A stretch of DNA of 64,000 bases, from positions 101,854-165,853 of the forward strand of contig JACKGQ010000001.1 of NCBI GenBank assembly GCA_020631905.1, given 5' to 3'. Origin of the DNA: Candidatus Nomurabacteria bacterium. Lineage in GTDB: Bacteria; Patescibacteriota; Saccharimonadia; Saccharimonadales; VXPC01. Positions within the stretch are counted from its first letter, which is position 1. Every line of letters begins with the position of its first letter. The notes beneath the pieces are model-generated. The model worked only from the letters and a program-made list of their open reading frames with translations, was not told the DNA's origin and made no database searches. A program made the position numbers and the translations under genes. Of the stretch, positions 1 to 64,000 are shown piece after piece.

Positions 1-597
1 TATGGCGATTGCAAAGACAATCACAAAAATGAGAATAGCTTCTCGAGAACCTTCATTGTTAGTTTTTAATAACTGGCTTGAGTCGGACACTGGCAGCTTT
101 GGCATTCCAAGCATCACATATAAATTACAGGCGGTTCCGCCGCCCCAAGCCACAGTAAACTGTTGGTCAAGCTCCTTGGTCTGACACTTTGAACTCTCAG
201 GAATTGTAATTGCCTCTTTTTCGGCCAATTTACTAGCTAGATTGCACGAGCTAGAAGCCCCGTCGCTAGGACTGATTGGATCATTAATACATGCCATCGA
301 GCGATCTATAAACTCTTGCGAGTATGTTTGCGAGGTACCACTGACACTAATTAAGCTGACAGCCCATGAAATAATTGCAGAGACTAGCAGGATTATTACC
401 AGTACATCCTTAAACTGATTGATAAACAATACAGCGGGATTAATAGACTTTTTTGTAGCTAGACTATTTAGACCATATGTAGCTCGTCTTTCTAGTACAT
501 CGGCTTGGCTGAGACCAGTTTTTACGCTCGAGTTAAACGAATCTACGGTCTCTGTTGAGCTCAATTGATAGGCCAAAATAGATTTTTGATTAGACAA
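1..597 (-). CDS. P-type cation-transporting ATPase, N-terminal fragment (gene continues beyond position 1)
   Basis: Absent from the ORF track because there is no stop in the window. My manual minus-strand translation is open from the in-frame stop at 613-615 down to position 1. A putative TTG start at 597-595 is preceded by GGTGGAAGG. The product reads ...KTGLSQADVLERRATYGLNSLATKKSINPAVLFINQFKDVLVIILLVSAIISWAV..., the Cation_ATPase_N plus TM1 pattern. ...EAILIFVIVFAIA at the window edge looks like TM2. Confidence 0.7.
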   Translation of the reverse strand, partial: MSNQKSILAYQLSSTETVDSFNSSVKTGLSQADVLERRATYGLNSLATKKSINPAVLFINQFKDVLVIILLVSAIISWAVSLISVSGTSQTYSQEFIDRSMACINDPISPSDGASSSCNLASKLAEKEAITIPESSKCQTKELDQQFTVAWGGGTACNLYVMLGMPKLPVSDSSQLLKTNNEGSREAILIFVIVFAIAI

Positions 598-674
598 GCT
601 TGCCTTCCACCCTTACAATAACACTTATATTGCTTATGTTATCGTATGGGGAGTAAGGAAGCAAAATAAATATC

Positions 675-1664
675 ATGGTGGATATATCTAGTTTTGCAGA
701 AGTCGCTCAAAATCTTGAAGGCCAAATTGCTGGCTATTCACTTAAGTCTGTCGGCTTAGCCTCACTACTAATTATTATGCTGGTAATTACTGGTATGCAG
801 ATTAAACAGCATAAGCCAAAGTATAGTCTTCATGTGTTTCTGCTGATTACCGCTATAGTTGGCAGTACGACGGTTTTCTTATTCGGCTCGACTATATATC
901 TAAACTCAGTGTCAGACAGTAATGGTCCTGTTCATTGGCACGCCGATATAGAATACTGGGTTTGCGGGAGTGAGATTGAGCTACGCGACCCTTACAGACT
1001 ACTCAGCAATAAGATTGGAACTGCCAGCTTACACGAACATAATGACAAACGGATCCATCTAGAAGGAGTTGTTGTTAATGAGCACGAAGATGCAACCCTA
1101 GGTAACTTCATGCATGTAATTGATGGCAACCTAGAGCGTGGGTCGATGACTATCCCGGTAGGTCAAAATAACCTCTTTGAAGATGATCAAGACGGAGATA
1201 TAGTCGACACCTCAAACCGAACCTATATCGAATCAATGGTTCGTGGGAGTGGTAACGCGCGTTATCTAGACTTGATGAATGGTGAGTCCTGTAGCGGAAA
1301 TGCAGACGCACAGCCAGCAGAAGTCCAGGTGTTCGTTTATCGCTTCGATAAAGACAACGATACATATTCCCAGACAAAACTAGATGACCCAGCCAATTAC
1401 GTTTATTCACCATACTCTAACGTACCGCCCGGCGATTGCATTATTTTTGAATTCGACTCTCCAAAAGATTTTACCGACAAACTATGCCTACAGTACGGAT
1501 TAAAGGACACCAAACGTTGTGTAGAGTTTGGCGTGCCTGCCAATGAGCCAGAACACTGCAATATTACCGATACTACAGACTATACAAAACTATCCGAACA
1601 AGCAGGTGTCGATGTACAAGAGGCTCCATCTAGTCAATCAGACAGTACTGAGAGGAGTAACTAA
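675..1664 (+). CDS. Membrane-anchored extracytoplasmic protein with HxH...HxH motifs, function unknown
   Basis: 329-aa ORF with two N-terminal hydrophobic helices. Motifs VHWHADIEYWVCG and LHEHNDKRIHLEG resemble a conserved family often found next to CcdA/DsbA-type genes. Its stop overlaps the next start (TAATG at 1662-1666). Confidence 0.6.
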   Translation: MVDISSFAEVAQNLEGQIAGYSLKSVGLASLLIIMLVITGMQIKQHKPKYSLHVFLLITAIVGSTTVFLFGSTIYLNSVSDSNGPVHWHADIEYWVCGSEIELRDPYRLLSNKIGTASLHEHNDKRIHLEGVVVNEHEDATLGNFMHVIDGNLERGSMTIPVGQNNLFEDDQDGDIVDTSNRTYIESMVRGSGNARYLDLMNGESCSGNADAQPAEVQVFVYRFDKDNDTYSQTKLDDPANYVYSPYSNVPPGDCIIFEFDSPKDFTDKLCLQYGLKDTKRCVEFGVPANEPEHCNITDTTDYTKLSEQAGVDVQEAPSSQSDSTERSN

Positions 1665-2368
1665 TGCTTGGCCTACCTGCCCTGACTCTGGTTTTAGGCT
1701 CTGCAGCGATTGACTCAATTAACCCTTGTGCTATCGGCGTCTTGATATTAATGGTTTCGGTCGTACTCGGAAACGGTCAATCGACAAAACGCTTACTAAT
1801 AGTTGGCTCTGCCTATATTTTTGCAATCTTCCTAACCTATTTGGCCGCTGGATTGGGTCTTGTTTATTTTTTGTCTGAAATACCAATCGCTTTTGCCGAA
1901 TATCTTAGTTTGGCAGTCGGGGCATTAGTCGTGCTCGCTGGGATATTAGAGATAAAGGATTACTTTTGGTATGGAAAAGGCTTTAGCTTACAAATTCCGG
2001 CGAAATATGCTGCTAAGATCCACGACTGGTCAACAAGCAAGACTTCGATTGCTGGGGTAATGTTACTTGGCATGTTCGTTGCTGCAGTTGAACTACCATG
2101 TACCGGGGCTCCATATCTAGCAATTATCAATGTTTTGAGTGTTGATTTTGGCTTAGCTGCATTTGGCCTGATGATCATCTATAACATTATTTTCGTAGCA
2201 CCTTTATTGGTGATCTTGGGTATGGTAGCCGCAGGTACAAAGGTGAGTGCAGTTGCAAAATGGAAAGAAGAGAGCAAAGGAGCAATGCGATTATTCATTG
2301 GGTTATTAATGATTGCTCTTGGTTGGATTCTAATCTTAATCGCTAACGGTACGGTAAACTTCGGATAG
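1664..2368 (+). CDS. ccdA: CcdA/DsbD-family transmembrane thiol-disulfide electron transporter
   Basis: 234-aa polytopic membrane protein carrying the two family cysteines in context: IDSINPCAIGVL and VELPCTGAPYLA. Confidence 0.8.
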   Translation: MLGLPALTLVLGSAAIDSINPCAIGVLILMVSVVLGNGQSTKRLLIVGSAYIFAIFLTYLAAGLGLVYFLSEIPIAFAEYLSLAVGALVVLAGILEIKDYFWYGKGFSLQIPAKYAAKIHDWSTSKTSIAGVMLLGMFVAAVELPCTGAPYLAIINVLSVDFGLAAFGLMIIYNIIFVAPLLVILGMVAAGTKVSAVAKWKEESKGAMRLFIGLLMIALGWILILIANGTVNFG

Positions 2369-2374
2369 AACTAT

Positions 2375-2650
2375 ATGTCAGAAAACTTTTTAGTAAAACG
2401 CGCTGGTCACACTGAGGCCTACGATAACAAGAAGCTTTATGCCAGTATCTATGCAGCCTGCTTAAGCGTACGTGAGCCTGCGGGATCGGCAGAATTAATT
2501 GCCAATCAAGTTGTTGGCGACGTTGAGCACTGGTTATCCCACAAGCACGAGATTACCAGCAACGATATCCGCAGAATGGCCGCCAAGCATTTACAGGTAT
2601 ATCATCCCGACGCGGCTTATATGTATTTTCATCACCGGGTGGTTTATTGA
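2375..2650 (+). CDS. Stand-alone ATP-cone domain protein
   Basis: 91 aa. The N-terminus LVKRAGHTEAYDNKKLYASIY matches the ATP-cone pattern (V.KRdG..e.F...Kl..si). No zinc ribbon or catalytic domain is present. Its stop overlaps the next start (TGATG). Confidence 0.65.
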   Translation: MSENFLVKRAGHTEAYDNKKLYASIYAACLSVREPAGSAELIANQVVGDVEHWLSHKHEITSNDIRRMAAKHLQVYHPDAAYMYFHHRVVY

Positions 2651-4041
2651 TGTATAAGGTCAAACATATCCGTCCACAGCATTTCGACTACGATCTAATA
2701 GTAATCGGATCTGGCGCCGGAGGCGGTGTTGCCGCCAATCTAAGTGCGCGTATTGGTAAGAAAGTTGCTGTTATTGAGGCAGGTAAAGTAGGTGGAGAGT
2801 GCCCAAACTATGGTTGTACACCCACAAAAGCTTTATTAACTGCTGCCGAAGCCTACACAGGTGCGAAAGAAGCAAGTCGTTTTGGCATACGAACACACAA
2901 TCTAAATTTTGACTATGCATCCGTTAAGGCTTGGAAAGATAAGGCTGTATACAACACTGGTACACACGATGGCGCTCAAGCCTTTACACGCGCAGGCATC
3001 GAACTCATCAAGGGCCATGCACATTTTCTGAATAAATGGACGGTTTCGATTGGCCATAAACGCCTGACGGCTCGTAAGTTTTTGATTGCTTCGGGAACCT
3101 ACAACCTGATACCGCCAATCGAAGGTCTAAAACAAACAGGTTACATAACTTACCGCGAAGCTATCGAGTTAGAACGACCTCCAAAGAGTCTACTAATCAT
3201 TGGTGGCGGGGCGATTGGTGTTGAGTTCGGAGAAATTTTTAACACCTTTGGAACAAGAACCGTTGTAGCTGAACTTGCACCTCGCTTGCTCGTAAAAGAA
3301 GATCAAGAAGCGGGCATGCTACTCGAACGTACCATGACCGAAAAAGGAATCGAAGTACATACAGGTACTAAAGTGATCAAGGTGACAGGAAAACCTGGTC
3401 GTAAAGAGGCGACATTAGAAAAAGAAGGTAAAATTTCTAAAATAATAGTCGAGGAAATCTTACTGGCGACCGGTAAAGCCGCCATGACCGATATTGGCCT
3501 AGAGAACGCTGGCGTAGCTTATGAGCGAGGTGGAATCATCGTCGATCAGTACATGCAAACCACCGCCAAGCATATCTATGCAGCTGGCGATGTCGTGGGT
3601 CCGTATATGTTTACCCATATGGCTTCATACCAAAGCCGGATAGCTGGGCATAATATGTGGCGCCGCTCAAGAGTTCGTGCAAAATATCACGCCGTTCCAA
3701 GATGTGTTTTTACTAGCCCCGAAATTGCTAGTGCGGGCTATACCGAAACCGAGCTTATACAGAAAAAAATCGACTACCAGCGAGCGGCAATCCCTATTAG
3801 CATTATCGGCCGCAGCAATACATCTGGCCAGGATACTGGATTTGTAAAAGTCTTAGCCAGCTACAGTGGGGTGCTCTTGGGAGCAACAATTGTTGCTCCG
3901 CGCGCCGGCGAGATGATCCACGAGCTTACCTTAGCCATCCACAAAGGCCTGAGGGCTAGTGATATTGATGAAACCATCCATGCCTTCCCTACTTGGAGCG
4001 AAGCCGTACGGATAGCTTGCAGCAAAATAATCTGTACCTAG
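2650..4041 (+). CDS. Class-I FAD-dependent pyridine nucleotide-disulfide oxidoreductase (dihydrolipoamide dehydrogenase / glutathione- or mercuric-reductase-like)
   Basis: It has the GxGxxG motif VIGSGAGGGVAA and the redox-active disulfide GGECPNYGCTPTKALL. A second dinucleotide fold (IIGGGAIGVEFGE), AAGDVVG and a C-terminal dimerisation-type region with HAFPTWSE are also present. ATG at 2650 is preferred over the track's TTG at 2647. Confidence 0.85.
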   Translation: MYKVKHIRPQHFDYDLIVIGSGAGGGVAANLSARIGKKVAVIEAGKVGGECPNYGCTPTKALLTAAEAYTGAKEASRFGIRTHNLNFDYASVKAWKDKAVYNTGTHDGAQAFTRAGIELIKGHAHFLNKWTVSIGHKRLTARKFLIASGTYNLIPPIEGLKQTGYITYREAIELERPPKSLLIIGGGAIGVEFGEIFNTFGTRTVVAELAPRLLVKEDQEAGMLLERTMTEKGIEVHTGTKVIKVTGKPGRKEATLEKEGKISKIIVEEILLATGKAAMTDIGLENAGVAYERGGIIVDQYMQTTAKHIYAAGDVVGPYMFTHMASYQSRIAGHNMWRRSRVRAKYHAVPRCVFTSPEIASAGYTETELIQKKIDYQRAAIPISIIGRSNTSGQDTGFVKVLASYSGVLLGATIVAPRAGEMIHELTLAIHKGLRASDIDETIHAFPTWSEAVRIACSKIICT

Positions 4042-4055
4042 AACTTTAAGTATTA

Positions 4056-4955
4056 TTACTTATGTTTGCTGACTTCGTTGGCCGTAATCATGGCATTGCG
4101 TAACTGTTCAGAAATATCTTGCATACCACTTGGGCTATGCGGCAAAAGAATTGTGTTGCTGCCCGACTGTGTGCCAACATCTTTTAGAGTATCAAAATAT
4201 TGGGTCATCAATACTAGGTTCATGACATCCTGGGCACTTGTACCCTGAACGCTATTCTGGAAATCTGTCACGCTCTCTTGCAAGCCATTTACGATTGCCG
4301 TGCGTTGATCGGCAATACCTTTACCCTGAAGTGCTTTGCTCTCGGCTTCGGCTTCGGCGGCCTTGACTACTCGAATCTTGTCGGCCTCAGCCTGCTCAAC
4401 TGCCGCAAGTCGCAGTCGCTGGGCAGCGTTGATTTCATTCATACTTGCCTTTACTTTTGCATCGGGGTCGATATCCGTAACTAGAGTCTTGACTATTCCG
4501 TAGCCAAAATCGTCCATAGTTTGTTCTAGTTCTACCTTCACGGCCTGAGCGATGTCATCTTTTGTTTCAAAGACATTGTCGAGCGTAATCACCGGCACTT
4601 GTGCTCGGACAACATCGTAGACATAGCTGGTAATCTGAGCTTCGGCATTTTGTAAACGATAAAAAGCTTCCTTAACTTTTTCTGGAATCACAAAATACTG
4701 CACACTAACAATCACAAACACAAACACATTGTCCTTAGTTTTAGTCTCAACACGTACATCTAGCTGCTGCACTCGCAGACTTAGGCGCCCAGCCACCCGA
4801 TCGATTAGCGGAATCTTAAAGTTAAGCCCAGCATCTGAAACTTTTGTAAACCCACCGAAACGTTCGATCACAGCAGCAGTTTGCTGTCTAACTATGTAAA
4901 GCCCTGAAATTAAAAAAATCGTAAAAACTATTATTGCAGCGATGATTATTGGCAT
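4056..4955 (-). CDS. SPFH/band-7 (stomatin/prohibitin-like) membrane protein
   Basis: N-terminal TM helix followed by VRQQTAAVIERFGGFTKVSDAGLNFKIPLIDRV and an Ala/Glu-rich coiled region, typical of the SPFH domain. TATAAT plus TAGGAG lie upstream on the minus strand. Confidence 0.85.
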   Translation of the reverse strand: MPIIIAAIIVFTIFLISGLYIVRQQTAAVIERFGGFTKVSDAGLNFKIPLIDRVAGRLSLRVQQLDVRVETKTKDNVFVFVIVSVQYFVIPEKVKEAFYRLQNAEAQITSYVYDVVRAQVPVITLDNVFETKDDIAQAVKVELEQTMDDFGYGIVKTLVTDIDPDAKVKASMNEINAAQRLRLAAVEQAEADKIRVVKAAEAEAESKALQGKGIADQRTAIVNGLQESVTDFQNSVQGTSAQDVMNLVLMTQYFDTLKDVGTQSGSNTILLPHSPSGMQDISEQLRNAMITANEVSKHK

Positions 4956-4997
4956 CTTTAACTCCTATATGATTATATTTTAGCAGATTTAGTAATC

Positions 4998-5498
4998 TTA
5001 AATATCTATCAATATAGAGTCGTCGGAATCATTCGGCTGATATATGAGCTTAAGACTACTCAACGAACTTCTATCGAGGCCAGTAAAAATAATTCTCTGG
5101 GTTATTGTTGCACCCGCCGTAACCAATGTGGCTGGAGTCGTTGAATCTGTAGGATACTGTGATCTGTAAATTTTGTTGCCAATGCTATCGAAGGCAAATA
5201 GATTAATTGGTGCCGTAAAATTGATGTCTGTATTGGTGTGATTCGTTAACTGGTATGTCAGGCTTAAGCTATACTGACCAGAATCAAGACGCTGATAATT
5301 TTTATTGATAATTTGAATGTCTAGAGAGCTAGCGGTAGTTGACACGCCTAATACGGAGGTTATTTTTGCTACGGGGCTAACAGATAATTTGGCGGTGTAA
5401 TTTGCCAGTAGCATAACCGACACAACCATAACTACCGCTATTAGTGTAATCACGCCCACTAGTCGATTGAGGCTCTTTTCGATTTTACTGACTTTCAT
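4998..5498 (-). CDS. Membrane-anchored beta-sandwich protein (DUF4352-like)
   Basis: 166 aa with an N-terminal TM anchor. The C-terminal TAGATITQRIIFTGL region resembles its paralog at 5507-6085. Confidence 0.5.
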   Translation of the reverse strand: MKVSKIEKSLNRLVGVITLIAVVMVVSVMLLANYTAKLSVSPVAKITSVLGVSTTASSLDIQIINKNYQRLDSGQYSLSLTYQLTNHTNTDINFTAPINLFAFDSIGNKIYRSQYPTDSTTPATLVTAGATITQRIIFTGLDRSSLSSLKLIYQPNDSDDSILIDI

Positions 5499-5506
5499 GA
5501 AAAATA

Positions 5507-6085
5507 TTATATATCTTTTAGATAGCTCGAGATATCAAAATTTATAATACTCGAGTTATCTTGGCCGTAAGGTTCGAAGTAAAAATGCAGATCGGTGCTA
5601 GTGATTGGTATCATAAAGCCAATTTGGCCCCTTACAGTATCACCGGCGGCAATTTTCCCGGCAGCACTATTCGTTATATTCGGTACAGTTGTTAGGGCGT
5701 ACTTCTTGCCGGTTTGATCCTTCAGGTAAGTGTAATTTAGCGGAAGAAATAATTGGTCTTGCTGGCTTTTATTGTCGATACTTAAATCGACCGTCACAAA
5801 CATATACCCCGATGGTGCCGGCAGATAAACCGGGATACCCTCTTTATCTATAGTTACATCCTCTAGTTTTAATCGATAAACTTCGGTCTCGACCGATTCA
5901 CCCGGCAACCAACTATGCATGCTGTAGCCAAGTTTAATATCGTACAGCTCGCCTTTTAGGCGATGATTTTGGCGAAGGGCGAGCCCGGCAATCAGGCAAG
6001 TTAGTATAACAGCCGCAACCGCACTAAAGCTGACAACTCTTAGAAGTCTTTGATGATTATTAATTGTTTGTTTACGATCCTGCAT
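5507..6085 (-). CDS. Membrane-anchored DUF4352-like protein
   Basis: 192 aa with a TM anchor. FVTVDLSIDNKS...AAGDTVRGQIGFMIP fits the DUF4352 pattern. It overlaps the upstream gene by 14 nt. Confidence 0.55.
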   Translation of the reverse strand: MQDRKQTINNHQRLLRVVSFSAVAAVILTCLIAGLALRQNHRLKGELYDIKLGYSMHSWLPGESVETEVYRLKLEDVTIDKEGIPVYLPAPSGYMFVTVDLSIDNKSQQDQLFLPLNYTYLKDQTGKKYALTTVPNITNSAAGKIAAGDTVRGQIGFMIPITSTDLHFYFEPYGQDNSSIINFDISSYLKDI

Positions 6086-7268
6086 ATTCCCCTATCAGCG
6101 AATTACCATTGTTGGTCAACCACCAGATAGCCGTCCCGCCACCGCCACTACGCGAACCACCACTATGCTTGCTGTTAAACGTGCTCGAAATATTTTTACC
6201 GCACCAAGTACTAGCGGTTAAAGAAGGTGCGCTCGGCAAACCGTTGTGACTGCCAGAGCTGCCAAAGAATCCACTAGCCAGCTTGTATACTTGTCCATTC
6301 GAACCATTTCCACCAGACGCCGTGTATTTAACTATTACCCAGCAGTCACTCTGTGTGTTATGCGCGGCTACCTCTGCAGAGGTGCATGAACCACCACTAC
6401 CGCAAGTCGAAACAGCATTCACCGTGAGGTTGACCGACTTTGTGCTAGTGCCAGCACTATTCGAGCAAGCTAGTGTATATGTATAGCTGCCAGCCGAAGG
6501 TGATACATTCAGGTTTCCACTAGTTGATTTACTTCCGCTCCACGAGCCGCTTGCTGTGCAGGTTGGGGCTGGGCTGACGTTAGAGTTGAGCGACCAAGAG
6601 ATTGAAGCTGTATCACCATCGGATATCGAACTCGGAGAAATCGTAAGGGTTAGAGTTGGTGCAACCGAAGTTGTTCCGCCAGTAGAGCCACTTGTTCCGC
6701 CAGTAGAGCCACTTGAGGTGCCACCGCTACTTGAACTGCTGCTGGAGCTACTGCTAGATGAACTCGACGAACTGGATGTTGAATTCGTGCTGCTTGTAGT
6801 TTTCTCTTCGACTTTGATCTTGGCACTAACTGTGGTTGATCCAGCCGAGTTTGTACATGTTAGGGTATAAGTTTTGGCAGCCTCAAGTGCGCCAGTATCC
6901 TGGTTGCCAACAGTATTCTTGACGCCAGACCAAGCACCAGAGGCGGCGCATACATCAGCATCTTTCGCTTCCCAATTGAGAGTGGCTGATTCTCCTGGTG
7001 CGACAGTATCTGGAGTAAGCTCAAGTACAATGCTGGGTGCGCCGTTTTCTCCAGCAACAGTCTTAACTGTTGTTTCTGGTTCGGCGTCGGTTGTTTTGGT
7101 ATCTTCCTGACTGGTCTCACTACTAGATTCATCTTGATTCGACAACGGATCATGGTGAATCTGAAAATATCCAATTACTAGAATCGCCGACATTCCAAGC
7201 AGAGATATGCCCAAGCTAAACCCGGCGATAAATTTTGTAGTCATAACTCTTTTAAATTTTATTTTCAT
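6072..7268 (-). CDS. Membrane-anchored surface protein: two Ig-like repeats, poly-Ser linker, C-terminal cytochrome b5-like domain
   Basis: 398 aa with an N-terminal anchor. It has two repeats (...TYTLTCTNSAGSTT... and ...YTYTLACSNSAGTST...) and an S-rich linker. The C-terminus AEVAAHNTQSDCWVIV...GQVYKL...GSHNG...CGKNISSTFNSKH matches the cytochrome b5-like pattern (Hn..dCW..i.g.VY....H.gG....CG.d....F...H). Confidence 0.6.
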   Translation of the reverse strand: MKIKFKRVMTTKFIAGFSLGISLLGMSAILVIGYFQIHHDPLSNQDESSSETSQEDTKTTDAEPETTVKTVAGENGAPSIVLELTPDTVAPGESATLNWEAKDADVCAASGAWSGVKNTVGNQDTGALEAAKTYTLTCTNSAGSTTVSAKIKVEEKTTSSTNSTSSSSSSSSSSSSSSSSSGGTSSGSTGGTSGSTGGTTSVAPTLTLTISPSSISDGDTASISWSLNSNVSPAPTCTASGSWSGSKSTSGNLNVSPSAGSYTYTLACSNSAGTSTKSVNLTVNAVSTCGSGGSCTSAEVAAHNTQSDCWVIVKYTASGGNGSNGQVYKLASGFFGSSGSHNGLPSAPSLTASTWCGKNISSTFNSKHSGGSRSGGGGTAIWWLTNNGNSLIGEYAGS

Positions 7269-8647
7269 GTCATTGTAAATTCTTCGCTATGTATTTTACG
7301 ATTTTTTACGCCTTTTGCACGAATTTGTTCTCGTAAACTCTTCATCATCGGTGGTGGACCACATATGAATATCTCTTTATTCATTAACCCGTCTGTATTT
7401 TTCTCGATAAAGTCGGCGCTTAAGAATGCTCCGTCTTGCTCATCAACAACAAACGGTATGAACTTGAAATTATGATAGTGTTTGGGCAAGAACTCGGCCA
7501 ACACGTGAGTTTCAACCATTTCAGAGCGGGTTTTGACACTATAAATTAGGTAGATTTGCTGGGGTATCTGTTGCATACTCCTAGCCATGCTCAAGAAGGG
7601 TGTAACACCTATGCCGCCCGCAATCCACACTTGCGGCGTCGTACCATAACGTGCTGGAACGAATCGACCAAAAGCGCCTTCGACTTCGGCAACTGTCCCC
7701 TCATGAAGTTTTTGGATTTCTGCCGTAAAATCTCCTAAAGCTTTTACGTAGAGCCTCAGACCATCTTCGGTTTCACCGGATGCTATCGAGAAAGGATGTG
7801 CTTCTGGAATTACTCCATCTTGTTGGCTCCACAAAAAACGTATGAATACAAACTGCCCAGGCTTAAACGGCAGCTTGCCTGCCATAGGCTCAAGTTCCAG
7901 GCGAGTCATGCTATCATCTACAAACACTTTTGACACCTTATAAGGTACTCGACGGACAAAAACATTGCCAAAAACTGTTCTATATAGGAATGCCCCCATG
8001 CCGATTATGCCCCAAATTATCAGGTACCATTTGAGCATATTACTTTGTGTTGTGTCTGAGCTAATTGTCACTAGATGGAGTATTGAAAAGACAAATGCAA
8101 CACCCAAAAAGCGATGCGTAAATAACCATAGTCGGTAAGGTAACTTTACAAAAAAAGTTAAAATCAATAGCACCACCAAACCCCAGAAAGCAATAATGCC
8201 GGCATTGATCGATATTGCATCCTGGACCTCTAGATAGCTGAGGCTAGTATCGACTGCACGCGGCCACAAAAATAAAGCAGCATCGCCAAAGGTTTGAAAG
8301 AGCTTAAAGTCTATATAGCGAATTGCTAAAAAGAATGGATGAAAAACCAAGAATGCCAGAGCAATCCCACCAGTAATATGGTGAGCAATATAAACCCGAT
8401 TAAGGCCTTGGAAAAGATTTTCTAACCAACGCCTTCTTACGGCTAGTAGTAAGTTGATCGCATATAGCACAAAACCAACTAGTGCAAAAATCTTGCCAAG
8501 TGAAGAAAAAGCTCCGTACCAATTTGAAAACTCGGCGCCTGCGTCATTTATCGACAGCCACATAACTATTGGTATCAGGCTAAAGGTCCAGATTAATATC
8601 CAACCACCGTATTTCTCGAACCAAAGTTTAAATTCTAAATCTGACAT
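7265..8647 (-). CDS. NOX/ferric-reductase family flavocytochrome (6-TM bis-heme domain + FAD + NAD(P)H domains)
   Basis: Two His pairs sit 13-14 residues apart in TM helices (IAHHITGGIALAFLVFHP; FTHRFLGVAFVFSILHL). The FAD motif HPFSIAS, the NAD(P)H motifs GGIGVTPFLSM and CGPPPMM are present. ATGA overlaps the downstream gene at 7265-7268. Confidence 0.85.
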   Translation of the reverse strand: MSDLEFKLWFEKYGGWILIWTFSLIPIVMWLSINDAGAEFSNWYGAFSSLGKIFALVGFVLYAINLLLAVRRRWLENLFQGLNRVYIAHHITGGIALAFLVFHPFFLAIRYIDFKLFQTFGDAALFLWPRAVDTSLSYLEVQDAISINAGIIAFWGLVVLLILTFFVKLPYRLWLFTHRFLGVAFVFSILHLVTISSDTTQSNMLKWYLIIWGIIGMGAFLYRTVFGNVFVRRVPYKVSKVFVDDSMTRLELEPMAGKLPFKPGQFVFIRFLWSQQDGVIPEAHPFSIASGETEDGLRLYVKALGDFTAEIQKLHEGTVAEVEGAFGRFVPARYGTTPQVWIAGGIGVTPFLSMARSMQQIPQQIYLIYSVKTRSEMVETHVLAEFLPKHYHNFKFIPFVVDEQDGAFLSADFIEKNTDGLMNKEIFICGPPPMMKSLREQIRAKGVKNRKIHSEEFTMT

Positions 8648-8879
8648 ATTGCTTGTGCTTTAGGCATTATTCTAACAGACTGTTGGTGTTAATCACTAAA
8701 TAATAACCACAATCCCTAGACTGTCCGTTTGCGTCTTTCTATTTACCTGCATGGCAAACCTCAATAGACAACTAGACTAATTAACTATCAAGCTGAGATC
8801 TATAGTTTTTTTGCGAAAATTCCGTAGATATAGCCTGATTGTAAACAAGAAAATAGTATCGAGACGACTAGTCAGTTTA

Positions 8880-10250
8880 CTACTGTTGACCAGCGAGATA
8901 ATAGCCGTATACGTCAACAATGAGATCGGTTTTAAACGCACTATCAGACGGAGGTAAAGTTATTCTAGAGGTTTTTTGAGCACTATATCTGTCCGCTTTC
9001 ATTATTATTGATGCAGCAACATTCTGGTTGACTTCGTAATTTATACTTGAGGTCTCTCCGAGTCCTGGACTGAATTCAGCCCAGCCCTTTTTGTTTGGAT
9101 TTACAATTGCCACATTAGCGCTAAGCGATAATAAATAGTCGTTTGGGATATCGCCAATTCCTCCAACATTAAAGTCTGCCTGAGCACGTTTTAAGAAGCC
9201 TGCGTACCCTAGACTACCACCCAATCCAAAGCCTTTACGGGTGTCCACTATTCTTATCGGGTCTATGGGAATAAACCTACCGGAATTACTAAAATTAACG
9301 TCCCCACCAGAATAATTAAATTTTGCAAAGTAGCCTTTCGCATCAAAGATAACATCAACTGTTCCACTAGACCCGTTATATATGGTTATCTCTTTATTTG
9401 CACCTAGTCCCACTATAGTTGAGTTTGCAACATTTTTTGAGGGGTAGAAGTTTATAATTGAGGCAAGTGGCTGTTCTTCATCTGAAGGATATATAGTTAG
9501 GTACCCTATAGCCGAAGGATTAACGGCAGTTAAAGTGCCGTATACAGCCGCCGCCGAGTCGTACCCGTTCATCGAAGTTAGAGGAACTTTTATCGAACTA
9601 TGCGCATTAATCCTTGCCTTAGGTGCTCCGGTGCCTGTTCTTGTGTCTAATACTCGAGTGTAGCTGTTACTTTGATTGAGCCTCATGCCATCTGGTCCGT
9701 TAACAGATGAATAATAGCCCATGATATCTGAAATTAAGTGTATGGTACTTGAGCTTCCGTTGTATATTGTTATTTCCCCGTTTGATCCAAGCTTTAAAGT
9801 AGCTGTATTAGCCCGGTTCTCATTGCTAACAAAGTTTATGATTGAAACTTCAGGTCGCGCCGAACCGGCAGGATATGCCGTCAGATAGCCTTTTGCCTTT
9901 GGAGACACAACTGTAAAATTAAAGAATCCAGCGCTAACTTGGTTGCTGGATGGTATTACTCCCCTGTCAGTAACCTTTAGTGAAATCTCCCCATACGCAG
10001 GGATGGCACCATTTGTACCCCCTGTACCATCTCGCGTATCAAGTAATCGGTAAGGAGAGACTGGGTTAAATTCACCAGCATTACCGTCAGTTTGACCAGT
10101 CTGGGCGAGCGCATCTTGCACGTGCTGTTGACCCCATACGTAATACCCTGCGCTCCCTACTACCAGTAATGCGACCAGGCTCATTATGAGTAGGTGATGA
10201 GCAAATCCATATACGGATTTCGACAAATACTTCATACAAATTATCCTCAT
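8880..10250 (-). CDS. Secreted protein with three tandem ~115-aa repeats (LDTRxGxG ... GYLT.YP ... S.INF ... GY)
   Basis: 456 aa with an N-terminal anchor or signal. Repeat anchors are YRLLDTRDGTGG/GYLTAYPAGSARPEVSIINF, TRVLDTRTGTGAP/GYLTIYPSDEEQPLASIINF and IRIVDTRKGFGLGG/GWAEFSPGLGETSSINY. Confidence 0.6.
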   Translation of the reverse strand: MRIICMKYLSKSVYGFAHHLLIMSLVALLVVGSAGYYVWGQQHVQDALAQTGQTDGNAGEFNPVSPYRLLDTRDGTGGTNGAIPAYGEISLKVTDRGVIPSSNQVSAGFFNFTVVSPKAKGYLTAYPAGSARPEVSIINFVSNENRANTATLKLGSNGEITIYNGSSSTIHLISDIMGYYSSVNGPDGMRLNQSNSYTRVLDTRTGTGAPKARINAHSSIKVPLTSMNGYDSAAAVYGTLTAVNPSAIGYLTIYPSDEEQPLASIINFYPSKNVANSTIVGLGANKEITIYNGSSGTVDVIFDAKGYFAKFNYSGGDVNFSNSGRFIPIDPIRIVDTRKGFGLGGSLGYAGFLKRAQADFNVGGIGDIPNDYLLSLSANVAIVNPNKKGWAEFSPGLGETSSINYEVNQNVAASIIMKADRYSAQKTSRITLPPSDSAFKTDLIVDVYGYYLAGQQ

Positions 10251-10380
10251 TTTTTATAGCTTGAGTTTATCATGGTTAAGCATATGCACAAATAAAGAAA
10301 CCTTAAGACTCAAGATCTCTACCGATATAAGCTCTTAATTGTGCAAGTCTAGGAGATATACAGTTTTGACCACCCCCTCC

Positions 10381-10409
10381 AAATAAATAATCCCCGCTAT
10401 GGGGGATTA
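10381..10409 (-). terminator. Rho-independent terminator downstream of tRNA(CAT)
   Basis: A hairpin (aatcccc...gggggatt) is followed on the minus strand by TTATTTATTT. Confidence 0.55.
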
Positions 10410-10413
10410 TTTT

Positions 10414-10489
10414 TGGTGGGGGTGGTAGGACTTGAACCTACGACCAAAGGATTATGAGTCCTCTGCTCTAACCACTGAGCTACACCCCC
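10414..10489 (-). tRNA. tRNA with anticodon CAT, elongator type (Met, or Ile2 if lysidinylated)
   Basis: I folded the 76-nt cloverleaf by hand. Acceptor GGGGGTG/CACCCCC, D arm GCTC-AGTGGTTA-GAGC, anticodon loop CTCATAA, T arm GTAGG-TTCAAGT-CCTAC, encoded CCA. Position 1:72 is paired, so it is not an initiator. Confidence 0.85.
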
Positions 10490-10757
10490 GCGTCATGAAT
10501 TCACTTGCTACGTTATCTGAAAAACGGGGTTTTTAAGATAACACCACTTGGTGATTCATTCCTTCTTCCCACGAAACAAGTTTCGCGGGAGCCCTAATAA
10601 ATGTACATATGCAGCGTATCATCGCTGCTCCATTCAAATCCTTAAACAGAAAAAAGTTTTCTTGGTTTAATAATCTGGGCCAGATGAAACGTCTTACTTT
10701 GTGATGAACTAGGCGATTATAGCAGATTACCCGAGCTGCTACTACTGTTGTATAATC

Positions 10758-11192
10758 ATGGGCGTGGAAAGACTAAGAAACATCTCTAGATTTGTAACTG
10801 ATCGCAGTAATCTAACTTTACTATTTTTTATTGTTATATCTCTGGCCATTACTTGGGCTACCGTTAATCAAATTGAGTATAACTACCGGCTCGAACAACG
10901 TTCAAGAACCCTAGAGGCAGAGATTGGTGTGCTGCAGCAACAACAAACAAATCAAGAGCTGCGTAATCAATTTTATGAAACCGACTATTATTTGGATTTA
11001 GCGGCTCGCAAGCAATTAGGCTTAGTCAAGCCAGGTGAAAAAGTCGCATTAATCAACCAGTCCGACATCGACGCAGTGCTTAACGAATCGAAACAATCAA
11101 TCGATCAACCACAATCATCTGTAGTAAAACAAGAATCCGCTTCAAACTTAGAGCAGTGGGCTCGTTTTTTTAGCGGCCAAGAACCACTTTAA
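10758..11192 (+). CDS. Septum formation initiator (FtsB/DivIC family)
   Basis: A single TM helix is followed by a coiled coil (LEAEIGVLQQQQTNQELRNQ) and then YLDLAARKQLGLVKPGEKV, typical of DivIC/FtsB. The true start may be GTG 10764, 7 nt after TATAAT 10751-10756. Confidence 0.75.
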   Translation: MGVERLRNISRFVTDRSNLTLLFFIVISLAITWATVNQIEYNYRLEQRSRTLEAEIGVLQQQQTNQELRNQFYETDYYLDLAARKQLGLVKPGEKVALINQSDIDAVLNESKQSIDQPQSSVVKQESASNLEQWARFFSGQEPL

Positions 11193-11211
11193 ATTATCGC
11201 TTGAAAAGAAA

Positions 11212-11790
11212 TCAAAGCCAGCCAACTTTTTTGAGTAACAATTTACTTGGCGCTTGCCTCTGGTATGAATAATTGGGAAATATTCTCTTTAGAGTTGGAT
11301 TTGTCATGAACTGGTAGTCTACGAGCGACTCCTTATCCCAGTGTTCGAGGTTGAATCCATCGATTATCGGTGCCTGGATTACGAGATGGATTAATTCGTG
11401 AACTAATGTCAAGAATGGATCGCGTTTGTCGGTTGCCATATTTAGTATGATTCGATTTGGTGGCCAATATGAGCCACCTACACCGTATTTGGTGAGAAAA
11501 ATATCTATTGCTGGCGGTACCGGCAACCCAAAACTCATGAGGTATTGACTAATATCAGTCTCACACTCTTGCCATTCGTTCAGGATCTTTGCTTGAAGCT
11601 TTTTCGTTTTCTCAAGCTCTAGTTCTAGCTCAATTTGACTAGTCATCATTTCGGCATCTTTTGCCTCTAAGTCAAAGCCACTCGGGAGCCTAGGCTTGTA
11701 GTTATTTTGCTTGAAAAAGTCTCGTTTTCCTAATGTATACCTAACTCGGTTAAGCTCTGTTTCGACAGAATAATGGAAGCCAAACTTCAT
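11212..11790 (-). CDS. Hypothetical protein with HExxH motif (possible metallopeptidase-like)
   Basis: 192-aa ORF. The only recognisable element is LTLVHELIHLV. Confidence 0.45.
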   Translation of the reverse strand: MKFGFHYSVETELNRVRYTLGKRDFFKQNNYKPRLPSGFDLEAKDAEMMTSQIELELELEKTKKLQAKILNEWQECETDISQYLMSFGLPVPPAIDIFLTKYGVGGSYWPPNRIILNMATDKRDPFLTLVHELIHLVIQAPIIDGFNLEHWDKESLVDYQFMTNPTLKRIFPNYSYQRQAPSKLLLKKVGWL

Positions 11791-11811
11791 AAAAGTAAGT
11801 ATACATTACCC

Positions 11812-11829
11812 GCTTCAGCCAAGCTTCAG
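11812..11829 (+). promoter_or_regulatory. Direct repeat GCTTCAG-N4-GCTTCAG (11-bp period), candidate OmpR-family response-regulator site
   Basis: GCTTCAG occurs at 11812-11818 and 11823-11829, upstream of the LTXXQ / response regulator / kinase gene string. Confidence 0.3.
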
Positions 11830-11957
11830 GTTTAGCGTGTAGTCTTATTTTAGCTGCAGGGTAGCAGCCAACCAGAAACTTGTTCGCTTGGTTTCAAGAA
11901 TTATCCAAGTCTATGAGCATGCCACAGGTTGAAAAGCACTTAACAAGAAAGGTACAC

Positions 11958-12431
11958 ATGAAAAAACCAGTTGCCGGTGGAATAGCCCTAGCAACAATTG
12001 GTCTTAGCCTACTAAGTTTCGGCGCGGCTTACGCTCACCAGGCCAATGTAGGTAATAATCTCGCATCCAAGTTTGCCGAAAGGTTTAACTTAGACGAGAC
12101 CGAAGTTCAGCAATTTCTTGATGAGCAACACGCTACAAACGAGGCCGATAGAGAACAAGCCATGAGCGATCACCTTCAAAGCCTTGTTGATGATGGCACA
12201 CTCACTACCGAGCAAAAAACTGCCCTCGAAACCAAACTCGAAGCAATCCGCAACGAGCGCGAGACACTTCGAAATCAAGACTTAACACCGCAGCAAAGGC
12301 ATGACAAAATGCAGTCTGCTCGCGAAGATCTTGAGGCTTGGGCAAATGAGCAAGGTATTGATCTTGATGTAATTCACCCTCAAGACGAGCAAGGAATGCC
12401 AGGACACCACGGTTTTAGGCACATGGACTAA
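11958..12431 (+). CDS. Secreted LTXXQ-motif protein (CpxP/Spy-like envelope stress chaperone family)
   Basis: It starts at MKKPVAGGIALATIGLSLLSFGAAYA (signal peptide, AGAAAGG upstream). It is helical and charged with LTTEQ and LTPQQ motifs and a His-rich C-terminus. It sits immediately upstream of a two-component system. Confidence 0.55.
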   Translation: MKKPVAGGIALATIGLSLLSFGAAYAHQANVGNNLASKFAERFNLDETEVQQFLDEQHATNEADREQAMSDHLQSLVDDGTLTTEQKTALETKLEAIRNERETLRNQDLTPQQRHDKMQSAREDLEAWANEQGIDLDVIHPQDEQGMPGHHGFRHMD

Positions 12432-12521
12432 CCATTAGACAACAGCTCTCCTACTCGCATGAAACCCGGCCCCCCAGCCGGGTTTCAGCTTAGTTTAAGC
12501 CAGCTGGTTTATAATATTTGT

Positions 12522-13199
12522 GTGAGACTACTAATAGCCGAAGACGATATCAAGATTGCTCGCAGCCTTAAACGAGGCTTGCAAGAAGAGGGTTTTGCGG
12601 TTGATGTAGTTCACGATGGAGATGCAGCGATAATCGAAGCGTCGAACGAACCATACGATGCAATTGTCCTCGACTGGATGATGCCCGAAAAAGACGGCCC
12701 GACCGTTATCCGGGAGCTACGAGACCAGTCGATCACAACTCCAATTATCATGCTAACTGCCCGCGACTCTACGAAAGATAGAGTTAGTGGCCTCAACACA
12801 GGCGCCGACGATTACTTAATAAAGCCATTTTCTTTCGAAGAGTTACTAGCTCGCATACGTGCCCTGCTGCGCCGTCCGAGCCAGAGTTTAAATCAAGAAT
12901 TAAAGTATGGCGATATTACTCTCGAACCAGATAAGTTTGCAGTCCACCGCGCTGGCCAACTGGTCGAGTTATCTCGACGTGAGTTCTCGTTGCTCGAAGT
13001 ATTTATGAGAAATCCCGAAATATTACTTTCCAAAGACCAAATAATTTCGAAAGTCTGGCCATTCGACGCCGATGTGTTGCCGAACACTGTAGAGGTACAC
13101 ATTAAATCGCTACGCCAAAAACTCGATAAACCTTTCGGTAAAGATAGTATCAAGACAGTCCGTGGTTTTGGCTATAAATTAGAGATCGATAATGTTTAG
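12522..13199 (+). CDS. OmpR/PhoB-family response regulator
   Basis: Receiver domain (VRLLIAEDD...DAIVLDWMMPEKDG...LTARD...KPF) plus winged-helix domain (LTLEP...REFSLLEVFM...VRGFGYKL). GTG 12522 is preferred because it matches the conserved N-terminus. TATAAT lies at 12510-12515. Confidence 0.9.
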   Translation: MRLLIAEDDIKIARSLKRGLQEEGFAVDVVHDGDAAIIEASNEPYDAIVLDWMMPEKDGPTVIRELRDQSITTPIIMLTARDSTKDRVSGLNTGADDYLIKPFSFEELLARIRALLRRPSQSLNQELKYGDITLEPDKFAVHRAGQLVELSRREFSLLEVFMRNPEILLSKDQIISKVWPFDADVLPNTVEVHIKSLRQKLDKPFGKDSIKTVRGFGYKLEIDNV

Positions 13200-14187
13200 A
13201 TCGGCTGTCTTAAAATTAACTTTGTTCTACTTTTCGATTCTGCTTGCAGTGGTTCTGTTCCTTAGCTTCAACTGGTATCGGGTTGCTATCCGCGAGATCG
13301 ATCGAGTCGACAGCGCCTTGCAGGGTAACGAGATTGTTTTAAGACGCCGAGGCAATATATTTTCGGACGACCTAGAAGAGGTGGTAACTACAAGACAGCA
13401 AGCTATCGAGATAAGTAAGCACGAAATTAAAACCGAGATACTTACCATAAATGCGTTTCTGCTAAGTGCCGGGGGTCTAGGCGCATATTTGCTTGCTTGG
13501 AGAACTTTAGAGCCTATCGAAAATAGCCATAAGGCTCTAGAAAGATTCACGAGTGATGCTAGTCACGAACTCCGCACACCGCTAACTGCGATGCAAATCG
13601 AAATCGAGACTACTTTGCGTAGCAAGCACTCAGATAAAGCGGAGTTAGCCGAACTTGTCGCGAGCAACCTAGAAGAAGTCAAACATATGACTAGTTTAGT
13701 CGAGAACTTACTGCTTCTCACGCGCAATCAGGCTTTGATTTTAGAAGATAGTCGTACCGACAACTTGGCAAATAAAGCCCTACAAGACACAAAATCTGCG
13801 CGGCAAGCAAAAAAAATTAGCGTAACAAAAGCTATTGATAGCGCCAGAGTTCATGTCAACTCTCCGAGCGTGATTCAGATCTTAACAATCTTACTCGATA
13901 ACGCGATTAAGTACTCCCCCGAAGGCAGTAAAATCGAATTGGCTGGTAAAGCCAAAGGTAGAAATTATACATTTACAGTCACCGACCAAGGTTCGGGAAT
14001 TGCCAAAGCCGAGCAGTCAAAGATTTTTGAGAGATTCTTCCGTGCCGAAAGCTCCCGAACCAGCTATGGTTTTGGCCTAGGGCTGAGCATTGCTCAGAAA
14101 CTCGCCGAACAGAACCATGGCGAGCTCAAACTAACTAAAACCGGTCCAGCAGGAACAAGCTTCTGCTTGCAGATTCCTCTTGCCTAG
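13192..14187 (+). CDS. Sensor histidine kinase (HisKA + HATPase_c)
   Basis: Two TM segments, the H-box FTSDASHELRTPLT, the N-box LLDNAIKYSP, and the G-boxes DQGSGI and GFGLGLSIA. It overlaps the regulator by 8 nt. Confidence 0.9.
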   Translation: MFRSAVLKLTLFYFSILLAVVLFLSFNWYRVAIREIDRVDSALQGNEIVLRRRGNIFSDDLEEVVTTRQQAIEISKHEIKTEILTINAFLLSAGGLGAYLLAWRTLEPIENSHKALERFTSDASHELRTPLTAMQIEIETTLRSKHSDKAELAELVASNLEEVKHMTSLVENLLLLTRNQALILEDSRTDNLANKALQDTKSARQAKKISVTKAIDSARVHVNSPSVIQILTILLDNAIKYSPEGSKIELAGKAKGRNYTFTVTDQGSGIAKAEQSKIFERFFRAESSRTSYGFGLGLSIAQKLAEQNHGELKLTKTGPAGTSFCLQIPLA

Positions 14188-14189
14188 AC

Positions 14190-14218
14190 TTGACTTTAAC
14201 TCCTTACAGGGGTAGAAT
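14190..14218 (+). promoter_or_regulatory. Sigma-70-type promoter for tRNA-fMet
   Basis: TTGACT (14190-14195), a 17-nt spacer, then TAGAAT (14213-14218), about 40 nt upstream of the tRNA 5' end. Confidence 0.6.
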
Positions 14219-14257
14219 ATCTCGGTTGTTTTACGAGTTTAGTTAAAAACTCGATGC

Positions 14258-14332
14258 CGCGGGATGGAGCAGCGGCAGCTCGCGTGGCTCATAACCACGA
14301 GGTCGCAGGTTCGAGTCCTGCTCCCGCAACCA
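14258..14332 (+). tRNA. Initiator tRNA-Met (CAT)
   Basis: 75-nt cloverleaf. Acceptor CGCGGGA/TCCCGCA has a C1xA72 mismatch, the bacterial initiator hallmark. Anticodon loop CTCATAA, T arm GCAGG-TTCGAGT-CCTGC, encoded CCA. Confidence 0.85.
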
Positions 14333-14340
14333 AAGATAAG

Positions 14341-14365
14341 ACCCCACAAAAGTGGGGTTTTGTCT
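14341..14365 (+). terminator. Rho-independent terminator after tRNA-fMet
   Basis: ACCCCAC-AAAA-GTGGGGT followed by TTTTG. Confidence 0.7.
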
Positions 14366-14528
14366 TTGGTTTTGAGTCGCAGACTCGAACCTGTGACCCT
14401 GGCAGCTTTAGCTGACAGTAGGTCGCACGGTTCCGCAAGGAGTCCGCTTCAAGCGGACGACGGAATAGCCGACAGCTTGCAAGCTTTGCTTGTCGGCGTC
14501 TGACTGCTCCCATCGCTAGCGCGATATT

Positions 14529-14541
14529 CCTGCTCCCGCAT
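14529..14541 (+). repeat. 13-nt direct copy of the tRNA-fMet 3' end (TCCTGCTCCCGCA)
   Basis: It is identical to 14316-14328 (T-stem 3' strand plus acceptor 3' strand), 213 bp downstream. Confidence 0.8.
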
Positions 14542-14660
14542 CCGTCTACTGAGTCTGATATACTTGACCTATGACCCTAGAATAACTACTTAAATTCATC
14601 AGTGACGAAGATAAGCGGCTAAGGGACAAGTACCAGGGTGCAAGTAGCGACGACGAGTGG

Positions 14661-14903
14661 ATGATGGCTCACGTAATCAAACTTGTAGAAGAGCATGGAG
14701 AGTTAGCAGAGCAGATCTTAGCAGCAAGATCCCTCCAGAGAAAAGAAAAGGGTACGTTCGATAAACAAAACCTAGCGCACGAGATTGCCGATGTTCTGAT
14801 AACCTGCATGTTAGTAGCAAGAGACTTAGATGTAGATATCAAGCAATCTCTCGTTTCAAAGATCAAGATATTAGAAGATCGTCACAAAGTTAAACCACAA
14901 TAA
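14661..14903 (+). CDS. Small MazG-like nucleotide pyrophosphohydrolase domain protein
   Basis: 80 aa. VIKLVEEHGELAEQIL...LAHEIADVLITCMLVARDLDVDI fits the all-alpha MazG/NTP-PPase E..E...E..D pattern. Confidence 0.55.
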   Translation: MMAHVIKLVEEHGELAEQILAARSLQRKEKGTFDKQNLAHEIADVLITCMLVARDLDVDIKQSLVSKIKILEDRHKVKPQ

Positions 14904-14938
14904 AAACGTCGTGTGACTAGCTTGCTATAATACAAACG

Positions 14939-15493
14939 ATGAAGAATCATGATAAGTTTCTGGATTTCTGCAAGCGAACAATCAAAGACTACGATGCTAA
15001 CAAGCTCGACCTACTAACAGCAGCCGCAAAGATCCGTGACTATGGCTACGATGACTTTGAGTATTCACTTCCCGGAGATTCCCACCCAATGCTGTTTAAG
15101 ATTGGTGATTTAGCTTTTGATATTGCAGAGGCTTACCGCTCAGCAGACGAAGACCAGACCGATTGGAGTACGCTTTGTCGAACAGTTGAAGATTTTGAAC
15201 TCGGCAACTGGGAGAGTACATGCTGGCAGCTAAGCATCATCTATGGGGCATCGAAACACTCATACTCTGTGGTTATCGATAGGCAAAATGGCAGAACGCA
15301 AGTTAATACTACCTTGCCAGGTGCTAAAACTGCTCTAAAGCCTATCATCGCGCAAATCCGTATAGCGCAAACTGATCAAAGATATTTGCAAAACCTTGCC
15401 AGGCTTATGCCTAAAACTATCGGGGAATTCGAGCTCAGGGATGCTTCTGTCCGAGAGTATTTAGTCGAGCCCTACTACTCAACAGCAATATAA
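14939..15493 (+). CDS. Hypothetical protein
   Basis: 184-aa ORF with no motif I recognise. TGCTATAAT ends 7 nt before the ATG. Confidence 0.5.
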   Translation: MKNHDKFLDFCKRTIKDYDANKLDLLTAAAKIRDYGYDDFEYSLPGDSHPMLFKIGDLAFDIAEAYRSADEDQTDWSTLCRTVEDFELGNWESTCWQLSIIYGASKHSYSVVIDRQNGRTQVNTTLPGAKTALKPIIAQIRIAQTDQRYLQNLARLMPKTIGEFELRDASVREYLVEPYYSTAI

Positions 15494-15536
15494 CCAAGTC
15501 ATAGACAGAGGCTAGTAGCTGGCTAGTCTTTTTTGG

Positions 15537-16484
15537 CTACTCTAGGCTATTCCTTAATATCTCGATGGCTTGCTCGCAACTATGGATGTTGGCAATCTGC
15601 GCGCGCAGTTCGCTAGCGCCATCAAAACCACTCAAATAAACCTTCATAAACTTCTTTACCGGGTCGAACTTACGTTCACCATTTGGGTAGTTTGAGCGGT
15701 AAAGTTCGAGATGTTTGATATATAGCGCAATCTTATCGGCTGAGGTTTTACTGGCCCATATGTCTTCGGCGTTTTCGGCAAAGAAATATGGGTTAGTAAA
15801 TATGCCTCGACCAATCATGATGCCATCGAGGCCATAACGAGCTTGCAGCTCGAGAGCCTCGGCTCGGCCGCTAACGTCGCCATTGCCGATGATTTTGGTT
15901 TGCGGAGCGACTGCATCACGTAGCTTTCGGATATGCTCGATCTCGTCCCAGCGAACAGGCACCTTACTCATTTCTTTACGAGTTCGACCGTGGATGGTTA
16001 ACATATCGACGCCTAATTTCAGTAAAAACTCGTGCCAACCAAAATCGGTTTCGTTAAAGCCAAGCCGAGTTTTAACACTTACCGGAATGTTACTGCCACT
16101 ATCTTTAACTCCATGCTTGGTGGCAGCCAGAATTTGGGCGAAGTTCTCTCGGTTCTCTTGTTTAATAAAGGCCGAGCAGCAACCATTTTTGACAATGGTT
16201 TTGTCGGGGCAGCCAGTGTTGATATCAATCCCGGCAAAGCCTAGCTCGGCTAGCTCTTTGGCGGTCTGGTAATAGTTATCGGGGTTTTTGCCCCAGATTT
16301 GGGCGACTACGGGCACGCCAGTGTCTTCGAGTTTTAGGAAATGTTCGAGACGTGGCCGACCGGCACTTTGTAAGCCCTCGACATTTACAAACTCGGTAAA
16401 AAACATATCCGGCGGTGCGCAAGCTGCCACCACCTGGCGAAAGGTAGTGTCGGTGACATCATACATCGGTGCTAAAATTAGCAT
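15537..16484 (-). CDS. tRNA-dihydrouridine synthase (Dus family)
   Basis: LAPMYDVTDTTFRQ, GIDINTGCPDKTIVKNGCCSAF (catalytic Cys region) and HGRTR are typical of the Dus TIM barrel. Confidence 0.85.
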   Translation of the reverse strand: MLILAPMYDVTDTTFRQVVAACAPPDMFFTEFVNVEGLQSAGRPRLEHFLKLEDTGVPVVAQIWGKNPDNYYQTAKELAELGFAGIDINTGCPDKTIVKNGCCSAFIKQENRENFAQILAATKHGVKDSGSNIPVSVKTRLGFNETDFGWHEFLLKLGVDMLTIHGRTRKEMSKVPVRWDEIEHIRKLRDAVAPQTKIIGNGDVSGRAEALELQARYGLDGIMIGRGIFTNPYFFAENAEDIWASKTSADKIALYIKHLELYRSNYPNGERKFDPVKKFMKVYLSGFDGASELRAQIANIHSCEQAIEILRNSLE

Positions 16485-16511
16485 AACAGAGGTAGATTAT
16501 AGCAGATAAGG

Positions 16512-17243
16512 CTAGCTGCTCCAGCGCTCACGCCGAGCTTTAGCTGTGTGTCGCCTTTCGTTAGCCATCTGTTCGGCGGCAGTCGGCCGCCCTGTTTTAG
16601 GTGTATGCCGGGCAGGAGGCTTTGGCATACCACTCACACCAATACCACCACCAAGATCACGCTGAGCTTCCGACACGTCATCATCTAAAGAAGTCGGGGT
16701 TGCTCCTCCTTGTTCTTGAGCAGCTAATATTGCCAGGCCAGCTCCACCTAGCGCAGCAACATTCAAAACCTGTGCTTGACCGGCCTCCTGAGGCTGCTCT
16801 AGTGGCATACTGCTCGCTTGTCGGGCCATAGCCATAGCTCTTTGGGCAAGGGGTGATGTAGATTTTTCGCTTGCCATCTGTTGATATGCTGCAGTCAAGT
16901 CAATTGGCTTTTCGGCGTCAATGCCGAGACGATGCTCAAGTTCAGTAAGTTGATGTTCATCGAGAATCGATGGGTCTATTCCTATGCCATGTTCGGCAAG
17001 CAAAATATCAAGCTCAACAGCCGCAACTCTTGAAAGTGCTAGACGAGTATCTTCGCCGGCTTTAGCGGCTTGATCTAGATCGGCTAGCATTTTGGCTAGT
17101 ACTCTTGAGGCGATTTCTGGGTACTCTTTAAGTATTGTGGGAATATAGGGTGGATTATTAAAAAGCGCATCAGAAACTAGGTCGAGGCGTTGTCTATCTG
17201 GACGCGTCGTAGGTTCAAAAGAAGCTGAATCGTGCTGACTCAT
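16512..17243 (-). CDS. Hypothetical protein, acidic with an Ala/Gly-rich centre and basic C-terminus
   Basis: 243-aa ORF, locally GC-rich, with no recognisable domain. TATAAT (17250-17255, minus strand) lies 6 nt before the ATG. Confidence 0.5.
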   Translation of the reverse strand: MSQHDSASFEPTTRPDRQRLDLVSDALFNNPPYIPTILKEYPEIASRVLAKMLADLDQAAKAGEDTRLALSRVAAVELDILLAEHGIGIDPSILDEHQLTELEHRLGIDAEKPIDLTAAYQQMASEKSTSPLAQRAMAMARQASSMPLEQPQEAGQAQVLNVAALGGAGLAILAAQEQGGATPTSLDDDVSEAQRDLGGGIGVSGMPKPPARHTPKTGRPTAAEQMANERRHTAKARRERWSS

Positions 17244-17294
17244 GCCGTGATTATAGCATAAAACTTATGTTTTGTCTATGATTTAGATTACGCC

Positions 17295-17315
17295 AAAAAA
17301 CCGGGTTGATCCCGG
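17295..17315 (-). terminator. Rho-independent terminator
   Basis: CCGGG-ATCAA-CCCGG followed by TTTTTTGG on the minus strand, just downstream of the stop at 17345. Confidence 0.7.
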
Positions 17316-17344
17316 CTCTTGGTTAGATTAACAGTTGTTATCTG

Positions 17345-17548
17345 TTATTTTACGCGACGTACGGTTAGGAAACCGTTGCGTGGGTTCTCGCCTACTTCCA
17401 TATCAGCTGGCTTGTCGCAAGCTGTTTCTGGACGATGGTCCTTAGAGAAGTAGTAAATTGTTTGTTGCTTTCCACCGCGAAGGGTAACAACCTTGCTGTT
17501 TAGGTAGTAAGTTACGCCTTTAGAGTTAGTGTGCTTGTATCCGTCCAC
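17345..17548 (-). CDS. Small basic conserved-looking protein (67 aa), unknown function
   Basis: GTG 17548 is preceded by AAGGAGG with a 6-nt spacer (the track's longer 99-aa version lacks an RBS). Sequence VDGYKHTNSKGVTYYLNSKVVTLRGGKQQTIYYFSKD.... A terminator follows. Confidence 0.55.
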   Translation of the reverse strand: MDGYKHTNSKGVTYYLNSKVVTLRGGKQQTIYYFSKDHRPETACDKPADMEVGENPRNGFLTVRRVK

Positions 17549-17708
17549 TTTATCCCTCCTTAAATAGTAGTAATAACACCTTACTCTAGAGGCGTAACAC
17601 TTGTCAACACCTTTCAATGATAAATTATCAAAAAGAATGGACATACTTAAAGCATATGCGTTACAATTCTATGGTATTTTAAAGAGAGAAAGGGTGGAAT
17701 CGTTATAT

Positions 17709-18398
17709 ATGAACGAATTCATGCAACGGCCTTCACGCCCTGCTGCGCCAGTCGCTGCAGGCACCCACGAAGTCAGCCGAACAGAGGTAAAGAATAATCG
17801 AAAACTAGGGATTGGTGGCAAAAGCCAACATGTTGCAGCGGGTCTGCTAATGTTCTCGCTGGCAATTGTTGGTATCGCTGTCTTGGCATTGATGCTCCTT
17901 AATGGGAAAACTGCTGTACAGAAAGAAAACGAACGAGTTCTGGATGCTACCTATCAAGCTGTCTTTTTAGACGACTCAAACGGCCAGGTATACTTTGGAA
18001 AGCTCGAAGCAATTAATGGTGATAGCTACCGCCTGAGCGACATTTACTATGTTCAGGTACAATCGGCAATCCAGCCAGATAGCGGCAAGGAAGCTACTAC
18101 CTCGAAGATTAGTCTGGCAAAGCTCGGCAATGAATTACATGGACCAATAGACACCATGTACATTAATCGTAGCCATGTCTTGTTCTGGGAGAATCTTAAG
18201 ACATCTGGACAAGTTGTCTGCGCAATCAATGACTACCAGATCAATAAATTAGACATGAAAGATGTCACCAAAGACGAAAACTGCGGTAAAGATGCTGCCA
18301 CCGATACAACATCGGCAGATTCTACAGCTCAGCAGGCCACACAACCAGCTACCGACGATACAACCACCAACGACACAACTAACGATCCAGCTCAGTAA
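17709..18398 (+). CDS. Membrane-anchored protein with Thr/Asp-rich tail
   Basis: It starts at MNEFMQRPS with AAGGGTGGA upstream. One TM helix (AAGLLMFSLAIVGIAVLALMLL). Confidence 0.5.
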   Translation: MNEFMQRPSRPAAPVAAGTHEVSRTEVKNNRKLGIGGKSQHVAAGLLMFSLAIVGIAVLALMLLNGKTAVQKENERVLDATYQAVFLDDSNGQVYFGKLEAINGDSYRLSDIYYVQVQSAIQPDSGKEATTSKISLAKLGNELHGPIDTMYINRSHVLFWENLKTSGQVVCAINDYQINKLDMKDVTKDENCGKDAATDTTSADSTAQQATQPATDDTTTNDTTNDPAQ

Positions 18399-18441
18399 CC
18401 AGGCAGTTGACTTAACTCCTAAGGCCCTAATCGATAGGGTC

Positions 18442-19083
18442 TTAGTTATTTTTTACACGCCTAGCAATAATCGCGCCAACAATAAATCTTAATAGAAGAA
18501 GTATGATTGTTAAGCCAAATATTATCAGCGAAAAACCCGCAAGATCGGGCGACCAGACAGGACTGGCAAAGTCATAAACATAAAAATCTTTTGATAATGG
18601 TTCGACTTGAGGGAATTTGTCGTGGCTTAGGTTGGCTAGTTCCTGGTTAACGCACTGGAGTCGTTCGGAAATAGGCACCGAGCTGACTTCACAAGCAATC
18701 CGTGCCTCACCCAATAAACTTAGATTTGCCTGAGAACTTTTGACATATGTAGCTATATTTAAAATCGAGTCATAATAATATTTGTAAGCAAGTTGGACTG
18801 GGGCTTCACCGTCAATAGCTAGTTCTCTACCGCGACTTAAATCTGTATTCATGTGAGTTGTTACGAAATTAGCCAGTTCTTTGAGTTTTTCGTCGAGCTG
18901 CTGTTGTCCCTCGCCTTGTTCGTCGGCAGTAAGCACTGCCTCACGCAGCTCCACCATTCTTAAGTTGTTGTTACGTAATCCGTAGACACTCCCTAGCCCG
19001 CTCAAAACGACCATTAAACCAATTGACCACAACGACAATGAGCCCCAGATTTTCCACAAATGTCGACTAAGCCGCTTATGCAT
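18442..19083 (-). CDS. Hypothetical membrane protein (N- and C-terminal TM helices)
   Basis: 213-aa ORF with hydrophobic termini and no known motif. Confidence 0.5.
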   Translation of the reverse strand: MHKRLSRHLWKIWGSLSLWSIGLMVVLSGLGSVYGLRNNNLRMVELREAVLTADEQGEGQQQLDEKLKELANFVTTHMNTDLSRGRELAIDGEAPVQLAYKYYYDSILNIATYVKSSQANLSLLGEARIACEVSSVPISERLQCVNQELANLSHDKFPQVEPLSKDFYVYDFASPVWSPDLAGFSLIIFGLTIILLLLRFIVGAIIARRVKNN

Positions 19084-19137
19084 ATCAAAAGTATAGCTTA
19101 TTTATACAAGCTGGCGAAGGCGGCGTATACTTGGTTC

Positions 19138-20418
19138 ATGCACATTTTCTTATCGGGTATCGGGGGAGCCGGGATTGGCCCTTTAGCACGAATAGCCTTG
19201 GAGTTAGGCTATCAGGTGTCTGGCTCCGATATGAAAGAAAGCCCGTACCTAGATGATCTTCGACAGTTAGGTATCAACATACTCCCCGGGCAAGACGGTA
19301 CACAGATGGAAGCAATTCACAAACAGCACGAAATAGACTGGTTTGTGTATGCTTCTGCTGTTTCAATGGCCAACCCTGATGGTCCTGAGTTTCAGGTGGC
19401 TCGAAAATACCATATAAAAAGTACCAAACGAGACGAGTTCTTGAATCACATTATTCAAGAGGCGGGATTTAAACTATTGGCAATCGCCGGTACGCACGGC
19501 AAAACAACTACAACCGCCATGTGTGTCTGGCTGTTCCAGCAGCTAAACCTAAAGGCAAGTTGGTCGGTTGGAGGTAAAATGCCGTTCGCGAACATGGGGC
19601 ATGCTCAGATGGACGCCGAATGGTTTATTTATGAATGCGATGAATTTGACAGAAATTTCTTAGCTTTCCGGCCAGATAAGTCGATAATCAGCGGTCTGGC
19701 TTATGACCACCACGAAATTTATCCATCCCAAGAACTTTATAATCAGGCATTTATTCAATTTATCGATCAATCGGAACAAGTCCTAATTTACCAAAACGAC
19801 TTCGAAAGACTTTATGGCAACAAGCATGTGCCACTAAATCTTAAAATAGTAGATAATCGGTATGCCGAAAACGTCTCACTTGCCGGCTGGGTAAACCAGC
19901 TTGACGCCGGTTTGGCTGTGCACGCACTCGCCGATATCACCAACCAACCCGTAGATAAGTTACTAGAAATTATTAATCGATTTCCGGGGATTGCCCGACG
20001 GTTTGAATATCTGACTCCAAATTTAGTGACAGATTATGCCCATACACCTGAAAAAATTGCCGGTTGCCTCGCCATGGCAAAAGAGAAAAATGAGCATATG
20101 GTCGTTGTTTATGAACCCTTAACCAACCGGCGCCAACATTTTATTAAAAGCGCTTACGAGAGTCTCTTTGCCGGCATAGAGAAGCTTTATTGGCTGCCCG
20201 CATACCAAGCGCGAGAACACCCCGAATACCGTAATTTCGAACCGCAAGAACTGATAAATTACATGGGTAACCCCGAGATAGCTACACCGGCCGCTTTAGA
20301 TAATAATCTGAAACACGCAATCGAAGAACACCGTGCAAATAATCAACTCGTGATTGCCCTTAGTGGTGGTGGAGCGGGCAGTCTAGATGCTTGGCTGCGC
20401 GTACAAAAATGGTCTTAA
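19138..20418 (+). CDS. murC: Mur ligase family enzyme, MurC-like (UDP-N-acetylmuramate--L-alanine ligase)
   Basis: N-terminal HIFLSGIGGAGIGPLARIALELGYQVSGSD and the P-loop AIAGTHGKTTTTAM. The start is taken at ATG 19138, which fits the conserved N-terminus. MurC versus Mpl cannot be resolved by eye. Confidence 0.7.
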   Translation: MHIFLSGIGGAGIGPLARIALELGYQVSGSDMKESPYLDDLRQLGINILPGQDGTQMEAIHKQHEIDWFVYASAVSMANPDGPEFQVARKYHIKSTKRDEFLNHIIQEAGFKLLAIAGTHGKTTTTAMCVWLFQQLNLKASWSVGGKMPFANMGHAQMDAEWFIYECDEFDRNFLAFRPDKSIISGLAYDHHEIYPSQELYNQAFIQFIDQSEQVLIYQNDFERLYGNKHVPLNLKIVDNRYAENVSLAGWVNQLDAGLAVHALADITNQPVDKLLEIINRFPGIARRFEYLTPNLVTDYAHTPEKIAGCLAMAKEKNEHMVVVYEPLTNRRQHFIKSAYESLFAGIEKLYWLPAYQAREHPEYRNFEPQELINYMGNPEIATPAALDNNLKHAIEEHRANNQLVIALSGGGAGSLDAWLRVQKWS

Positions 20419-20756
20419 AAACCAATGATCGACTTATCGAGCTCACTACTATCAAAGTCTGCCCTTGGACTTAAGTTACTGGTATGTTGCAAAATGTTCT
20501 CTTGAATGAAGAGTAGTTCTGATGAACTTAGAACGCCATCGTTATTGATACCATCAGCTGCAATTGTTCCGCCATCGTAGCCATGATTCGCACGCTGAAT
20601 CGATTGAACCGTGTCTTTAGTTTCTGATTGCCAGAACATTGTAAAAGACACCATTGTCATCAAAAAGGCTACAATCAATAAGCCCAGTAGCGAGACGGCT
20701 GGTTTTGACTGGCGTTTCTCGCGAATCTCAGTTATCTCTGAGGTAACTATATTCAT
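20415..20756 (-). CDS. Hypothetical membrane-anchored protein
   Basis: 113 aa with one TM helix. It overlaps the upstream gene by 4 nt. Confidence 0.45.
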   Translation of the reverse strand: MNIVTSEITEIREKRQSKPAVSLLGLLIVAFLMTMVSFTMFWQSETKDTVQSIQRANHGYDGGTIAADGINNDGVLSSSELLFIQENILQHTSNLSPRADFDSSELDKSIIGF

Positions 20757-21355
20757 CTATTGGCCTCAATGTCTTTTAGCTTATCTAATGTGGTTTGAAA
20801 TGCATTGCTCAATTCACCATCGCGAAAATCTACGATTGACTCGGCAGATCCTAGAACTAGCTTACGCCTAAATCTTGCTTCTTCTAAGCCAGCCACAAAG
20901 TGCTCAGGGAAAACTTGGCAATCAATCACTAGAAGTTCGTCCAGCGCCTTAGAGTATATGGTAACCGCTGCTGTGAACTCTTCGTTAATTCGGGCTAAAT
21001 GAACGCCTGCTAAGTCCAGACTCGAACTATCTTCAGACATGTTATTGAGTGCGTTGGCGGTATATTTAATCGTGGAGTCAATATTCGAAACAGCTTGAGT
21101 GTACTTTTGTTCTAACGAGGGTAGATCGGTGCTCATCGTTTGGATGGTAGTTGCCTGGAGGTTGCGACAAACGCGAAGGACATCAGTCCTTTCTTCTGTG
21201 GACAGCTTAATTGCATAGGTATCAACTAACTGGCTCAAATGGCTGATTGCCTGCTCTCGTGCAACTCCAACATCAGCTCCAATCGCCCGAACGGGCCAAC
21301 TTAAGACAAAGCCGACAGCAACAATTGCAACAAGTGATAGAATTCTTAGTTTCAT
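20753..21355 (-). CDS. Hypothetical secreted helical protein
   Basis: The start at MKLRILSLVAIVAVGFVLSWPVRA (signal peptide) is preferred over the track's GTG at 21415. Confidence 0.45.
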   Translation of the reverse strand: MKLRILSLVAIVAVGFVLSWPVRAIGADVGVAREQAISHLSQLVDTYAIKLSTEERTDVLRVCRNLQATTIQTMSTDLPSLEQKYTQAVSNIDSTIKYTANALNNMSEDSSSLDLAGVHLARINEEFTAAVTIYSKALDELLVIDCQVFPEHFVAGLEEARFRRKLVLGSAESIVDFRDGELSNAFQTTLDKLKDIEANR

Positions 21356-21464
21356 TACACCATATACTAACAATTTATCGACAATTATTTGAGTCTTTTT
21401 CGTCTGCCTATACACTTTGTGATATGCTTATGTGCAAATTAACGGGTGGCTAATCGGGGGTAGT

Positions 21465-22472
21465 ATGCAATTAAAAGCCTTGCGTCAACAATACCTTGCT
21501 GGTCTAGGCATAACATTAGGTCTAAGTGCATGGTATGCAGGTTATTTTGGTAACGATGGGTTATGGTCATGGTTCGGTTTGATATTTTTTGCCTATGGGT
21601 TGTGGTCTGTGGCTAGTACTTGGCACGGCTTGAACACAAAAGACAGCTTAGTCCGCGGAGCTATCTATGGTGGAGTGAGTGTTTTGATAGCGCGTTTTAG
21701 CCTACTACTGGGCGTACATTACACTTATGGGAGCTGGAGTGTGCCTGGATCTGAAAATTATGATATCGCAAATGGGTTAAAAGATGTCTATCGGATACTG
21801 TTAAATGGGAGTTTCGGCCAGACGGTATCAATTGTTTTGCTTGGCGCACTGATAGGTATCTTGTCGGCAAGCATTACAAAGTTCGCCAACATCCGAAGAA
21901 CCGAAAAAATAGAAGACTTTCAAGCTGGTCTTAAAGTTATCGGGACAGTTGTTGGGGTTGGCTTGCTGGCCCTTATAGTAGCGGTGTCAACAGATGTTCG
22001 CTCAACCAGCCTAAAACGAGTCGCCGACTTTCTAGACTATCAACTTGCCCTACAAAGCCAAAACGATAAAGACGAAAGACAGAACGTTAACCTTAGCGAT
22101 ATAACCTATGAAGAACTCGAGGAGTTAAGCCGCGACTACGATCCCTATGCAAAACTTGTGAGCAATTATGATATCGAGGCAGCCCTCTCTGCAGAAGTCG
22201 ACCCCGAACAGCAAGCACTAATCAGCACCCCGGAACAACCAAGCGATGACAACGTGTCCTCACCTCAAGTCGCCGACGATCAGTATGAGGTAAAATCAGG
22301 TGACACATACGCCTGTATTGCCGAGAAGATATATGGGGACTACAAGCTTTGGCCGAAGATCATGGCCGAGAATGATGGTATTGGCTATCACGAGCATTTC
22401 TTGTATGTGGGCAATATCGTTCAGCTTCCAGATTTACCAATCGCCGAATCTACTACTCATATCTGCGATTAA
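21465..22472 (+). CDS. Polytopic membrane protein with C-terminal LysM domain
   Basis: Several TM helices and an acidic linker. The C-terminus YEVKSGDTYACIAEKIYGDYKLWPKIMAEN...VGNIVQLP matches LysM. The start is uncertain (GTG 21432 or ATG 21465). Confidence 0.6.
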   Translation: MQLKALRQQYLAGLGITLGLSAWYAGYFGNDGLWSWFGLIFFAYGLWSVASTWHGLNTKDSLVRGAIYGGVSVLIARFSLLLGVHYTYGSWSVPGSENYDIANGLKDVYRILLNGSFGQTVSIVLLGALIGILSASITKFANIRRTEKIEDFQAGLKVIGTVVGVGLLALIVAVSTDVRSTSLKRVADFLDYQLALQSQNDKDERQNVNLSDITYEELEELSRDYDPYAKLVSNYDIEAALSAEVDPEQQALISTPEQPSDDNVSSPQVADDQYEVKSGDTYACIAEKIYGDYKLWPKIMAENDGIGYHEHFLYVGNIVQLPDLPIAESTTHICD

Positions 22473-24265
22473 CAACCCTTTTCTGTAACAGTAACTCCAT
22501 ATTTGTCGCCTAAATAGGCTTCTACTTCGTTTAGTTCAGTGCACTCTAAGGCTTTGTCATAAACGATCACCTCAGCCACATCGACATTCGCATAGTCGGT
22601 TCCACCAGAGCCCGAACGCCTTCCTGCAACATAAAGCTGATTAATGCTATAGTTGATATTACTGATCTGTTCTGAGTAATTTTCAACTCCATCTCTTAAC
22701 AATCTTTCTACCCAGCTAGCGCTTATTCGGGATGTGTATATTGACCATGTATTGTCTACCGCATTAGACACCGTTTCGCCTGTTTGGTTGCGATAATATT
22801 GCATTAATTGAGAAGTAGAGCCGTTCCTCATAAGCAAAGCTATGCCGTCATAGGTGTTATAGTCATCATTCTGCGTGGAACGCATAGCTGACAAGAATCT
22901 GGCATTAGAAGATGAAGAAGTCATTGGTCGCATAACCATAAAAGCAGTAATGCCATTATTCGAACTAAGACTACTTAAAGTCGACCCTAAGGTTCCACCA
23001 GTAAAGGTGAGTGCATCCATGCCGTTTATGGCTCCTTTACTCAATGTTGGATAAACCCCATAGGCTAAAGATACATCATTATTGTTGACCGATTTATCTA
23101 TCCATGTTGCAACTTGATCACCATTATTGGTTGCGTATCCACCTCCCGAAACACCCGTGTTCCATTCTACATAGAGCTGAGGCACGCCGGCGCTAGACCC
23201 AGATTCTGCCGTACGGACTCCACCACCCTGTATATATGAAATTACAAACGCAATTGCATTGCCAGTAGACCAGCCACTGCGATTAACTATTTCTTGAACT
23301 ATGCCTGTAACATCTACTCTCTCGTTTGCACCACTAGCACCTACTACATTCCAGTTTGGTGGCTTCCAGGTGACACTCTCGGCAGTTTGAGTGGTGTGTA
23401 GCGCAGTATAGCTAGAGTTGGTCCACTGAGGAGCGTTATCGCTAGCTACGGCTCGCACCAGTAAATCAATCGAGCCTGCCTGCTTAGTCTCGTCGGTAGT
23501 AAATTGTATGTATGCTTTATTAACAGTTGCATTTTTGGGTGCATTTAGTCCTCTAAATCTTAGCCCAATAGTTTGATGACCAAAGTTATAGCCGTCGTAG
23601 GACATTTCTAGGTCTGATGTAGTAAAGTATGGAACACCTGGTCCAGATGCTGCATCGGGACCTTTTTCTTCAACGATATCACGATAACTGGAACCATAAA
23701 GAGCATTGATGTATTGGTTGTCTGCACCGCCGGTTACAGGTTGAATAAGACTGTCCGGCTCGTTGGCATCTAACCATAAAAGTGGTTCATAAGTAGCAGG
23801 GTCAATGATTGTACTGCCGCCACCGCCGCCGGTACCGCAAGTAGCACAGACGATTACTTCACCATTCCTGATAATGCTTGCTTTTATATCTCTAACATAA
23901 TCAGCTGTCGCCGAAGCCTCTGGGATATAAACTCTTCCATAAGCCTGTATCCTCTTGGCATTTGTTCCCTGGCTGTACAATACGTTCACTTGGATTGTCA
24001 GACGATACTTAGTTGTGATAACTAAGTCTTGCTCTGGCGTGCCACTATAGTTTTGATTGAGCTCGTACTGCTCTTCTGCATAGTCGATTGCAGCCTTGCT
24101 AGCAATATGAGCCATCTGGGTATATGAGTAACGTATTGTCGCGCGTTGAGCTTGCAGAGAAGCCTGCAACAGAGTGAGACCGAGGCTGGTAATAATAACC
24201 ATGAAGGTCAGAACTACAGGCATCATGAATGCCTTTTCCTGTCTGTATAGTTTTAGATTCTTCAT
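22469..24265 (-). CDS. Type IV pilus minor-pilin-associated protein (PilX-N-like) with C-terminal LamG/concanavalin-like domain
   Basis: N-terminal hydrophobic segment MPVVLTFMVIITSLGLTLLQASLQAQR. The C-terminal lectin-like region ends ...LYVAGRRSGSGGTDYANVDVAEVIVYDKAL. It lies in an operon with two pseudopilins. Confidence 0.6.
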   Translation of the reverse strand: MKNLKLYRQEKAFMMPVVLTFMVIITSLGLTLLQASLQAQRATIRYSYTQMAHIASKAAIDYAEEQYELNQNYSGTPEQDLVITTKYRLTIQVNVLYSQGTNAKRIQAYGRVYIPEASATADYVRDIKASIIRNGEVIVCATCGTGGGGGSTIIDPATYEPLLWLDANEPDSLIQPVTGGADNQYINALYGSSYRDIVEEKGPDAASGPGVPYFTTSDLEMSYDGYNFGHQTIGLRFRGLNAPKNATVNKAYIQFTTDETKQAGSIDLLVRAVASDNAPQWTNSSYTALHTTQTAESVTWKPPNWNVVGASGANERVDVTGIVQEIVNRSGWSTGNAIAFVISYIQGGGVRTAESGSSAGVPQLYVEWNTGVSGGGYATNNGDQVATWIDKSVNNNDVSLAYGVYPTLSKGAINGMDALTFTGGTLGSTLSSLSSNNGITAFMVMRPMTSSSSNARFLSAMRSTQNDDYNTYDGIALLMRNGSTSQLMQYYRNQTGETVSNAVDNTWSIYTSRISASWVERLLRDGVENYSEQISNINYSINQLYVAGRRSGSGGTDYANVDVAEVIVYDKALECTELNEVEAYLGDKYGVTVTEKGC

Positions 24266-24266
24266 T

Positions 24267-25007
24267 CTAGTTAATCTTCTTCATTATAAATTTCGAGGTT
24301 ACACGTATTTCTTCACCAAACGAATCATCACCAAGAGTTACAGTTAGTTCTACTTTTTCTGCCGAACCAGGCACAGTGGTGGCATTATTATTTTCATCAA
24401 AGTAAGCAACCTGAAAGTCTATGAGCTTATTGGTGAGCTCGGCGTCTGGCGCCACGCACGGACCAGTGCCTACATACTGGTTTGGACACGTCTGAACCTT
24501 AAAGTTAACACCACAAATAGAATATTGTGGCGTAAGTGTACGTTTGTACAAAGTCTTGTAATTATTATTCGAGTTGTTCTTCGTGAAATAAACAAGGTTG
24601 TTGATTGCAATTTGGTTATAACCACTCGAGCAACCATATTGGTTTTTATAAATAAAGTCGCGATTTGGGTCGCGCCTATCTGAATCTAATGCTGTTTCAT
24701 AGATTATTAGAGTATTAGGACTAGTGTTATTCTTCCAGCCTCCGGAAGGCGCGTATGGGTCTGTAAGTGCCAGACTACCCCCTATGGTCGTCGAACCATA
24801 CTCGGTTGTGAATAGTAGCTCGTCTTCTAAATTTAATAGCATGGTTTGTGCTTCAAGCCTTAAGTTAGCTTCGGTCGTTTCATTGATCATATGGCCATAC
24901 TGGGCAAACATATACATAAACAATGTGCCCGTTATCAGAGCTATTATTGGCATAACTATGAGCAGTTCGACCAGACTAAAGCCACGCTCGTTTTCTTTTA
25001 TGCTCAT
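24267..25007 (-). CDS. Prepilin-type N-terminal cleavage/methylation domain protein (minor pseudopilin)
   Basis: ERGFSLVELLIVMPIIALI is the class III signal (G|FSLVE). Confidence 0.8.
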   Translation of the reverse strand: MSIKENERGFSLVELLIVMPIIALITGTLFMYMFAQYGHMINETTEANLRLEAQTMLLNLEDELLFTTEYGSTTIGGSLALTDPYAPSGGWKNNTSPNTLIIYETALDSDRRDPNRDFIYKNQYGCSSGYNQIAINNLVYFTKNNSNNNYKTLYKRTLTPQYSICGVNFKVQTCPNQYVGTGPCVAPDAELTNKLIDFQVAYFDENNNATTVPGSAEKVELTVTLGDDSFGEEIRVTSKFIMKKIN

Positions 25008-25438
25008 CTGCCGACCCCACCTAGTTGTATGTAGGTTGCATACTCTATTCTTCTAGTTTCGCTGCCGTATTGAAAATCCAGTACTACACGTAATTTTAAT
25101 AGCGAGCCCGATCCAGGCATATACTGACTATAAACCTTAGCAACAGGGTCTATAACCAAGCCCGCTGATTTCGAATTTACCTCCGCGCTCCAATCTTCTA
25201 CTTCATAGTTACTGCCAGCGTCACCAACGGGTATTGATGTGAAATCCCTGGTTTCATAAGATTGCAGCTTACCAAAAGTAAGTGAATTTGCTTCTGCATA
25301 CTGTCTTGTTCTCGAATTTGTCTGATTGCTCACCTTGGTAATATCAAAACCTACTATGACTATTACCACAACGACAAACAAAGTCATCATGACTTCGATC
25401 AGTGTAAACCCACCACGCTCTGATGCAAGCCCTCTCAT
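25004..25438 (-). CDS. Prepilin-type N-terminal cleavage/methylation domain protein (minor pseudopilin)
   Basis: ERGGFTLIEVMMTLFVVVVIV is the class III signal. It overlaps the next gene by 4 nt. Confidence 0.8.
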   Translation of the reverse strand: MRGLASERGGFTLIEVMMTLFVVVVIVIVGFDITKVSNQTNSRTRQYAEANSLTFGKLQSYETRDFTSIPVGDAGSNYEVEDWSAEVNSKSAGLVIDPVAKVYSQYMPGSGSLLKLRVVLDFQYGSETRRIEYATYIQLGGVGR

Positions 25439-25492
25439 TGAGTGTTAATTATAAAGCTTGTGCTTAATGAATGCCAATTGCCTTCAAGCAAA

Positions 25493-26011
25493 CTAAGGTT
25501 TTGGGTTAAGTAACGACATAGCTGACCTGGCTGCTACTCTGTATAGCTCCACTACGGGTAGCCTACCATTAGTAAGATAGCCCGTGCAATCCCTGGTAAG
25601 CACCGTGTCTACGCCAAAAACTGACCCTAGAGCAGTACTTAGGTCAACGTCATCTTTAATGACTAAATCAATGACACTTTTAGGCACTTCAACTCTTTCA
25701 GACTCAGCCATTACTTGCCTGCCCTGCCGATCAGTAGCAACAACAATACCTACATCAAACCACTGACCTTCATGAAGAAATAAACCGCCTTCCATGCCTA
25801 CTGCTATTCTGGCAGTTAAATTTGCTTTAAGGGCCCTCTCAGATCTATTCTTTGCTCCTTCAAGCGTAGAATTAAAACCAAAGGGTTGATCACTCACGCC
25901 AGAACTCACATCGCATCCAACAACAGCAGCATTTGGCAATTCTAGGTCTTGAGCGGCCAAGCGTACTGCTTCTATCTTTGGCGATCTGCGAGTTCCAGCA
26001 ACAATTAGCAT
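25493..26011 (-). CDS. Inosine/xanthosine triphosphatase (YjjX/DUF84 NTPase family)
   Basis: ...SPKIEAV...VSSGVSDQPFGFNSTLEGAKNRSERAL...AVGMEGGL matches the YjjX pattern (NP.K......v.SGV..QP.g.eET..GA.nR). Confidence 0.7.
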   Translation of the reverse strand: MLIVAGTRRSPKIEAVRLAAQDLELPNAAVVGCDVSSGVSDQPFGFNSTLEGAKNRSERALKANLTARIAVGMEGGLFLHEGQWFDVGIVVATDRQGRQVMAESERVEVPKSVIDLVIKDDVDLSTALGSVFGVDTVLTRDCTGYLTNGRLPVVELYRVAARSAMSLLNPKP

Positions 26012-27318
26012 TATGGTGTTAAGCGGTTAATATCTCTTGGGAACAAAGTTGCCTCTTTAATGTTGGCTAGGCCTATAGTTTTTTGCACTAGACGATCAAT
26101 TCCAAATCCGCATCCGCCGTGCTGCGGTAGGCCATACTTAAAGGCTTGCAGATAGTACTTAAAGCCGTCGTGGCCCACATCTAGGCCTGCTCGTTTCATC
26201 TGCTCAATCATCTTATGGTAGTTATTCTCGCGCAAAGGCACAGTAGCTATCTCAAGACCACGGAAGAGCAAATCGCCCCAGGCGACTGTGCCGTCATCTT
26301 TAAACTTGTGATAAAACTTACCAGCCTCAGCAGGAAAGGCAACTGCGTATACCAAGTCACTACCAAGCTGTTTGCGAGCGTAATCGGCAATCCACCGCTC
26401 TTCGTCTGGAATAAGATCTTTCTCGGCAGTTGTGTCAGTCTTGGTTGCTTTGGTATACATCTCGTGAATCTCGGCAATTGTAAAAGCTGGAACGGTGTCG
26501 ATAAGTTTCAGCTCTGGGGCATTTAGACTTCTTAGTTCATCCCCGTGATCCTCGTACACCCTGTTCAATGCATATTTGGTCATGTTGGCAACCATATCCA
26601 TGACCTCTTGGTGATCGGCTACAAAACCCATCTCGATATCAAGCATGGTTAATTCCGTGAGGTGGCGGGTGGTGGCGCTCGGTTCGGCTCGGTAACTATG
26701 GCCAATCTCATACACACGTTCGAATGCACCAACCATAATCTGCTTATAGAACTGTGGGCTTTGAGCTAATGTTGCTTCCTGGCCGAAATACGGGACCTTA
26801 AAGACTTCGGCGCCACCCTCGGTAGCTCCGGGCAGAAGCTTAGGGGTATCAATCTCTACAAACTCGTTTTGACTTAAGAATTCACGTATGTAGCTGGTCA
26901 AGCTAGCCCGAATCTTAAAAATTTTCTGTTCCTGCAAATTACGGATATTGACAACTCGATGCTCGAATAAAGTATCTAGGTGTTCTGGCTTATGACTGAT
27001 TGGTTTATCAATTTCGATTGGTGGCTCATCTTCAACTGGAACTAGAATTGTAACCTCAGGATTAAAGATCTCGGCGCCTCCCGGGGCACGTTCTTCGGCC
27101 TTTACCTCTCCTACTACCTCTAGGACAGTGCCAATTTGCATACCTCTGAGTTTTTCTACCTGATCTTTATTTTCAATGATTATCTGAGCTAGCCCTGCGC
27201 GGTCGCGGACATTAATAAAGGTTAAGCCTCCGAGTAAGCGTTTTTTGTGCAACCAGCCCCGAATTAAAACTTTCTGGCCAATTAGGGACTGTAAGTCCCG
27301 AGTAAGTGTGCGTTCCAT
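26011..27318 (-). CDS. aspS: Aspartyl-tRNA synthetase, archaeal/eukaryotic type (class IIb)
   Basis: 435 aa. N-terminal OB fold (GWLHKKRLLGGLTFINVRDRAG), motif 2 FRAEPSATTRHLTE, motif 3 GGCGFGIDRL. AAGGAG lies upstream. Confidence 0.9.
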   Translation of the reverse strand: MERTLTRDLQSLIGQKVLIRGWLHKKRLLGGLTFINVRDRAGLAQIIIENKDQVEKLRGMQIGTVLEVVGEVKAEERAPGGAEIFNPEVTILVPVEDEPPIEIDKPISHKPEHLDTLFEHRVVNIRNLQEQKIFKIRASLTSYIREFLSQNEFVEIDTPKLLPGATEGGAEVFKVPYFGQEATLAQSPQFYKQIMVGAFERVYEIGHSYRAEPSATTRHLTELTMLDIEMGFVADHQEVMDMVANMTKYALNRVYEDHGDELRSLNAPELKLIDTVPAFTIAEIHEMYTKATKTDTTAEKDLIPDEERWIADYARKQLGSDLVYAVAFPAEAGKFYHKFKDDGTVAWGDLLFRGLEIATVPLRENNYHKMIEQMKRAGLDVGHDGFKYYLQAFKYGLPQHGGCGFGIDRLVQKTIGLANIKEATLFPRDINRLTP

Positions 27319-27327
27319 TGTGACTCC

Positions 27328-28383
27328 TTAAATATCTGCTATGTTGGTCTGACTACCGGCGGACCTGTGGCGTGAGATTTCGTCGGCTTTCTGTTTTGCT
27401 ACCTCGCGCAGGTCTTCATATTTGTCAAATTCATCAATAATCGACCGGCCAATAATTTGCTCGATAACGTCTTCGATAGTAATGACTCCAACAATTTCTT
27501 CATACCTATTAACTACTATAAACAGATGATGCTGAGTTAGCAAGAAGGCATTGAGAACTTGGTCGAGATTAGTTGCTTCGTTTACATAGTAAACTTCTGT
27601 TCGCATATGATCTTTTATCTTTAATAACCTTCTGATGTTGGTAACGTCTTTAAGGTAAAAAACTCCTACCAAATTTTCGCGACTACCCTCAAAAACTGGA
27701 AAGCGTGAGAAACCGCTATCATGCAGCTCACCTAGTCGAACAGGAGTTAGTTCGTCATCCGCATCCACCATCTCCACAACCGCCCGCGGGGTCATAACTT
27801 CGCTTATTATTTTATCGCCAAAACTAAGTGCATGTGTTGCAATCCGTAATTCATCACGACCTACTTTATCGAGATCCCCAGGTATCTTTTGCAGTACTTC
27901 CAATAACTCTTCTTTGGAGTGAATTCTTGTTGTGCCTTCTAGCTCAATCCATGAACCAAACACTTTGTCTAAGCTTTTTAGGATTGGTCTGGTGTAGCGC
28001 ATCGACCGAACAACCACCCCACTGCTTTGAGCAGCCATTTTTAAACTTGGTTTTGGCCAGCGCGCCCACGGCACAATTACGTGCATAGTCAAAATTATCA
28101 TTACATCAATAACAATAGCTAAAGCTACATGTAGGTAGCTATCTATGAGCAAAATTACAGCTGATAAGCTAAAACCGTAAGCACACCACAATATGATCCA
28201 GAGCTGTAGGCCGTGTTTGCGGGCTCTGTATACCTTTGTTGCCAGTAAGTCCTTTGATTTTACCCTTCTACCCAACTCGGCGATACTCATGTAGCCATAG
28301 CTACGGATCAGTAACACGAGATACAGCGTCGCACTTGCTGATATGATTAGTAGCAGGAATCTCCACATAAACGTTATTAGCAT
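27328..28383 (-). CDS. Membrane protein with DUF21-like TM region and CBS-pair domain (CNNM/CorC/TlyC-like)
   Basis: Four N-terminal TM helices are followed by two CBS motifs (...ISEVMTPRAVVEMV..., ...VVNRYEEIVGVITIEDVIEQIIG). Confidence 0.7.
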   Translation of the reverse strand: MLITFMWRFLLLIISASATLYLVLLIRSYGYMSIAELGRRVKSKDLLATKVYRARKHGLQLWIILWCAYGFSLSAVILLIDSYLHVALAIVIDVMIILTMHVIVPWARWPKPSLKMAAQSSGVVVRSMRYTRPILKSLDKVFGSWIELEGTTRIHSKEELLEVLQKIPGDLDKVGRDELRIATHALSFGDKIISEVMTPRAVVEMVDADDELTPVRLGELHDSGFSRFPVFEGSRENLVGVFYLKDVTNIRRLLKIKDHMRTEVYYVNEATNLDQVLNAFLLTQHHLFIVVNRYEEIVGVITIEDVIEQIIGRSIIDEFDKYEDLREVAKQKADEISRHRSAGSQTNIADI

Positions 28384-28433
28384 AAACTAGTTGGTTAAAA
28401 GTTGCTATAATGTATGTCTAAACTGGAGGAAAA

Positions 28434-29138
28434 ATGAATTTCAAGTTGGCAGGTATTATTATTGCTGTACTAGTAGCAATAATTGGAATAGGTGTACTAA
28501 GTGGTGGTTCAGGCAATAATGATGGTCCGAATGTCGCCGATGCAGAACAAGTTAATTCGGAAGGCTTGGCCACATCAAAGGTAGTATTCACTGAAGCCGG
28601 TGATTTTGAGTGCCCTGCCTGTGCAAGTTTTCATACGTTGATCAAACAAGTTGCTTCGGTCTACCAAGATCGAGTTAAGTTTGAGTTCATTCACTTTCCG
28701 CTCAAAACAATTCATCCAAACTCTTTAGCTGCTCACCGAGCTGCGCAGTCTGCAGCACTTCAGGGAAAGTTCTGGGAAATGCATGACTTATTGTTTGAGC
28801 AAAGAGATCTTTGGATAAGCACTACTACTAGTAATCCAGTACTAGTTTTCGAGTCTTTTGCCTCGCAGCTAGGCCTCGACATGGATAAGTTTAGGTTAGA
28901 TTTCTCGAGCACTGAAGTCAATGACTATATCCAAGCAAATATCGACCTCGGGACAGAAATGGGAGTCGAAGCAACGCCGTCGTTCTTCTTAAACGGCCAG
29001 AAACTAGACAACACCCAGATTGATAGTGTCGAAAAAATAAGTAAGTTGCTCGATCAAGAACTGGCTCAAACATCTGACTCAACTCCATCCACAGCAGATG
29101 CCAAACAATCCCAGACTGATTCCAGCCAGACTAATTAG
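28434..29138 (+). CDS. DsbA-family thiol:disulfide oxidoreductase, membrane-anchored
   Basis: TM anchor, active site GDFECPACASFH (CxxC), and later ATPSFFLNG (cis-Pro loop region). TATAAT plus GGAGGA lie upstream. Confidence 0.8.
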   Translation: MNFKLAGIIIAVLVAIIGIGVLSGGSGNNDGPNVADAEQVNSEGLATSKVVFTEAGDFECPACASFHTLIKQVASVYQDRVKFEFIHFPLKTIHPNSLAAHRAAQSAALQGKFWEMHDLLFEQRDLWISTTTSNPVLVFESFASQLGLDMDKFRLDFSSTEVNDYIQANIDLGTEMGVEATPSFFLNGQKLDNTQIDSVEKISKLLDQELAQTSDSTPSTADAKQSQTDSSQTN

Positions 29139-29147
29139 TATCTAGCT

Positions 29148-29309
29148 TTAATATACTAAAAACTCACGCCAGCTAGCGAAACTAACTCTTACGCTAATTG
29201 CATTCTCAGCCTGATCTACGAAACTAACAATAATTTGGCGTGAAGCCGTCTTGATAGTCTTAGGCAGCTCAATAGCTTTGGACTGCTGATTAATTGCGAT
29301 GTTAATCAT
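29148..29309 (-). CDS. Possible small ORF (53 aa), unknown
   Basis: Below the track cutoff. ATG 29309 is preceded by GGGGGGAAT. The product is MINIAINQQSKAIELPKTIKTASRQIIVSFVDQAENAISVRVSFASWREFLVY. No homolog recognised. Confidence 0.25.
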   Translation of the reverse strand: MINIAINQQSKAIELPKTIKTASRQIIVSFVDQAENAISVRVSFASWREFLVY

Positions 29310-29469
29310 ATTCCCCCCACATCAACGCGACAGAAAACAAATGTTCTCTGATTTTTTTCGTGTTTTTAATTTTTTATTAACTCTAAAAGATTACTAAACC
29401 ATACCCACTTAGCACAAGCATTTTTGTAGAAAAAACAACTAATAAACTGATATCATAATACTTAAGCTA

Positions 29470-31275
29470 ATGAACGATATATTTTACGAACTTAGCCTAG
29501 TAATAGGGATTAGCGCGGGCGTATCAATAGTGATGCGTTTATTAAGGCAGCCATTAATTATCGGCTATATACTGTCGGGTGTAATAGTCGGGCCAGCACT
29601 ATTAAACGTCGTCCACTCTGAGAACACTATTGAAGCTTTCGCAAACTTCGGGATAGCCCTACTCTTATTTATTATTGGCTTAGGCCTAAACCCGAAGATA
29701 ATCAGAGAGGTCGGCCGCGCAGCCGTACTCACAGGTATTGGTCAAGTTGTGTTCACGAGTATTGCTGGCTATCTGATAGCCTCTGTTCTGGGTTATGGAA
29801 CGAAAGCAGGGATCTACATAGCGGTTAGTCTAGCCTTCTCGAGTACAATAGTAGTCTTAAAACTACTTTCAGATAAAAAAGAGCAGCAAAGATTATATGC
29901 CCGGATATCAATCGGCTTTTTACTTGTTCAAGATATCTTAGCCGCTCTTGCCCTAATAGTCGCGACCACTACGAGTTCGGGCAATTTTGAGCCTGGAGAT
30001 ATATTTTCGCTACTCCTAAAAGGAGCCCTCTTGATCACCAGCTTGTTCGTGTTGGCAAAGTATATTTTGCCACACGCCAAATTACTGGTTTCGGGCTCGC
30101 AAGAGCTGTTATTTATCTATGCTATCGCTTGGGGCTTCGGAGTAGCCACAATCTTTCGCGAGCTTGGCTTTTCGTTGGAGGTGGGCGCCCTGGCTGCAGG
30201 TGTTGCTTTGGCGCCTCAAGCATATGCCTTAGAAATAGGTTCTAGGCTTAGACCTTTGCGAGACTTTTTTGTGGTGATGTTCTTTGTTGCGCTAGGCACA
30301 CATATTGAATTGGGTGGTGCCGAATCGATCATACCTCATGCTATAGCGCTCTCCGTATTTGTCTTGATCGGTAATCCGATAATTGTGATGGCTATTCTTG
30401 GTATACTCGGCTACACCAAGAAAACCAGCTTCAAGGCTGGTTTGGCTGTCGCTCAAATCAGTGAATTTTCTTTAGTATTTGTATTGCTAGGCAATCGACT
30501 CGGCCAGATTAACGATCAAATCGTTGCATTGGTTACGATTGTCGGTTTAATAACAATCGCACTCAGTTCATACATGATTATCTATGCAGATCAGATATAT
30601 AACTATATCCAACACTTACTAACTATCTTCGAGCGCAAGAACCTTGCCAGTAACAAAGAAAAACGCACAAACCCCGAAGTCTTTTTATTTGGATACAAAA
30701 AAGGTGGCGAACAATTTGTGAAAGCTTTCGATAATATGAAGTGGCGATACATAGTTTTAGACTACGACCCACACATCGTTGATAGACTGGAACATGAAGG
30801 CATTAACAACACTTATGGTGATATGACTGACGTTGAGTTACTTGAAGAAATTCAGCTCGATAAAGCAAAGTTGGTAATTTCGATGATTTCAGATTACGAC
30901 AGCAATGCTTTTTTGGCCGACTTTATGACATCGAATAACCCAAAGGCTGTCCTGATTTGTTCCGCCGACACACCCGGGCAAGCTGCCGATCTTTACTCGC
31001 AAGGTGTAGATTATGTACTGATGCCTCACTATATTGGAAGTGAACGGGTGGTTAATTTCATCAAACGATCTGGCTTGAAACACGCTGCCTTTAAAGAGTA
31101 CCGCCAGAAACACCTGATACGACTTCAGTCGGAGTATGCAGATTATTACTCTAAAACCAAGGCCCAACGCAACCTAGGTCATCTTATTGTTCAGGCCTCA
31201 GAAGGCATTAAAGACATGGCCCAACGCTCTAAGTCTAGGCGGACTCAATCCCCAGCCAAGCCAACCAAGAAGTAG
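29470..31275 (+). CDS. CPA2-family cation:proton antiporter with C-terminal RCK/TrkA-N domain (Kef-like)
   Basis: About 12 TM helices of the Na+/H+ exchanger type, then a Rossmann-like domain (VFLFGYKKGGEQF...YIVLDYDP...GDMTD). Confidence 0.8.
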   Translation: MNDIFYELSLVIGISAGVSIVMRLLRQPLIIGYILSGVIVGPALLNVVHSENTIEAFANFGIALLLFIIGLGLNPKIIREVGRAAVLTGIGQVVFTSIAGYLIASVLGYGTKAGIYIAVSLAFSSTIVVLKLLSDKKEQQRLYARISIGFLLVQDILAALALIVATTTSSGNFEPGDIFSLLLKGALLITSLFVLAKYILPHAKLLVSGSQELLFIYAIAWGFGVATIFRELGFSLEVGALAAGVALAPQAYALEIGSRLRPLRDFFVVMFFVALGTHIELGGAESIIPHAIALSVFVLIGNPIIVMAILGILGYTKKTSFKAGLAVAQISEFSLVFVLLGNRLGQINDQIVALVTIVGLITIALSSYMIIYADQIYNYIQHLLTIFERKNLASNKEKRTNPEVFLFGYKKGGEQFVKAFDNMKWRYIVLDYDPHIVDRLEHEGINNTYGDMTDVELLEEIQLDKAKLVISMISDYDSNAFLADFMTSNNPKAVLICSADTPGQAADLYSQGVDYVLMPHYIGSERVVNFIKRSGLKHAAFKEYRQKHLIRLQSEYADYYSKTKAQRNLGHLIVQASEGIKDMAQRSKSRRTQSPAKPTKK

Positions 31276-32728
31276 GCTTTTTGCCAATCTCCTCTTTTGT
31301 TTTCTTTGGTCTGTTTGTTGGGGATTGCTTTCTAGGCTTCTTGCGTGGAACAGCCAAACCCCTATAATTTGATATTTCACTATATCCCATCTGCCTTCCA
31401 CCAACTTCATAGGCAGTGCACCAAGCATCATTGCATTCCTTACAAAAAACCCCGCAACCATAGAGTGCCTGCGGCTCACCCTGGTTACATCCTGGCACCA
31501 CACAGTAGCCCATGCCACTAAATCGACGTAGTTCACGAGTATTCTGATTAGCTGCCAGCACATCGAATAATAAGCTACCTGTTGGTTCGATATTTTTTTC
31601 TAAACTGCTAGTGGAGCCTGTGCAATTCCCCTGATATACAACTCCTTTGGCTCGTGCGTTACGGCTCGAAACATATACAGAATCATCTTGAGCTTGCTGA
31701 TCGACCGGACTTGTCGTAAATATGTGATGCGGTAAACTACTCTCACGTAAAACTCCTAGTAGTTGACGTGAACTTAATCGATTAAAAATACCGATTGGCG
31801 GTGGAATTCCTAGCCGGATACATTCATCTCGTAAGCCGGTTGTGGCACTACCGAGTTTTTCTGACTCTAGGCACCAAGCCAACATCTTTAGATACTGGGC
31901 CTCGGCTTGCTGGTAGCGCAGTGAGTCGATAGTCAGCAGTTTATATTGGTTGGTGAGACTTCTAATTCTTCCTACCGGACTATCTTCTGACTCAATAATA
32001 TCTAGTTCGTCTAATTCTTCGAGCGCAGTGTTGTGGACTCGTCTATCTATATTCAGCCCTTCTAGAATCATTTGCTGCATAGCGCGATCATGTTGGTCTA
32101 ACGTAAAGAAATCAGCCCTGAGTCGCCCAGCTTCTAAAGAGAAGAGCGACATTACCGACATTTGTCGCTCGGGCTTGAAATTGAGTAGTCTAGCTTCGTT
32201 TGCAGGAATCTCCCAAGGACAGAGTGAGCTTTTCAGCGCCCAACCCCTACCACCTGTTTTTAGCCAATCACTCAGCTGCTTGGCTTCATGACTTCTTGAT
32301 TGCTCTCGCCTTAATCCGTAGACGCTGCCTAAACCCCAGGCTGTCTTTAGGCAAGAGTCTAGAATGTCTTGCATCGACTGGCCGGAGTCAACACTAATAA
32401 AATCATAGCCTGTGTCCGTCTGAATAATCTCATAGTAAAAGGTGCGTTGCAGACTTTCACGACCAGGAGCATGCTCCTCCATGTCCGTCGCAAATTCTAC
32501 CCTAATTTGACTTAAGGCTTCAGGGCCGTTTTTTTCGAGCAAATATAAGTGAGCGGCTGAATCATTTTGGACCTGAACAACTTCCGCACAAGCAGCTTTC
32601 CCGAATTTAAGGCCTAATCTAGTGCTCCTTAGATTTTCATATAGTTTGCTACGTTCGGTTACGTCCATATCCCGCGATACTCTAGCAGTACCACAGTATG
32701 GTCTTGCTCGAGACACTCCTATTAACAA
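31235..32728 (-). CDS. Large orphan protein with C-terminal Cys-rich (zinc-ribbon-like) region and Lys/Pro-rich tail
   Basis: 497-aa ORF (alternative start MDVTERS at 32665). The C-terminus is GYCVVPGCNQGEPQALYGCGVFCKECNDAWC followed by PRKKPRKQSPTNRPKKTKEE. Its 3' end overlaps the convergent antiporter gene by 41 nt. Confidence 0.55.
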   Translation of the reverse strand: MLIGVSRARPYCGTARVSRDMDVTERSKLYENLRSTRLGLKFGKAACAEVVQVQNDSAAHLYLLEKNGPEALSQIRVEFATDMEEHAPGRESLQRTFYYEIIQTDTGYDFISVDSGQSMQDILDSCLKTAWGLGSVYGLRREQSRSHEAKQLSDWLKTGGRGWALKSSLCPWEIPANEARLLNFKPERQMSVMSLFSLEAGRLRADFFTLDQHDRAMQQMILEGLNIDRRVHNTALEELDELDIIESEDSPVGRIRSLTNQYKLLTIDSLRYQQAEAQYLKMLAWCLESEKLGSATTGLRDECIRLGIPPPIGIFNRLSSRQLLGVLRESSLPHHIFTTSPVDQQAQDDSVYVSSRNARAKGVVYQGNCTGSTSSLEKNIEPTGSLLFDVLAANQNTRELRRFSGMGYCVVPGCNQGEPQALYGCGVFCKECNDAWCTAYEVGGRQMGYSEISNYRGLAVPRKKPRKQSPTNRPKKTKEEIGKKPTSWLAWLGIESA

Positions 32729-32872
32729 GCCACCGGGCTTCTAAGAATCTTAGTTTACCGTTGCGGCACAGCACCAGATTCGCACTGGTTTGCGCTCGTT
32801 AATGTTTCAATTTATTAATTATCTAGAGGATAACTCATGTTAAACATATTTGATATTGTAATTCGTTCAACG

Positions 32873-33337
32873 TCAGTTTGTCGGAGTGTCAGTATTGGTT
32901 TCAGGGTCTGCACTGGATTGTTGGGCATCGGTTTTTGTCTCGACTGTTGGTCCAGCATTAATGATTTTGTCGGTTTCGGGCCGATAAAGTAATGCCCATT
33001 TAGCTTTGTTAAAGATTAGCAGTTTATCGCCATTTTTAGCATTATCAAAAAATGGCTGATCTTTAAACTTCGTGATATCTTCGATCGTAGCAATAACTGG
33101 ATCTTCGTCGGCAGGTATCTCATAGATTGCCGAAACTTTTTCTAAAAGCTGTTTGGCCTGCTCTTCTGGTGTCAACGGGATTTTCGATTGTAGGTCTGCA
33201 ATCTGCAGTCTAAGGTCTGCCGACCTTGAACGCTCGCGCCAGTATAAATATCCAGATGCACCCGCTACCAGAAAGAGCAAGATAGCCAAACTGGTTATCA
33301 ATATCTGCCAAATCGACTTCTGCTTCACAACAGCCAC
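32873..33337 (-). CDS. Membrane-anchored hypothetical protein (last gene of the surface operon)
   Basis: 154 aa with one TM helix. Its ATG overlaps the upstream stop by 1 nt. Confidence 0.5.
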   Translation of the reverse strand: MAVVKQKSIWQILITSLAILLFLVAGASGYLYWRERSRSADLRLQIADLQSKIPLTPEEQAKQLLEKVSAIYEIPADEDPVIATIEDITKFKDQPFFDNAKNGDKLLIFNKAKWALLYRPETDKIINAGPTVETKTDAQQSSADPETNTDTPTN

Positions 33338-34068
33338 TATTTTACCTCGTAGGTCACATTCACATTAATGGTATAGTCTTGCTCGCCAGTTCTAATCGGC
33401 AAAGATTTTGTTTCCGAGCTAGATGCAGAATCTAGCGTAGCGTAGGCGATCGGATAACCACCATAGTTTTCTGTCTCTTCTACCGTAAGTGCTTTGCCGA
33501 CTTTCAGCCCAAGCTCCGTGGCACTTTGATCTGCCTTTGTACGAGCATCTTCGATTGCAAGCTTACGTGCTTCGGCGGCTAGCTCTTTCTGCTTGCTATC
33601 GCTAAAACCAGGTGTTGGAGTAAGTGAGCCTGCTGGACTGGTTGTTAGCAAGTAATCTTGGACTTCCTGGGCTTTGTCTTTATCGTCGACGACGATCTGC
33701 ATGTAAAGATTTGACCGCACGATATCTTCCTCTTCGTCGGTATACCAATTCTCATAAGAGCTAGCATCAACAGTTATATCTTTATCTTCTATGCCAAGTT
33801 CTTCTAGGCCTTTTGTAACTTCGTCGGCTTTATTGGTTGCCGCTGCGATTACATCGTCGCTCGTATCACCCTTAAAATCGTAGCTAGGATTAAACGTAAA
33901 TTCATCCGCTTCAGCACTGACTGTGCCCTCACCACTAGTTGAAATGGTCCTTTTTTGAGATACCTCGCCCTGCCATGGTTGTGACCACAGCAGTAGGCCA
34001 ACTGTTGTCGCTAGTAGCACTGTGTTTAGTCCTCGCCATATATCTCGTTTACTAAAGTTAATCGTCAT
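33337..34068 (-). CDS. SIMPL/DUF541-family protein
   Basis: ISTSGEGTVSAEADEFTF...AIEDARTKADQSATELGLKVGKALTVEE...TINVNVTYEV fits the SIMPL (26-kDa periplasmic immunogenic protein) pattern. Confidence 0.7.
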   Translation of the reverse strand: MTINFSKRDIWRGLNTVLLATTVGLLLWSQPWQGEVSQKRTISTSGEGTVSAEADEFTFNPSYDFKGDTSDDVIAAATNKADEVTKGLEELGIEDKDITVDASSYENWYTDEEEDIVRSNLYMQIVVDDKDKAQEVQDYLLTTSPAGSLTPTPGFSDSKQKELAAEARKLAIEDARTKADQSATELGLKVGKALTVEETENYGGYPIAYATLDSASSSETKSLPIRTGEQDYTINVNVTYEVK

Positions 34069-34095
34069 AAATTACTCCTCTTATGCTTAACAGAA

Positions 34096-35448
34096 TTATA
34101 CAGGACGTTTGAGTTTAACAATAGTTCTGTGGGCTAGGTTTAAGCTAATAATAATCAATACAATAATGGTAATTAGTCTCCAAGGGGCTGGCTTTCCACT
34201 ATATATATTCACTGTAAAGTAAACGGTTAGGCCACACAGTTTGTCAGAGACTGATACATGTCCGTTATAGTGACCAATGCCCGGATATACGTGATGCAAC
34301 CGCTCACTATTTAGCTCGCTTGTTTGATGGCTTATAGCCACATCGCCCCAGTCTATTGTTTTATCATACTGATCACTAAAACCTTCCGTAATTATATCCA
34401 GATCGATACCAGTATGACCTGACTCCAAGTTATAGCTATACCTATTAAGCTTTAGGCTTGCACTACAATCTTGTGAATGCGTAGACTCAGCCAAAAAATA
34501 TTTCACAGAATCGGAGAAACCGCTACACATTGATAATGTGCATGCCCTAGTTTTTACCACCACCGTATCACGCACCATATATATCACAATCGACCATATG
34601 CCATCTGTATTTGAGTAGACTGAGCCAACTAATTCATCATCGACATACACCTCTACCATGGTATTCGGTGTCGCTTGGCCGCTTATTACCAGCTCTCGGC
34701 TACTGCTAACATAATTATTCTTCGGATCTACCACGCTTGATGTGATATTTTGTTGGGTTATTTTTGTATTGGTTGTCGGCTCGGCTTCGGCTTCGGCTTC
34801 GACTATCTTAAATTGATACTTAGAGGAAACTGAAGATGTATAGCTACCTCCATAAGCACTAACCCGAAAAACATGGTAGCCAACATGGAAACCAGTAGAA
34901 TCTATGGTTATTCGCCACGAACCATCCTGTTTTGATATAGTCGTAACGCTCATATTATTATCTATATTTAGTAATATCTCTTTATTAGGACAACCACTAC
35001 CCTGAAATACTATTTTTTTTCCAAGAGTAACAACGGTCTCGCTTATCCTGGCAGTTGGGCTTGGATTAACGGTTCTGGTAGTCAACGATTTAGGCGCGAG
35101 ATACACATAATCCTGGCTGGTAGTGGATACCTGGCCATAGCTGTCTTCGTAAAATACATTGATATCATGTATGCCTACACCCTGAGATAATAATGAGATT
35201 GAGTAAACTCCTGTACTAGCACTCAGTGCTGTGCCAACAACTGCAACACCATCCATGACGGTTACTAGTGAATTGGGCGACACACATCCGCCAACATCTA
35301 AATCTGTATCTGGTACTCGTAAGCTTACAGGTATGCTAGGTGACGTGCTAATTATATTCGTGGCTGATACAGTACTAGGCTTTAGGAATGTTGCAGTTAA
35401 CAACATTGAACCTATAATTACCCATTTAAGGCTCACCCTTAAATTCAT
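34096..35448 (-). CDS. Surface protein 'E': Ig-like repeats, EAEAEAE linker, PKD-like domain, C-terminal TM anchor
   Basis: Signal peptide ending VSA. The PKD-like stretch is DWGDVAISHQ...HHVYPGIGHYNGHVSVSD. The C-terminus is WRLITIIVLIIISLNLAHRTIVKLKRPV. Confidence 0.6.
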   Translation of the reverse strand: MNLRVSLKWVIIGSMLLTATFLKPSTVSATNIISTSPSIPVSLRVPDTDLDVGGCVSPNSLVTVMDGVAVVGTALSASTGVYSISLLSQGVGIHDINVFYEDSYGQVSTTSQDYVYLAPKSLTTRTVNPSPTARISETVVTLGKKIVFQGSGCPNKEILLNIDNNMSVTTISKQDGSWRITIDSTGFHVGYHVFRVSAYGGSYTSSVSSKYQFKIVEAEAEAEPTTNTKITQQNITSSVVDPKNNYVSSSRELVISGQATPNTMVEVYVDDELVGSVYSNTDGIWSIVIYMVRDTVVVKTRACTLSMCSGFSDSVKYFLAESTHSQDCSASLKLNRYSYNLESGHTGIDLDIITEGFSDQYDKTIDWGDVAISHQTSELNSERLHHVYPGIGHYNGHVSVSDKLCGLTVYFTVNIYSGKPAPWRLITIIVLIIISLNLAHRTIVKLKRPV

Positions 35449-35450
35449 AA

Positions 35451-36389
35451 TTACCCGTTCTTAAGAACCGATAACGCTTTACGAATCCTAGATCGATTTC
35501 GAACAATTAAGACAATAGTGACGATTAATCCAAGCAATGCTGGCAGAATGGTTTTATATGGGAAGATAATAAAAGTTGTACTAGCAGATGCGATCTGGTT
35601 ATTCTCTCCGTAAACGATTGTCAGGTTAGCTGTATAGCGGCCAACTGTGAAACCTCCTGGATTCCATTCATTGACCAACTTTCTGATCGTTCCAGGTAAG
35701 ACATTTCGCTCTTCAAGATCGATACTGGTGACAGTGTTGCCAAACATATTCTTGATTTCAATTTTTCCTTGCGGCTTGAAATGAACGTTGCCCTGATTTT
35801 CGACCCTTGTAATCAGCTCAATTGGCCCTGACTGCTTAAAATTGTCAGCACTAAATTCGACTACGGAAGCTTTCTCTTGGGTATCGCCTGGCACGCGAAC
35901 TAGAATTAGTGGACCAACCTCCTGCACTACTGATGGTCCGGTTAAATCAACTTTTTGAGGGTCTGTGCTGACGATGATAACTCCAAAGTGCCCCCCTGGC
36001 TCAGCATCTGCTGGCACGTTGATTGTATATTCGAAGACTTGTGAACCCCTAGATGGTACTTCGACTGTTTCTGGGCTTACATTTATCCAACTAGCTAGCG
36101 AATATTGAGTTGGCTGCTCAGTAATGTCGACCCCTCCCTCTTCATCAGAAGCTGTAAAATTCTTAGGTGTCGCGATTAGGTCTACAGATACGTCAGAGCC
36201 ATTTACAACTTTGAACGAGCCGCTAACAAGATTTCCCCTGTTAGCATCTAGCTCAATCACGGTTGGACTAACATTAAGAACCAGTCTTTCGGGTTGTTGG
36301 GCACGAACTTTAGAGGCGCCAATCGTGGCAATCAATAATCCAATTACGACTAAACCCAACCCCCACTTCGTGTTCCGAAAAATGTTCAT
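35451..36389 (-). CDS. Partner protein 'D': secreted two-domain beta-sandwich protein with C-terminal TM anchor (DUF916/DUF3324-like)
   Basis: Signal peptide, then LVLNVSPTVIELDANRGNLVSGSFKVVNGSDVSVDL...EPGGHFGVIIVS. The second half contains LPGTIRKL. The C-terminus ILPALLGLIVTIVLIVRNRSRIRK is a TM helix plus basic tail. It is a paralog of 37531-38454. Confidence 0.6.
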   Translation of the reverse strand: MNIFRNTKWGLGLVVIGLLIATIGASKVRAQQPERLVLNVSPTVIELDANRGNLVSGSFKVVNGSDVSVDLIATPKNFTASDEEGGVDITEQPTQYSLASWINVSPETVEVPSRGSQVFEYTINVPADAEPGGHFGVIIVSTDPQKVDLTGPSVVQEVGPLILVRVPGDTQEKASVVEFSADNFKQSGPIELITRVENQGNVHFKPQGKIEIKNMFGNTVTSIDLEERNVLPGTIRKLVNEWNPGGFTVGRYTANLTIVYGENNQIASASTTFIIFPYKTILPALLGLIVTIVLIVRNRSRIRKALSVLKNG

Positions 36390-36470
36390 GGCTCTCCTCT
36401 GAGTTGTTTCAAATATATTACACCAACATCTTCAATATAACCAAACGAAGTAATCAGTGGTCTTTATTGT

Positions 36471-37511
36471 TTAGTATATAGCAACGGCAGTGTAAATGAT
36501 GGTTGTAGTATATGTCCCAGCCGGTGTCGTAGAAGAAATACCAACTTGATGACCAACCCTAACTGTGTCGCTTGCAACACCAGCTGCAGTCGCAACTTCA
36601 GCATCTGAGGTAGTGAATGATGTCCATAAACCAGTGCCCGCACCATTCATCGACAAGTCGCTGTCGTCACTAGTCCATGCCCATGCTTCAGTGCCTGGTG
36701 CTGGGAAACTAGCCCCAGACAAACTTCCGCCCGCAATGGTGTCGCTTCCATTTGTCAGTAAACCCGTGTGTCTAATATAGACACTATAGCCACTAGTGGC
36801 ATTTGTGCTAATAGAGATGTCATGAGCAGAGACACCGTTAGTAGAACTAGTTACAGCCGAGGCGTGATCAATGCTAGTAGAGGTCGAGGCGACGGATGTA
36901 TTTTGCGTGGCTGCTCCATTCGGATAGACATCTTGACCACTTCCAACCGCATCAACGCTAAAGGTCAAAGATGGGTCAATCGTTAAAGAGACAAGTGCTC
37001 CATCGATATATGTAAATGTCATGATAACAGAATCAATCGGACCTCCTGTAGAACAGTCGACGTTGGCAAAGGTTTCAAGTACGCCAAAATAAGTGCCAGT
37101 AGCGCCTCCATTTACAACACCACCCCAAACAATGTTACCACTTGCGTTTGGGGTCGCACCACCAGCTAAAGTTGCCCTGAGCTGATCTGTGGCACCATCG
37201 ACACTACCAACGCTCCAAGAACCAGAGCTTGGTATGGATGTCGAGGTTAAGGTTATCGAGCTGAGGTCTAGGCCGGCGTCGCCACTGCCATCTGCACTAG
37301 TACCAACGTCGAGTTGGATACAGTTGATGGAAGTTCCGGTTGTAAACCCAGATGCTGCAACCGTATATGAAGAAGTTTGTGATGGACGTGAATCGGACAG
37401 ACTAATAGAAGCGCTAGTCAAGGCGGCAGCAATCACCGAGCCCGTCGTACTCAAACTCAAAACCAATACTGTTGATGTAGCTGCAGCTGAACGCAACAAA
37501 CTTTTAATCAT
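36471..37511 (-). CDS. Secreted Ser/Thr/Gly-rich protein 'C', candidate major surface subunit, with WxL-like C-terminal domain
   Basis: Signal peptide MIKSLLRSAAATSTVLVLSLSTTGSVIAAA. The C-terminal domain ...STNATSGYSVYIRHTG...WTSDD...AGTYTTTIIYTAVAIY is shared with the 1262-aa protein. Confidence 0.6.
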   Translation of the reverse strand: MIKSLLRSAAATSTVLVLSLSTTGSVIAAALTSASISLSDSRPSQTSSYTVAASGFTTGTSINCIQLDVGTSADGSGDAGLDLSSITLTSTSIPSSGSWSVGSVDGATDQLRATLAGGATPNASGNIVWGGVVNGGATGTYFGVLETFANVDCSTGGPIDSVIMTFTYIDGALVSLTIDPSLTFSVDAVGSGQDVYPNGAATQNTSVASTSTSIDHASAVTSSTNGVSAHDISISTNATSGYSVYIRHTGLLTNGSDTIAGGSLSGASFPAPGTEAWAWTSDDSDLSMNGAGTGLWTSFTTSDAEVATAAGVASDTVRVGHQVGISSTTPAGTYTTTIIYTAVAIY

Positions 37512-37530
37512 ATCTTAATCCCTCGCACAT

Positions 37531-38454
37531 TTATTTGCGTTTAATTCTACTTTGCTTAAGCTTTTTGCGCAAATTATCACGAGGCAATATTGGTTTGAGT
37601 ATTTTTACCATGAGTATAGAAACAAGTACTAATCCAACAATTGAAAAAAACGATGGTAATTTTATGACTGTGTTTGTTTTTGATATAGCTTGAAGCTGAT
37701 TGGCATATGTAAGTCGAACACTCAACTTATACCTGCCCGATTCAAGTTGGTCTGGAGGCAGCCACGTAATCTTTCTGACCGTGCCAGGAAGCAGTAAGTC
37801 TTCGATTCGGCTTTCGGAAGTTATTACACGGTCATCAGGACCAAGTACTTCGAGATTTACAATTGGTCTTTCGTGAATGGTTCCGCTATTTTCGATTAGG
37901 ATGGTGCGCTCTGAGAACTTACCAAAAACAAGTATTGGTGGTTTGGCGAGACTAACTCTAAGATCATGTTTTACTTCCCCCTTGCTAGAGATTAAAACCG
38001 GGACAGAAATTTCTGTATTAACAGTAACCCCGCTACTAGACAGTGATTCATAGCCACTAACCTTAAAGACAACCGCCGCATAACTACCCACTCCACCAGG
38101 TATTTTTTGACCATCAATCAATATGGAAACTGTCCGACTTTGTCCTGGCTCTAATATTAACTGTTTCTCCGATACCCCAATAAGCTCTCTTGCATCTATA
38201 TAGGTGCTGTTGGGAATTATGCTATCTTCTGGGTTCAATGATCGAGTATAGATTTCTACGGCTACGGCTTGCCGGTATAGGTTCGTTAGTCGTATATCCT
38301 TGTCGATTGATTTATTGTCGACAGGTGCATCAATAATTGCAGGGCTAACTGTGAGCCCCTCTAGGGTCGTTGCGGCGGCACTCGACCGCGAAAAGAACAA
38401 TAAGGCAAGACAGGTCGATAAAATAAAATATTTAGTAGATTGCACTAACCACAT
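37531..38454 (-). CDS. Partner protein 'B': paralog of 35451-36389 (DUF916/DUF3324-like, C-terminal TM anchor)
   Basis: Signal peptide, LTVSPAIIDAPVDNKSIDKDIRLTN..., the LPGTVRKI motif, and the C-terminus FFSIVGLVLVSILMVKILKPILPRDNLRKKLK. It overlaps the giant gene by 23 nt. Confidence 0.6.
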   Translation of the reverse strand: MWLVQSTKYFILSTCLALLFFSRSSAAATTLEGLTVSPAIIDAPVDNKSIDKDIRLTNLYRQAVAVEIYTRSLNPEDSIIPNSTYIDARELIGVSEKQLILEPGQSRTVSILIDGQKIPGGVGSYAAVVFKVSGYESLSSSGVTVNTEISVPVLISSKGEVKHDLRVSLAKPPILVFGKFSERTILIENSGTIHERPIVNLEVLGPDDRVITSESRIEDLLLPGTVRKITWLPPDQLESGRYKLSVRLTYANQLQAISKTNTVIKLPSFFSIVGLVLVSILMVKILKPILPRDNLRKKLKQSRIKRK

Positions 38455-41400
38455 AATTTACTTCTGAGACATAGGACCCTGCTGCTTGATTTGCGGTAGT
38501 AGTCACCCGATGAGTAATAATAAAGTTTTCATTAACTATTGGGGCGCCTATTACTGGGCCTGGGTTGTCGGCCACAATATCCCCAGGCTGTGTAAGACTG
38601 AATGGCACATAGCATGGAGGGCTTCCTCCGCCCGCGCAAACAGCTGGGCTGAATTTGTTAATACCCTGAACCAGATTATCATTTGATGTATACCCATAGC
38701 CAGTATCTCCAAGCTGCCATCCATCGGGCGATAAGTACGAGCCGCCAGAGAAGGCTCCAATTGTATTGCCATCATAGCTTAGATCACCAGATAAAAACGC
38801 CCGAATTATGTAACCAGAACGAGCGTTTGTACTGGTAGTTAAGACTGTTGTTTGAGTATCTGTATAACTATTAGACGAATTCAGATTATTAAAACTAACG
38901 TTTGTAGGTGCTGCCGAAAAAGTAATCGAAGGTGCCACCTGTTGGCCATCGCTACTAGCTATCGACAAGTTGTCGGCGTTATCAGTTGTTCGTACATTTA
39001 AATAATATATTTCTGATGTCTGCAGACTAAGCGAACCAGCACTTACGGAACTACTCGTTCCATTTGAAGTCCAACCGACCACATCAGTTCCGCCGATAGT
39101 TGTTCCAATCGAATATTCAAACAAGCTGACTCCGGATACTGCATCTGTAATATCCCAGTTCGCATCAAGTGTATCGAGTGTTCCGTCGTTATATTCGATA
39201 TCTACAGAAACAGTAGATCCGTCATAGACACTCCCACTAGGGTCAGTCGAATCCATAATAAAATCAGCATTTGCTTCAGGGTTAACCCCGAAACTCACCC
39301 AAGCTGATGTTGCTCCTGCGCCGTCTTTTATCCGAGCTTGCCAATGATACGATGTGCTATTACTCAGACCACTAATAGTAACACTAACACTGACTGCGCT
39401 TCCAGAATAAGATACTGCCGTACCGCATTGAGTTGGAGTATTAGTAAATGAGGTTCCAATGTCTTGAACCTCAACACAAAGCTGCAAATCATCGGGGTTG
39501 TCTGGATCCGTAGCTTGAGCAATAAACTGTATCTGGTTACCGTTCGCATAACTTCCTACGCTTAGACTTGCTGAATCACTTGTTCTTATCTGATCTAAAC
39601 CACCTGGCGAATTAGGTGGATTGTTGGCGGCTGTTAATTTTGCGATTATTACTTCTATGTATGGCGGGAGATTTGAATCTGTAGAAAAATTATCAATTGT
39701 AATATTGTGAGTGTGGGTTCCTGAAGCTGTATTCGTTCCACCAGTTCTGCTATTTACTGTACTGCTTGGCGCCGAGGTTGTCAGTACTGTGGTGCCATGT
39801 GAATGAGTCGCAGAACCCCCAGTTCCACCATAGCTGCTAGCTGGTTTCATAAAATTTTGATAAAACGGACCTCCGCTACTTGATAGGTTCGTCCATGATA
39901 CCGAAATTGGTCCATCCCACATTGCTAACATGCCTGTAGGGACTACGCCATCAGCGCTTATTTTCCCTAGAATGGTATTGATATAAGGCGGTTCGTTATT
40001 CTGCGTGTCACTTGTGCCGCTATAAGTATGAATGTGGTTATCCGCTGCAACCGGACCTTGAGTTCCGGCAGTATTGGGCGCAACCAGAATACCAGAGCCT
40101 AAATCAGTAGTTCCAGAAATGCTATGCGAATGCGTATTGCTACCGCCCGTCGAGCCGACGGTCGATTCACCTCTTATATAATATCCATCTTGAGTGCTGT
40201 AACGTGTCCAACCAGCTGGTACTGTGGCGTCAAACGGTGCAATCGTTCCGCTCGGGATTGTAGATGGTGTACCGCTATCGTCTGCTCTTATTACCATGAG
40301 TTGTCTATAAACAGGCAAATTACTAGCAGATCCTATTGTCGGTGTGGACGTATGAGTATGCCCCCGAATTATGCCCGAACCAGCACTAGATCGACCAGAA
40401 GTCACAGACGTGTCGGTATTACCATCGGCTGTATGCGTATGAGAATCCGAACCTCCAGTTGCACCGTAACTTGTATCCCCTCTTATAAACTTTTGGTAAA
40501 AATCTTCGCCTGGGTTGCACGAAACGCAGGTCCAACCAGTAGGTGCAGTTCCCCCATCCCAAAAAAGAAGCATATGACCCATACCATCATCAGAGGTAAT
40601 CTCAGGAATTACACTGTAAGATTCCAGCTCTAAGTCAGTAGCCCTAACTACTCTGAAACAATAAGAAGTTGAAGCCGGTGCTGAATAATCAACTAGACTA
40701 AAATCCCATAGTCCATCCTCACCGTTACTTATAGCACTGATATTATTTGTAAAATTATTTGCCTCTTGATACGACTGAGCAACAATCGAATCTGAGCTAT
40801 GAGTAGGATCGTTTGCATTAGTTATCAAGGTATCGGCATCGCTCACACTTGGATTATCAAAATATCTAATATCGCCCGAAACATCGCTTACATCTGAGTA
40901 AGATTCGCCAATAAAACTCGTATCGCATGTGCCCGACTTGACTGCGTACTGTAATTTTAAACCTGCTCCATTAATGTCTCGATTTGATACGCTAACGTGT
41001 ATAGTTAATCTGAGTCGAAAAGCAGTTCCCTGTTTTGGCGCATTAGCACTGGTATCTTGTGTACCTAACGGACTTCCAACATCTGTGGTGTCCGTATTCG
41101 CATACCAGCGATATGCGCTCTGATCTAAATCACTCGGAGGTTGATATTTAGCGATAATTACATCTATATAGGGAGGAATGTTGTTATCGGTCGAGAAACC
41201 GGTTACATGTATTAAATGTGTGTGTAGGTCGTCAGATGCATTAGGCGTACCGCCAGTCCTAGATGTGTTGGTTGTAGAGGGAGTGCCAGATAAATACGAT
41301 ACATCGGCATGGGAATGAGTGGACGAACCACCAGTTGTACCGTAGCTTGAGGAACCTTTAAAGAAATTCTGATAAAACGGCCCCCCTGATCCACTTTTAA

Positions 41401-42220
41401 CTAACCAGCTTGTAGTCGGATCATCATCCCACATTGCATACATGTTCAATGTCGGAGCGGCACTACTGGTTGCTTGACCAAAAATTACTTCAATGTACGG
41501 TGGTTCGTTATTTGCAATGGCTGATGTACCTGTTGCATCATGCGTGTGCCCATTAGAAGAAACTATGTCCTGAGTACTAACAGTGTTTCTAGCTCTATTT
41601 CCACCTGATGCACCGGTTAGTGTTCCACTTATAGCGTGTGTATGAGTGTTGCTTCCGCCAGTGATGCCCGCTGATGATTCACCATATGGATAATACCCAT
41701 CTTCTGCAGAATATTGCGTCCACCCACTAGGCACAGTCGAATCAAAGAAAGCTATTGCACCTGTGGGTATAATTGCTGGGTCTCCTGAAAAATCATAACG
41801 AATAACTTTCAGTTGACGGAACAAGGGCAAATTACTTGCAGAGCCAATGGCTGGCGTAAACGTATGGGTATGCGTATTGTTATTTATGCCTGTTCCTGTA
41901 TTAGACCGTGCTGGCATAGGGTCTGTGGTAGCATCTACTGAACCGCTGGCCGTATGCGTATGAGTAGTAGCTCCACCGGTGCCACCATATGTGTCGCTAC
42001 CTCTAGGAAAAACCTGGTAGAATGGATCACCACCACTACACGATACACAAGTCCAATCGGTTGGGGCTGTCCCACCGTCCCAGAAAAGGAGCATATGGCC
42101 GTCACCCGGAGTTGCGTGAACCGACTGCGACTGAAAAACGTTAATAACACTGTTTTGCATTATCCCTAACAGCATTACTATCACAACTAAATAGTTTCTT
42201 AGGCTTCTGATTCCTCGCAT
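38432..42220 (-). CDS. Giant secreted protein 'A' (1262 aa): 2 x 3 tail-collar/MdpB-like HxH modules, beta-sandwich domains, WxL-like C-terminal domain
   Basis: The signal peptide ends VHA. The six modules each have a (W/F)D...GW motif, two HxH motifs and an NN.PPYI.VI-type end. The last 16 residues are AGSYVSEVNYVVSAIY. TATAAT (42253-42258, minus strand) and GGAGGAAG lie upstream. Confidence 0.85.
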   Translation of the reverse strand: MRGIRSLRNYLVVIVMLLGIMQNSVINVFQSQSVHATPGDGHMLLFWDGGTAPTDWTCVSCSGGDPFYQVFPRGSDTYGGTGGATTHTHTASGSVDATTDPMPARSNTGTGINNNTHTHTFTPAIGSASNLPLFRQLKVIRYDFSGDPAIIPTGAIAFFDSTVPSGWTQYSAEDGYYPYGESSAGITGGSNTHTHAISGTLTGASGGNRARNTVSTQDIVSSNGHTHDATGTSAIANNEPPYIEVIFGQATSSAAPTLNMYAMWDDDPTTSWLVKSGSGGPFYQNFFKGSSSYGTTGGSSTHSHADVSYLSGTPSTTNTSRTGGTPNASDDLHTHLIHVTGFSTDNNIPPYIDVIIAKYQPPSDLDQSAYRWYANTDTTDVGSPLGTQDTSANAPKQGTAFRLRLTIHVSVSNRDINGAGLKLQYAVKSGTCDTSFIGESYSDVSDVSGDIRYFDNPSVSDADTLITNANDPTHSSDSIVAQSYQEANNFTNNISAISNGEDGLWDFSLVDYSAPASTSYCFRVVRATDLELESYSVIPEITSDDGMGHMLLFWDGGTAPTGWTCVSCNPGEDFYQKFIRGDTSYGATGGSDSHTHTADGNTDTSVTSGRSSAGSGIIRGHTHTSTPTIGSASNLPVYRQLMVIRADDSGTPSTIPSGTIAPFDATVPAGWTRYSTQDGYYIRGESTVGSTGGSNTHSHSISGTTDLGSGILVAPNTAGTQGPVAADNHIHTYSGTSDTQNNEPPYINTILGKISADGVVPTGMLAMWDGPISVSWTNLSSSGGPFYQNFMKPASSYGGTGGSATHSHGTTVLTTSAPSSTVNSRTGGTNTASGTHTHNITIDNFSTDSNLPPYIEVIIAKLTAANNPPNSPGGLDQIRTSDSASLSVGSYANGNQIQFIAQATDPDNPDDLQLCVEVQDIGTSFTNTPTQCGTAVSYSGSAVSVSVTISGLSNSTSYHWQARIKDGAGATSAWVSFGVNPEANADFIMDSTDPSGSVYDGSTVSVDIEYNDGTLDTLDANWDITDAVSGVSLFEYSIGTTIGGTDVVGWTSNGTSSSVSAGSLSLQTSEIYYLNVRTTDNADNLSIASSDGQQVAPSITFSAAPTNVSFNNLNSSNSYTDTQTTVLTTSTNARSGYIIRAFLSGDLSYDGNTIGAFSGGSYLSPDGWQLGDTGYGYTSNDNLVQGINKFSPAVCAGGGSPPCYVPFSLTQPGDIVADNPGPVIGAPIVNENFIITHRVTTTANQAAGSYVSEVNYVVSAIY
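39641..40579 (-). repeat. Intragenic duplication unit 2 (aa 548-860; modules 4-6)
   Basis: GHMLLFWDGGTAPTGWTCVSC...LPPYIEVIIA. The module order and motifs are the same as unit 1. Confidence 0.8.
41141..42100 (-). repeat. Intragenic duplication unit 1 (aa 41-360; modules 1-3)
   Basis: GHMLLFWDGGTAPTDWTCVSC...PPYIDVIIAKYQ is collinear with aa 548-860. Confidence 0.8.
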
Positions 42221-42294
42221 TACAGAGCTAAGCTTCCTCCAAGCTTAAGCATATTATACCAGCCGAGTTGCTAAAAATGTTGTAGAATGGCTGC

Positions 42295-42705
42295 ATGGAA
42301 TATTGGCTGGTTAAGGCCGACCCGGAAACAGATTATTCGATCGACGATCTGAAGCGCGACAAGCATACAGTTTGGGACGGTGTCCATAATTTTGCCGCCA
42401 TTGGTCACATTAAACGAATGAACCCAGGTGACTTTGTCTACATTTATCACTCACAGAAAGCTAAAAGTATCGTCGGCATGGCCGAGGTCAGCGGCAATCC
42501 ATTTGAAAATCATGACGATCCACGACCCTCATGGGCAGTAGAGTTAACTTTTGTCAAAAAGACCAGACCTGTGACCCTTCAAGACATTAAAAACGAGCCT
42601 ATCTGTGCAGATTGGCAGTTGGTGCGAAACAGTCGTTTAAGTGTCATGCCCGTGCCTAGGTCGGTCAACACCTGGCTAGAGCAACAGACAGCTGAAAGTG
42701 ATTGA
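42295..42705 (+). CDS. EVE (PUA-like) domain protein
   Basis: MEYWLVKADPETDYSIDDLKRDKHTVWDGVHNFAAIGHIKRMNPGDFVYIYHS...IVGMAEV is the typical EVE/DUF55 signature. Confidence 0.75.
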   Translation: MEYWLVKADPETDYSIDDLKRDKHTVWDGVHNFAAIGHIKRMNPGDFVYIYHSQKAKSIVGMAEVSGNPFENHDDPRPSWAVELTFVKKTRPVTLQDIKNEPICADWQLVRNSRLSVMPVPRSVNTWLEQQTAESD

Positions 42706-42748
42706 AAACTCTTAAGCTTAGGCTATACTAAATTAGTAAGTAGTTACA

Positions 42749-43993
42749 ATGGAAAACCCAACCAAAAAAATTGTTATTATTGGTGCTGGCACGGCTGGCA
42801 TAATGCTGTCGAACAAGCTCGTCAAACATAAGTTAGATGTGACTGTAATTGATAGCTCCGAAGTTCATTATTACCAGCCAGGATTTTTATTTTTACCGTT
42901 TGGTAAATACAATCTAGACAAACTCAGACGCCCGTTATCAAAGTTAATCAACAAAAAAGTTACCCACCTACGAGACAGAGTCGCCAGTATTAACTATAGT
43001 GGCAATAGCTTAACGACTGAATCAGGCCAAGAGGTAGGCTACGATATTCTTGTAATCGCAACCGGTACTCATATAGATGCCTCGGCGACCCAAGGCTTAA
43101 GTGGTGCTGGTTGGCGTAAGAATATTTTTGACTTTTATACACCGGATGGTGCTATGGCACTACGCGAAGCACTGCAAAACTTTACCCAAGGTAAGCTAGT
43201 TGTCCAGATAATGGATATGCCAATTAAGTGTCCGGTAGCACCGCTAGAGTTTGCTTTCTTGGCAGATGACTATTTCCGTAAACGTGGTTTACGAGACCAA
43301 ATCGAAATCGAATACGTCACTTCTTTGTCTGGGGCTTTTACCAAGCCAGTCGCCTCAAGCAAGCTAGGTCATTTACTCACCGATAAGAATATCAATATTG
43401 TTGCCGATTTTTATGTCGAAAAGGTCGACCCCGAAGCCAGAAAGCTAATCTGCTACGATGGGCGTGAAGTTAATTATGATTTATTAGTAACTATCCCCGT
43501 GAATGCAGGTGCCGACTTCTTGCATAACTCAGAAATTGCAAACGAATTAGGTTTCGTCGAGGTCAACCATGGCAGTTTGCAGTCAACCAAATATCCAAAC
43601 TTATTTGCGATAGGCGATGCTGCCGACTTGCCCACCTCTAAGGCTGGGTCGGTGGCACACTTCGAAGTCGAAACACTTGTAGAGAACATCATGCGTAGTA
43701 TTAATGGCCAACCACTAGAAGAATCTTTCGATGGTCACTCTAACTGTTTCGTTGAAGCCGGTGGTGGCAAAGCATTACTTCTTGATTTCAACTACCAAAC
43801 CGAACCGCTCGAGGGCAGATTTCCGTTCGCTATGTTTGGGCCGATGAAGCTACTTAATCCAAGCCGGATTAACCACCTTGGTAAGTTAGCATTTCGTTAT
43901 ATCTACTGGTACATGTTACTGCCTGGGCGTAAAATACCGTTTATACCAAACAAAATGAGCATAAAGGGTAAAAAACAGCCAAAAATAAGCTAA
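42749..43993 (+). CDS. Sulfide:quinone oxidoreductase-like flavoprotein (pyridine nucleotide-disulfide oxidoreductase family)
   Basis: N-terminal KIVIIGAGTAGIM, the SQR-type Cys loop MPIKCPVAPLEFA, AIGDAADLPTSKAGS, and a second Cys in HSNCFVEAG. Confidence 0.7.
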   Translation: MENPTKKIVIIGAGTAGIMLSNKLVKHKLDVTVIDSSEVHYYQPGFLFLPFGKYNLDKLRRPLSKLINKKVTHLRDRVASINYSGNSLTTESGQEVGYDILVIATGTHIDASATQGLSGAGWRKNIFDFYTPDGAMALREALQNFTQGKLVVQIMDMPIKCPVAPLEFAFLADDYFRKRGLRDQIEIEYVTSLSGAFTKPVASSKLGHLLTDKNINIVADFYVEKVDPEARKLICYDGREVNYDLLVTIPVNAGADFLHNSEIANELGFVEVNHGSLQSTKYPNLFAIGDAADLPTSKAGSVAHFEVETLVENIMRSINGQPLEESFDGHSNCFVEAGGGKALLLDFNYQTEPLEGRFPFAMFGPMKLLNPSRINHLGKLAFRYIYWYMLLPGRKIPFIPNKMSIKGKKQPKIS

Positions 43994-44008
43994 TAAGGGA
44001 GGGTGAAA

Positions 44009-44320
44009 ATGCAAAAAGAAATAGCAGGGCAAAATGTTGAGGTAGATGCCGAAGGCTATCTGGCCGACTTAAACCAATGGAACGGTGAGATTGCCAAAGC
44101 AATTGCTAGTGAGCTTGGTATAACCGAGCTTAGTCAACAGCACTGGGACGTCATTAACTGGTTACGTGATCAAAAAGCTTCGGGTAACGAGCTAAACATT
44201 CGTAAGGTCGGGGGTTCTGGGGTTGTAGATATCAAGCAGTTTTACCAGCTTTTTCCAGGTGGACCACTAAAAAATGCCAGCAAAATCGCTGGCTTACCAA
44301 AACCAACTAGCTGCTTATAG
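44009..44320 (+). CDS. TusE/DsrC-family sulfur-relay protein
   Basis: ...GYLADLNQWNGEIAKAIA...LSQQHWDVINWLRD... and the C-terminus GLPKPTSCL (penultimate Cys). There is no second Cys upstream, so it is TusE-like rather than bona fide DsrC. AAGGGAGGG precedes the ATG. Confidence 0.75.
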   Translation: MQKEIAGQNVEVDAEGYLADLNQWNGEIAKAIASELGITELSQQHWDVINWLRDQKASGNELNIRKVGGSGVVDIKQFYQLFPGGPLKNASKIAGLPKPTSCL

Positions 44321-44331
44321 AAGGAGATGAT

Positions 44332-44907
44332 ATGAGCAAACATCACAAACAAGAACACGATAACCATACACTCTGCCAGGTCTGCAATCAGTGTAAAGAT
44401 TGCTCAGGCTGTAGATGTACAGGCCTACAAGATACCCAAGGATCACCCTTGCGAAAAATGATGATCGTTGTTTCTAAAGCTGGTATCGACAGTGTTTATG
44501 CTGGCCTAATTATGGCAAACGGAGCGCGTAGCGAAGGTATCGAGGTCGATATGTTCTTTACCTTCTTTGGATTAGATGTAATCACCAAAAAACGCATGGA
44601 GCATCTCAAGATTGCTTTGGCTGGCAATCCTGGCATGCACATGCCGGAAATAGTTGGTGTTTTTCCGGGCATGGAGAATCTGGCCACGCATATGATGATG
44701 AAGCGAATGGACGAGTTAGACATCCCACATGTCGGTGAATTTTTGGATATCATCAAGGCTGCAGGTGGAACTATCTTTGCCTGCAAATTAGCGATGGAGA
44801 TGTTTAACCTGTCTGAGCAAGATTTGTATGAAGATATTGATGGCGTGCTGACAGTTGGTCAGTTCTACGAGCGATACAATCCCGGTACTCAGATAATCTT
44901 TATCTAG
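44332..44907 (+). CDS. DsrE/DsrF-like family protein with N-terminal Cys-cluster extension
   Basis: The core MMIVVSKAGIDSVYAGLIMANGA...VDMFFTFFGLDV...GGTIFACKLAMEMF is DsrE-like. The N-terminal stretch LCQVCNQCKDCSGCRC has six Cys in 16 residues. Confidence 0.65.
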   Translation: MSKHHKQEHDNHTLCQVCNQCKDCSGCRCTGLQDTQGSPLRKMMIVVSKAGIDSVYAGLIMANGARSEGIEVDMFFTFFGLDVITKKRMEHLKIALAGNPGMHMPEIVGVFPGMENLATHMMMKRMDELDIPHVGEFLDIIKAAGGTIFACKLAMEMFNLSEQDLYEDIDGVLTVGQFYERYNPGTQIIFI

Positions 44908-44919
44908 TAGCTCAACAAT

Positions 44920-44951
44920 AAAAAATAGCTCCCTTGTCGGAGCTATTTTTT
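44920..44951. terminator. Bidirectional rho-independent terminator between convergent genes
   Basis: AAAAAATAGCTCC-cttgtc-GGAGCTATTTTTT. Confidence 0.75.
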
Positions 44952-44965
44952 AGTTTCAATTAGAA

Positions 44966-45529
44966 CTATGCCAAGAATCGGAAGCGTTTAACTACATCTT
45001 GGGCTTGCCATTTTTTCCCTAGACCCCACACCTGCTCTTTGTTTGCTAGCATTACTCCTACGAGAACCACAGCGTAGACGATATGGTCATCGAGGACTGG
45101 GTTATTCTCTGGTGGCAACACCGCACTCCACATCATTAATAGCATTGCTATTCCAGATACACAAGCTACGGTTACACCAACCCCACTAACCAACGCTAGT
45201 CCGATTAGTAAAAGCCCAGTCATGAACAAGAAGTCAACCGAGCTCTTACCTGCTAGTCCACTATAAAAATCTTGGAACGGACCCTTGGCAGCAAACTTGA
45301 GGAATCCTTCGGTAGGATGAGCAGTTGCTCCCTCATCGTTGACAACTGCCTTAGCACAACCAACTTGAACAGTCTCTTCGCCGGTTGTTTTATCTGCGAT
45401 TCGGCAAGTTGAGTAGCCTAACCCAAACATTTTATCTAAGAACGCCCACAAGAATATCAAACCAATTAATATTCTGAGCGCCGCCCATACTTTGGCATTG
45501 TTATTCGATGCCTTTTTCTTTGTTGCCAT
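44966..45529 (-). CDS. DoxX-family membrane protein
   Basis: VWAALRILIGLIFLWAFLDKMFGLGY and four TM helices. There is a promoter (TTGACG...TATAAT) and GGGGGA upstream. Confidence 0.65.
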   Translation of the reverse strand: MATKKKASNNNAKVWAALRILIGLIFLWAFLDKMFGLGYSTCRIADKTTGEETVQVGCAKAVVNDEGATAHPTEGFLKFAAKGPFQDFYSGLAGKSSVDFLFMTGLLLIGLALVSGVGVTVACVSGIAMLLMMWSAVLPPENNPVLDDHIVYAVVLVGVMLANKEQVWGLGKKWQAQDVVKRFRFLA

Positions 45530-45664
45530 TTTTCCCCCTAAAGTGCTTAAACTTATAAGCTAATTATATACCCCTGTTATATATCGTCAAATTAATGTTG
45601 TTTTGTTTCAGCCTAAAATCAGCTTGTTATGTCATACTATAACCAGTAAATAAGGAGATATCCT

Positions 45665-46258
45665 ATGAAATCTCAATTAATCTTAGTTATTGTCGCCGGA
45701 CTCGGCGCGTTAGTGGCGGCTTACAGCCTGGGCTGGCAAGGGGCAGCAGATAAGCGGTTGACTAATTCTGGCGTCGACACCAGTGAGACAGTCGTCAGTT
45801 CGGCCAACTGTCTATCAGAAGATTGCTTGAAAGTAGCCGATCTAGAATACCCGGCCGGCGAATTGCCGAAAGATGTTATCTCTGCCCTCAACGTGGCGAT
45901 TGATGACGAGTACAAAGCACGAGCCACCTACTCAGCCGTTATAAGTAAGCTTGGCTCGATACGCCCATTCTCGATGATTATTCGAGCCGAGGAACAACAC
46001 ATCTCATCACTTAAAGCCATCTACGACAAATACGGCTTAGAAATTCCAGATGACCCATATACAGACGTTCAGGTTGCAGCCACAAAGGCAGCAAATTGCT
46101 CAGTTGGTGTCCAGGCAGAAATCGATAACGCCGCCCTTTATCGTGATTCTCTGTTACCAAGGGTCTCCGCCTATCCAGATATTACAAGTGTTTTTACTAG
46201 TCTAATGAACGCCAGTCAGAACAACCATTTGCCAGCTTTCGAACGCTGTGCCAGCTAG
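45665..46258 (+). CDS. Ferritin-like (DUF2202-type) secreted/anchored protein
   Basis: LNVAIDDEYKARATYSAVISKLGSIRPFSMIIRAEEQHISSLKAIYDKYGL has paired E..(Y/H) helices. AAGGAG lies upstream. Confidence 0.6.
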   Translation: MKSQLILVIVAGLGALVAAYSLGWQGAADKRLTNSGVDTSETVVSSANCLSEDCLKVADLEYPAGELPKDVISALNVAIDDEYKARATYSAVISKLGSIRPFSMIIRAEEQHISSLKAIYDKYGLEIPDDPYTDVQVAATKAANCSVGVQAEIDNAALYRDSLLPRVSAYPDITSVFTSLMNASQNNHLPAFERCAS

Positions 46259-46644
46259 GTTCGACGACTACACCGACCGCAAATACCCGAAACTAGAACT
46301 CGACCAGATATCTGGCAGTTTCTAGCTGTACAGTTTTCCAAAGTGTTCATGACCAATGGTAGAACATCTATATCCTGGAGTTCATCACATTCTGTACATA
46401 AAAAATGATCATGAGGCTTAATGTTGGCGTCGTACCTCATGGCACCAGAAGTATCAGCTGGTGCAACCGAAATCTCACCACGACCAGCCAGCCTGGCGGT
46501 AGCTCGATGAATGGTCGTATCACTAACATACGGATAATGTTTGCGAACTAAAACGGCGATCTCAGCGTTGCTAGCATGGCCCAGGCTTTTTACGGCTTGG
46601 CGGATTAAAGTACAGTACTTACTTTCTCGTGCTTGAACTTTCAT
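46255..46644 (-). CDS. Fur-family transcriptional regulator
   Basis: Winged-helix N-terminus, then HDHFLCTECDELQDI...CGRCS (HxH plus CxxC pairs). It is divergent from the glutaredoxin-like gene. Confidence 0.7.
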   Translation of the reverse strand: MKVQARESKYCTLIRQAVKSLGHASNAEIAVLVRKHYPYVSDTTIHRATARLAGRGEISVAPADTSGAMRYDANIKPHDHFLCTECDELQDIDVLPLVMNTLENCTARNCQISGRVLVSGICGRCSRRT

Positions 46645-46663
46645 TGCTTTACATTATACTATA

Positions 46664-46688
46664 ATTGTAAATGTAAATTATTTACAAT
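46664..46688. promoter_or_regulatory. Perfect 9-bp inverted repeat ATTGTAAAT-N7-ATTTACAAT, candidate operator
   Basis: It lies between the divergent Fur-family and glutaredoxin-like genes and overlaps the end of TATAAT at 46660-46665. Confidence 0.5.
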
Positions 46689-46701
46689 TAGAAAGGTACA
46701 T

Positions 46702-46959
46702 ATGAAGAAAGTAACTGTATACAGCACAACCACCTGTCCATATTGCGTGATGGTCAAGCGTTGGCTAGCTGAAAGAGGTATAGAATTTGAAGATGTCTTG
46801 GTCGATAAAGACCCAGCTATGGCTAAGAAAATGGTCGAGCTAAGTGGCCAGATGGGCGTCCCCTTTACAACAATTGAAGATGATGAGTCTGAACAGATAC
46901 AAGGTATTTTGGGTTTCAACATCCCTTCACTTACACAAGCATTAGGCTTGTTGTATTAG
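46702..46959 (+). CDS. Glutaredoxin-like protein (NrdH/Grx family)
   Basis: MKKVTVYSTTTCPYCVMVKRWLAERGIEFEDVLVD...GVPFTTI has the CPYC active site and thioredoxin-fold pattern. Confidence 0.8.
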   Translation: MKKVTVYSTTTCPYCVMVKRWLAERGIEFEDVLVDKDPAMAKKMVELSGQMGVPFTTIEDDESEQIQGILGFNIPSLTQALGLLY

Positions 46960-47057
46960 TTTAATAATTGCTTGTATCCCGAGTAGATGTTTGCTATTTT
47001 ATGTCGCAGTGAATTTCGATTGGTCATACTATAGGTCACTTATAAAAAGGCATGTAA

Positions 47058-47083
47058 ATCGCCCCAAATGGGGTGATTTTTTT
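47058..47083 (+). terminator. Rho-independent terminator
   Basis: ATCGCCCC-AAAT-GGGGTGAT followed by TTTTTTT. Confidence 0.75.
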
Positions 47084-47229
47084 ATACTGGAGCTTCGTGG
47101 ATAGGCCATATGGCCGAAATCAAAATATATATATTTGTTTGTTTATTCGTAAATATCGATCCCAATCAAAATTGTTATTGGAACCACCCTAAAACAAAAT
47201 AATTTCTTTCAAATTAATAGGAGAATGAA

Positions 47230-48243
47230 ATGCAAGAAGTGGTAAATCCAAAAAAACAAATACTCGAACAGATCGAAAATAACGGAGGCTGGGTTAACTC
47301 CCACACTCATCTAGACAGAAGTCAAACTCTAACCCAAACAGTTTGGGGACAAACCGGAGCAAGGTTACAAGACAAATGGGGTTATGTAGACCAATTTAAA
47401 TCCGAGGCGAGTGTCGATGATATCGTCGCCAATATGTCGCAAACTATCGAAGATCAAATTTCACAGGGAGTCCAGGCAATTGGCTCGTTCATTGACTGTG
47501 ACTCAGTTGTCCGTGACAAGAGCCTGCGTGCTGCAGAAATTGTCCGTGAAAGATTTAGAGGTAGAGTTGCCCTTCGATTTATGAGTCAACCAATCAAAGG
47601 TCTGGTTGATCCGGCGGAAATAGCTTGGTTTGAACATGCTGCAGATTTTGTCGATATCATTGGAGGCTTACCCGAGAAAGATGGAAATCCAGAGTCAGCA
47701 GCCGACAATAGTCACCTGCACTTTCACAAGATATTTGAAACTGCTGCCGAAACCGGCAAGCCATTACATATCCACATCGATCAACTAAATCGACCCGACC
47801 AGCGCGACACCGAGAGGGCTCTAGACTTTGTCGAAAGATACGAGCTTTACGGAAGGGTTTGCCTAATTCACTGCATATCACTAGCCGCTCAGTCAGAGAA
47901 TTACCGACTAGAGATTTATGAACGCATGGTGAAACTGGGAGTTGGAGTAATAACTTGCCCGACAGCCTGGATTGACAGCCGTCGGACAAACCAAATGGCT
48001 CCAACCCATAACGCCGTAACAGCCGTAGACGAGATGGTGCCGCGTGGAGTAACGGTTGCCCTGGGCACTGATAATATCGCTGATATTTACAAGCCGTTCA
48101 CCGACGGTGACATGTGGACGGAGCTTAGGTTCTTACTTGAGACCACGCATTTCTACGATATCAAAGCACTGGCTAGAGTTAGCTCAACAAACGGTTTAAA
48201 GGTGTTGGGCTTATCTGATCGACCTCGACCAATTTATGCTTAA
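47230..48243 (+). CDS. Amidohydrolase-superfamily enzyme, cytosine-deaminase-like
   Basis: The metal ligand pattern is GGWVNSHTHLDRS, LHIHIDQ, IHCISL and LGTDNIAD. Confidence 0.65.
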   Translation: MQEVVNPKKQILEQIENNGGWVNSHTHLDRSQTLTQTVWGQTGARLQDKWGYVDQFKSEASVDDIVANMSQTIEDQISQGVQAIGSFIDCDSVVRDKSLRAAEIVRERFRGRVALRFMSQPIKGLVDPAEIAWFEHAADFVDIIGGLPEKDGNPESAADNSHLHFHKIFETAAETGKPLHIHIDQLNRPDQRDTERALDFVERYELYGRVCLIHCISLAAQSENYRLEIYERMVKLGVGVITCPTAWIDSRRTNQMAPTHNAVTAVDEMVPRGVTVALGTDNIADIYKPFTDGDMWTELRFLLETTHFYDIKALARVSSTNGLKVLGLSDRPRPIYA

Positions 48244-48296
48244 TAGACGGTTGCCATAAATAAATTCACCCGCTTGCTTTGTTGAAGGTTTTCTTT

Positions 48297-48333
48297 AGAA
48301 ATTTAATTTAAATTTAATTTAAATTAAATTTCT
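48297..48333. repeat. AT-only hairpin: 16-bp perfect stem, 5-nt loop
   Basis: AGAAATTTAATTTAAA-tttaa-TTTAAATTAAATTTCT lies between convergent genes. Confidence 0.7.
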
Positions 48334-48588
48334 ATTTGTCGATTTTGGGAATTACACACTACTTAGGAAGAGTTGGCTCCTGGATGAATTGAACAACCTG
48401 GCCTATGGTTACTGTATTTAGGATAGTTTTATATTTTATTGAAAATATCATTTATAAATTTTGGCAATAGCTTATCAGACCCTAAGAGGACGCAGACAGA
48501 AGAGATGTATGGAGGTTATGTAAAAGTGGTTTAGTACCCGCAATCTGGCAATTGCCATCTGGAATAGGGTTAACGCAAAAATATTCCT

Positions 48589-49194
48589 CTAGGTAAGCAA
48601 TTTATCTCGATAATGTTCAATGATGTAACGGACTGGAAAAGTCAGATCTTTTCGGATAGCTTCATCAAGAGTAAGCCAGGTGGGCATATGACCCTCCTCC
48701 TCTTCTAGCATCTTTAAATCTATATTCTGATTTAGCACAATAAGATACGCATGCCATCTGTGCGCATCACAACCCCGACGACAAGAATCTCCAATAATAT
48801 CTTCGCTCATAATTTTGGTTGCTGATTCGACTATAAGGCCAACCTCTTCTTGAGCTTCTCGACGCATTGCTGTTAGAGGATCCTCGCCTTCGTCAACATG
48901 TCCAGCAGGAATGGTTATGGCAAATGGAAACTTAACACGCTCAAAGAATAAGAACTTATACTCATGGTTACGGATAAAAACACCGGCACTCTCATGCCAG
49001 TATTCGCCCCCTTCGCCGACCCACCACTTTATTTTGGGATCAATAACAATCAAGCGATCGTGACGTTTATTACAAGACGCACAAAAGTAGTATATCTTAC
49101 CTTCATCGACGACTTTGTGCACCGATTCGGCATAGCACTGTATGCAGTATTGATGAAGCTTCCCATCGTTTTGCCAATCGAAATCAAGCTTCAT
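48589..49194 (-). CDS. NUDIX hydrolase with N-terminal zinc ribbon
   Basis: CIQCYAES...FCASCNKRH (CxxC...CxxC) and the NUDIX box GHVDEGEDPLTAMRREAQEEVGL. Confidence 0.8.
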   Translation of the reverse strand: MKLDFDWQNDGKLHQYCIQCYAESVHKVVDEGKIYYFCASCNKRHDRLIVIDPKIKWWVGEGGEYWHESAGVFIRNHEYKFLFFERVKFPFAITIPAGHVDEGEDPLTAMRREAQEEVGLIVESATKIMSEDIIGDSCRRGCDAHRWHAYLIVLNQNIDLKMLEEEEGHMPTWLTLDEAIRKDLTFPVRYIIEHYRDKLLT

Positions 49195-49379
49195 AACTTT
49201 CTCTCATGTTTAAATAATACCAAATAACCGCCAACGAAATATTTAGTTTTGAAATTTAATCGGATTATCCGAAAATCGCTAATTTGCTTCTCGGGTTCCG
49301 GGAACAAATGAATATTAGAAATAACCGCAATAATGTTCATCACTACATTCCACACCAGAACCAAACAGAGGTATTCGGC

Positions 49380-49583
49380 TTATTTTTTTAGATATTTTCC
49401 GGCGATGCTCAAGGCAAAGGATGGCAAGATAAGAAATACGCTCGCAAACAACAACCTGATCAAAAAGTGAGTCAACCTTGTGTCTGGCTGATTCGCTCCT
49501 GGGGCAGTTAAAACTATTAACATGCCTGTTACCCCAAAGACTACTGAAGCATATACAAAAACCCGAGTTGCTATTTTCTGCAT
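49380..49583 (-). CDS. Small two-TM membrane protein
   Basis: The start at MQKIATRVFVYASVVFGV (ATG 49583) is preferred. TATAAT (49590-49595, minus strand) lies 6 nt upstream. Confidence 0.45.
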   Translation of the reverse strand: MQKIATRVFVYASVVFGVTGMLIVLTAPGANQPDTRLTHFLIRLLFASVFLILPSFALSIAGKYLKK

Positions 49584-49672
49584 GATTATATTATAACAAA
49601 CCGACTTTACCCTTGCCTCTGGATATCTTGTGGGCCTGAACGCCACACCTAAACCACTCAACTCATCTCTGT

Positions 49673-49885
49673 CTATAGCGGGGCATACATAAGGTTGACA
49701 TTCAGCTCTTCAGCTTCTGGTCTTTGCGCTGCAATTCGTACTAATTCACTATCATCATTTACCAGATCAACAACTCTAGGCCGTAATACGGACAGTAACG
49801 CAAAGATAGAATGATTGACGGTTTCTGGCAGTAGGTGTACATCTGAAATGGCTGCAACTTTGTTCATTTCTAAATTGTAACCCAA
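49673..49885 (-). CDS. Hypothetical small protein
   Basis: 70-aa ORF only, with no motif. Confidence 0.3.
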   Translation of the reverse strand: MGYNLEMNKVAAISDVHLLPETVNHSIFALLSVLRPRVVDLVNDDSELVRIAAQRPEAEELNVNLMYAPL

Positions 49886-50070
49886 AACATAAAAAGAGGC
49901 ATTTCAACTCCGAAAATCTTAGTTATAACCTTGGCTCCCCTTACAGGTCACGGAATCTATACAGGGGTCGCAGGACACAAAACGAGACAAATGAGACACG
50001 AAACGCACTTTTTTAGTTGTCAATTAGCCGTGCATTAATAATCTCTTGATTAGCATTGTATAATAGACGT

Positions 50071-50322
50071 ATGAAGAGTATGTGTCAAAGCTGTGCCCAG
50101 CCCCTAAAAACGAATAATAAAGGAACTGAAAAAGACGGTTCGTTGAGTCCTGAGTACTGTAATCTGTGCTATCAAAACGGTGTATTCAAAGATCCTGACT
50201 TAACGCTAGACCAGATGAAAGCTATCTATGTCGAGGCCATGAAGAAGATGCATTTCCCGCGTTTTATTGGTAAAACGATGGCCAATTCGCAACTCCCCAA
50301 GCTGAAGCGCTGGAAAGTTTAG
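50071..50322 (+). CDS. Zinc-ribbon domain protein
   Basis: MKSMCQSCAQPL...SPEYCNLCYQNG (CxxC...CxxC). ATG 50071 lies 6 nt after TATAAT 50059-50064. The track start is a TTG inside the -10 box. Confidence 0.6.
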   Translation: MKSMCQSCAQPLKTNNKGTEKDGSLSPEYCNLCYQNGVFKDPDLTLDQMKAIYVEAMKKMHFPRFIGKTMANSQLPKLKRWKV

Positions 50323-50328
50323 AGCGAT

Positions 50329-50952
50329 ATGTCAATAACTGATCGTTTAGCGTCTTCTTTGTCGCGAAACGACGAAGAGCCTAATATTCTTGTTGCTCAG
50401 CAGATTGTAAAAAATAAAGATGCTGATGGTGTCAAAGAACTTATTAATAATATTAAATCCGCGTCAAAAGCAATCAGGCATGATTCAATAAAAGTTCTTT
50501 ATGAGGTCGGCGATCGTAAACCAGAGCTCATAGCCAATTACACCAACGTTTTCATCGATTTACTGGTGTCAAAAGACAATCGGATGCAGTGGGGTGCAAT
50601 GACCTGCCTAGCATCAATAGCAAAAGTGAACCCAGCGGAGCTTTACAAACACATTGACATGCTTGAGAAGGCAGCAAACGTCGGATCTGTCATTACTCGT
50701 GACAATTATATAAGGCTATTAGTAAATATTGCGCGTGTAACTGAATGCTACGACGAGGCCACGCAAAAAATCCTTATGCAGCTATTATCTGCACCAGAGA
50801 ACCAACTCCCAATGTATGCAGAGATGGTTAAGGACGCATTTCAACCTAATGATACCAAGCAGTTTACTGAGGTTCTGAAAGAGCGACTAAGTAAAATTAG
50901 TAAAGAATCAAGAATAAAAAGAATTCAAAAGGTTATTAATTTAGCGGCCTAA
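50329..50952 (+). CDS. Hypothetical helical-repeat (HEAT/ARM-like) protein
   Basis: 207-aa ORF with a repeated amphipathic helix pattern and no catalytic motif. Confidence 0.45.
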   Translation: MSITDRLASSLSRNDEEPNILVAQQIVKNKDADGVKELINNIKSASKAIRHDSIKVLYEVGDRKPELIANYTNVFIDLLVSKDNRMQWGAMTCLASIAKVNPAELYKHIDMLEKAANVGSVITRDNYIRLLVNIARVTECYDEATQKILMQLLSAPENQLPMYAEMVKDAFQPNDTKQFTEVLKERLSKISKESRIKRIQKVINLAA

Positions 50953-51198
50953 ACTTCATGGATTTTATCCATACCAAATTCGCCTTAAAAGGCGGCAAGA
51001 TCGGCTTAGTTTAGAGCCGTAAACTAACTAGAATTTGTTCTCTTTTTTGTTTAATTTTGATGGCGACAGGTCACGAACCGAAATAACAGGGGTAGAAGCC
51101 GTTTGGTACGGTCTCGGAACTCAGTCTTTTAAATGTCCGCTGAGCCACCATAATGCTACACGGTCTAGTTCATTTTAGAGGGCATTTAACAGATGTGA

Positions 51199-51234
51199 AA
51201 CAAACAAAAAAGACCGGTCATAGGAACACGGTCT
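51199..51234 (-). terminator. Rho-independent terminator of the minus-strand metal operon
   Basis: AGACCG-12 nt-CGGTCT followed by TTTTTTGTTTG on the minus strand. Confidence 0.65.
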
Positions 51235-51253
51235 TTATGTGTTGATTTGCATC

Positions 51254-51280
51254 TGGCTCCGAGGGGTGGATTCGAACCAA
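51254..51280 (-). pseudogene. tRNA 3'-end fragment (T-loop, T-stem 3' strand, acceptor 3' strand, CCA)
   Basis: The minus strand reads TTGGTTCGAATCCACCCCTCGGAGCCA. No matching 5' half is present. 23 of the first 26 nt match the tRNA-Asn 3' end at 59507-59532, in the same orientation. Confidence 0.6.
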
Positions 51281-51357
51281 ACGAATATACCACCTTATTT
51301 TTGGCTCGCTTTACCTTAGCTTGCATCTGTTATTTTTCAAACAATTACTTGTAATGG

Positions 51358-51546
51358 CTACTCTTCGTGATCATGTTCGTCGGCATGAGTCTCGGAATCA
51401 CTTTCGTCGCTATGGCTGTCGTTTTCACGGTCATGGTTATGCCCAACTTCTGTAGTTGATTCGATTACTTCACCGTCATGAGCATCGTCACTATGGTCTT
51501 TGCATTTAGATGACACGAATCTGATCGCCTTCTTCAAGCTCTGCAA
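51358..51546 (-). CDS. His/Asp/Glu-rich small ORF (possible metal-binding peptide); start uncertain
   Basis: ...KCKDHSDDAHDGEVIESTTEVGHNHDRENDSHSDESDSETHADEHDHEE. The track start is a TTG with no RBS, and its 5' end overlaps ORF 51506-51622 in another frame. Confidence 0.35.
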   Translation of the reverse strand: MQSLKKAIRFVSSKCKDHSDDAHDGEVIESTTEVGHNHDRENDSHSDESDSETHADEHDHEE

Positions 51547-51622
51547 TGTAGAAATACGGGCTGTATAGACGGGCTACTTTTTCACCGTTGATATACAAGT
51601 GAGCGTGTCCGTGACCAAGCAT
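51506..51622 (-). CDS. Small HxHxH ORF (38 aa)
   Basis: Below the track cutoff. ATG 51622 is preceded by GGAG with a 5-nt spacer. The product is MLGHGHAHLYINGEKVARLYSPYFYIAELEEGDQIRVI. Confidence 0.35.
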   Translation of the reverse strand: MLGHGHAHLYINGEKVARLYSPYFYIAELEEGDQIRVI

Positions 51623-51745
51623 ATTTTCTCCATTCATATCTTAAGACGAAAAAGTAAAAAATTCGCCGTTTCAAGCTCTAGATTCCATCCAGATTTCACA
51701 CCTTTATCAAGACGATCGACATAGCTAGGGCGCAAGAAGATAAGT

Positions 51746-53179
51746 CTAGTGTTTTTTTATACAAACTCCAGCTTGCTCACGAGGTAGGTCATGGTATGAC
51801 CATTCAATAGTTCCGCCTTCAACTGAGTATGCTTCGACATCCTGGTCACGTAACTGCTGTGCAAAAGCAAGAGATGAAACTCCTCGCTGACATACAACAA
51901 ATATTTTTTGATTATACGTGTTAGTGTCGATGTCTGTTTTTGTATCAGTCCATATTGCATATGGAACGTGGAAATGCTCAAACATTTCTCGCGATCGAAT
52001 ATCAAGAATGACAACATTCTTACTTTTCTTGATTTCTTCAATATTGAGATTCTTGATCTGCTCTCTTTCTACTCCGTATGCTTGAGTAATAAAATCATCG
52101 ATAGATAACTCAAGGTCTGAATCAAGATTATCTGGCTGCTCATCCTCAATAAGAAGTAATTCCTCGTTTTCAATTTCAGGAAATTCTTCTTTACCAAGAT
52201 AATAGAAATATTCATCAAAGTATGGAAATGGCGTGTCGCATGCAATGACTACGGCATTAATCACACCTTCTTTGTTGGTTAAGTTATTAAGTGTCCCATC
52301 TTCTTTTTTCTGTTGCAGTATCTTGAAAAGCCCCTGAAGATTAAATCCTGTACTTGGTCCAACCAATAATCCATGACGACAGAGTTTTAGACTTTGAGAA
52401 TATGATTCAACTGTTCCAACTTCAATAAGTTCATCAGAGACATCTTGCCAATCAAAAGCTATTTCATCCAAGAGATTCCGTGTCCGAGGTCCTGGAACAG
52501 GATTGTTCTTTGAACGTACCACACCGATAGTTTGAATTTTTGGATTCTGTTCTTTCAGAAACGAAGCTGTCCCCACCATGGTACCGGTGGTCCCAAGCCC
52601 AGCACAAAACATTTGAATATCACCCTTGGTCTGTTTCCAAATTTGTTGACCAGTGATTTCTGCATGAATATTTGGATTATCAATATTGTCGTACTGACCA
52701 GGATTAAAGAGTTCATCTTGTTCTTCTGCCCATTTCTTTGCCTTAAAAATACCACTCGTTGGATCACTCGGATCGGGGCAAATTGGTTCTTCGTTAATAA
52801 TTGGCTTCACACCAAAAAATTGAAGGAGTTTTAGTTTTCCTTTACTAATTTGATGAGATGCTACTGCTTTTGTGGCCGGAACTCCAAAGAGCTTACCTAA
52901 GATAGCCAAAGAATACACTGTGTTCCCAGAAGAGTTTTCAACCAAAGTTTCAACTCCTTTCAATTTTTGAGATTTATATGCTTGTTCAAGCATATTCCAT
53001 GCAGGAAGTGATTTTACGTTTGCTAGGGGTGTCGTCGACATCATTTTCATATGGATCCGTACACCGTCATCATAGAACGGATTTAATTCAGGTGGTAATT
53101 CAACCAACGGGGTTACTGCATTATGAGGATTAAGATAGTCATATAATCCTTTCGCTCCTGAATAGACATTACTCTCCAT
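51746..53179 (-). CDS. PLP-dependent cysteine-synthase-fold (PALP) enzyme fused to a C-terminal rhodanese domain
   Basis: PALP motifs include the Lys in PLANVKSLPAW, ENSSGNTVYSLA and CAGLGTTGTMVG. The C-terminal VVILDIRSREMFEHFHVPYAIW...VVCQRGVSSLAFA carries the rhodanese active-site loop CQRGVSS. Confidence 0.7.
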   Translation of the reverse strand: MESNVYSGAKGLYDYLNPHNAVTPLVELPPELNPFYDDGVRIHMKMMSTTPLANVKSLPAWNMLEQAYKSQKLKGVETLVENSSGNTVYSLAILGKLFGVPATKAVASHQISKGKLKLLQFFGVKPIINEEPICPDPSDPTSGIFKAKKWAEEQDELFNPGQYDNIDNPNIHAEITGQQIWKQTKGDIQMFCAGLGTTGTMVGTASFLKEQNPKIQTIGVVRSKNNPVPGPRTRNLLDEIAFDWQDVSDELIEVGTVESYSQSLKLCRHGLLVGPSTGFNLQGLFKILQQKKEDGTLNNLTNKEGVINAVVIACDTPFPYFDEYFYYLGKEEFPEIENEELLLIEDEQPDNLDSDLELSIDDFITQAYGVEREQIKNLNIEEIKKSKNVVILDIRSREMFEHFHVPYAIWTDTKTDIDTNTYNQKIFVVCQRGVSSLAFAQQLRDQDVEAYSVEGGTIEWSYHDLPREQAGVCIKKH

Positions 53180-54152
53180 ATTTCTCTGCTACAAATGTCT
53201 CAAAATCAAACCCGTCTTGAATTTGATTTGTTAAATCACCAACTCGAGCGACAACGTAATCTTGAGCGATATATTTTTTGTGTAGTTCAACCAGGTGAGT
53301 AAGGCGATCATTATATGAACGTCGATTTTCTTTTAGTCTCTCATTTATCTTTTTTAAAGTATTCTGTGATGTTTGATCAAGAGCTGTTGCATTAAGATCT
53401 TCTCGATCCTTGTCTACATTTCGAATATGACCACTTAGCATTATTGATCCAAGATACTTCTCTTGAGGAACTGTTTCTAGTATAAATTTTTCATCATCAG
53501 TATCTTCAATTTTGTTCCCAACCACGTATAGTTGATCAAAGATACCTGCATGTTTTGCAAGTTCTGTATACTGTTTATACACCGCAACGCTTCGCTTAGT
53601 TGGCTCAATGCTTAATACCAAGATATCAAATTGAGCATGGAGTGAACCTGCAAAAGCATCAACTCCAGCGACCATGTCAGCAATGATATACGCGTTTGAA
53701 TCAATACTGTGAGCAAGAATATTTTCAAGAATCGCAAGACTATTGTGATAACAGCTTTTTCCGATACCGTCAACATCGTAGGCACCGACGATACTTAAGT
53801 ACATACTGTCTTTCTTCCTTGAATATTTTTTAAAAAGCACATTACCGCTATCACTCAAATCAAAATAACCAGAGTCTTCTGTTGGCGGTGTTGTTTTCTT
53901 AATATGTGCAACGGTCTCAATACGAGGGTTTTCCGACTTGATATATTCCTTGATTTCTTTTTGAATATTTCCTGATGAAAGGTGTGGAAGAATTGATAGG
54001 TCTTCAAAATCCAACAAGTCACCAACATGGATATTCATATCAGCATCAAAGAGTGTAATATTTTTTTGCTCTGTCCGCGCAACGTAATGCGCAAAGAGTG
54101 AGGTCAGTGTTGTTTTTCCTGCACCTCCTTTTCCTACAAATGCTATTCTCAT
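53169..54152 (-). CDS. MinD/ParA-superfamily P-loop ATPase, CooC-like (metal-centre maturation type)
   Basis: MRIAFVGKGGAGKTTL has the deviant Walker A. DMVAGVDAF and a GKSCYH motif are also present. It overlaps the downstream PLP gene by 11 nt. GGAAAGGAAAT lies upstream. Confidence 0.65.
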   Translation of the reverse strand: MRIAFVGKGGAGKTTLTSLFAHYVARTEQKNITLFDADMNIHVGDLLDFEDLSILPHLSSGNIQKEIKEYIKSENPRIETVAHIKKTTPPTEDSGYFDLSDSGNVLFKKYSRKKDSMYLSIVGAYDVDGIGKSCYHNSLAILENILAHSIDSNAYIIADMVAGVDAFAGSLHAQFDILVLSIEPTKRSVAVYKQYTELAKHAGIFDQLYVVGNKIEDTDDEKFILETVPQEKYLGSIMLSGHIRNVDKDREDLNATALDQTSQNTLKKINERLKENRRSYNDRLTHLVELHKKYIAQDYVVARVGDLTNQIQDGFDFETFVAEKYGE

Positions 54153-54222
54153 ATTTCCTTTCCGTTTTCAAAACGTAAGTATATATATTCTTGAGAAGAT
54201 GATACATATACTGTAAAATTAC

Positions 54223-54237
54223 TGCAAATAATTTGCA
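54223..54237. promoter_or_regulatory. 7-1-7 palindrome TGCAAAT-A-ATTTGCA, Fur/Zur-box-like operator
   Basis: It is perfect and AT-rich, lies 11 nt downstream of TATACT (54207-54212), and sits between the divergent Fur-family gene and the ATPase/PLP operon. Confidence 0.55.
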
Positions 54238-54251
54238 ATAAGGATGATTTA

Positions 54252-54719
54252 ATGCAAGCTAATCAATTACTACAAGCAAGCTTTGAGCAAGATATGCGGT
54301 CATCAGGGCTGCGGATTACTCATGTGAGGCAAAGACTTTTTGAAGTGCTCGCAAAAACTAATAAACCGCTATCAGTAAAAGAGCTTGTAGAAAAAACAGA
54401 TGAGGCTCATTTCGTTAGTATCTATCGGTCAATCGACGCTCTACATAAGGCAGGCATAATTAAACAGGTACCAAGAGGTTTCAAGAACCTGTACGAACTG
54501 AGCGACACTTATAGGCCACATCATCATCATGCTACCTGTGAAATATGTGGTAAAAGCACTTCAACTCATGATCAAAAACTTGAGAAACTAATGTCGGACC
54601 TTTCTGTCAAAGCGGGGTTTGAGCCCACCAAGCACACATTTGAAATATTCGGGGTGTGCAATCTCTGTCGTATTTCTAGGGTAGCCATACCAAACCAAAA
54701 CCCGAGAAATCAGCAATAG
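54252..54719 (+). CDS. Fur-family metalloregulator (Zur-like by context)
   Basis: RITHVRQRLFEVLAKTNKPLSVKELVEK (winged helix), then HHHHATCEICGKS...CNLC (His cluster plus two CxxC). Confidence 0.7.
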   Translation: MQANQLLQASFEQDMRSSGLRITHVRQRLFEVLAKTNKPLSVKELVEKTDEAHFVSIYRSIDALHKAGIIKQVPRGFKNLYELSDTYRPHHHHATCEICGKSTSTHDQKLEKLMSDLSVKAGFEPTKHTFEIFGVCNLCRISRVAIPNQNPRNQQ

Positions 54720-56106
54720 ATTTTTTACTCTCAGAGTCATATATGATCGTGTGTGTCTGTTCGCATTGTGCGTTAGGGCTTACTTGATCAAACTGACAAT
54801 AATCAGCGTTTAACTGTGCTGACAATAATATTCCATCGTAGCTAGGTGCCAGTTCTCTCAAGGTTTCGCTAGGATAATCGCTCGTAGTCAATTCAATTTT
54901 TGGTTCTTGATCATCCCAGCCTTGCAATGAATAAACGAAGCTTTGTGCCTCTCCCAGTGAATACGAAGTCGAAGCAATATAAATTTTCTTATTTCCAGAC
55001 ACTACCGACTGCACGTAGCCAGCAGTATCTAGCTCGAATGGCGAGACATCTCCCGATGACACATCGTAGAGTGAGAAGTTACTTTGATCTCTAAACAATA
55101 TTCGACTACCGTTCTCATTAAATCCGAATGATGATGTGTGCGATCCAATCAGCACAGGATCGTAGTCGTTGAATGGACTAACTGCATAAAATGTTTGCAT
55201 TTGGTCTTGAATAAGTGCCACCTGACCATCGTTATCCATTTGGATTGAATATGCACGTATGTAATCTCCCTCAGAGTTTGTAAGTGAGCGTGCTTCGCCA
55301 GATTCCAAATTTATCGCCTCAACTCGAGCAGAAAATCTCTCATAGTATTCGGGACTGACGGAATTGTAGTCAGGTGTGACGGTAAACAAGGCAATCTTAC
55401 CTCTTGGACTTAATGTCAGATAATTTAGCCTGCCGCCAAGTAAAAGCTGTTCTTCACGTACTTCTTTGGTTTGCAGATTGATAGTATATAGAGAATCCCT
55501 CTCTTCACCCTTTGTCGCAATTACCACGAAGTCACAATTAGCAGCAAACATAGTTATTTCAGGATTAGAAAATACTATTTCAGGATCATCACCTAGTCTG
55601 GCAATTTTTATATAATCATCTGCATCCTGCGATAAAAACGATTCATCGCTATAGTCAATCCCGTAATTTCTTTCAAGGTATGCATAGGATGGCTGAGCGG
55701 TCTGTATGGTTTTTTGATATATTCCTCTCATTGGTCTGTCAGTCTGATCAAATATGTCAGGTCCCACCTCGATAGTGTACTCAGTATCGTGTTTAAGATT
55801 CTCGAGTAACGTTACTGTAATATTCTGTGCGGTTGTTTGCGAGGTAAACGAAACACTTGGGATAAAGCGTATTTGTGCGGTGTAGTCACCTTCACGCAAC
55901 GGTCTGTCGAAACGTATTGTCATGGTTGAATTTTGAGTAAGTGACTGGAGGCTCGGATCGCTATCGAAATCAACTATCCGTACTCGAGGACCATGGTTAT
56001 AAAGCAAAAAAGATAAACCAACGATTAGTAGAGCTAGTAGAGATGAAATAAGAACGAGCTTACGATAGTACACACTAGTTGGCATAAGGATTCCTTGGTT
56101 GCTCAA
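54676..56106 (-). CDS. Membrane-anchored Ig-like + beta-propeller-like protein
   Basis: TM anchor, an Ig-like N-domain (...MTIRFDRPL...EYTIEVGPDIFD...) and a repetitive beta-strand region. It is the last gene of the permease operon, and its 3' end overlaps the Fur-family gene by 44 nt. Confidence 0.5.
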   Translation of the reverse strand: MSNQGILMPTSVYYRKLVLISSLLALLIVGLSFLLYNHGPRVRIVDFDSDPSLQSLTQNSTMTIRFDRPLREGDYTAQIRFIPSVSFTSQTTAQNITVTLLENLKHDTEYTIEVGPDIFDQTDRPMRGIYQKTIQTAQPSYAYLERNYGIDYSDESFLSQDADDYIKIARLGDDPEIVFSNPEITMFAANCDFVVIATKGEERDSLYTINLQTKEVREEQLLLGGRLNYLTLSPRGKIALFTVTPDYNSVSPEYYERFSARVEAINLESGEARSLTNSEGDYIRAYSIQMDNDGQVALIQDQMQTFYAVSPFNDYDPVLIGSHTSSFGFNENGSRILFRDQSNFSLYDVSSGDVSPFELDTAGYVQSVVSGNKKIYIASTSYSLGEAQSFVYSLQGWDDQEPKIELTTSDYPSETLRELAPSYDGILLSAQLNADYCQFDQVSPNAQCEQTHTIIYDSESKKSIADFSGFGLVWLP

Positions 56107-56812
56107 TTTGCATAGTACTAGTCGGGACGAGTACTAGTATTTCACCTTCTGTAGTTTGTTTCTTTTGAAAAATGCCTTCAACTTCAAGCCATTCGTCTTT
56201 ATCATATTCTGATCGCCAGTTATTAAGCTGCACAGGTATGCCGACTGGCTGAGCGTCTACAGCACAGCACGTTAATACAAACCGAGCGAGCCAGATAGTG
56301 TCATTGCCAAGATTCGCATCATACACAAAACCACTAATCTTAGCTGGTTTATTGGCGTAATATGTTGGGTCTTGGTTGCTTGAGAGAAGTCGTGACCAAT
56401 CTGTAAGTTTCAGTCCTCTAGATGAGCCAGCAAAAAGTGTGTTCAGTGGTTTTGATTCTGAGGTCGATACTAACGATCCTGCGTCGGTAGAACGTTGCGA
56501 GACAGTCGCAGAGGTTAGTGTTCTAGCTGGCAGAAGTACAGCAGCGATAATCACAAGCCCGAGCGGGAGAAAAGTAAGCTTACCGGACTTATGGGAATGG
56601 CTTTCAAGTGAATAGTAGCTATTTAGTACAAGTAGCAACAGTGCTATAGCGGCCATTATTATCGTAAATGCGACATATCGTGGATGAATGTAGAGAGTAA
56701 GCTGCTTCGTGACCCCCAAATAAGCAATATAAGTTGCTGAGATTAATAGTATGACGGTTTGTAGTTGGGATAGCTTAAAACGCATACGACACCACCAGTC
56801 CTGCAAGAGCAC
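56075..56812 (-). CDS. TIGR03943/DUF1980-family two-TM protein (partner of DUF318-type permease)
   Basis: Two N-terminal TM helices and the C-terminal ARFVLTCCAVDAQPVGIPV (CCxxDA motif). MRFKLSQ (56785) may be the true start. Confidence 0.6.
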   Translation of the reverse strand: MLLQDWWCRMRFKLSQLQTVILLISATYIAYLGVTKQLTLYIHPRYVAFTIIMAAIALLLLVLNSYYSLESHSHKSGKLTFLPLGLVIIAAVLLPARTLTSATVSQRSTDAGSLVSTSESKPLNTLFAGSSRGLKLTDWSRLLSSNQDPTYYANKPAKISGFVYDANLGNDTIWLARFVLTCCAVDAQPVGIPVQLNNWRSEYDKDEWLEVEGIFQKKQTTEGEILVLVPTSTMQIEQPRNPYAN

Positions 56813-57833
56813 TCATTAACAATGAAAGTATAGTTATGGTGATTAACAGTTCGTTTTTGAATGTGGTTTTTAGTAAAGCCAACATCTTTATGTCTATCAT
56901 TGGTCCAAATACCAAGAAGCTGACGATTGAACCCGCAGTAAACGTGTTAGCAAATGACAATGCAAAGAACGCATCGACATTGGCACATATGGATACTACG
57001 AACGCCAATAGAAGCATAGCTAGGATAGATAGAATTACATTGCTACCAATACTAACTAAAATGTCCCGTGGAACAAATGATTGAACGACACCCGCAACAA
57101 TAGCACCAAAAGCGAGCATCTTTATCATCGCAAAAGCTTCGTGAGTGAAGTTACTGCTTAGTTTATCTGCTCGATGACGTGTTGTTCTCTCCTGCTTGGT
57201 AGGGGCATCACAAAGTGCGACAAAGTCCATAGTTAGGAAATCTTGCTCTCGTTTCTTTAGTGAAAGAATATACCCAATGATGTTTGCAATGACAAAGGTG
57301 GCTGCCACTCGTGAAACCACAATTGATTGATCATAGCTAAAAGCTGCCCAAGTTGCCCATATCGTAACTGGGTTAATTACAGGAGCAGCTAACAGAAACG
57401 TGACGGCTTCCGATGGCTTCAACCCTTGAATCATAAGGCTCCGCGCGAGAGGTACATTGCCGCATTCACAAACTGGGAATAAGAAACCCATTAGAGATAA
57501 GATTGCTCGTCTGAAGACACCTTTCTTCGGCAATAACTTCTCAAAAGTATGTGCTGGAACGTAGGTATTCACTACAGCTGCCAAGAGCGAGCCAAGCACA
57601 AGAAATGGAAAAGCTTCTACAAAGATACTTAACGAAAGAGTTGCAAAATCTTGCGCTCTGTTAGGAAGTAGTATTTTGTCAAACAAGTAATCAGAAGAAC
57701 TCAAAACGGCTAAGGTTAGAAGAACCACTACCATTGGTAGCACCAGTTTTCTCCCCTGAGTAATCCGCTTGGTTAGACGATTCGAAACCATAACAACATT
57801 GTAGCGAACTTGCTTAACAACGACCATGAACAA
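56775..57833 (-). CDS. DUF318/ArsP-type permease
   Basis: It is polytopic, with FPVCECGNVPLARSL (CxC motif) and an internally repeated topology. The start may be MVSNRL (57791). Confidence 0.6.
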   Translation of the reverse strand: MFMVVVKQVRYNVVMVSNRLTKRITQGRKLVLPMVVVLLTLAVLSSSDYLFDKILLPNRAQDFATLSLSIFVEAFPFLVLGSLLAAVVNTYVPAHTFEKLLPKKGVFRRAILSLMGFLFPVCECGNVPLARSLMIQGLKPSEAVTFLLAAPVINPVTIWATWAAFSYDQSIVVSRVAATFVIANIIGYILSLKKREQDFLTMDFVALCDAPTKQERTTRHRADKLSSNFTHEAFAMIKMLAFGAIVAGVVQSFVPRDILVSIGSNVILSILAMLLLAFVVSICANVDAFFALSFANTFTAGSIVSFLVFGPMIDIKMLALLKTTFKNELLITITILSLLMSALAGLVVSYAF

Positions 57834-57927
57834 AGTCTTAATAGGTCATGGAGCCAGGTTGGGTTTTGGGGTCCTTGGTTGCCTATTGGAAAACATGTTG
57901 CGGTTAGAACTTTTGTAAGGAGTAAAC

Positions 57928-58143
57928 ATGCAAAAACCGCCATTTCTGACGGTTCCAACATTTGTAGCTTGTAATCACTACGGCACATATTTCTCTGAGA
58001 CTCAGGAGTCAAAGGAGGAACCGGTCATGGAACTCGGTCACTCTATTTCACTGCTGGGTCTGGCTCCGGGGACTGGATTACTGGGGTATATTTTGACTAA
58101 CTTTCGCGTATGCAAGCATCCACGGTTTAGTCAAAATATCTGA
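57928..58143 (+). CDS. Questionable small ORF (71 aa) spanning the tRNA-Asn 3'-end copy
   Basis: It has a good RBS (TAAGGAG, 6 nt, ATG) but no motif, and it contains the 19-nt repeat at 58061-58079. Confidence 0.25.
   Translation: MQKPPFLTVPTFVACNHYGTYFSETQESKEEPVMELGHSISLLGLAPGTGLLGYILTNFRVCKHPRFSQNI
58061..58079 (-). repeat. 19-nt exact copy of the tRNA-Asn 3' end (att-like)
   Basis: TGGCTCCGGGGACTGGATT is identical to 59507-59525, in the same orientation, 1446 bp away. Confidence 0.85.
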
Positions 58144-58200
58144 ACCAGCGACTTGCATCAGCTAAAGCTGCTGCGTCGCTGAACCGAACCAACTCCCTGA

Positions 58201-58232
58201 ATCAAAATGAAAAGACCACCGCGAGGGTGGTC
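58201..58232 (-). terminator. Rho-independent terminator
   Basis: GACCACC-ctcgc-GGTGGTC followed by TTTTCATTTT on the minus strand. Confidence 0.65.
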
Positions 58233-58321
58233 ATCTCATTTTGGCTCACAACAATAGAGGAAGTTATAACTGCGATTAAGAGGGATATGGCAATATCATA
58301 AAAAAAGTCAGTACTTAAGAA

Positions 58322-58996
58322 TTATGCAAGCAGGGTTTCTTGATCGCCGTTTATAACAATCGCTTCACCGTCACGCAGTGTTTTGTAAGGAATATTATTT
58401 GTCTTAAAGTATTCTACGCACTTTTCAATATCTTGGGATTCTGGGTGGTCTGACCTGTAGTGTGGTGCTACAGCATAATCTAATAAGCCAAGTCCACTCC
58501 AAATCACCTCTTTATCGTAGCCTTCTGCAATTTCGTCTTTAGGATCAACGAGCTCAATGCCTCGTAATGAAGGTGCTAATACACAAACACCAGCGCTGAA
58601 ACCACCATAAGCAATCTTATCTTTTTTAAGCATTTCGACTATCAAGTTATCGAACCCGCTCTGCTTGTACGCTTTTCTGAGTATGAATACATTACCACCC
58701 CTTACCCAAATGTACCCATAATCATTCAACTTGTCGGCAAGCTCGGCAGTCTTTCCAAAATAATCACGTAAATCTAATTCTTCTGGCTGCAACCCTAAAG
58801 CTGTCAGGCTTTCGATTTCTTGTTGCACACGTTCCGTACGACTTTCAACTGACTTAGAATCTTGTGCGTTAGCAATAATTGCCGTTCGCTTGTTGTCACC
58901 AATTAAAGTCAGCATTTCTTCTGGCTTGTTACCCAGCTTATATGAAGATAAATAAAGTCTCATAGGTATTATTTTAACATCTGTGAGTCCCGTCAA
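58322..58996 (-). CDS. Peptidase S51 (dipeptidase E-like) / class-I amidotransferase-fold protein
   Basis: ...AIIANAQD...IWVRGGNVFILRKAYKQSGFD...YGGFSAGVCVLAPSL is the nucleophile-elbow Ser context typical of S51. Confidence 0.65.
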   Translation of the reverse strand: MTGLTDVKIIPMRLYLSSYKLGNKPEEMLTLIGDNKRTAIIANAQDSKSVESRTERVQQEIESLTALGLQPEELDLRDYFGKTAELADKLNDYGYIWVRGGNVFILRKAYKQSGFDNLIVEMLKKDKIAYGGFSAGVCVLAPSLRGIELVDPKDEIAEGYDKEVIWSGLGLLDYAVAPHYRSDHPESQDIEKCVEYFKTNNIPYKTLRDGEAIVINGDQETLLA

Positions 58997-59026
58997 TTAT
59001 TTTCGAATTCAACTCTACTCAGGGCA

Positions 59027-59062
59027 CACAAAAAAGTCAGAACCGATATAGCAGTTCTGACT
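59027..59062 (-). terminator. Rho-independent terminator
   Basis: AGTCAGAAC-10 nt-GTTCTGACT followed by TTTTTGTGT on the minus strand. Confidence 0.65.
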
Positions 59063-59106
59063 TAGTCTGTTCCAGTTTGGCTCTCCCTAGTGGACGTACT
59101 TCGCAA

Positions 59107-59466
59107 CTATGATGTTAAATATTCTTCCCATGTATCAAAATTAGATATGCAAAATTTAGCTACACTCGCCGCGTGAGCAAGGGCATATTCGTCGTCGAGA
59201 AATCTCCTCCCATGCTTATCTCTACGCTCAGATGCAATTTCTTTAAGCTGACCTACTAGCTCTGCGTCGGATGGTACTGGTTCACCGTACAATACAACCC
59301 CAGCCGCAAGCATTTCGCCAATATCTCTAGCTACCAGGTCATAAGCATCGCCTACTATTTGACGATGTAAGTCTGTGAATGGTGTTTGGACGCTGTGTGC
59401 CAGCCATGCAAGTCTTTCGTCAGGATCTGATCTAAGTAACTCAATATAATCATCCGGGGAACACAT
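59107..59466 (-). CDS. Hypothetical protein
   Basis: 119-aa acidic ORF with no motif. Confidence 0.45.
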   Translation of the reverse strand: MCSPDDYIELLRSDPDERLAWLAHSVQTPFTDLHRQIVGDAYDLVARDIGEMLAAGVVLYGEPVPSDAELVGQLKEIASERRDKHGRRFLDDEYALAHAASVAKFCISNFDTWEEYLTS

Positions 59467-59506
59467 AAAACTAAAAATACCACATTAGTGTTGTATAGTC
59501 AAAACT

Positions 59507-59581
59507 TGGCTCCGGGGACTGGATTCGAACCAGCGACCTAGTGGTTAACAGCCACCCGCTCTACCGCTGAGCTACCCCGGA
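59507..59581 (-). tRNA. tRNA-Asn (GTT)
   Basis: 75-nt cloverleaf. Acceptor TCCGGGG/CCCCGGA, D arm GCTC-AGCGGTA-GAGC, anticodon loop CTGTTAA, T arm GCTGG-TTCGAAT-CCAGT, discriminator G, encoded CCA. Confidence 0.9.
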
Positions 59582-59823
59582 ATAAATTGTTTAACGTACT
59601 CTCGACCCTTTGCAGATTTTAGAGATCTCTCTCGTTGAATCGCTTCAGAACGAGTGGTAAATGATTCCTTATAAATCAACTCCCATTCGCCCTCAAACTT
59701 AGAAGTAAAGCTTTTTGTTTTGTGTTTATTATTATGCGCTAGCAACCTAGCCTTAATGTTCTGAGTTTGACCTATATATATCTTACTCGCGATCTTATTA
59801 AAGATTACATAAACATAAAACAC
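59572..59823 (-). CDS. Small GIY-YIG (URI-domain, COG2827-like) nuclease
   Basis: FYVYVIFNKIASKIYIGQTQNIKARLLAHNN...ELIYKESFTTRSEAIQRERSLKS has the GIY/YIG, R and E motifs. The GTG start lies 6 nt after TGTATAAT. The last codons and the TAG stop lie inside tRNA-Asn nt 1-10. Confidence 0.8.
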   Translation of the reverse strand: MFYVYVIFNKIASKIYIGQTQNIKARLLAHNNKHKTKSFTSKFEGEWELIYKESFTTRSEAIQRERSLKSAKGREYVKQFIPG

Positions 59824-59860
59824 GTTCTTATTATACAGACACCCTCCGCCAGCTGGCGGA

Positions 59861-59874
59861 TGAGCTACCCCGGA
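59861..59874 (-). repeat. 14-nt exact copy of the tRNA-Asn 5' end
   Basis: TGAGCTACCCCGGA is identical to 59568-59581 (tRNA nt 1-14 on the minus strand) and lies 293 bp upstream of the tRNA. It is followed on the minus strand by the 16-bp palindrome TCCGCCAGCTGGCGGA (59845-59860). Confidence 0.85.
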
Positions 59875-60084
59875 TTAGCGCTTCGCTTACGAGACAAAAC
59901 TACGTTTTTTCTCATCGCGCGGGACGCGAAATAAATTCGACGTTCCGGCTGCTCTTTTTCTTTATCAAGAACAGACAAGCTTTGGAATGTACGTGAGCTG
60001 ATCACTCAATTACAGGGGTCAAGTATACTGTTTTCTATCAGCGGTGTCAAAGGACTATAATAAAAGTGTAGTAAAGGAGATCTT

Positions 60085-60339
60085 ATGGCAAATATCAGCG
60101 ACAAAGAACTCGAGCAGGCGCTTGAGAGTAAAATAAAATCTAGGTTTTCACGCAAAGATAAAAAACACAGAAGCTCTGGAGGTGGTGGTGCATATTTTAT
60201 CGCATTTGTTGGTGCGATCGTTTACTACATGCAGGCAGCCACAAGTTTTACGACAGTTGTTACGGGCATATTAAAAGCCTTAGTGTGGCCTGCAATCATC
60301 GTCTATAAACTATTAGAAAGTTTTTACGGGGTTGTTTAA
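60085..60339 (+). CDS. Small membrane protein
   Basis: 84 aa with a basic N-terminus and two TM helices. TATAAT plus AAGGAG lie upstream. Confidence 0.5.
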   Translation: MANISDKELEQALESKIKSRFSRKDKKHRSSGGGGAYFIAFVGAIVYYMQAATSFTTVVTGILKALVWPAIIVYKLLESFYGVV

Positions 60340-60341
60340 AA

Positions 60342-60536
60342 ATGACCAAGAAATATAGATATGTATTGATAGGAACTATCTTGAGCTGGTCTATGGGCTA
60401 TTTAGGTGCCGATCGAGCTTATAAGGGCGAGATGGGTTTAGCAGTTTTTAAACTTCTAACTCTCGGCGGTGTTGGAGTATGGTGGATAGTCGACGCCTTT
60501 TCTTGGACAAGAGATCTAGGCAATAGCAAAGACTAG
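60342..60536 (+). CDS. TM2-domain protein
   Basis: LGADRAYKGEMGLAVFKLLTLGGVGVWWIVD fits the TM2 domain pattern. Confidence 0.65.
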   Translation: MTKKYRYVLIGTILSWSMGYLGADRAYKGEMGLAVFKLLTLGGVGVWWIVDAFSWTRDLGNSKD

Positions 60537-60829
60537 GTGTCTATAAGGTGAAGTTCCACATCATAAGATTCACCCTCAATTAACTTCTGCTGTTCGCGGA
60601 TTTGTTTGTTAATTGGTAGCATAAATGTTTCTGTCTTAGAATCTGGAAAGATTGATGTTTTCCAGATAGAATTACCAATTTTCGCTTCGACTTTTACAGA
60701 CCCAAAACCTCGCGCATACCCAGATGCAAATAACTTTATCTCTGGGTAGTAGTCTCTTGGCAGTGACATAAAATGCCATGCAGAGTCTCCTTGCCACTTC
60801 CACAGTTTTGCTTTGAAATCATAGGTCAT
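60533..60829 (-). CDS. DUF1905-family protein
   Basis: FKAKLWKWQGDSAWHFMSLP...VKVEAKIGNSIWKTSIFP is the typical DUF1905 signature. Confidence 0.65.
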   Translation of the reverse strand: MTYDFKAKLWKWQGDSAWHFMSLPRDYYPEIKLFASGYARGFGSVKVEAKIGNSIWKTSIFPDSKTETFMLPINKQIREQQKLIEGESYDVELHLIDT

Positions 60830-60833
60830 ACTA

Positions 60834-61814
60834 CTATATTAACTTAGTCGCGAGTGCCAAGTATACCAATAGATAAATCGAGCCTTCCCAGGCATGAATT
60901 CGTCGAGTAATCCCGCTAACCACCAGAAGCATACTAGCCAGTACCAAGCCACCAATCGACCACCACACCAAACTTTCGCTTATGTGTTGATCGGCAACCA
61001 GACTAGAAACGCCACCTACCATTAATATATTAAAAATACTTGATCCTAAAATATTGCCTAAAACCACATCGCCCTGACCCCTCCGCAGTGCCTTGAGGCT
61101 AACAACAAGCTCTGGCAAACTGGTGCCGATTGCCAGCGTGAAGAATGTTAATTTATCAACCTGATAGTTAACGTGCTCGACTATCTGAAGTAAATTATCA
61201 ACAGCCAATTTTGAGGCAAGCCCCAGCAGAATCAACGAGGCGCATAACATAAAGATACTCGTTGCTAAATTTTGCTTTGGCTTTACATCTATCTCGACAA
61301 CTTGCCGATCGGTGCCTTTTATAAGGCTCGCCACCAGTCCGACTAAGCCCTGATGGTACTCATTCTTTTCTCGATATGTGATTGTGTAAAGCACATAGCC
61401 GAAGAAACCCGTTAATAGCAACACACCATCAAAACTAGATAAATTGCCATCCGAAATCATTATTCCGAACAACGAGGTTACGCCAATCAAAAGTGGCAGA
61501 TCGATATCAATTAGGTCTTTGTCGAAATTAATCGTACCCATAAAAAAGGTGCTGATGCCTAGTATCACTAAGATATTGGCGAGGTTCGAGCCGACAATAT
61601 TGGCGATGGCTACATGGTTCACTCCGTCTATCACAGAAGCCAAGCTAGTGGTAAGCTCTGGCAAGCTGGTACCAAAACCAACTAGCAGTACGCCTAACAC
61701 AAAAGGCGATAGACCTAGCCTAACTCCAATCGACTCTGCTGCGGCCAGAAACCAGTCAGCGGCTTTTACCACTACCAATAGGCCGAGCACTAACATAGAT
61801 ATCTCAAAAATCAT
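60834..61814 (-). CDS. Ca2+/cation antiporter (CaCA family, YrbG-like)
   Basis: Two alpha-repeats, GFGTSLPELTTSL and AIGTSLPELVVSL, in a protein of about 10 TM helices. Confidence 0.85.
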   Translation of the reverse strand: MIFEISMLVLGLLVVVKAADWFLAAAESIGVRLGLSPFVLGVLLVGFGTSLPELTTSLASVIDGVNHVAIANIVGSNLANILVILGISTFFMGTINFDKDLIDIDLPLLIGVTSLFGIMISDGNLSSFDGVLLLTGFFGYVLYTITYREKNEYHQGLVGLVASLIKGTDRQVVEIDVKPKQNLATSIFMLCASLILLGLASKLAVDNLLQIVEHVNYQVDKLTFFTLAIGTSLPELVVSLKALRRGQGDVVLGNILGSSIFNILMVGGVSSLVADQHISESLVWWSIGGLVLASMLLVVSGITRRIHAWEGSIYLLVYLALATKLI

Positions 61815-63040
61815 GTCTTGCTCTTTCCTGTTCTAAGTATTTTAAACTTTTCAAAAACCATAAAGATTGTCACCGTTCCGGCTGCCACGGTAGCGTAGCG
61901 CAAAACCTCCATCTGATTGTCGAAATAGCTAAGGGCGAGAATGATTAAAATGATAAAAGGTATCCTAAATATATGAACCAGATTCTCGAGCATAACCATG
62001 TAGGCTATCCTCTGGCCTGGAAAGTTGTCTGTCTCGCTATAGAAGCCTTTTCCTAGTGGAATTTGACGAATCGTTAGTGCCTGGGCATCAAAAAAACTGT
62101 TTGCGGCAACAGCCATGGGCGTGTTTACGAAAATTTTGGTCAAGCTAAACACAACTCCGCCATATGCACCAATTCTCATATACTTTGGCCCCTTGCCAAG
62201 ATCCGTCTGGTTACCGATATACTTGGCTAGAATGATCGAAAGAAGTGTAGTCACTGTAGCCAACACGCCGATGTATGCATAGACATCGTTCCTAAAGACG
62301 GCTATACCAATAAATAGTACCCAGGTGATACTGGATAAGACGGTCCCTAAGTTTATGGCCAAAATGGCCAAGATATTGGCCTTACTGCTAACAAGTTTCT
62401 GGGTAATCCCTCCGTAGAACACATGTTGGTTTAGCTTAACTGGTTCCCCGCTCAAGAATAGCGGCACCAGAGACAGCATTAGCAAAGCAATCGATACTCC
62501 AACGCTCAGACGCACATCAACCAAAGTAGCCAGTATCCCGCCGACTAACGGGCCAATCATGCCAAAGATTTTCTCTAGCACAACCATGTGACTAAATTCT
62601 TTGCCGGCGTCACTTGTCTGTTTGATTTTAGAGAAGTCTACATGATAGGCGGTGAAAAACAGCGAATTTGCAATCGACTGAACAACACTCAGCAGCAATA
62701 TCGGCCAGCCAAAGCTCTTTAGACTAACAAGCAAGATCATGTAGGTTGTTTCGGCTATGGTGCTAATAGCGATTGTGTGCTTTGGTCCGATTTTCCCAAT
62801 CACATACCCGGCAATAAAGTTTGCCGGGATACGAACAAGACTAAAGACCAAAAAATACCACATAATTGCTGTCAAGCTATATCCCAGGTTATAGAGATAG
62901 AGCGGCAAGAATACACTAACCATACTCAATGCCAATGTTCGAACGCTCATGCTTGTGTAGAGCTCAGCAATCTCACTGTGTCCTATATCGCGCCAATGGT
63001 ATCTCTTAACGACAGAGTTATGTATTATGCGCCTAATCAT
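61811..63040 (-). CDS. MFS-type transporter
   Basis: 409 aa with about 12 TM helices. It overlaps both neighbours by 4 and 8 nt. Substrate unknown. Confidence 0.6.
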   Translation of the reverse strand: MIRRIIHNSVVKRYHWRDIGHSEIAELYTSMSVRTLALSMVSVFLPLYLYNLGYSLTAIMWYFLVFSLVRIPANFIAGYVIGKIGPKHTIAISTIAETTYMILLVSLKSFGWPILLLSVVQSIANSLFFTAYHVDFSKIKQTSDAGKEFSHMVVLEKIFGMIGPLVGGILATLVDVRLSVGVSIALLMLSLVPLFLSGEPVKLNQHVFYGGITQKLVSSKANILAILAINLGTVLSSITWVLFIGIAVFRNDVYAYIGVLATVTTLLSIILAKYIGNQTDLGKGPKYMRIGAYGGVVFSLTKIFVNTPMAVAANSFFDAQALTIRQIPLGKGFYSETDNFPGQRIAYMVMLENLVHIFRIPFIILIILALSYFDNQMEVLRYATVAAGTVTIFMVFEKFKILRTGKSKT

Positions 63041-63461
63041 GTCTGTCTAATTTCAAAAGCCGTTGCTTAAATTCCTCAAACTCTTTTGATAAACCAAGAA
63101 TTTTAAGGCTACCAAGCAGCACGTATAAATCGTCGATATTATCACTGGCGTGAAAATGATTTGCCACCTGTCCGACAAACCAAGCTTTACCCGACATATT
63201 ACTAGCTGAAGACACGGAGTCGGCCTGTGCTCCACCGACTACCTCTAGACTACGGGCGCTGTTCAGGCGTTTGACTAGATGTCCCCTTTTAATAAGATTA
63301 TTGACATGTGCTGCAACCGTTGCAACAGAGTTATAGCTACAGCCAGACATAATCTCTCTGTAGCTAGGGCTATAGCCATGTTCTTCTATAAATTGAGCAA
63401 TAAAGTCGAGCAGCTCTTTCTGCTTTTTGGTTGGTCTTGTTTTCGAATTATGTTCACCCAT
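63033..63461 (-). CDS. LexA-N-terminal-type winged-helix DNA-binding protein lacking the S24 peptidase domain
   Basis: PTKKQKELLDFIAQFIEEHGYSPSYREIMSGCSYNSVATVAAHVNNLIKRGHLVK resembles the LexA DNA-binding domain. The C-terminal 60 aa have no Ser/Lys peptidase motifs. Confidence 0.6.
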   Translation of the reverse strand: MGEHNSKTRPTKKQKELLDFIAQFIEEHGYSPSYREIMSGCSYNSVATVAAHVNNLIKRGHLVKRLNSARSLEVVGGAQADSVSSASNMSGKAWFVGQVANHFHASDNIDDLYVLLGSLKILGLSKEFEEFKQRLLKLDRHD

Positions 63462-63502
63462 GTTTAAGGGTTATGCTAACAGTTAATAGCCCGAGGTTCA
63501 AG

Positions 63503-64000
63503 CTAGGTAGTCCCCCTGCCCCCCAAAACAACTCTGAATGTCTTGATAATGATTTTGAGGTCGAGCCAAGGTGTCCAGTTCTGAACATAATAGAGTTCTA
63601 GATTTATGCGTTCGTCGAAAGTTAAATTATTCCGCCCAGACACCTGCCATAAACCAGTTATCCCACCCTTTACACTCAAGACTACGTCACCTCCAGCTTG
63701 TTTACGATATTCTTTGGCCTGTTCGGCAGTCATCGGCCTAGGACCAACAATACTTAGTTCACCTTTTAGCACGTTTAGCAGCTGAGGCAATTCATCTATA
63801 CTGCTGCGTCTTAAGAAATGAGAGAATTTACTAACACGTGGATCATCTTTAACCGATCCAAACTCTTTTAGTTCTGGCAACAAATCCTGCCTCCCCATTG
63901 CTTCAAAAGCCGCTTCATCATCTTTGAAAGGTTGATTAGGACCGGTGCAGTATTTGTAGTTCATCGTTCTAAATTTATAAATACCAAACTCAGTGCCAAA
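63503..64000 (-). CDS. Bacterial sugar (undecaprenyl-phosphate hexose-1-phosphate) transferase, C-terminal part; gene continues past the window end
   Basis: DELPQLLNVLKGELSIVGPRP...GLWQVSGRN. The frame stays open upstream of the track's ATG, reading ...FGIYKFRTM, the conserved motif of this family. Confidence 0.8.
   Translation of the reverse strand, partial: FGTEFGIYKFRTMNYKYCTGPNQPFKDDEAAFEAMGRQDLLPELKEFGSVKDDPRVSKFSHFLRRSSIDELPQLLNVLKGELSIVGPRPMTAEQAKEYRKQAGGDVVLSVKGGITGLWQVSGRNNLTFDERINLELYYVQNWTPWLDLKIIIKTFRVVLGGRGTT

Follow-up and report, generated by a model that had tools for sequence, protein, structure and literature searches.

The DNA analysed here (the window; 64,000 nucleotides) belongs to a member of Candidatus Saccharibacteria and carries the genome's single tRNA-Asn gene, an intact, intron-less tRNA-Asn(GUU) with encoded CCA on the minus strand (59507..59581; Rfam tRNA, 70.5 bits), which anchors the array described below; its 3' end at 59507, as given in an earlier sequence-only reading of the locus, is confirmed by ARAGORN and Rfam (tRNA-Asn(GTT)). 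On its 5' side, the gene of an 83-aa GIY-YIG nuclease (59572..59823, minus strand; Pfam PF01541, E = 2e-17) overlaps the tRNA 5' end with its final 10 nt and TAG stop. The nuclease has PHROG homing-endonuclease matches and a weak, under-cutoff similarity to TIGR01453, a family of group I intron endonucleases, and the same abutment is found in three loci of other species (L113, L126, and L190). Upstream of this gene lies a previously overlooked 5' pseudo-half of tRNA-Asn (59831..59874, minus strand), composed of 14 nt identical to tRNA positions 1-14 (59861-59874), a palindrome, TCCGCCAGCTGGCGGA, that replaces the D-loop (59845-59860), and a terminal GGGTGTCTGTATAA resembling an anticodon stem and loop. 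This layout, with covarying hairpins, recurs in L113, L126, L082, L140, and L190; the L190 pseudo-half matches L190's own tRNA 5' end, which differs from that of the window.

Downstream of the tRNA gene, same-direction copies of its tail cut ~11 kb into small packets that hold, in order, orf119; an S51 peptidase; a permease-Fur-CooC-PALP metal cluster; a HEAT and Zn-ribbon pair; and orf70, orf93, and NUDIX. The repeats reported by the sequence-only reading are borne out: the 19-mer of the tail (TGGCTCCGGGGACTGGATT) has an exact second copy at 58061-58079 and a third copy, differing at 3 positions, at 51254-51272, both on the tRNA strand (for the latter, 23 identities across a 26-nt alignment with the tRNA 3' end). 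Three matches in the window compare with 0.01 expected, a count reached in 0/100 shuffles. The core GAGCCA occurs nine times on the tRNA strand between 48.3 and 59.6 kb (3.0 expected; 7/9 intergenic), and intergenic sequences ending in it in the tRNA direction lie at 59507 (the tRNA itself), 59078, 58242, 58061, 51254, and 49932, with perhaps a seventh at 48374. The boundaries are not random scars but comprise at least four families, namely a relic of the 42-nt type from the 3' half of the tRNA, a ~55-nt repeat (T3), a ~140-nt tRNA-like element (TLE), and a ~90-nt element (T2). T3, T2, and TLE each recur in 7-22 other sampled Saccharibacteria loci, behind tRNA-Asn and always downstream on the tRNA strand, and the enclosed cargo differs among species (Fic/DOC, ParE-like, DUF262-like, ClpB, and others, including a 133-aa ORF that is restriction-enzyme-like in our reading). 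Among 120 GTDB species loci sharing the tRNA-Asn 3' 34-mer, 24 have extra 3'-end copies, all of them downstream and on the same strand.

The 1.4-kb block nearest the tRNA, formerly taken for one islet, consists of two single-gene cassettes with boundaries of their own at 59078 and 58242. The first holds an orphan ORF of 119 aa, orf119 (59107..59466, minus strand), which has matches neither among Pfam, PHROG, and NCBIfam families nor in phages; the second holds a PepE-like peptidase S51 (58322..58996, minus strand; Pfam PF03575, E = 6e-20; NCBIfam PepE under cutoff). Between them sits a newly recognized relic of the tRNA 3' half with its flank and terminator (59030..59094, minus strand), in which CCACTAGG-GAGAGCCA (59078-59094), with the T-arm deleted, precedes F4, the ancestral downstream flank, and a terminator, AAGTCAGAAC...GTTCTGACTTTTT (59034-59063). 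Aligned to the tRNA-Asn 3' end and flank of other loci, relic plus F4 is identical at 46/53 positions in L070 and at 43/55 in L193, the nearest relative found. On its far side the S51 cassette is bounded by T3 (58242..58296, minus strand; ends ...GTTATAACTTCCTCTATTGTTGTGAGCCA), a repeat ending in GAGCCA that had also gone unnoticed. T3 is conserved in sequence, with no fold detected, and is present in 10 other GTDB loci and in L193, on the same strand, downstream of tRNA-Asn, and with different cargo each time; L148 has three copies in succession. While orf119 occurs in 0/120 GTDB tRNA-Asn loci, S51 has a distant homologue in 1/120, 3.5 kb away, and none of the window's cargo genes otherwise occurs in these 120 loci. 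By this comparison of loci, both cassettes prove to be insertions relative to other species. Their 1.2-kb stretch (58301-59506) is not distinctive in composition (41.1% GC, z = -1.4).

The next boundary, TLE (58061..58202, minus strand), is a structured, tRNA-Asn-derived element delineated by covariance model R1 (58061-58185, 84.9 bits, E = 5e-19) and nhmmer. Its 3' end, ATCCAGTCCCCGGAGCCA, is the 19-mer of the sequence-only reading, from which the copy runs on through a 62-nt T-loop insert into 11 further tRNA bases at 58142-58152 that were missed earlier. The 5' part comprises an acceptor-like strand and then a long helix, AGCGAC...GTCGCTGGTTC, which encloses an inner hairpin that covaries, and the insert at the T-loop position carries a central hairpin, GATGC/GCAT. 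The covariance model finds TLE in 22 loci, usually with a gene-free gap from tRNA-Asn; in 16 of the 21 loci found by nhmmer, it begins 35-43 nt past tRNA-Asn without cargo, and in the other five (L070, L072, L075, L120, and the window) material lies between tRNA and TLE. The 19-nt repeat is not the scar of the 1.4-kb islet's integration that it was supposed to be, but the terminus of an element that is conserved and covaries. Compensatory changes affect 26/29 pairs, 83% of cells pair, and 116 cells are double changes, against 36 +/- 5 in shuffles (0/500 reach 116) and 13-40 in slid controls. This covariation reflects selection on a fold, unlike what a passive scar would display, and the repeats may thus owe their existence to something other than recombination. 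No Rfam family matches TLE at E <= 0.1-1, and ARAGORN calls no tRNA or tmRNA at the site; TLE is accordingly a folded tRNA-like element without an entry in RNA catalogues, whose repeat family is common to many related species. It is preceded by a bidirectional intrinsic terminator (58203..58241, minus strand) in the style of that directly 3' of tRNA-Asn in islet-free species, and followed by F3 (57834..58060, minus strand), a conserved non-coding flank of ~230 nt (GACCAAGCA...GACCGnGTTCCnTGACCGG...) that directly follows intact tRNA-Asn elsewhere (151/224 positions identical in L082, 150/228 in L137; scores 27-64 versus a shuffle maximum of 16). The genes downstream of F3 vary between species.

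The 23/26 fragment belongs to T2 (51254..51345, minus strand; TTGAAAAATAACAGATGCAAGCTAAGGTAAAGCGAGCC...GGTGG...TTGGTTCGAATCCACCCCTCGGAGCCA), which has a promoter-like box (TTGACA-16-TAAAGT) and adjoins a terminator-like hairpin, AAAGACCG...CGGTCTTTTTT (51205..51253, minus strand), with a loop, GTTCCTATGAC, resembling an F3 motif. In L082, L083, L084, L095, L105, L134, and L175, a T2 homologue stands 1.1-4.7 kb past tRNA-Asn, and in other species T2 closes segments with Fic, toxin-antitoxin-like (ParE-like), ClpB, DUF262-like, or other genes. Two weaker fragments had been put forward as possible, unproven older events. One is upheld as a decayed third copy (...GGGGAGCCA at 49932-49940) with flank F2, AGGTTATAACTAAGATT... 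(49885..49990, minus strand). Model R1 does not detect it, and in a local alignment its GGAGCCA plus ~24 nt of flank match L181 at the end of TLE and in the sequence beyond. The other, TAACCA-TAGG...CCAGGAGCCA (48374..48411, minus strand), is intergenic with the GAGCCA core on the tRNA strand and is a possible oldest relic, unproven, with an alignment score of 24 that is at chance level (1.4 such matches expected per scan). Between the two lies orf93 (49380..49661, minus strand), a membrane-protein-like ORF. Counted from tRNA-Asn, its homologues begin at +40 nt in L180, +135 nt in L117, and +1276 nt in L174; with a homologue as the next gene behind the tRNA in L180 and L117, and orf93 itself ~10 kb away in the window, orf93 is likely the ancestral downstream neighbour. 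The flanks, too, are shuffled: F1, F2, and F3 each stand behind intact tRNA-Asn in some species and behind TLE, T2, or T3 in others, and F4 stands behind the tRNA in L070, L071, L174, and L193 and behind the 59078 relic in the window. In L082 and L085 the flank is duplicated together with the core, and tandem duplication therefore fits as well as integration.

Between F3 and T2, the window carries an operon of an ArsP_1 permease, a TIGR03943/DUF1980 subunit, and a Big_5 protein (54676..57833, minus strand; order kept in L193 and L194/L195), a Fur-family regulator (54252..54719, plus strand; Pfam PF01475; same position in L193 and L194), a CbiA/CooC-like ATPase with a PALP-rhodanese enzyme (51746..54152, minus strand), and, between PALP and T2, small His/Asp-rich ORFs without family matches (51358..51637, minus strand). 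The regulator gene diverges from CooC-PALP and converges on the permease operon, where its 3' end overlaps that of Big_5. The gene content assigned earlier to both blocks (S51 and orphan; PALP-rhodanese, CbiA/CooC-like, Fur, Big_5, DUF1980, and ArsP_1) is thus confirmed. So is the lower GC of the 6.8-kb block (51281-58060), at 40.2% against 44.1 +/- 0.9% in same-size background windows (z = -4.5), but the contrast drawn from spot counts of 32-40% was overstated, and the deviation arises because CooC-PALP, also a tetranucleotide outlier, stands at 37.8% (z = -4.4). That pair alone deviates, neither the permease operon (41.7% GC, z = -1.9) nor the orf119-S51 stretch being distinct.

The description of the 6.8-kb block as an imported metal island for the most part does not hold. 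The ArsP-DUF1980-Big_5-Fur-CbiA order is conserved in three lineages, and in the nearest relative the cluster lies inverted in the same tRNA-Asn-to-glutaredoxin interval, with an ArsP identity (72%) similar to that of flanking core genes. Comparison with relatives sets the inserted orf119 and S51 apart from a syntenic, if inverted, ArsP cluster, so that at least the ArsP packet was not delivered by recent integration; on synteny, the metal cluster is best regarded as an old occupant of the interval, rearranged in place, and not as a recently integrated foreign island. Only CooC-PALP, a pair widespread in Patescibacteria and found at other loci in L190, L192, and L196, both deviates in composition and differs from the relative's content, and it alone looks like a later replacement.

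The remark that no integrase is left agrees with a scan of the 20 larger ORFs at 47.2-63.0 kb, which yielded no integrase domain; integrase, excisionase, and recombinase genes were found neither in the window at 46-64 kb nor in eight islets read in other species. On a phage contig, IMGVR_UViG_3300033074_000763, 42 nt are identical to window positions 59506-59547, with no full tRNA, with phage genes on both sides, and with a tyrosine-recombinase-like C-terminal relic (…RHKKLETTKIYLHA) ~120 nt upstream; this copy of the tRNA-Asn 3' half is attP-like. It comes without TLE, T2, and T3. TLE and T3 were not found in IMG/VR viral contigs, so no known mobile element carries either, and the window at 47-60.2 kb has no similarity to 56 viral loci except for the tRNA piece. 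The suggested search for excised circular forms gave neither an empty site nor a circular junction: all same-species contigs are collinear with the window, and scans of JGI metagenomes returned nothing.

Taken together, these observations favour, with a probability of roughly 0.55, a reading in which the 3' flank of tRNA-Asn is a hotspot of cassette accretion. Recombination would occur at or in the 3'-terminal core of the tRNA (GAGCCA), each new packet would enter between the tRNA and its earlier neighbour and push older boundaries outward, and the recombinase would act in trans. One or more phage lineages with a tyrosine integrase would have used exactly the tRNA-Asn of the window as attachment site. 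The serial accumulation proposed by the sequence-only reading thereby survives as packets bounded by same-orientation 3'-end copies, without the attL-island-attR units of 1.4 and 6.8 kb. Its literal form, in which two or three elements with their own integrases entered tRNA-Asn serially and left 1.4- and 6.8-kb remnants after loss of those integrases, accounts for the correctly arranged direct repeats of the tRNA 3' end, the lower GC of the larger block, the phage with a matching 42-nt site, and the 59078 relic, which retains both ends of the 42-nt segment (CCACTAGG...GAGCCA). It is nonetheless unlikely, as the 19-mer is part of an element that is island-free in 16 loci, the smaller block is itself divided at 59078 and 58242, the metal genes keep their order in three lineages and their interval, at core-like identity, in the nearest relative, the permease operon and orf119-S51 stretch are compositionally ordinary, and similarity to the 56 viral loci ends with the tRNA piece.

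Somewhat more credible, if still doubtful, is the joint proposition that TLE, T2, and the 5' pseudo-half are tRNA-Asn paralogues selected for an RNA function (for instance as processing signals, as decoys of tRNA-binding factors, or as small RNAs) and that the packets arose by ordinary rearrangement or homologous recombination between direct repeats, with no site-specific recombination. The strong compensatory covariation, the hairpins capped by GNRA- or GAA-type loops, the conserved position of TLE right after the tRNA terminator, the promoter-like box of T2, and the fit of the 5' pseudo-half to its own species' tRNA in L190 agree with such a function, as the inversions in the region relative to the nearest relative and the missing recombinase do with rearrangement. 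However, T3 is conserved without a fold, GAGCCA bounds cassettes base-precisely and abuts flanks that follow intact tRNA elsewhere, the cargo is of the accessory, toxin, and defence type seen in integration hotspots, and the bias of G.U over A.C is weak (37 vs 23). Chance matches or assembly artefacts, which might be suspected because breaks in MAG and Logan contigs fall near 57957-58107 and within the tRNA, are refuted by the 0.01 matches expected, the base-for-base agreement of three independent assemblies across the junctions, and the recurrence of the same elements in dozens of other species.

Under the accretion reading, several known systems invite comparison. Both the Yersinia high-pathogenicity island and Klebsiella ICEKp1 target asn-tRNA genes, leaving direct repeats of 17 bp. 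Islands and prophages of this kind, moved by tyrosine integrases, share with the window the direct repeats of a tRNA 3' end downstream of an intact tRNA, the variable accessory cargo between them, the Asn target, and a phage whose 42-nt attP-like copy spans the anticodon loop to the CCA end. In contrast, the array and the eight islets read elsewhere lack an integrase, the packets are very small and often single-gene with the largest one ancestral, and the boundaries are conserved families, one with a selected fold, instead of plain att-core copies. Integration sublocations in tRNA and tmRNA genes have reportedly been classified by Williams in 2002.

Integrase-less cis-mobilisable elements (CIMEs) accrete beside ICEs in Streptococcus thermophilus. 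They resemble the array as tandem att-flanked segments without an integrase of their own, explained by repeated site-specific integration into one att site with the integrase in trans, and differ in that no ICE or integrase partner is known for the window, where mobilisation is only proposed; for the organisms concerned here, whose genomes are ~0.8 Mb, such arrays are undescribed in the literature searched. Integron arrays (IntI, attI, and folded attC) are comparable in their single-gene packets of one orientation, each closed by a 3' repeat, in a structure conserved more than sequence (as in TLE), and in one fixed anchor site, with the three successive T3-bounded packets of L148 as a parallel. 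The window nevertheless has neither IntI nor attI, a tRNA gene serves as its anchor, no fold is detectable in T3, TLE is tRNA-shaped and no imperfect palindrome, and single-strand recombination is not in evidence.

Finally, tRNA-like RNAs are known from the tRNA-like domain of tmRNA and the tRNA mimics of bacterial Y-RNA (YrlA). TLE departs from these in having no Rfam family, no ARAGORN tRNA or tmRNA call, and no anticodon loop, as well as a 55-80-nt insert at the T-loop position and a fixed location behind tRNA-Asn. Like them, it retains the acceptor 3' strand, discriminator base, CCA, and pieces of the T-arm, and its four helices follow a cloverleaf-like order.

The locus apparently combines island accretion anchored on a tRNA gene with an undescribed structured element derived from that tRNA. 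The tRNA-Asn(GUU) is intact, with its CCA encoded, at 59507-59581 on the minus strand (ARAGORN, Rfam), where the sequence-only reading had placed it, and the two copies of its tail which that reading described were recovered in the same orientation: the last 19 nt of the tRNA stand unchanged at 58061-58079 and with 3 mismatches at 51254-51272 (23 identities in a 26-nt alignment of the 51254 copy to the tRNA-Asn end). The gene content listed for the enclosed blocks also held. As three matches to the 19-mer occur in the window against 0.01 expected, and as same-species assemblies agree, chance and assembly artefact were rejected as sources of the tail repeats; one such MAG, GCA_020428525.1, is 99.9% identical to the window across the parts that it covers. 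The genome that the window belongs to is of Candidatus Saccharibacteria. The 58061 copy extends beyond 19 nt, running on the tRNA strand as GTCGCTGGTTC, a 62-nt insert and AATCCAGTCCCCGGAGCCA, and is, to judge from this sequence, a tRNA T-arm split by the insert. A further tail relic, CCACTAGG-GAGAGCCA, lies at 59078-59094 between the small cassettes orf119 and S51, and a member of another repeat family (T3, ~55 nt, 3' end GTGAGCCA) lies at 58242-58296. Of two weaker fragments suggested as marks of older events, GGAGCCA at 49932 has a genuinely homologous flank, whereas the 48374 fragment scores at chance level in alignment and was rejected as a proven relic. The core GAGCCA, which forms the terminal bases of the tRNA-Asn tail, occurs nine times on the tRNA strand between 48.3 and 59.6 kb (3.0 expected), and seven of the nine occurrences are intergenic.

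The exact 19-nt copy had been taken for the boundary scar of an islet; it instead terminates a folded, conserved element that is older than the islet. When one genome per GTDB species was scanned with the 3' 34-mer of tRNA-Asn, 120 loci were obtained, nearly all from Saccharibacteria, and 24 of these carry additional 3'-end copies, all downstream and on the same strand, with none upstream or inverted. The tRNA-like element (TLE) measures ~140 nt, begins 35-43 nt past the tRNA directly behind its terminator and has the 3' end ATCCAGTCCCCGGAGCCA; in 16 of 21 loci, no genes intervene between tRNA-Asn and the TLE (nhmmer). A covariance model built from 15 copies detects the window's element at 58061-58185 with 84.9 bits, and that of 22 loci of other species as well. 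Its structure, derived by hand and then by covariance model, comprises a stem resembling that of an acceptor, a long helix (AGCGAC...GTCGCTGGTT) whose inner tiers covary, a second arm in which a conserved internal loop (CGCAG / CGAGCA) surrounds a covarying hairpin, and a third small hairpin. In this fold, 83% of cells pair and compensatory changes occur in 26 of 29 pairs, with 116 double-change cells against 36 +/- 5 in shuffled alignments (0/500 as high as observed) and 13-40 in slid controls, all counted on an alignment that had been fitted to the model; RNAalifold on a plain MAFFT alignment gave no structure. G.U combinations outnumber A.C (37 vs 23), a weak bias that is not decisive for the strand of action.

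A functional tRNA differs from the TLE, whose inner hairpins have 3-6-nt loops with no 7-nt anticodon loop and whose T-loop is interrupted, and neither ARAGORN nor the Rfam tRNA model calls it. The only hits to Rfam covariance models are to tRNA and, outside the window's species, to the group I intron, with no family for the TLE or for the other two repeat families, T2 and T3; with no mention in the literature searched either, the TLE is apparently undescribed: a new small RNA, or else a recombination site of a new kind. A role as leader or riboswitch of the permease operon was rejected, since unrelated genes follow the TLE and its adjoining flank in other species. The models found neither TLE nor T3 in viral contigs, where pattern matches were at chance. 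Elsewhere in the window, a sub-threshold Rfam match to the Phe leader (46977-47085, upstream of an amidohydrolase gene; 29.6 bits vs a gathering score of 55) is probably merely a terminator-like hairpin.

Two further repeat families extend the array. The sequence upstream of the 51254 fragment (T2, ~90 nt) is kept in seven other species, 1.1-4.7 kb behind tRNA-Asn. T2 of other species carries a promoter-like box, TTGACA-16-TAAAGT, the first hexamer of which has decayed to TTGAAA in the window copy (51254-51345); the three apparent tRNA mismatches of that copy make the 3' strand of the T-stem CCACC, complementary to a conserved upstream GGTGG. T3 recurs in 10 other GTDB loci as well as in L193, the nearest relative found, and has no consensus fold; reading of the T3 sequences gave no support for a tiny ORF, the variable positions being non-synonymous. 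The clearest example of a cassette array is L148, a GTDB locus with a TLE and, behind it, three consecutive packets bounded by T3 (+177 to +4877 after tRNA-Asn). By labels assigned by eye from ORF translations, the repeat-enclosed segments of other species contain Fic/DOC, ParE-like, HAD-like, DUF262-like and ClpB-like genes, a metallophosphoesterase-like ORF, a 133-aa ORF read as restriction-enzyme-like and several ORFs without placement.

The direction of events can be read from the flanks, of which four families (F1-F4) were distinguished downstream of tRNA-Asn or of its tail copies. Each of F1, F2 and F3 stands behind the intact tRNA in some genomes and behind TLE, T2 or T3 in others. The DNA directly after the window TLE (F3, 58060-57834) is 66-67% identical over ~225 nt to that after intact tRNA-Asn in two other species (L082 and L137), and flanks of this family directly follow tRNA-Asn in 12 species; since the genes beyond F3 differ between species, it is not a leader of the permease operon. 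F4 and the terminator after the 59078 relic match the tRNA 3' end and flank of the GTDB locus L070 at 46/53 positions and those of L193 at 43/55. Likewise, a homologue of orf93, which lies ~10 kb from the tRNA in the window, starts 40 nt after tRNA-Asn in another species (L180), and none of the window's cargo genes adjoins tRNA-Asn among the 120 other loci. Taken together, the flank homology, the position of orf93 and the absence of the cargo elsewhere indicate that orf119 and S51 were inserted between the tRNA and sequence that once abutted it; the 59.5-49.7 kb stretch as a whole is a variable slot. The 1.4-kb islet, which had been described as one unit, is in fact two cassettes. L082 and L085 have the flank duplicated together with the core, an arrangement that fits duplication as well as integration. 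F3 was also seen to be a conserved non-coding module of ~230-270 nt (window 57834-58060; L165, L188, L083, L082, L137, L150 and L175) that accompanies tRNA-Asn or TLE whatever gene comes next; it contains two copies of ACCAAGCA..GACCGnGTTCCnTGACCGG and a GTTGGAACCG hairpin, with extra T-arm-like pieces (CTGTTAGCGGTTCGAATCCAG) in some species.

All same-species contigs are collinear with the window, and no strain of the species was found that lacks any one of the packets. Neither a circle nor an empty site turned up for any packet among same-species contigs, and two scans of JGI metagenomes returned neither an empty-site junction nor this species' TLE. Around the TLE (57957-58107), contigs from the MAG and from two same-species Logan assemblies stop within ~150 nt, and such contigs also end inside tRNA-Asn (59540-59560); these ends could reflect repeats common to co-occurring Saccharibacteria, or population heterogeneity at the junctions.

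The metal block, the largest candidate for an integrated island in the sequence-only reading, is mostly ancestral. The gene order ArsP_1-DUF1980-Big_5-Fur (opposite strand)-CbiA is kept in L193 and in the compared loci L194/L195. In L193 (protein identities of that genome to the window: Na/Ca exchanger 70%, DsrC about 80%, ArsP 72%), the cluster occupies the same interval but is inverted: tRNA-Asn, at the contig end, lies on one side of it and the glutaredoxin-Fur-DsrE-DsrC block that the window also has on the other, with other cassettes and one T3 repeat beside it. This arrangement does not fit a recent foreign island; of the segments compared with relatives, orf119 and S51 are absent elsewhere, whereas the ArsP-Fur cluster is present. 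The composition points the same way. The GC deficit reported for the block was overstated (51281-58060: 40.2% against a background of 44.1 +/- 0.9%, z -4.5), and it arises from the CooC-PALP pair, the only packet that deviates clearly in composition (37.8% GC, z -4.4, tetranucleotide outlier); the permease operon (41.7%, z -1.9) and the orf119-S51 stretch at 58301-59506 (41.1%, z -1.4) remain within background. The window pair differs from the CbiA and 251-aa pair of L193, is widespread in Patescibacteria at other loci (48-75% identity) and, in the compared locus L196, is preceded by a Fur-family gene; it may be a later replacement adjoining T2. The CbiA/CooC-like ATPase and PALP-rhodanese (window 51746-54152) are fused as one 829-aa protein in P0150, and the pair may represent an unstudied metal- or sulfur-linked pathway. 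A clean empty site was not found among the contexts of Na/Ca exchanger homologues, which revealed rearrangements instead. Compared with the nearest relative, the window has both the metal cluster and the DsrC-DsrE-Fur-glutaredoxin block in inverted orientation (window 43.6-47.0 kb and 60.1-60.3 kb; L005, L193), and the orf84 homologue lies beside glutaredoxin there but on the other side of tRNA-Asn in the window; the neighbourhood of the tRNA has been rearranged several times.

On the upstream side, an exact 14-nt copy of the tRNA-Asn 5' end stands 293 nt upstream of the tRNA, within a pseudo-half (59831-59874) that continues with a palindrome at the D-loop position and an anticodon-arm-like stretch. 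Between pseudo-half and tRNA lies an 83-aa GIY-YIG gene (59572-59823) whose stop codon falls inside the tRNA. The pseudo-half layout, with covarying hairpins, recurs in five other species (L113, L126, L082, L140 and L190), and the L190 copy matches that locus's own, different tRNA. The assembly could be a homing-endonuclease-type insertion that rebuilt the 5' part of the tRNA, or a conserved leader. A group I intron occupies the anticodon loop of tRNA-Asn at position 35/36 in about 35 of 120 species (Rfam RF00028, 89-104 bits; L072, L073, L126, L159, L173 and about 30 more of L070-L189), the window tRNA being without it. In some intron loci, ~550 nt separate the 5' exon from the 3' half downstream of it, instead of 230-330 nt. 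The intron at this position has already been described (PMC13011429, 2026); a term search of that paper found no mention of GIY-YIG genes, pseudogenes or integrases.

A possible enzyme source is a 37-kb phage contig (IMGVR_UViG_3300033074_000763, IMG/VR) that encodes a tape-measure protein, endolysin, NinB, resolvase and methyltransferases. It lacks a full tRNA and contains 42 nt identical to window 59506-59547, a segment that spans the anticodon loop to CCA and one further base; a terminator follows this copy, and a C-terminal relic of a tyrosine recombinase (...RHKKLETTKIYLHA) lies ~120 nt upstream of it. The copy and the integrase relic together suggest that this exact tRNA has been used as a phage attachment site of the anticodon-loop type, and the 59078 relic retains both ends of the phage's 42-nt segment. 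The relic, ~30 aa long, sits in a 1.3-kb gene-poor gap of this siphophage-like contig (copy and relic: L015 12880-13245), which has the appearance of a once temperate phage of this host lineage whose integrase has been lost; no intact integrase was found in the 20 kb of the contig that were read. The window at 47-60.2 kb has no similarity to 56 viral loci except the tRNA piece, which is all that the phage contig shares. Neither orf119 nor S51 has a PHROG match, and tblastn of orf119 against phage records returned nothing; a phage origin for the two genes was rejected on these absences.

Despite three misread specifics (the 19-nt repeat, the single islet and the metal island), the general idea of an accretion hotspot at tRNA-Asn without an integrase is supported. 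As a broader and more tentative reading, to which we give roughly one chance in four, the TLE, and perhaps T2 and T3, would constitute an undescribed class of tRNA-Asn-derived structured elements. These would act as the sites of recombination, or else as RNA guides or markers, for a platform that captures gene cassettes and is anchored on the tRNA-Asn of Saccharibacteria, the tRNA gene having on either side folded pseudo-halves derived from itself, among them the 5' one linked to the GIY-YIG gene. Saccharibacteria are ultra-small episymbionts thought to have little mobile DNA, and in their ~0.8-Mb genomes such a platform would amount to an integron-like system without a resident integrase. Should a single fixed site behind tRNA-Asn gather and exchange one-gene packets in many species, this would be a main route of accessory-gene flux in the phylum, and the hotspot would offer a ready marker for finding accessory genes of the kinds seen in the packets (Fic toxins, toxin-antitoxin-like genes, other accessory ORFs, peptidases and perhaps metal-handling modules). 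For annotation, the largest block here, being ancestral, illustrates that a tRNA-tail repeat beside a gene block is no proof of foreign origin.

Among known systems, integrons possess IntI, attI and a Pc promoter, whereas here no recombinase gene stands beside the array, which is anchored on a tRNA gene with a GIY-YIG gene ahead of it; the TLE has a conserved fold that is not an attC-like palindrome, and T3 again lacks a shared fold. With tRNA-targeting integrative elements, the locus shares direct repeats of a tRNA 3' end, on the same strand and downstream, with the intact tRNA at one end. Such elements require an integrase gene inside them, and none was found in the ORFs of the window at 47.2-63.0 kb (Pfam, PHROGs, NCBIfam), as the sequence-only reading had stated, nor recognised in eight islets of other species (ORF translations read by eye). 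Absence of the segment in relatives applies to orf119 and S51, where flanks after relics equal flanks after the intact tRNA elsewhere, but not to the ArsP-Fur cluster; clear deviation from the host's composition is confined to CooC-PALP; and as regards a viral form with a matching attP, the one phage contig with the 42-nt copy has a degraded integrase and nothing else in common with the window. With CIME-type accretion, finally, in which att-flanked modules devoid of an integrase stand in tandem, the locus shares both the lack of a detected integrase and seven tandem cores at a single attachment site.

Follow-up and report, generated by a model that had tools for sequence, protein, structure and literature searches.

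The locus described here raises the question of what a Fur-family regulator, a CooC-type P-loop ATPase, and a PLP enzyme fused to a rhodanese-like domain accomplish together. A preliminary description of this DNA suggested a pathway induced by metal starvation, leading either to a metallophore with thiol or thiocarboxylate groups or to the synthesis or repair of a metal cofactor, and could not match the combination of genes to any characterized operon. We also found no characterized operon with this combination of ATPase, PLP enzyme, and Fur-family genes. The features of the window, which is the whole 64,000-nucleotide stretch that was analyzed, are listed in Table 1. Our best reading, offered tentatively, is that the unit is a Zur-like, metal-starvation-induced synthase of an aminopolycarboxylate metallophore with a Cys-x-His CooC-type partner, and that it may be horizontally mobile.

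Table 1. Positions of the metal locus and its surroundings in the window
Feature	Position	Strand	Remarks
Terminator-like hairpin, AAAGACCG-12 nt-CGGTCTTT, then T-run	51200..51238	-	Read from sequence; putative end of minus-strand unit
Displaced tRNA-Asn 3' end copy, left edge of inserted region	51254..51279	-	23/26 nt; direct-repeat families D1, D2
Decayed DUF4399-like gene, His/Asp/Glu-rich tail	51358..51735	-	Two or more frameshifts, one TAA, without N-terminus
PLP (fold type II) enzyme with rhodanese-like domain, AMA synthase homologue, 477 aa	51746..53179	-	PALP E=1e-36; rhodanese E=2e-7
CooC-type P-loop ATPase, 327 aa	53169..54152	-	Deviant Walker A GKGGAGKT; GKSCYH
Predicted sigma-70-like promoter of Fur-family gene, TTGAGA-17-TAAAAT	54191..54219	+	Consensus scan only; putative
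Predicted sigma-70-like promoter of ATPase/PLP operon, TTTGCA-18-TATCAT	54199..54228	-	Consensus scan only; putative
Putative operator, 7-1-7, 15-bp TGCAAATAATTTGCA	54223..54237	.	Common to two divergent promoters; exact in window
Fur-family repressor, probably Zur-like, 155 aa	54252..54719	+	HHHH and two CxxC; PF01475 E=8.6e-17
Neighboring operon ArsP_1/DUF1980/Big_5	54676..57833	-	Pfam, NCBIfam
Big_5 protein	54676-56106	-	
DUF1980/TIGR03943 subunit	56075-56812	-	
ArsP_1 permease	56775-57833	-	
Second tRNA-Asn 3' end copy, right edge of 6.8-kb segment	58061..58079	-	19/19 nt; direct repeats
Intact tRNA-Asn gene	59507..59581	-	ARAGORN, Rfam

The pairing of the ATPase with the PALP-rhodanese fusion is conserved. 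In 51 of the 57 related loci, nearly all of them from CPR/Patescibacteria, the ATPase gene immediately precedes the fusion. In the window the gene for the fusion, with its CQRGVSS loop, shares 11 nt (53169-53179) with the ATPase gene, as originally described. One short contig encodes the two as a single ATPase-PLP fusion protein (P0030), which could be the product of a 1-nt assembly error across the usual gene overlap.

Judged by sequence, the closest solved relative of the PLP enzyme over both domains is fungal aspergillomarasmine A (AMA) synthase (PDB 8H4H, apo; 8H4Q, with O-phosphoserine), which likewise combines a PLP fold-type II domain with a C-terminal rhodanese-like domain containing a Cys. 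A phmmer comparison with 8h4q/8h4h covered residues 4-469 (E=2.6e-89), and BLASTP against a fungal orthologue gave 36% identity overall (E=1e-101), rising to 44% in the PLP domain. AMA synthase was also the top structural match in Foldseek ("Aspergillomarasmine A synthetase" and "complex with OPS," E about 1e-43, versus about 1e-21 for CBS, CysM, and CapA1). The two enzymes agree in the lysine, in the residues of the substrate loop, and at several basic positions; K45, N54, K56, S83, S84, G85, T87, K115, Q162, R232, and R268 are invariant across AMA synthase and both the CPR and the ars-linked enzymes. A CysK-like identity was rejected, as the enzyme scored 140 bits on TIGR01136 cysKM (cut-off, 344) and 97 bits on the SbnA model (cut-off, 350). 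Without help from another enzyme, AMA synthase converts O-phosphoserine and Asp to AMA by forming C-N bonds; the product binds no metals other than Zn, Ni, and Co (PMC8319579). A product of this type, a Zn/Ni/Co-selective chelator, fits a metal-starvation regulon. The reaction and product of the bacterial PLP enzyme would, by homology, be similar. The earlier view of the PLP enzyme as sulfur mobilizing, drawn from its resemblance to CysK and its rhodanese domain, is not sustained. Because AMA synthase has the same domain and needs no sulfur, the rhodanese domain is no evidence for thiol or thiocarboxylate chemistry. Metallophore synthesis is now the best supported of the options in the earlier proposal.

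Other systems offer partial parallels. Fda4, from the L-Dap module for fusadapamide in Fusarium poae, is a PLP enzyme described with a rhodanese-like domain that condenses O-phosphoserine with L-Ala in vitro and, with the FAD oxidase Fda3, yields free L-2,3-diaminopropionate for an NRPS (PMC12751119). By that description its two-domain make-up is the same as that of the bacterial enzyme, but neither an Fda3-type FAD oxidase nor an NRPS was found near the bacterial module. The amine addition proposed for the PLP enzyme also resembles that of SbnA in staphyloferrin B synthesis, in which the amine of an amino acid is added to an aminoacrylate derived from O-phosphoserine. Production of EDDS and staphylopine is under Zur or Fur control. 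Aminopolycarboxylate metallophores are a recognized cluster class in antiSMASH 7. Unlike the SbnA/SbnB, [S,S]-EDDS, and staphylopine cnt pathways, the module has no SbnB-type dehydrogenase, nicotianamine-synthase-like enzyme, or opine dehydrogenase nearby and no dedicated ABC importer linked to it. Comparison of the related loci revealed no consistently linked exporter or importer.

The assignment of the first gene in the operon to the MinD/CooC-type ATPases was borne out. The protein matched CooC1 of Carboxydothermus (PDB 3KJE), which functions in nickel insertion into CO dehydrogenase, over residues 1-238 (phmmer, E=2.6e-11), and CooC1 was the top Foldseek match of its AF2 model (pLDDT 91.8; E=1e-12; TM 0.73 on target). 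The two proteins have the deviant Walker A and the switch motifs in common, and their metal motifs are in the same place. However, Cys134-Tyr-His136 replaces the Cys-x-Cys metal motif of CooC, with which C134 and H136 align, and the ATPase has a 60-residue insertion and a helical C-terminal extension of 85 aa that makes it about 85 residues longer than CooC1. It never adjoins CO dehydrogenase genes; the PLP enzyme is its constant neighbor. Invariant in 66 homologues are K8, G-K13-T, D36, D38, C134, Y135, H136, DMVAG, EPT, and NK. From the fold and motif we infer a role in metal handling. The tight pairing is not accounted for by the chemistry, because AMA synthase does not require an ATPase to act; in contrast to the CPR module, the fungal enzyme acts unaided, and neither an ATPase partner nor control of the Fur type is known for it. 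Two loci, L038 and L042, retain the box together with the PLP enzyme and a methyltransferase but have no ATPase, which fits an accessory role for this protein. In about five loci the operon includes SAM methyltransferase genes, either inserted or appended, as would suit tailoring of a small molecule.

The Fur-family gene with HHHH and two CxxC motifs was recognized correctly in the preliminary description. Among solved structures the regulator is closest to M. tuberculosis FurB/Zur (2o03, E=7.5e-13), marginally ahead of Fur and PerR, and its NCBIfam scores are highest on Fur models, all far below the cut-offs; its sequence does not discriminate among Zur, Fur, and PerR. The regulatory-site Cys of M. 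tuberculosis Zur is not conserved. The regulator is most likely zinc sensing and Zur-like, and its probable binding site is the perfect 7-1-7 palindrome TGCAAAT-A-ATTTGCA, located, as described previously, between the Fur-family gene and the minus-strand operon. This candidate operator begins 4 nt past the -10 of the predicted fur promoter, and the -35 of the predicted operon promoter falls within it. TATACT is present just upstream of the palindrome (54207-54212), as had been noted; the promoter scan favored TTGAGA-17-TAAAAT, rather than this element, as the plus-strand promoter.

On its own a 7-1-7 palindrome is unremarkable in the window, which contains 13 perfect ones (4.5 expected); its significance derives from conservation across loci. 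Boxes conforming to the family consensus, [TC]GCAA-N5-TTGC[AG], occur at 1.26 per kb in the zones upstream of the module versus 0.03 per kb elsewhere (692 kb of related loci), an enrichment of about 40-fold. The closest relative (L086) has a different gene order and an identical box upstream of fur, and the box is kept in distant loci irrespective of whether fur is divergent, upstream, or absent. The exact box is absent from about 40% of the loci, for example, L016, L087, and L088. A Fur-family gene is adjacent in approximately 38 loci. These results agree with the proposal of a unit controlled by a metal regulator. The second palindrome that had been pointed out, a 6-1-6 repeat at 54163-54175, exists, but such repeats are at chance level in the window (27 versus 17.8 +/- 4.3 expected) and this one is not conserved.

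A Fur-family repressor with a promoter-overlapping 7-1-7 box is also the arrangement in actinobacterial Zur regulons. The box (TGCAAATnATTTGCA) differs from the Zur box of S. coelicolor (TGAAAATGATTTTCA) at one position per half-site (PMC2823685). GTPases resembling the ZigA/COG0523 zinc chaperones share the operon or the box in related loci: a COG0523 protein is encoded directly upstream of the ATPase in L006, and in L010 the box lies between a ZigA-type COG0523 GTPase and ArsP_1/DUF1980. Against the ZigA model the COG0523 protein reached 592.5 bits (E=3e-178). In contrast to Zur and ZigA systems, the constant chaperone-like protein belongs to the CooC type rather than to COG0523, and the related loci showed neither znuABC genes nor paralogues of ribosomal proteins.

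A 6.8-kb segment with directly repeated copies of the tRNA-Asn 3' end at its edges contains the entire metal locus, and the intact tRNA-Asn gene is presumed to be the integration target. Neither ARAGORN nor Rfam called a tRNA at the left copy. The ArsP_1/DUF1980/Big_5 operon in this segment is a possible transport partner of the module. The trio also adjoins the module in L035 and L041, the ArsP_1-DUF1980 pair is near it in L010, and a box precedes ArsP_1 in L010 and L041; no box was found in the window upstream of its own ArsP_1 operon. Membrane proteins with His tails (cl45, and YibE/F in 12 loci) are further neighbors in related loci. The two small His-rich open reading frames previously counted as operon members exist, but they are fragments of one decayed gene. 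A tblastn search with a 153-aa DUF4399-like protein (P0460), whose family has 390 homologues, matched 51658-51512 through an in-frame TAA (60% identity, E=8e-14), and the N- and C-terminal parts are encoded in two further frames. Such open reading frames are absent near the module in every related locus. The hairpin that may end the minus-strand unit was not called by the scan tool because its loop exceeds 8 nt.

The cysteines of the PLP enzyme invite a different interpretation, namely sulfur mobilization for a metal-sulfur center. The PLP domain would then release or fix sulfur as a cysteine desulfhydrase or a persulfide-forming beta-replacement enzyme, Cys430 and Cys473 would carry persulfide, and the CooC/NifH/Mrp-like ATPase dimer would be an Fe-S or Ni/Zn-S scaffold or insertase; in one version the pathway would be a zinc-independent backup for SufS-SufU. 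The rhodanese domain has a loop like that of GlpE-type sulfurtransferases, with an invariant Cys (Cys430). Relative to AMA synthase, the CPR enzymes also have an invariant EPICPDP loop whose Cys134 is specific to them and a nearly invariant C-terminal Cys473. Chelator synthesis does not account for these three residues, which would suit sulfur or metal chemistry. The next fold neighbors of the ATPase after CooC1 are NifH and ATPase-type HypB, and the 11-nt overlap couples the two genes tightly. Nevertheless, we consider sulfur mobilization a serious but clearly less probable rival. AMA synthase has the same rhodanese-like domain and Cys and carries out its reaction without sulfur (PMC8319579), no gene for a sulfur carrier, desulfurase, scaffold, or thioredoxin recurs in 54 neighborhoods, and the methyltransferase insertions and ATPase-less variants better suit a metabolite pathway. 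It is less likely still that the enzyme is a specialized cysteine or thiol synthase for metal(loid) stress, converting O-phosphoserine to cysteine or an S-substituted cysteine as a buffer or chelator of soft metals. This is hinted at by a rhodanese-less clade in proteobacterial arsenic operons. The PALP domain is closest to enzymes encoded in arsenic operons (48% identity, versus 44% for AMA synthase); these enzymes are co-transcribed with ArsR and, in more than 14 loci, have ArsD, ArsA, an aquaglyceroporin, and a class I/II aminotransferase as neighbors. The SSGNT substrate loop is also CysK-like, where AMA synthase has SSGST. However, the PLP enzyme is far below the cut-offs for CysK, CysM, and CBS, its closest characterized relatives form C-N bonds, and a Fur-family repressor with a ZigA-type GTPase indicates metal starvation rather than excess.

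The least improbable of the alternatives keeps the architecture and the chelator chemistry and substitutes nickel, cobalt, or iron for zinc, with a Nur- or Fur-like regulator and a CooC-like nickel chaperone. CooC and HypB relatives act as nickel chaperones, Ni and Co are also among the metals bound by AMA, and the regulator scores best on Fur models, although far below the cut-offs. Zinc is favored, however, by the ZigA-type COG0523 protein in the same operon or regulon, by the actinobacterial Zur box as the nearest match of the operator, by the marginal lead of M. tuberculosis Zur among the solved relatives of the regulator, and by the proposed Cys2His2 site, which is typical of zinc; AMA does not bind Fe. 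It is very improbable that the ATPase is instead an enzyme that phosphorylates serine to provide the synthase with O-phosphoserine, or that activates a carboxylate. SbnI, a kinase unrelated to the ATPase, supplies O-phosphoserine to SbnA, the closest characterized relatives of the PLP enzyme use this substrate, CPR genomes are biosynthetically poor, and the ATPase has large insertions specific to its family as well as invariant residues in its C-terminal extension. Yet its deviant Walker A with the signature lysine and its Cys-x-His mark it as a dimer-switch metal ATPase, and we know of no small-molecule kinase in the subfamily.

Under the favored reading of a zinc-responsive metallophore unit, the Fur-family repressor would bind the 15-bp box when metal is sufficient and repress both its own gene and the ATPase/PLP operon. 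Upon de-repression, the PLP enzyme would form aminoacrylate from O-phosphoserine and add the alpha-amine of an Asp-like amino acid, and the product may be an N-(2-amino-2-carboxyethyl) aminopolycarboxylate chelator of the toxin A, aspergillomarasmine, or EDDS type. The co-translated ATPase would dimerize on ATP, and its invariant Cys-x-His could then create a Cys2His2 site where the two subunits meet. In partnership with the synthase it would handle metal, and it might either move metal between chelator and proteins or gate the synthase according to metal status. The presumably Fur/Zur-switched pairing of an AMA synthase relative with a CooC-like ATPase, so far uncharacterized, is conserved in many CPR bacteria.

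The PLP enzyme of the module groups by sequence and predicted fold with the synthase of aspergillomarasmine A (AMA), a fungal zinc chelator. The preliminary description had proposed a PALP-fold enzyme fused to a rhodanese domain with a CQRGVSS loop, its start overlapping the stop of the ATPase gene by 11 nt, and both the fusion and the overlap were confirmed (see the table). In the fold-type II PLP domain the Schiff-base lysine, K56 (in NVKSLP), and the glycine-rich phosphate loop, GLGTTGT, are invariant, and the rhodanese-like domain is C-terminal on the same polypeptide. The top matches among PDB sequences were 8h4q and 8h4h, labelled "Rhodanese domain-containing protein," which align over both domains (residues 4 to 469; E=2.6e-89); the next-best matches, cysteine synthases and CBS, reached about 1e-25. 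With phmmer, AMA synthase scored 304 bits versus 94 bits or less for CysK, CysM, CBS, and SbnA. When an AF2 model of the enzyme (pLDDT 90.2) was searched with Foldseek, 8h4h and 8h4q were again on top (E about 1e-43), ahead of CBS, CapA1, and CysM (1e-21). The identity of these two entries as AMA synthase is taken from their titles, "The apo structure of Aspergillomarasmine A synthetase" and "Aspergillomarasmine A biosynthese complex with OPS" (O-phosphoserine); a literature search found no papers citing 8H4H or 8H4Q and no structural paper on AMA synthase. A search with the PDB sequence identified it as a Pleosporales protein that is conserved across filamentous ascomycetes, and the window enzyme is 36% identical to a fungal orthologue (BLASTP, E=1e-101).

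Features of the module and its surroundings in the window
Feature	Position	Strand	Evidence
Direct repeat of tRNA-Asn 3' end	51254-51279		23/26 nt
Decayed DUF4399-like gene	51358-51735		tblastn and reading frames
PALP-rhodanese fusion, 477 aa	51746-53179	-	PF00291 E=1e-36; PF00581 E=2e-7
P-loop ATPase, 327 aa	53169-54152	-	GKGGAGKT and GKSCYH
Perfect 7-1-7 palindrome (box)	54223-54237		TGCAAAT-A-ATTTGCA
Fur-family gene	54252-54719	+	PF01475 E=8.6e-17; HHHH; two CxxC
Direct repeat of tRNA-Asn 3' end	58061-58079		19/19 nt
tRNA-Asn	59507-59581

A housekeeping CysK carrying a decorative rhodanese domain, one of the outcomes that the preliminary description named as refuting its proposal, is ruled out. 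The enzyme scored far under the cut-offs of the cysKM (TIGR01136, 140 bits, cut-off 344), cysM (TIGR01138, 123 bits, cut-off 394), and cysK (TIGR01139, 120 bits, cut-off 351) models, and AMA synthase is much closer. The SbnA model gave a similar result (TIGR03945, 97 bits, cut-off 350), and no SbnB-like partner gene was a neighbor in any of 54 loci.

AMA synthase on its own makes AMA through successive additions of O-phospho-L-serine onto L-aspartate, and the metals bound by AMA are Zn, Ni, and Co, whereas Mg, Ca, Mn, and Fe are not bound (PMC8319579). Fda4, a second fungal PLP enzyme described with a rhodanese-like domain, joins O-phosphoserine to L-alanine (PMC12751119). Sixteen residues do not vary among 51 CPR enzymes and 24 relatives from proteobacteria (K45, N54, K56, S83, S84, G85, T87, K115, D139, N159, Q162, H172, R232, R268, Y320, and Y324), and all 16 are also conserved in AMA synthase. 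This conservation is compatible with a common O-phosphoserine site. We infer that C-N bond formation between O-phosphoserine and the amine of an amino acid is a candidate reaction of the PLP enzyme.

The second protein of the module was first described as a MinD/CooC-type ATPase with a GKSCYH motif, which is present together with a P loop. It has a MinD-type fold with a deviant Walker A motif, GKGGAGKT, whose signature lysine, K8, is invariant. Its best solved relative is CooC1 (E=2.6e-11 over residues 1 to 238), which was also the top Foldseek match (E=1e-12) of an AF2 model with a pLDDT of 91.8, followed by NifH, ATPase-type HypB, and MinD. Conservation across 66 homologues is absolute for the deviant Walker A motif and its lysine, D36/D38, DMVAG, EPT, NK, and Cys134-Tyr135-His136, and the loop bearing this Cys-Tyr-His is the least confident part of the modelled monomer. 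CooC1 is the nickel-insertion ATPase of CO dehydrogenase, and its Cys-x-Cys motif forms the metal site across the dimer. In the module ATPase the aligned residues are, in contrast, Cys134-Tyr-His136. CooC is found in the context of CO dehydrogenase (cooS/acs), whereas the module ATPase had no such neighbor in 57 loci and its constant neighbor is the PLP enzyme. Because both the C-x-C motif and the CO dehydrogenase context are missing, the ATPase is not CooC itself. It is CooC-like in its modelled fold and probably in its mode of action too. It also differs from COG0523 (G3E) proteins, which have a cobW GTPase domain with CxCC, in that it has no cobW match.

The preliminary description called for a check of whether the ATPase and PALP genes are paired in other genomes. 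Relatives of the PLP-rhodanese protein number more than 900, and the loci compared comprised 80 from a scan of species-representative genomes plus extra loci found by exact protein look-up. In 51 of the 57 loci with the two-domain protein, an ATPase homologue (38 to 81% identity) is immediately upstream on the same strand, so the pairing is conserved. A Fur-family gene adjoins the module in about 38 loci; it is either divergent, placed just before the module on the same strand, or placed after it. A single 829-aa protein (P0030) fuses the ATPase to the PLP-rhodanese enzyme on a 4.3-kb contig; this is weak evidence, as a 1-nt error at the point where the two genes normally overlap could explain the fusion. 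Variants include a SAM methyltransferase between the ATPase and PLP genes (L006, 4391-7618; L045, 4960-8404) or after the PLP gene (L038; L042, 507-3116). The latter two loci have no ATPase at all and retain the box, in the order box, fur, PLP, methyltransferase. Transport candidates with metal-binding tails recur near the module, and no transporter is constant among the module loci.

Carriers of the module are CPR MAGs nearly throughout. Many carriers, including those of L016, L020, L030, L033, and L063, are listed as "uncultured Gammaproteobacteria" in TPA assemblies, one of them with a 1.0-Mb chromosome, and their gene content is like that of the CPR loci. At NCBI the window's ATPase is identical to a protein from a Candidatus Nomurabacteria MAG, and the partial protein that its PLP enzyme matches exactly bears the name Candidatus Saccharibacteria, a phylum-level label unlike that of the ATPase. 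The window therefore derives from a genome of the CPR/Patescibacteria. The taxon labels of carrier MAGs look unreliable.

The perfect palindrome lies, as first described, between the plus-strand Fur-family gene and the minus-strand operon, and the HHHH and two CxxC motifs attributed to the regulator are in place; the latter, C96xxC99 and C136xxC139, constitute the structural Cys4 site of Fur-family regulators. In a consensus scan the box starts 4 nt past the -10 element of a plus-strand promoter (TTGAGA-17-TAAAAT) and covers the -35 element of a minus-strand promoter (TTTGCA-18-TATCAT). Judged within the window alone the palindrome is statistically unremarkable, the window having 13 perfect 7-1-7 palindromes versus 4.5 +/- 2.1 expected. 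Four of the 13 belong to a run of overlapping AT-only palindromes (AATTTAATTTAAATT...) at 48300-48330, in the intergenic region upstream of a NUDIX gene.

Comparison across genomes was more informative. The pattern [TC]GCAA-N5-TTGC[AG] occurred at 45 sites in 658 kb of CPR loci, and about 38 of these are no more than roughly 200 nt ahead of a module Fur, ATPase, or PLP gene, spread over some 32 to 34 of 54 loci. A stricter automatic count, over 692 kb that included three later-added loci, put 30 boxes in the 23.8 kb of zones upstream of the module versus 20 in the other 668 kb (1.26 versus 0.03 per kb), with a box in 27 of the 54 eligible loci. The closest relative, L086 (proteins 81% and 75% identical), has the identical 15-mer upstream of fur; there fur is on the same strand as the operon, yet the box is retained. 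Loci without an adjacent fur (L001, L025, L063, and L084) also keep the box in front of the ATPase gene, and it is absent in a subgroup (L016, L087, and L088). The inverted repeat thus overlaps the predicted regulated promoters and is conserved across genomes, and we conclude that it is the predicted operator of a dedicated Fur-family repressor.

Zinc would most likely be the signal that this regulator senses. Each half-site of the box departs at a single position from the Streptomyces coelicolor Zur consensus, TGAAAATGATTTTCA (PMC2823685). Among solved proteins, the regulator comes closest to Mycobacterium tuberculosis FurB/Zur, only marginally ahead of Fur and PerR. Additional boxes are found between a COG0523 GTPase and an ArsP_1 permease with a DUF1980 partner (L010), between ArsP_1 and the ATPase (L041), and between fur and a divergent YibE/F membrane protein carrying a His-rich tail (L031, L034, and L047). 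In L006 a COG0523 gene, separate from the module ATPase as in L010, is directly upstream of the ATPase gene; its product scored 592.5 bits (E=3e-178) against the NCBIfam model of ZigA, a zinc metallochaperone (cut-off 600). Among hallmark genes of zinc starvation, no COG0523 gene was present in the window, and no znuABC or ribosomal paralogues were seen. The regulator is a Fur-family protein with a Zur-like box and putative Zur-like regulon members in sister genomes. The window also encodes a second, PerR-like Fur-family paralogue (46255-46644, minus strand; NCBIfam E=3.5e-14), divergent from a glutaredoxin-like gene (46633-46959). It has its own perfect 7-1-7 box, TGTAAATTATTTACA at 46672-46686, which differs from the module box at position 3 of each half-site.

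Two further elements of the operon as first described did not fare as well. The two small His-rich ORFs are not functional peptides but fragments of one decayed DUF4399-like gene: they match nothing in Pfam or NCBIfam, lack conservation in close relatives, and align only through a stop and frameshifts. When the 43-aa mini-ORF was searched against 1.84 billion representative proteins, 390 relatives were found. In these the segment is part of a domain of roughly 100 aa with the motif GHAHLYINGEKVARLY, present in 1 to 8 copies in secreted or anchored proteins of 140 to 1000 aa, some of which have weak DUF4399 matches. A 153-aa family member aligned by tblastn to 51658-51512 with 60% identity (E=8e-14), reading through an in-frame TAA. 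The "GWNLELE" strand that comes before it lies in a different frame (ORF 51634-51735) and the His/Asp/Glu-rich tail in yet another (51358-51546), and the N-terminal membrane anchor typical of the family is missing. No DUF4399-like gene was found near the module in related loci. Intact members of the GHAHLYINGEKVARLY family have His-rich N-terminal segments, which suggests that the family binds metal extracytoplasmically. The 6-1-6 palindrome in the operon leader (54163-54175) is present, but at chance level (27 in the window versus 17.8 +/- 4.3 expected), and a 6-bp stem with a 1-nt loop is impossible as RNA; it was rejected as an operator or leader structure.

The module appears on DNA with features of mobility. 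Between the two direct repeats of the tRNA-Asn 3' end lies the segment 51280-58060, with the pseudogene, the genes for the PLP enzyme and the ATPase, fur, and an ArsP_1-DUF1980-Big_5 operon; a second segment of 1.4 kb between tRNA-Asn copies carries Peptidase_S51 and a 119-aa ORF. The 5' part of tRNA-Asn (59568-59584) is repeated at 59861-59877, and a terminator-like hairpin follows the displaced tRNA-Asn fragment. This arrangement is the usual signature of tandem islands inserted in a tRNA gene, here putatively that for tRNA-Asn, and no integrase is present at these islands in the window. In related loci the module is beside large serine recombinases (L015, L017, L026, and L043) or within an element that also carries FtsK, relaxase, and SSB genes (L002 to L004). 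In L002 (1-7735), L003, and L004 a fur-ATPase-PLP operon has FtsK/SpoIIIE, Replic_Relax, and SSB genes ahead of it and a type IIG restriction-modification gene behind it, so that these modules appear to lie within a conjugative or integrative element; the Fur protein in these loci is only 102 to 117 aa.

Other features are near the island boundaries. A tRNA gene considered at 51040-51340 was rejected with ARAGORN and Rfam, both negative even at relaxed settings; 51254-51279 is the tRNA-Asn 3'-end repeat, and a piece at 51062 gave no convincing alignment. To the left of the inserted region, just beyond its edge, are a stand-alone Zn_ribbon_2 protein of 88 aa (50056-50322) and a NUDIX hydrolase whose N-terminal segment resembles a Cys4 zinc ribbon (48589-49194). 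An ORF-poor stretch of about 360 nt (57840-58200, minus strand), between the Peptidase_S51 terminator and the ArsP_1 start, includes a tRNA-Asn repeat and folds far better than shuffled sequences (z=-5.6; plus strand, z=-3.7). No Rfam family was found in the structured region at 57.8 to 58.3 kb. The ORF-poor stretch may represent the junction of an island, a structured leader of some length, or an RNA that has not been annotated.

Considered together, these results give us considerable confidence in a narrow claim, that the ATPase and the AMA-synthase-like enzyme form a conserved module under Fur-family control. The preliminary description could not match this gene combination to a characterized operon, and we likewise found no description of it in the literature searched. 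The full mechanistic reading is more tentative, and we rate its chances at slightly below even. The module would be a metal-starvation unit in which an AMA-type chelator synthase is joined by a nucleotide-switch metal-binding partner and a dedicated Fur-family repressor. The methyltransferases, the loci that keep the box without an ATPase, the transport candidates with metal-binding tails, and the lack of any recurring sulfur-pathway gene in module neighborhoods support a small-molecule pathway. The last of these also speaks against the alternative that the PLP enzyme mobilizes sulfur for a metal-sulfur center. This alternative, and another in which the enzyme makes cysteine or a thiol, are retained mainly because synthesis of a chelator offers no account of three conserved cysteines of the PLP enzyme: the rhodanese Cys430, which is invariant even when fungal sequences are included, Cys134, which all of the CPR enzymes share and which is specific to them, and the C-terminal Cys473, which is nearly invariant in them.

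Chelator synthesis has weak points of its own. AMA synthase works without an ATPase; no transporter accompanies the module consistently; and the window's ArsP_1-DUF1980-Big_5 operon, although next to fur, has no Fur box upstream within 2 mismatches. A bolder version of the chelator reading, which we consider improbable, is that the ATPase and the AMA-synthase-like enzyme are one ATP-gated machine, either coupling synthesis of an aminopolycarboxylate zincophore to metal hand-off or acting as a metal-sensing synthase switch. If so, the module would provide both a zinc metallochaperone of a new class, distinct from COG0523, and the first AMA-type metallophore pathway in bacteria, and mobile elements would spread it among ultra-small CPR symbionts that need host metals.

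A sister clade of the PLP enzyme, about 48% identical and lacking the rhodanese domain, occurs in Rhodobacteraceae and other proteobacteria (L051 to L083; for example, L061 6986-12806, L064 2754-8430, and L067 2851-8385). It has no CooC-like neighbor and is co-transcribed with ArsR, with ArsD, ArsA, an MIP aquaglyceroporin, and a class I/II aminotransferase flanking it in more than 14 loci. We know of no role for a PLP beta-substitution enzyme in arsenic operons. Were the ATP-gated machine real, the sister clade would use the same aminoacrylate chemistry with a metalloid-related nucleophile.

AMA is of interest because it strips zinc from NDM-type metallo-beta-lactamases, and to our knowledge no route to it other than the fungal one has been reported. 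A widespread bacterial family with the architecture of AMA synthase and a metal-starvation switch would provide new biocatalysts and possibly new natural chelators, and a Cys-x-His ATPase of the CooC family tied to a PLP enzyme is an unassigned branch of the metal-insertion ATPases. For the CPR, in which we are aware of no defined regulon, the module would add one that is defined in sequence by its operator, regulator, and targets, and it would reveal how episymbionts with reduced genomes compete for zinc, nickel, or cobalt.
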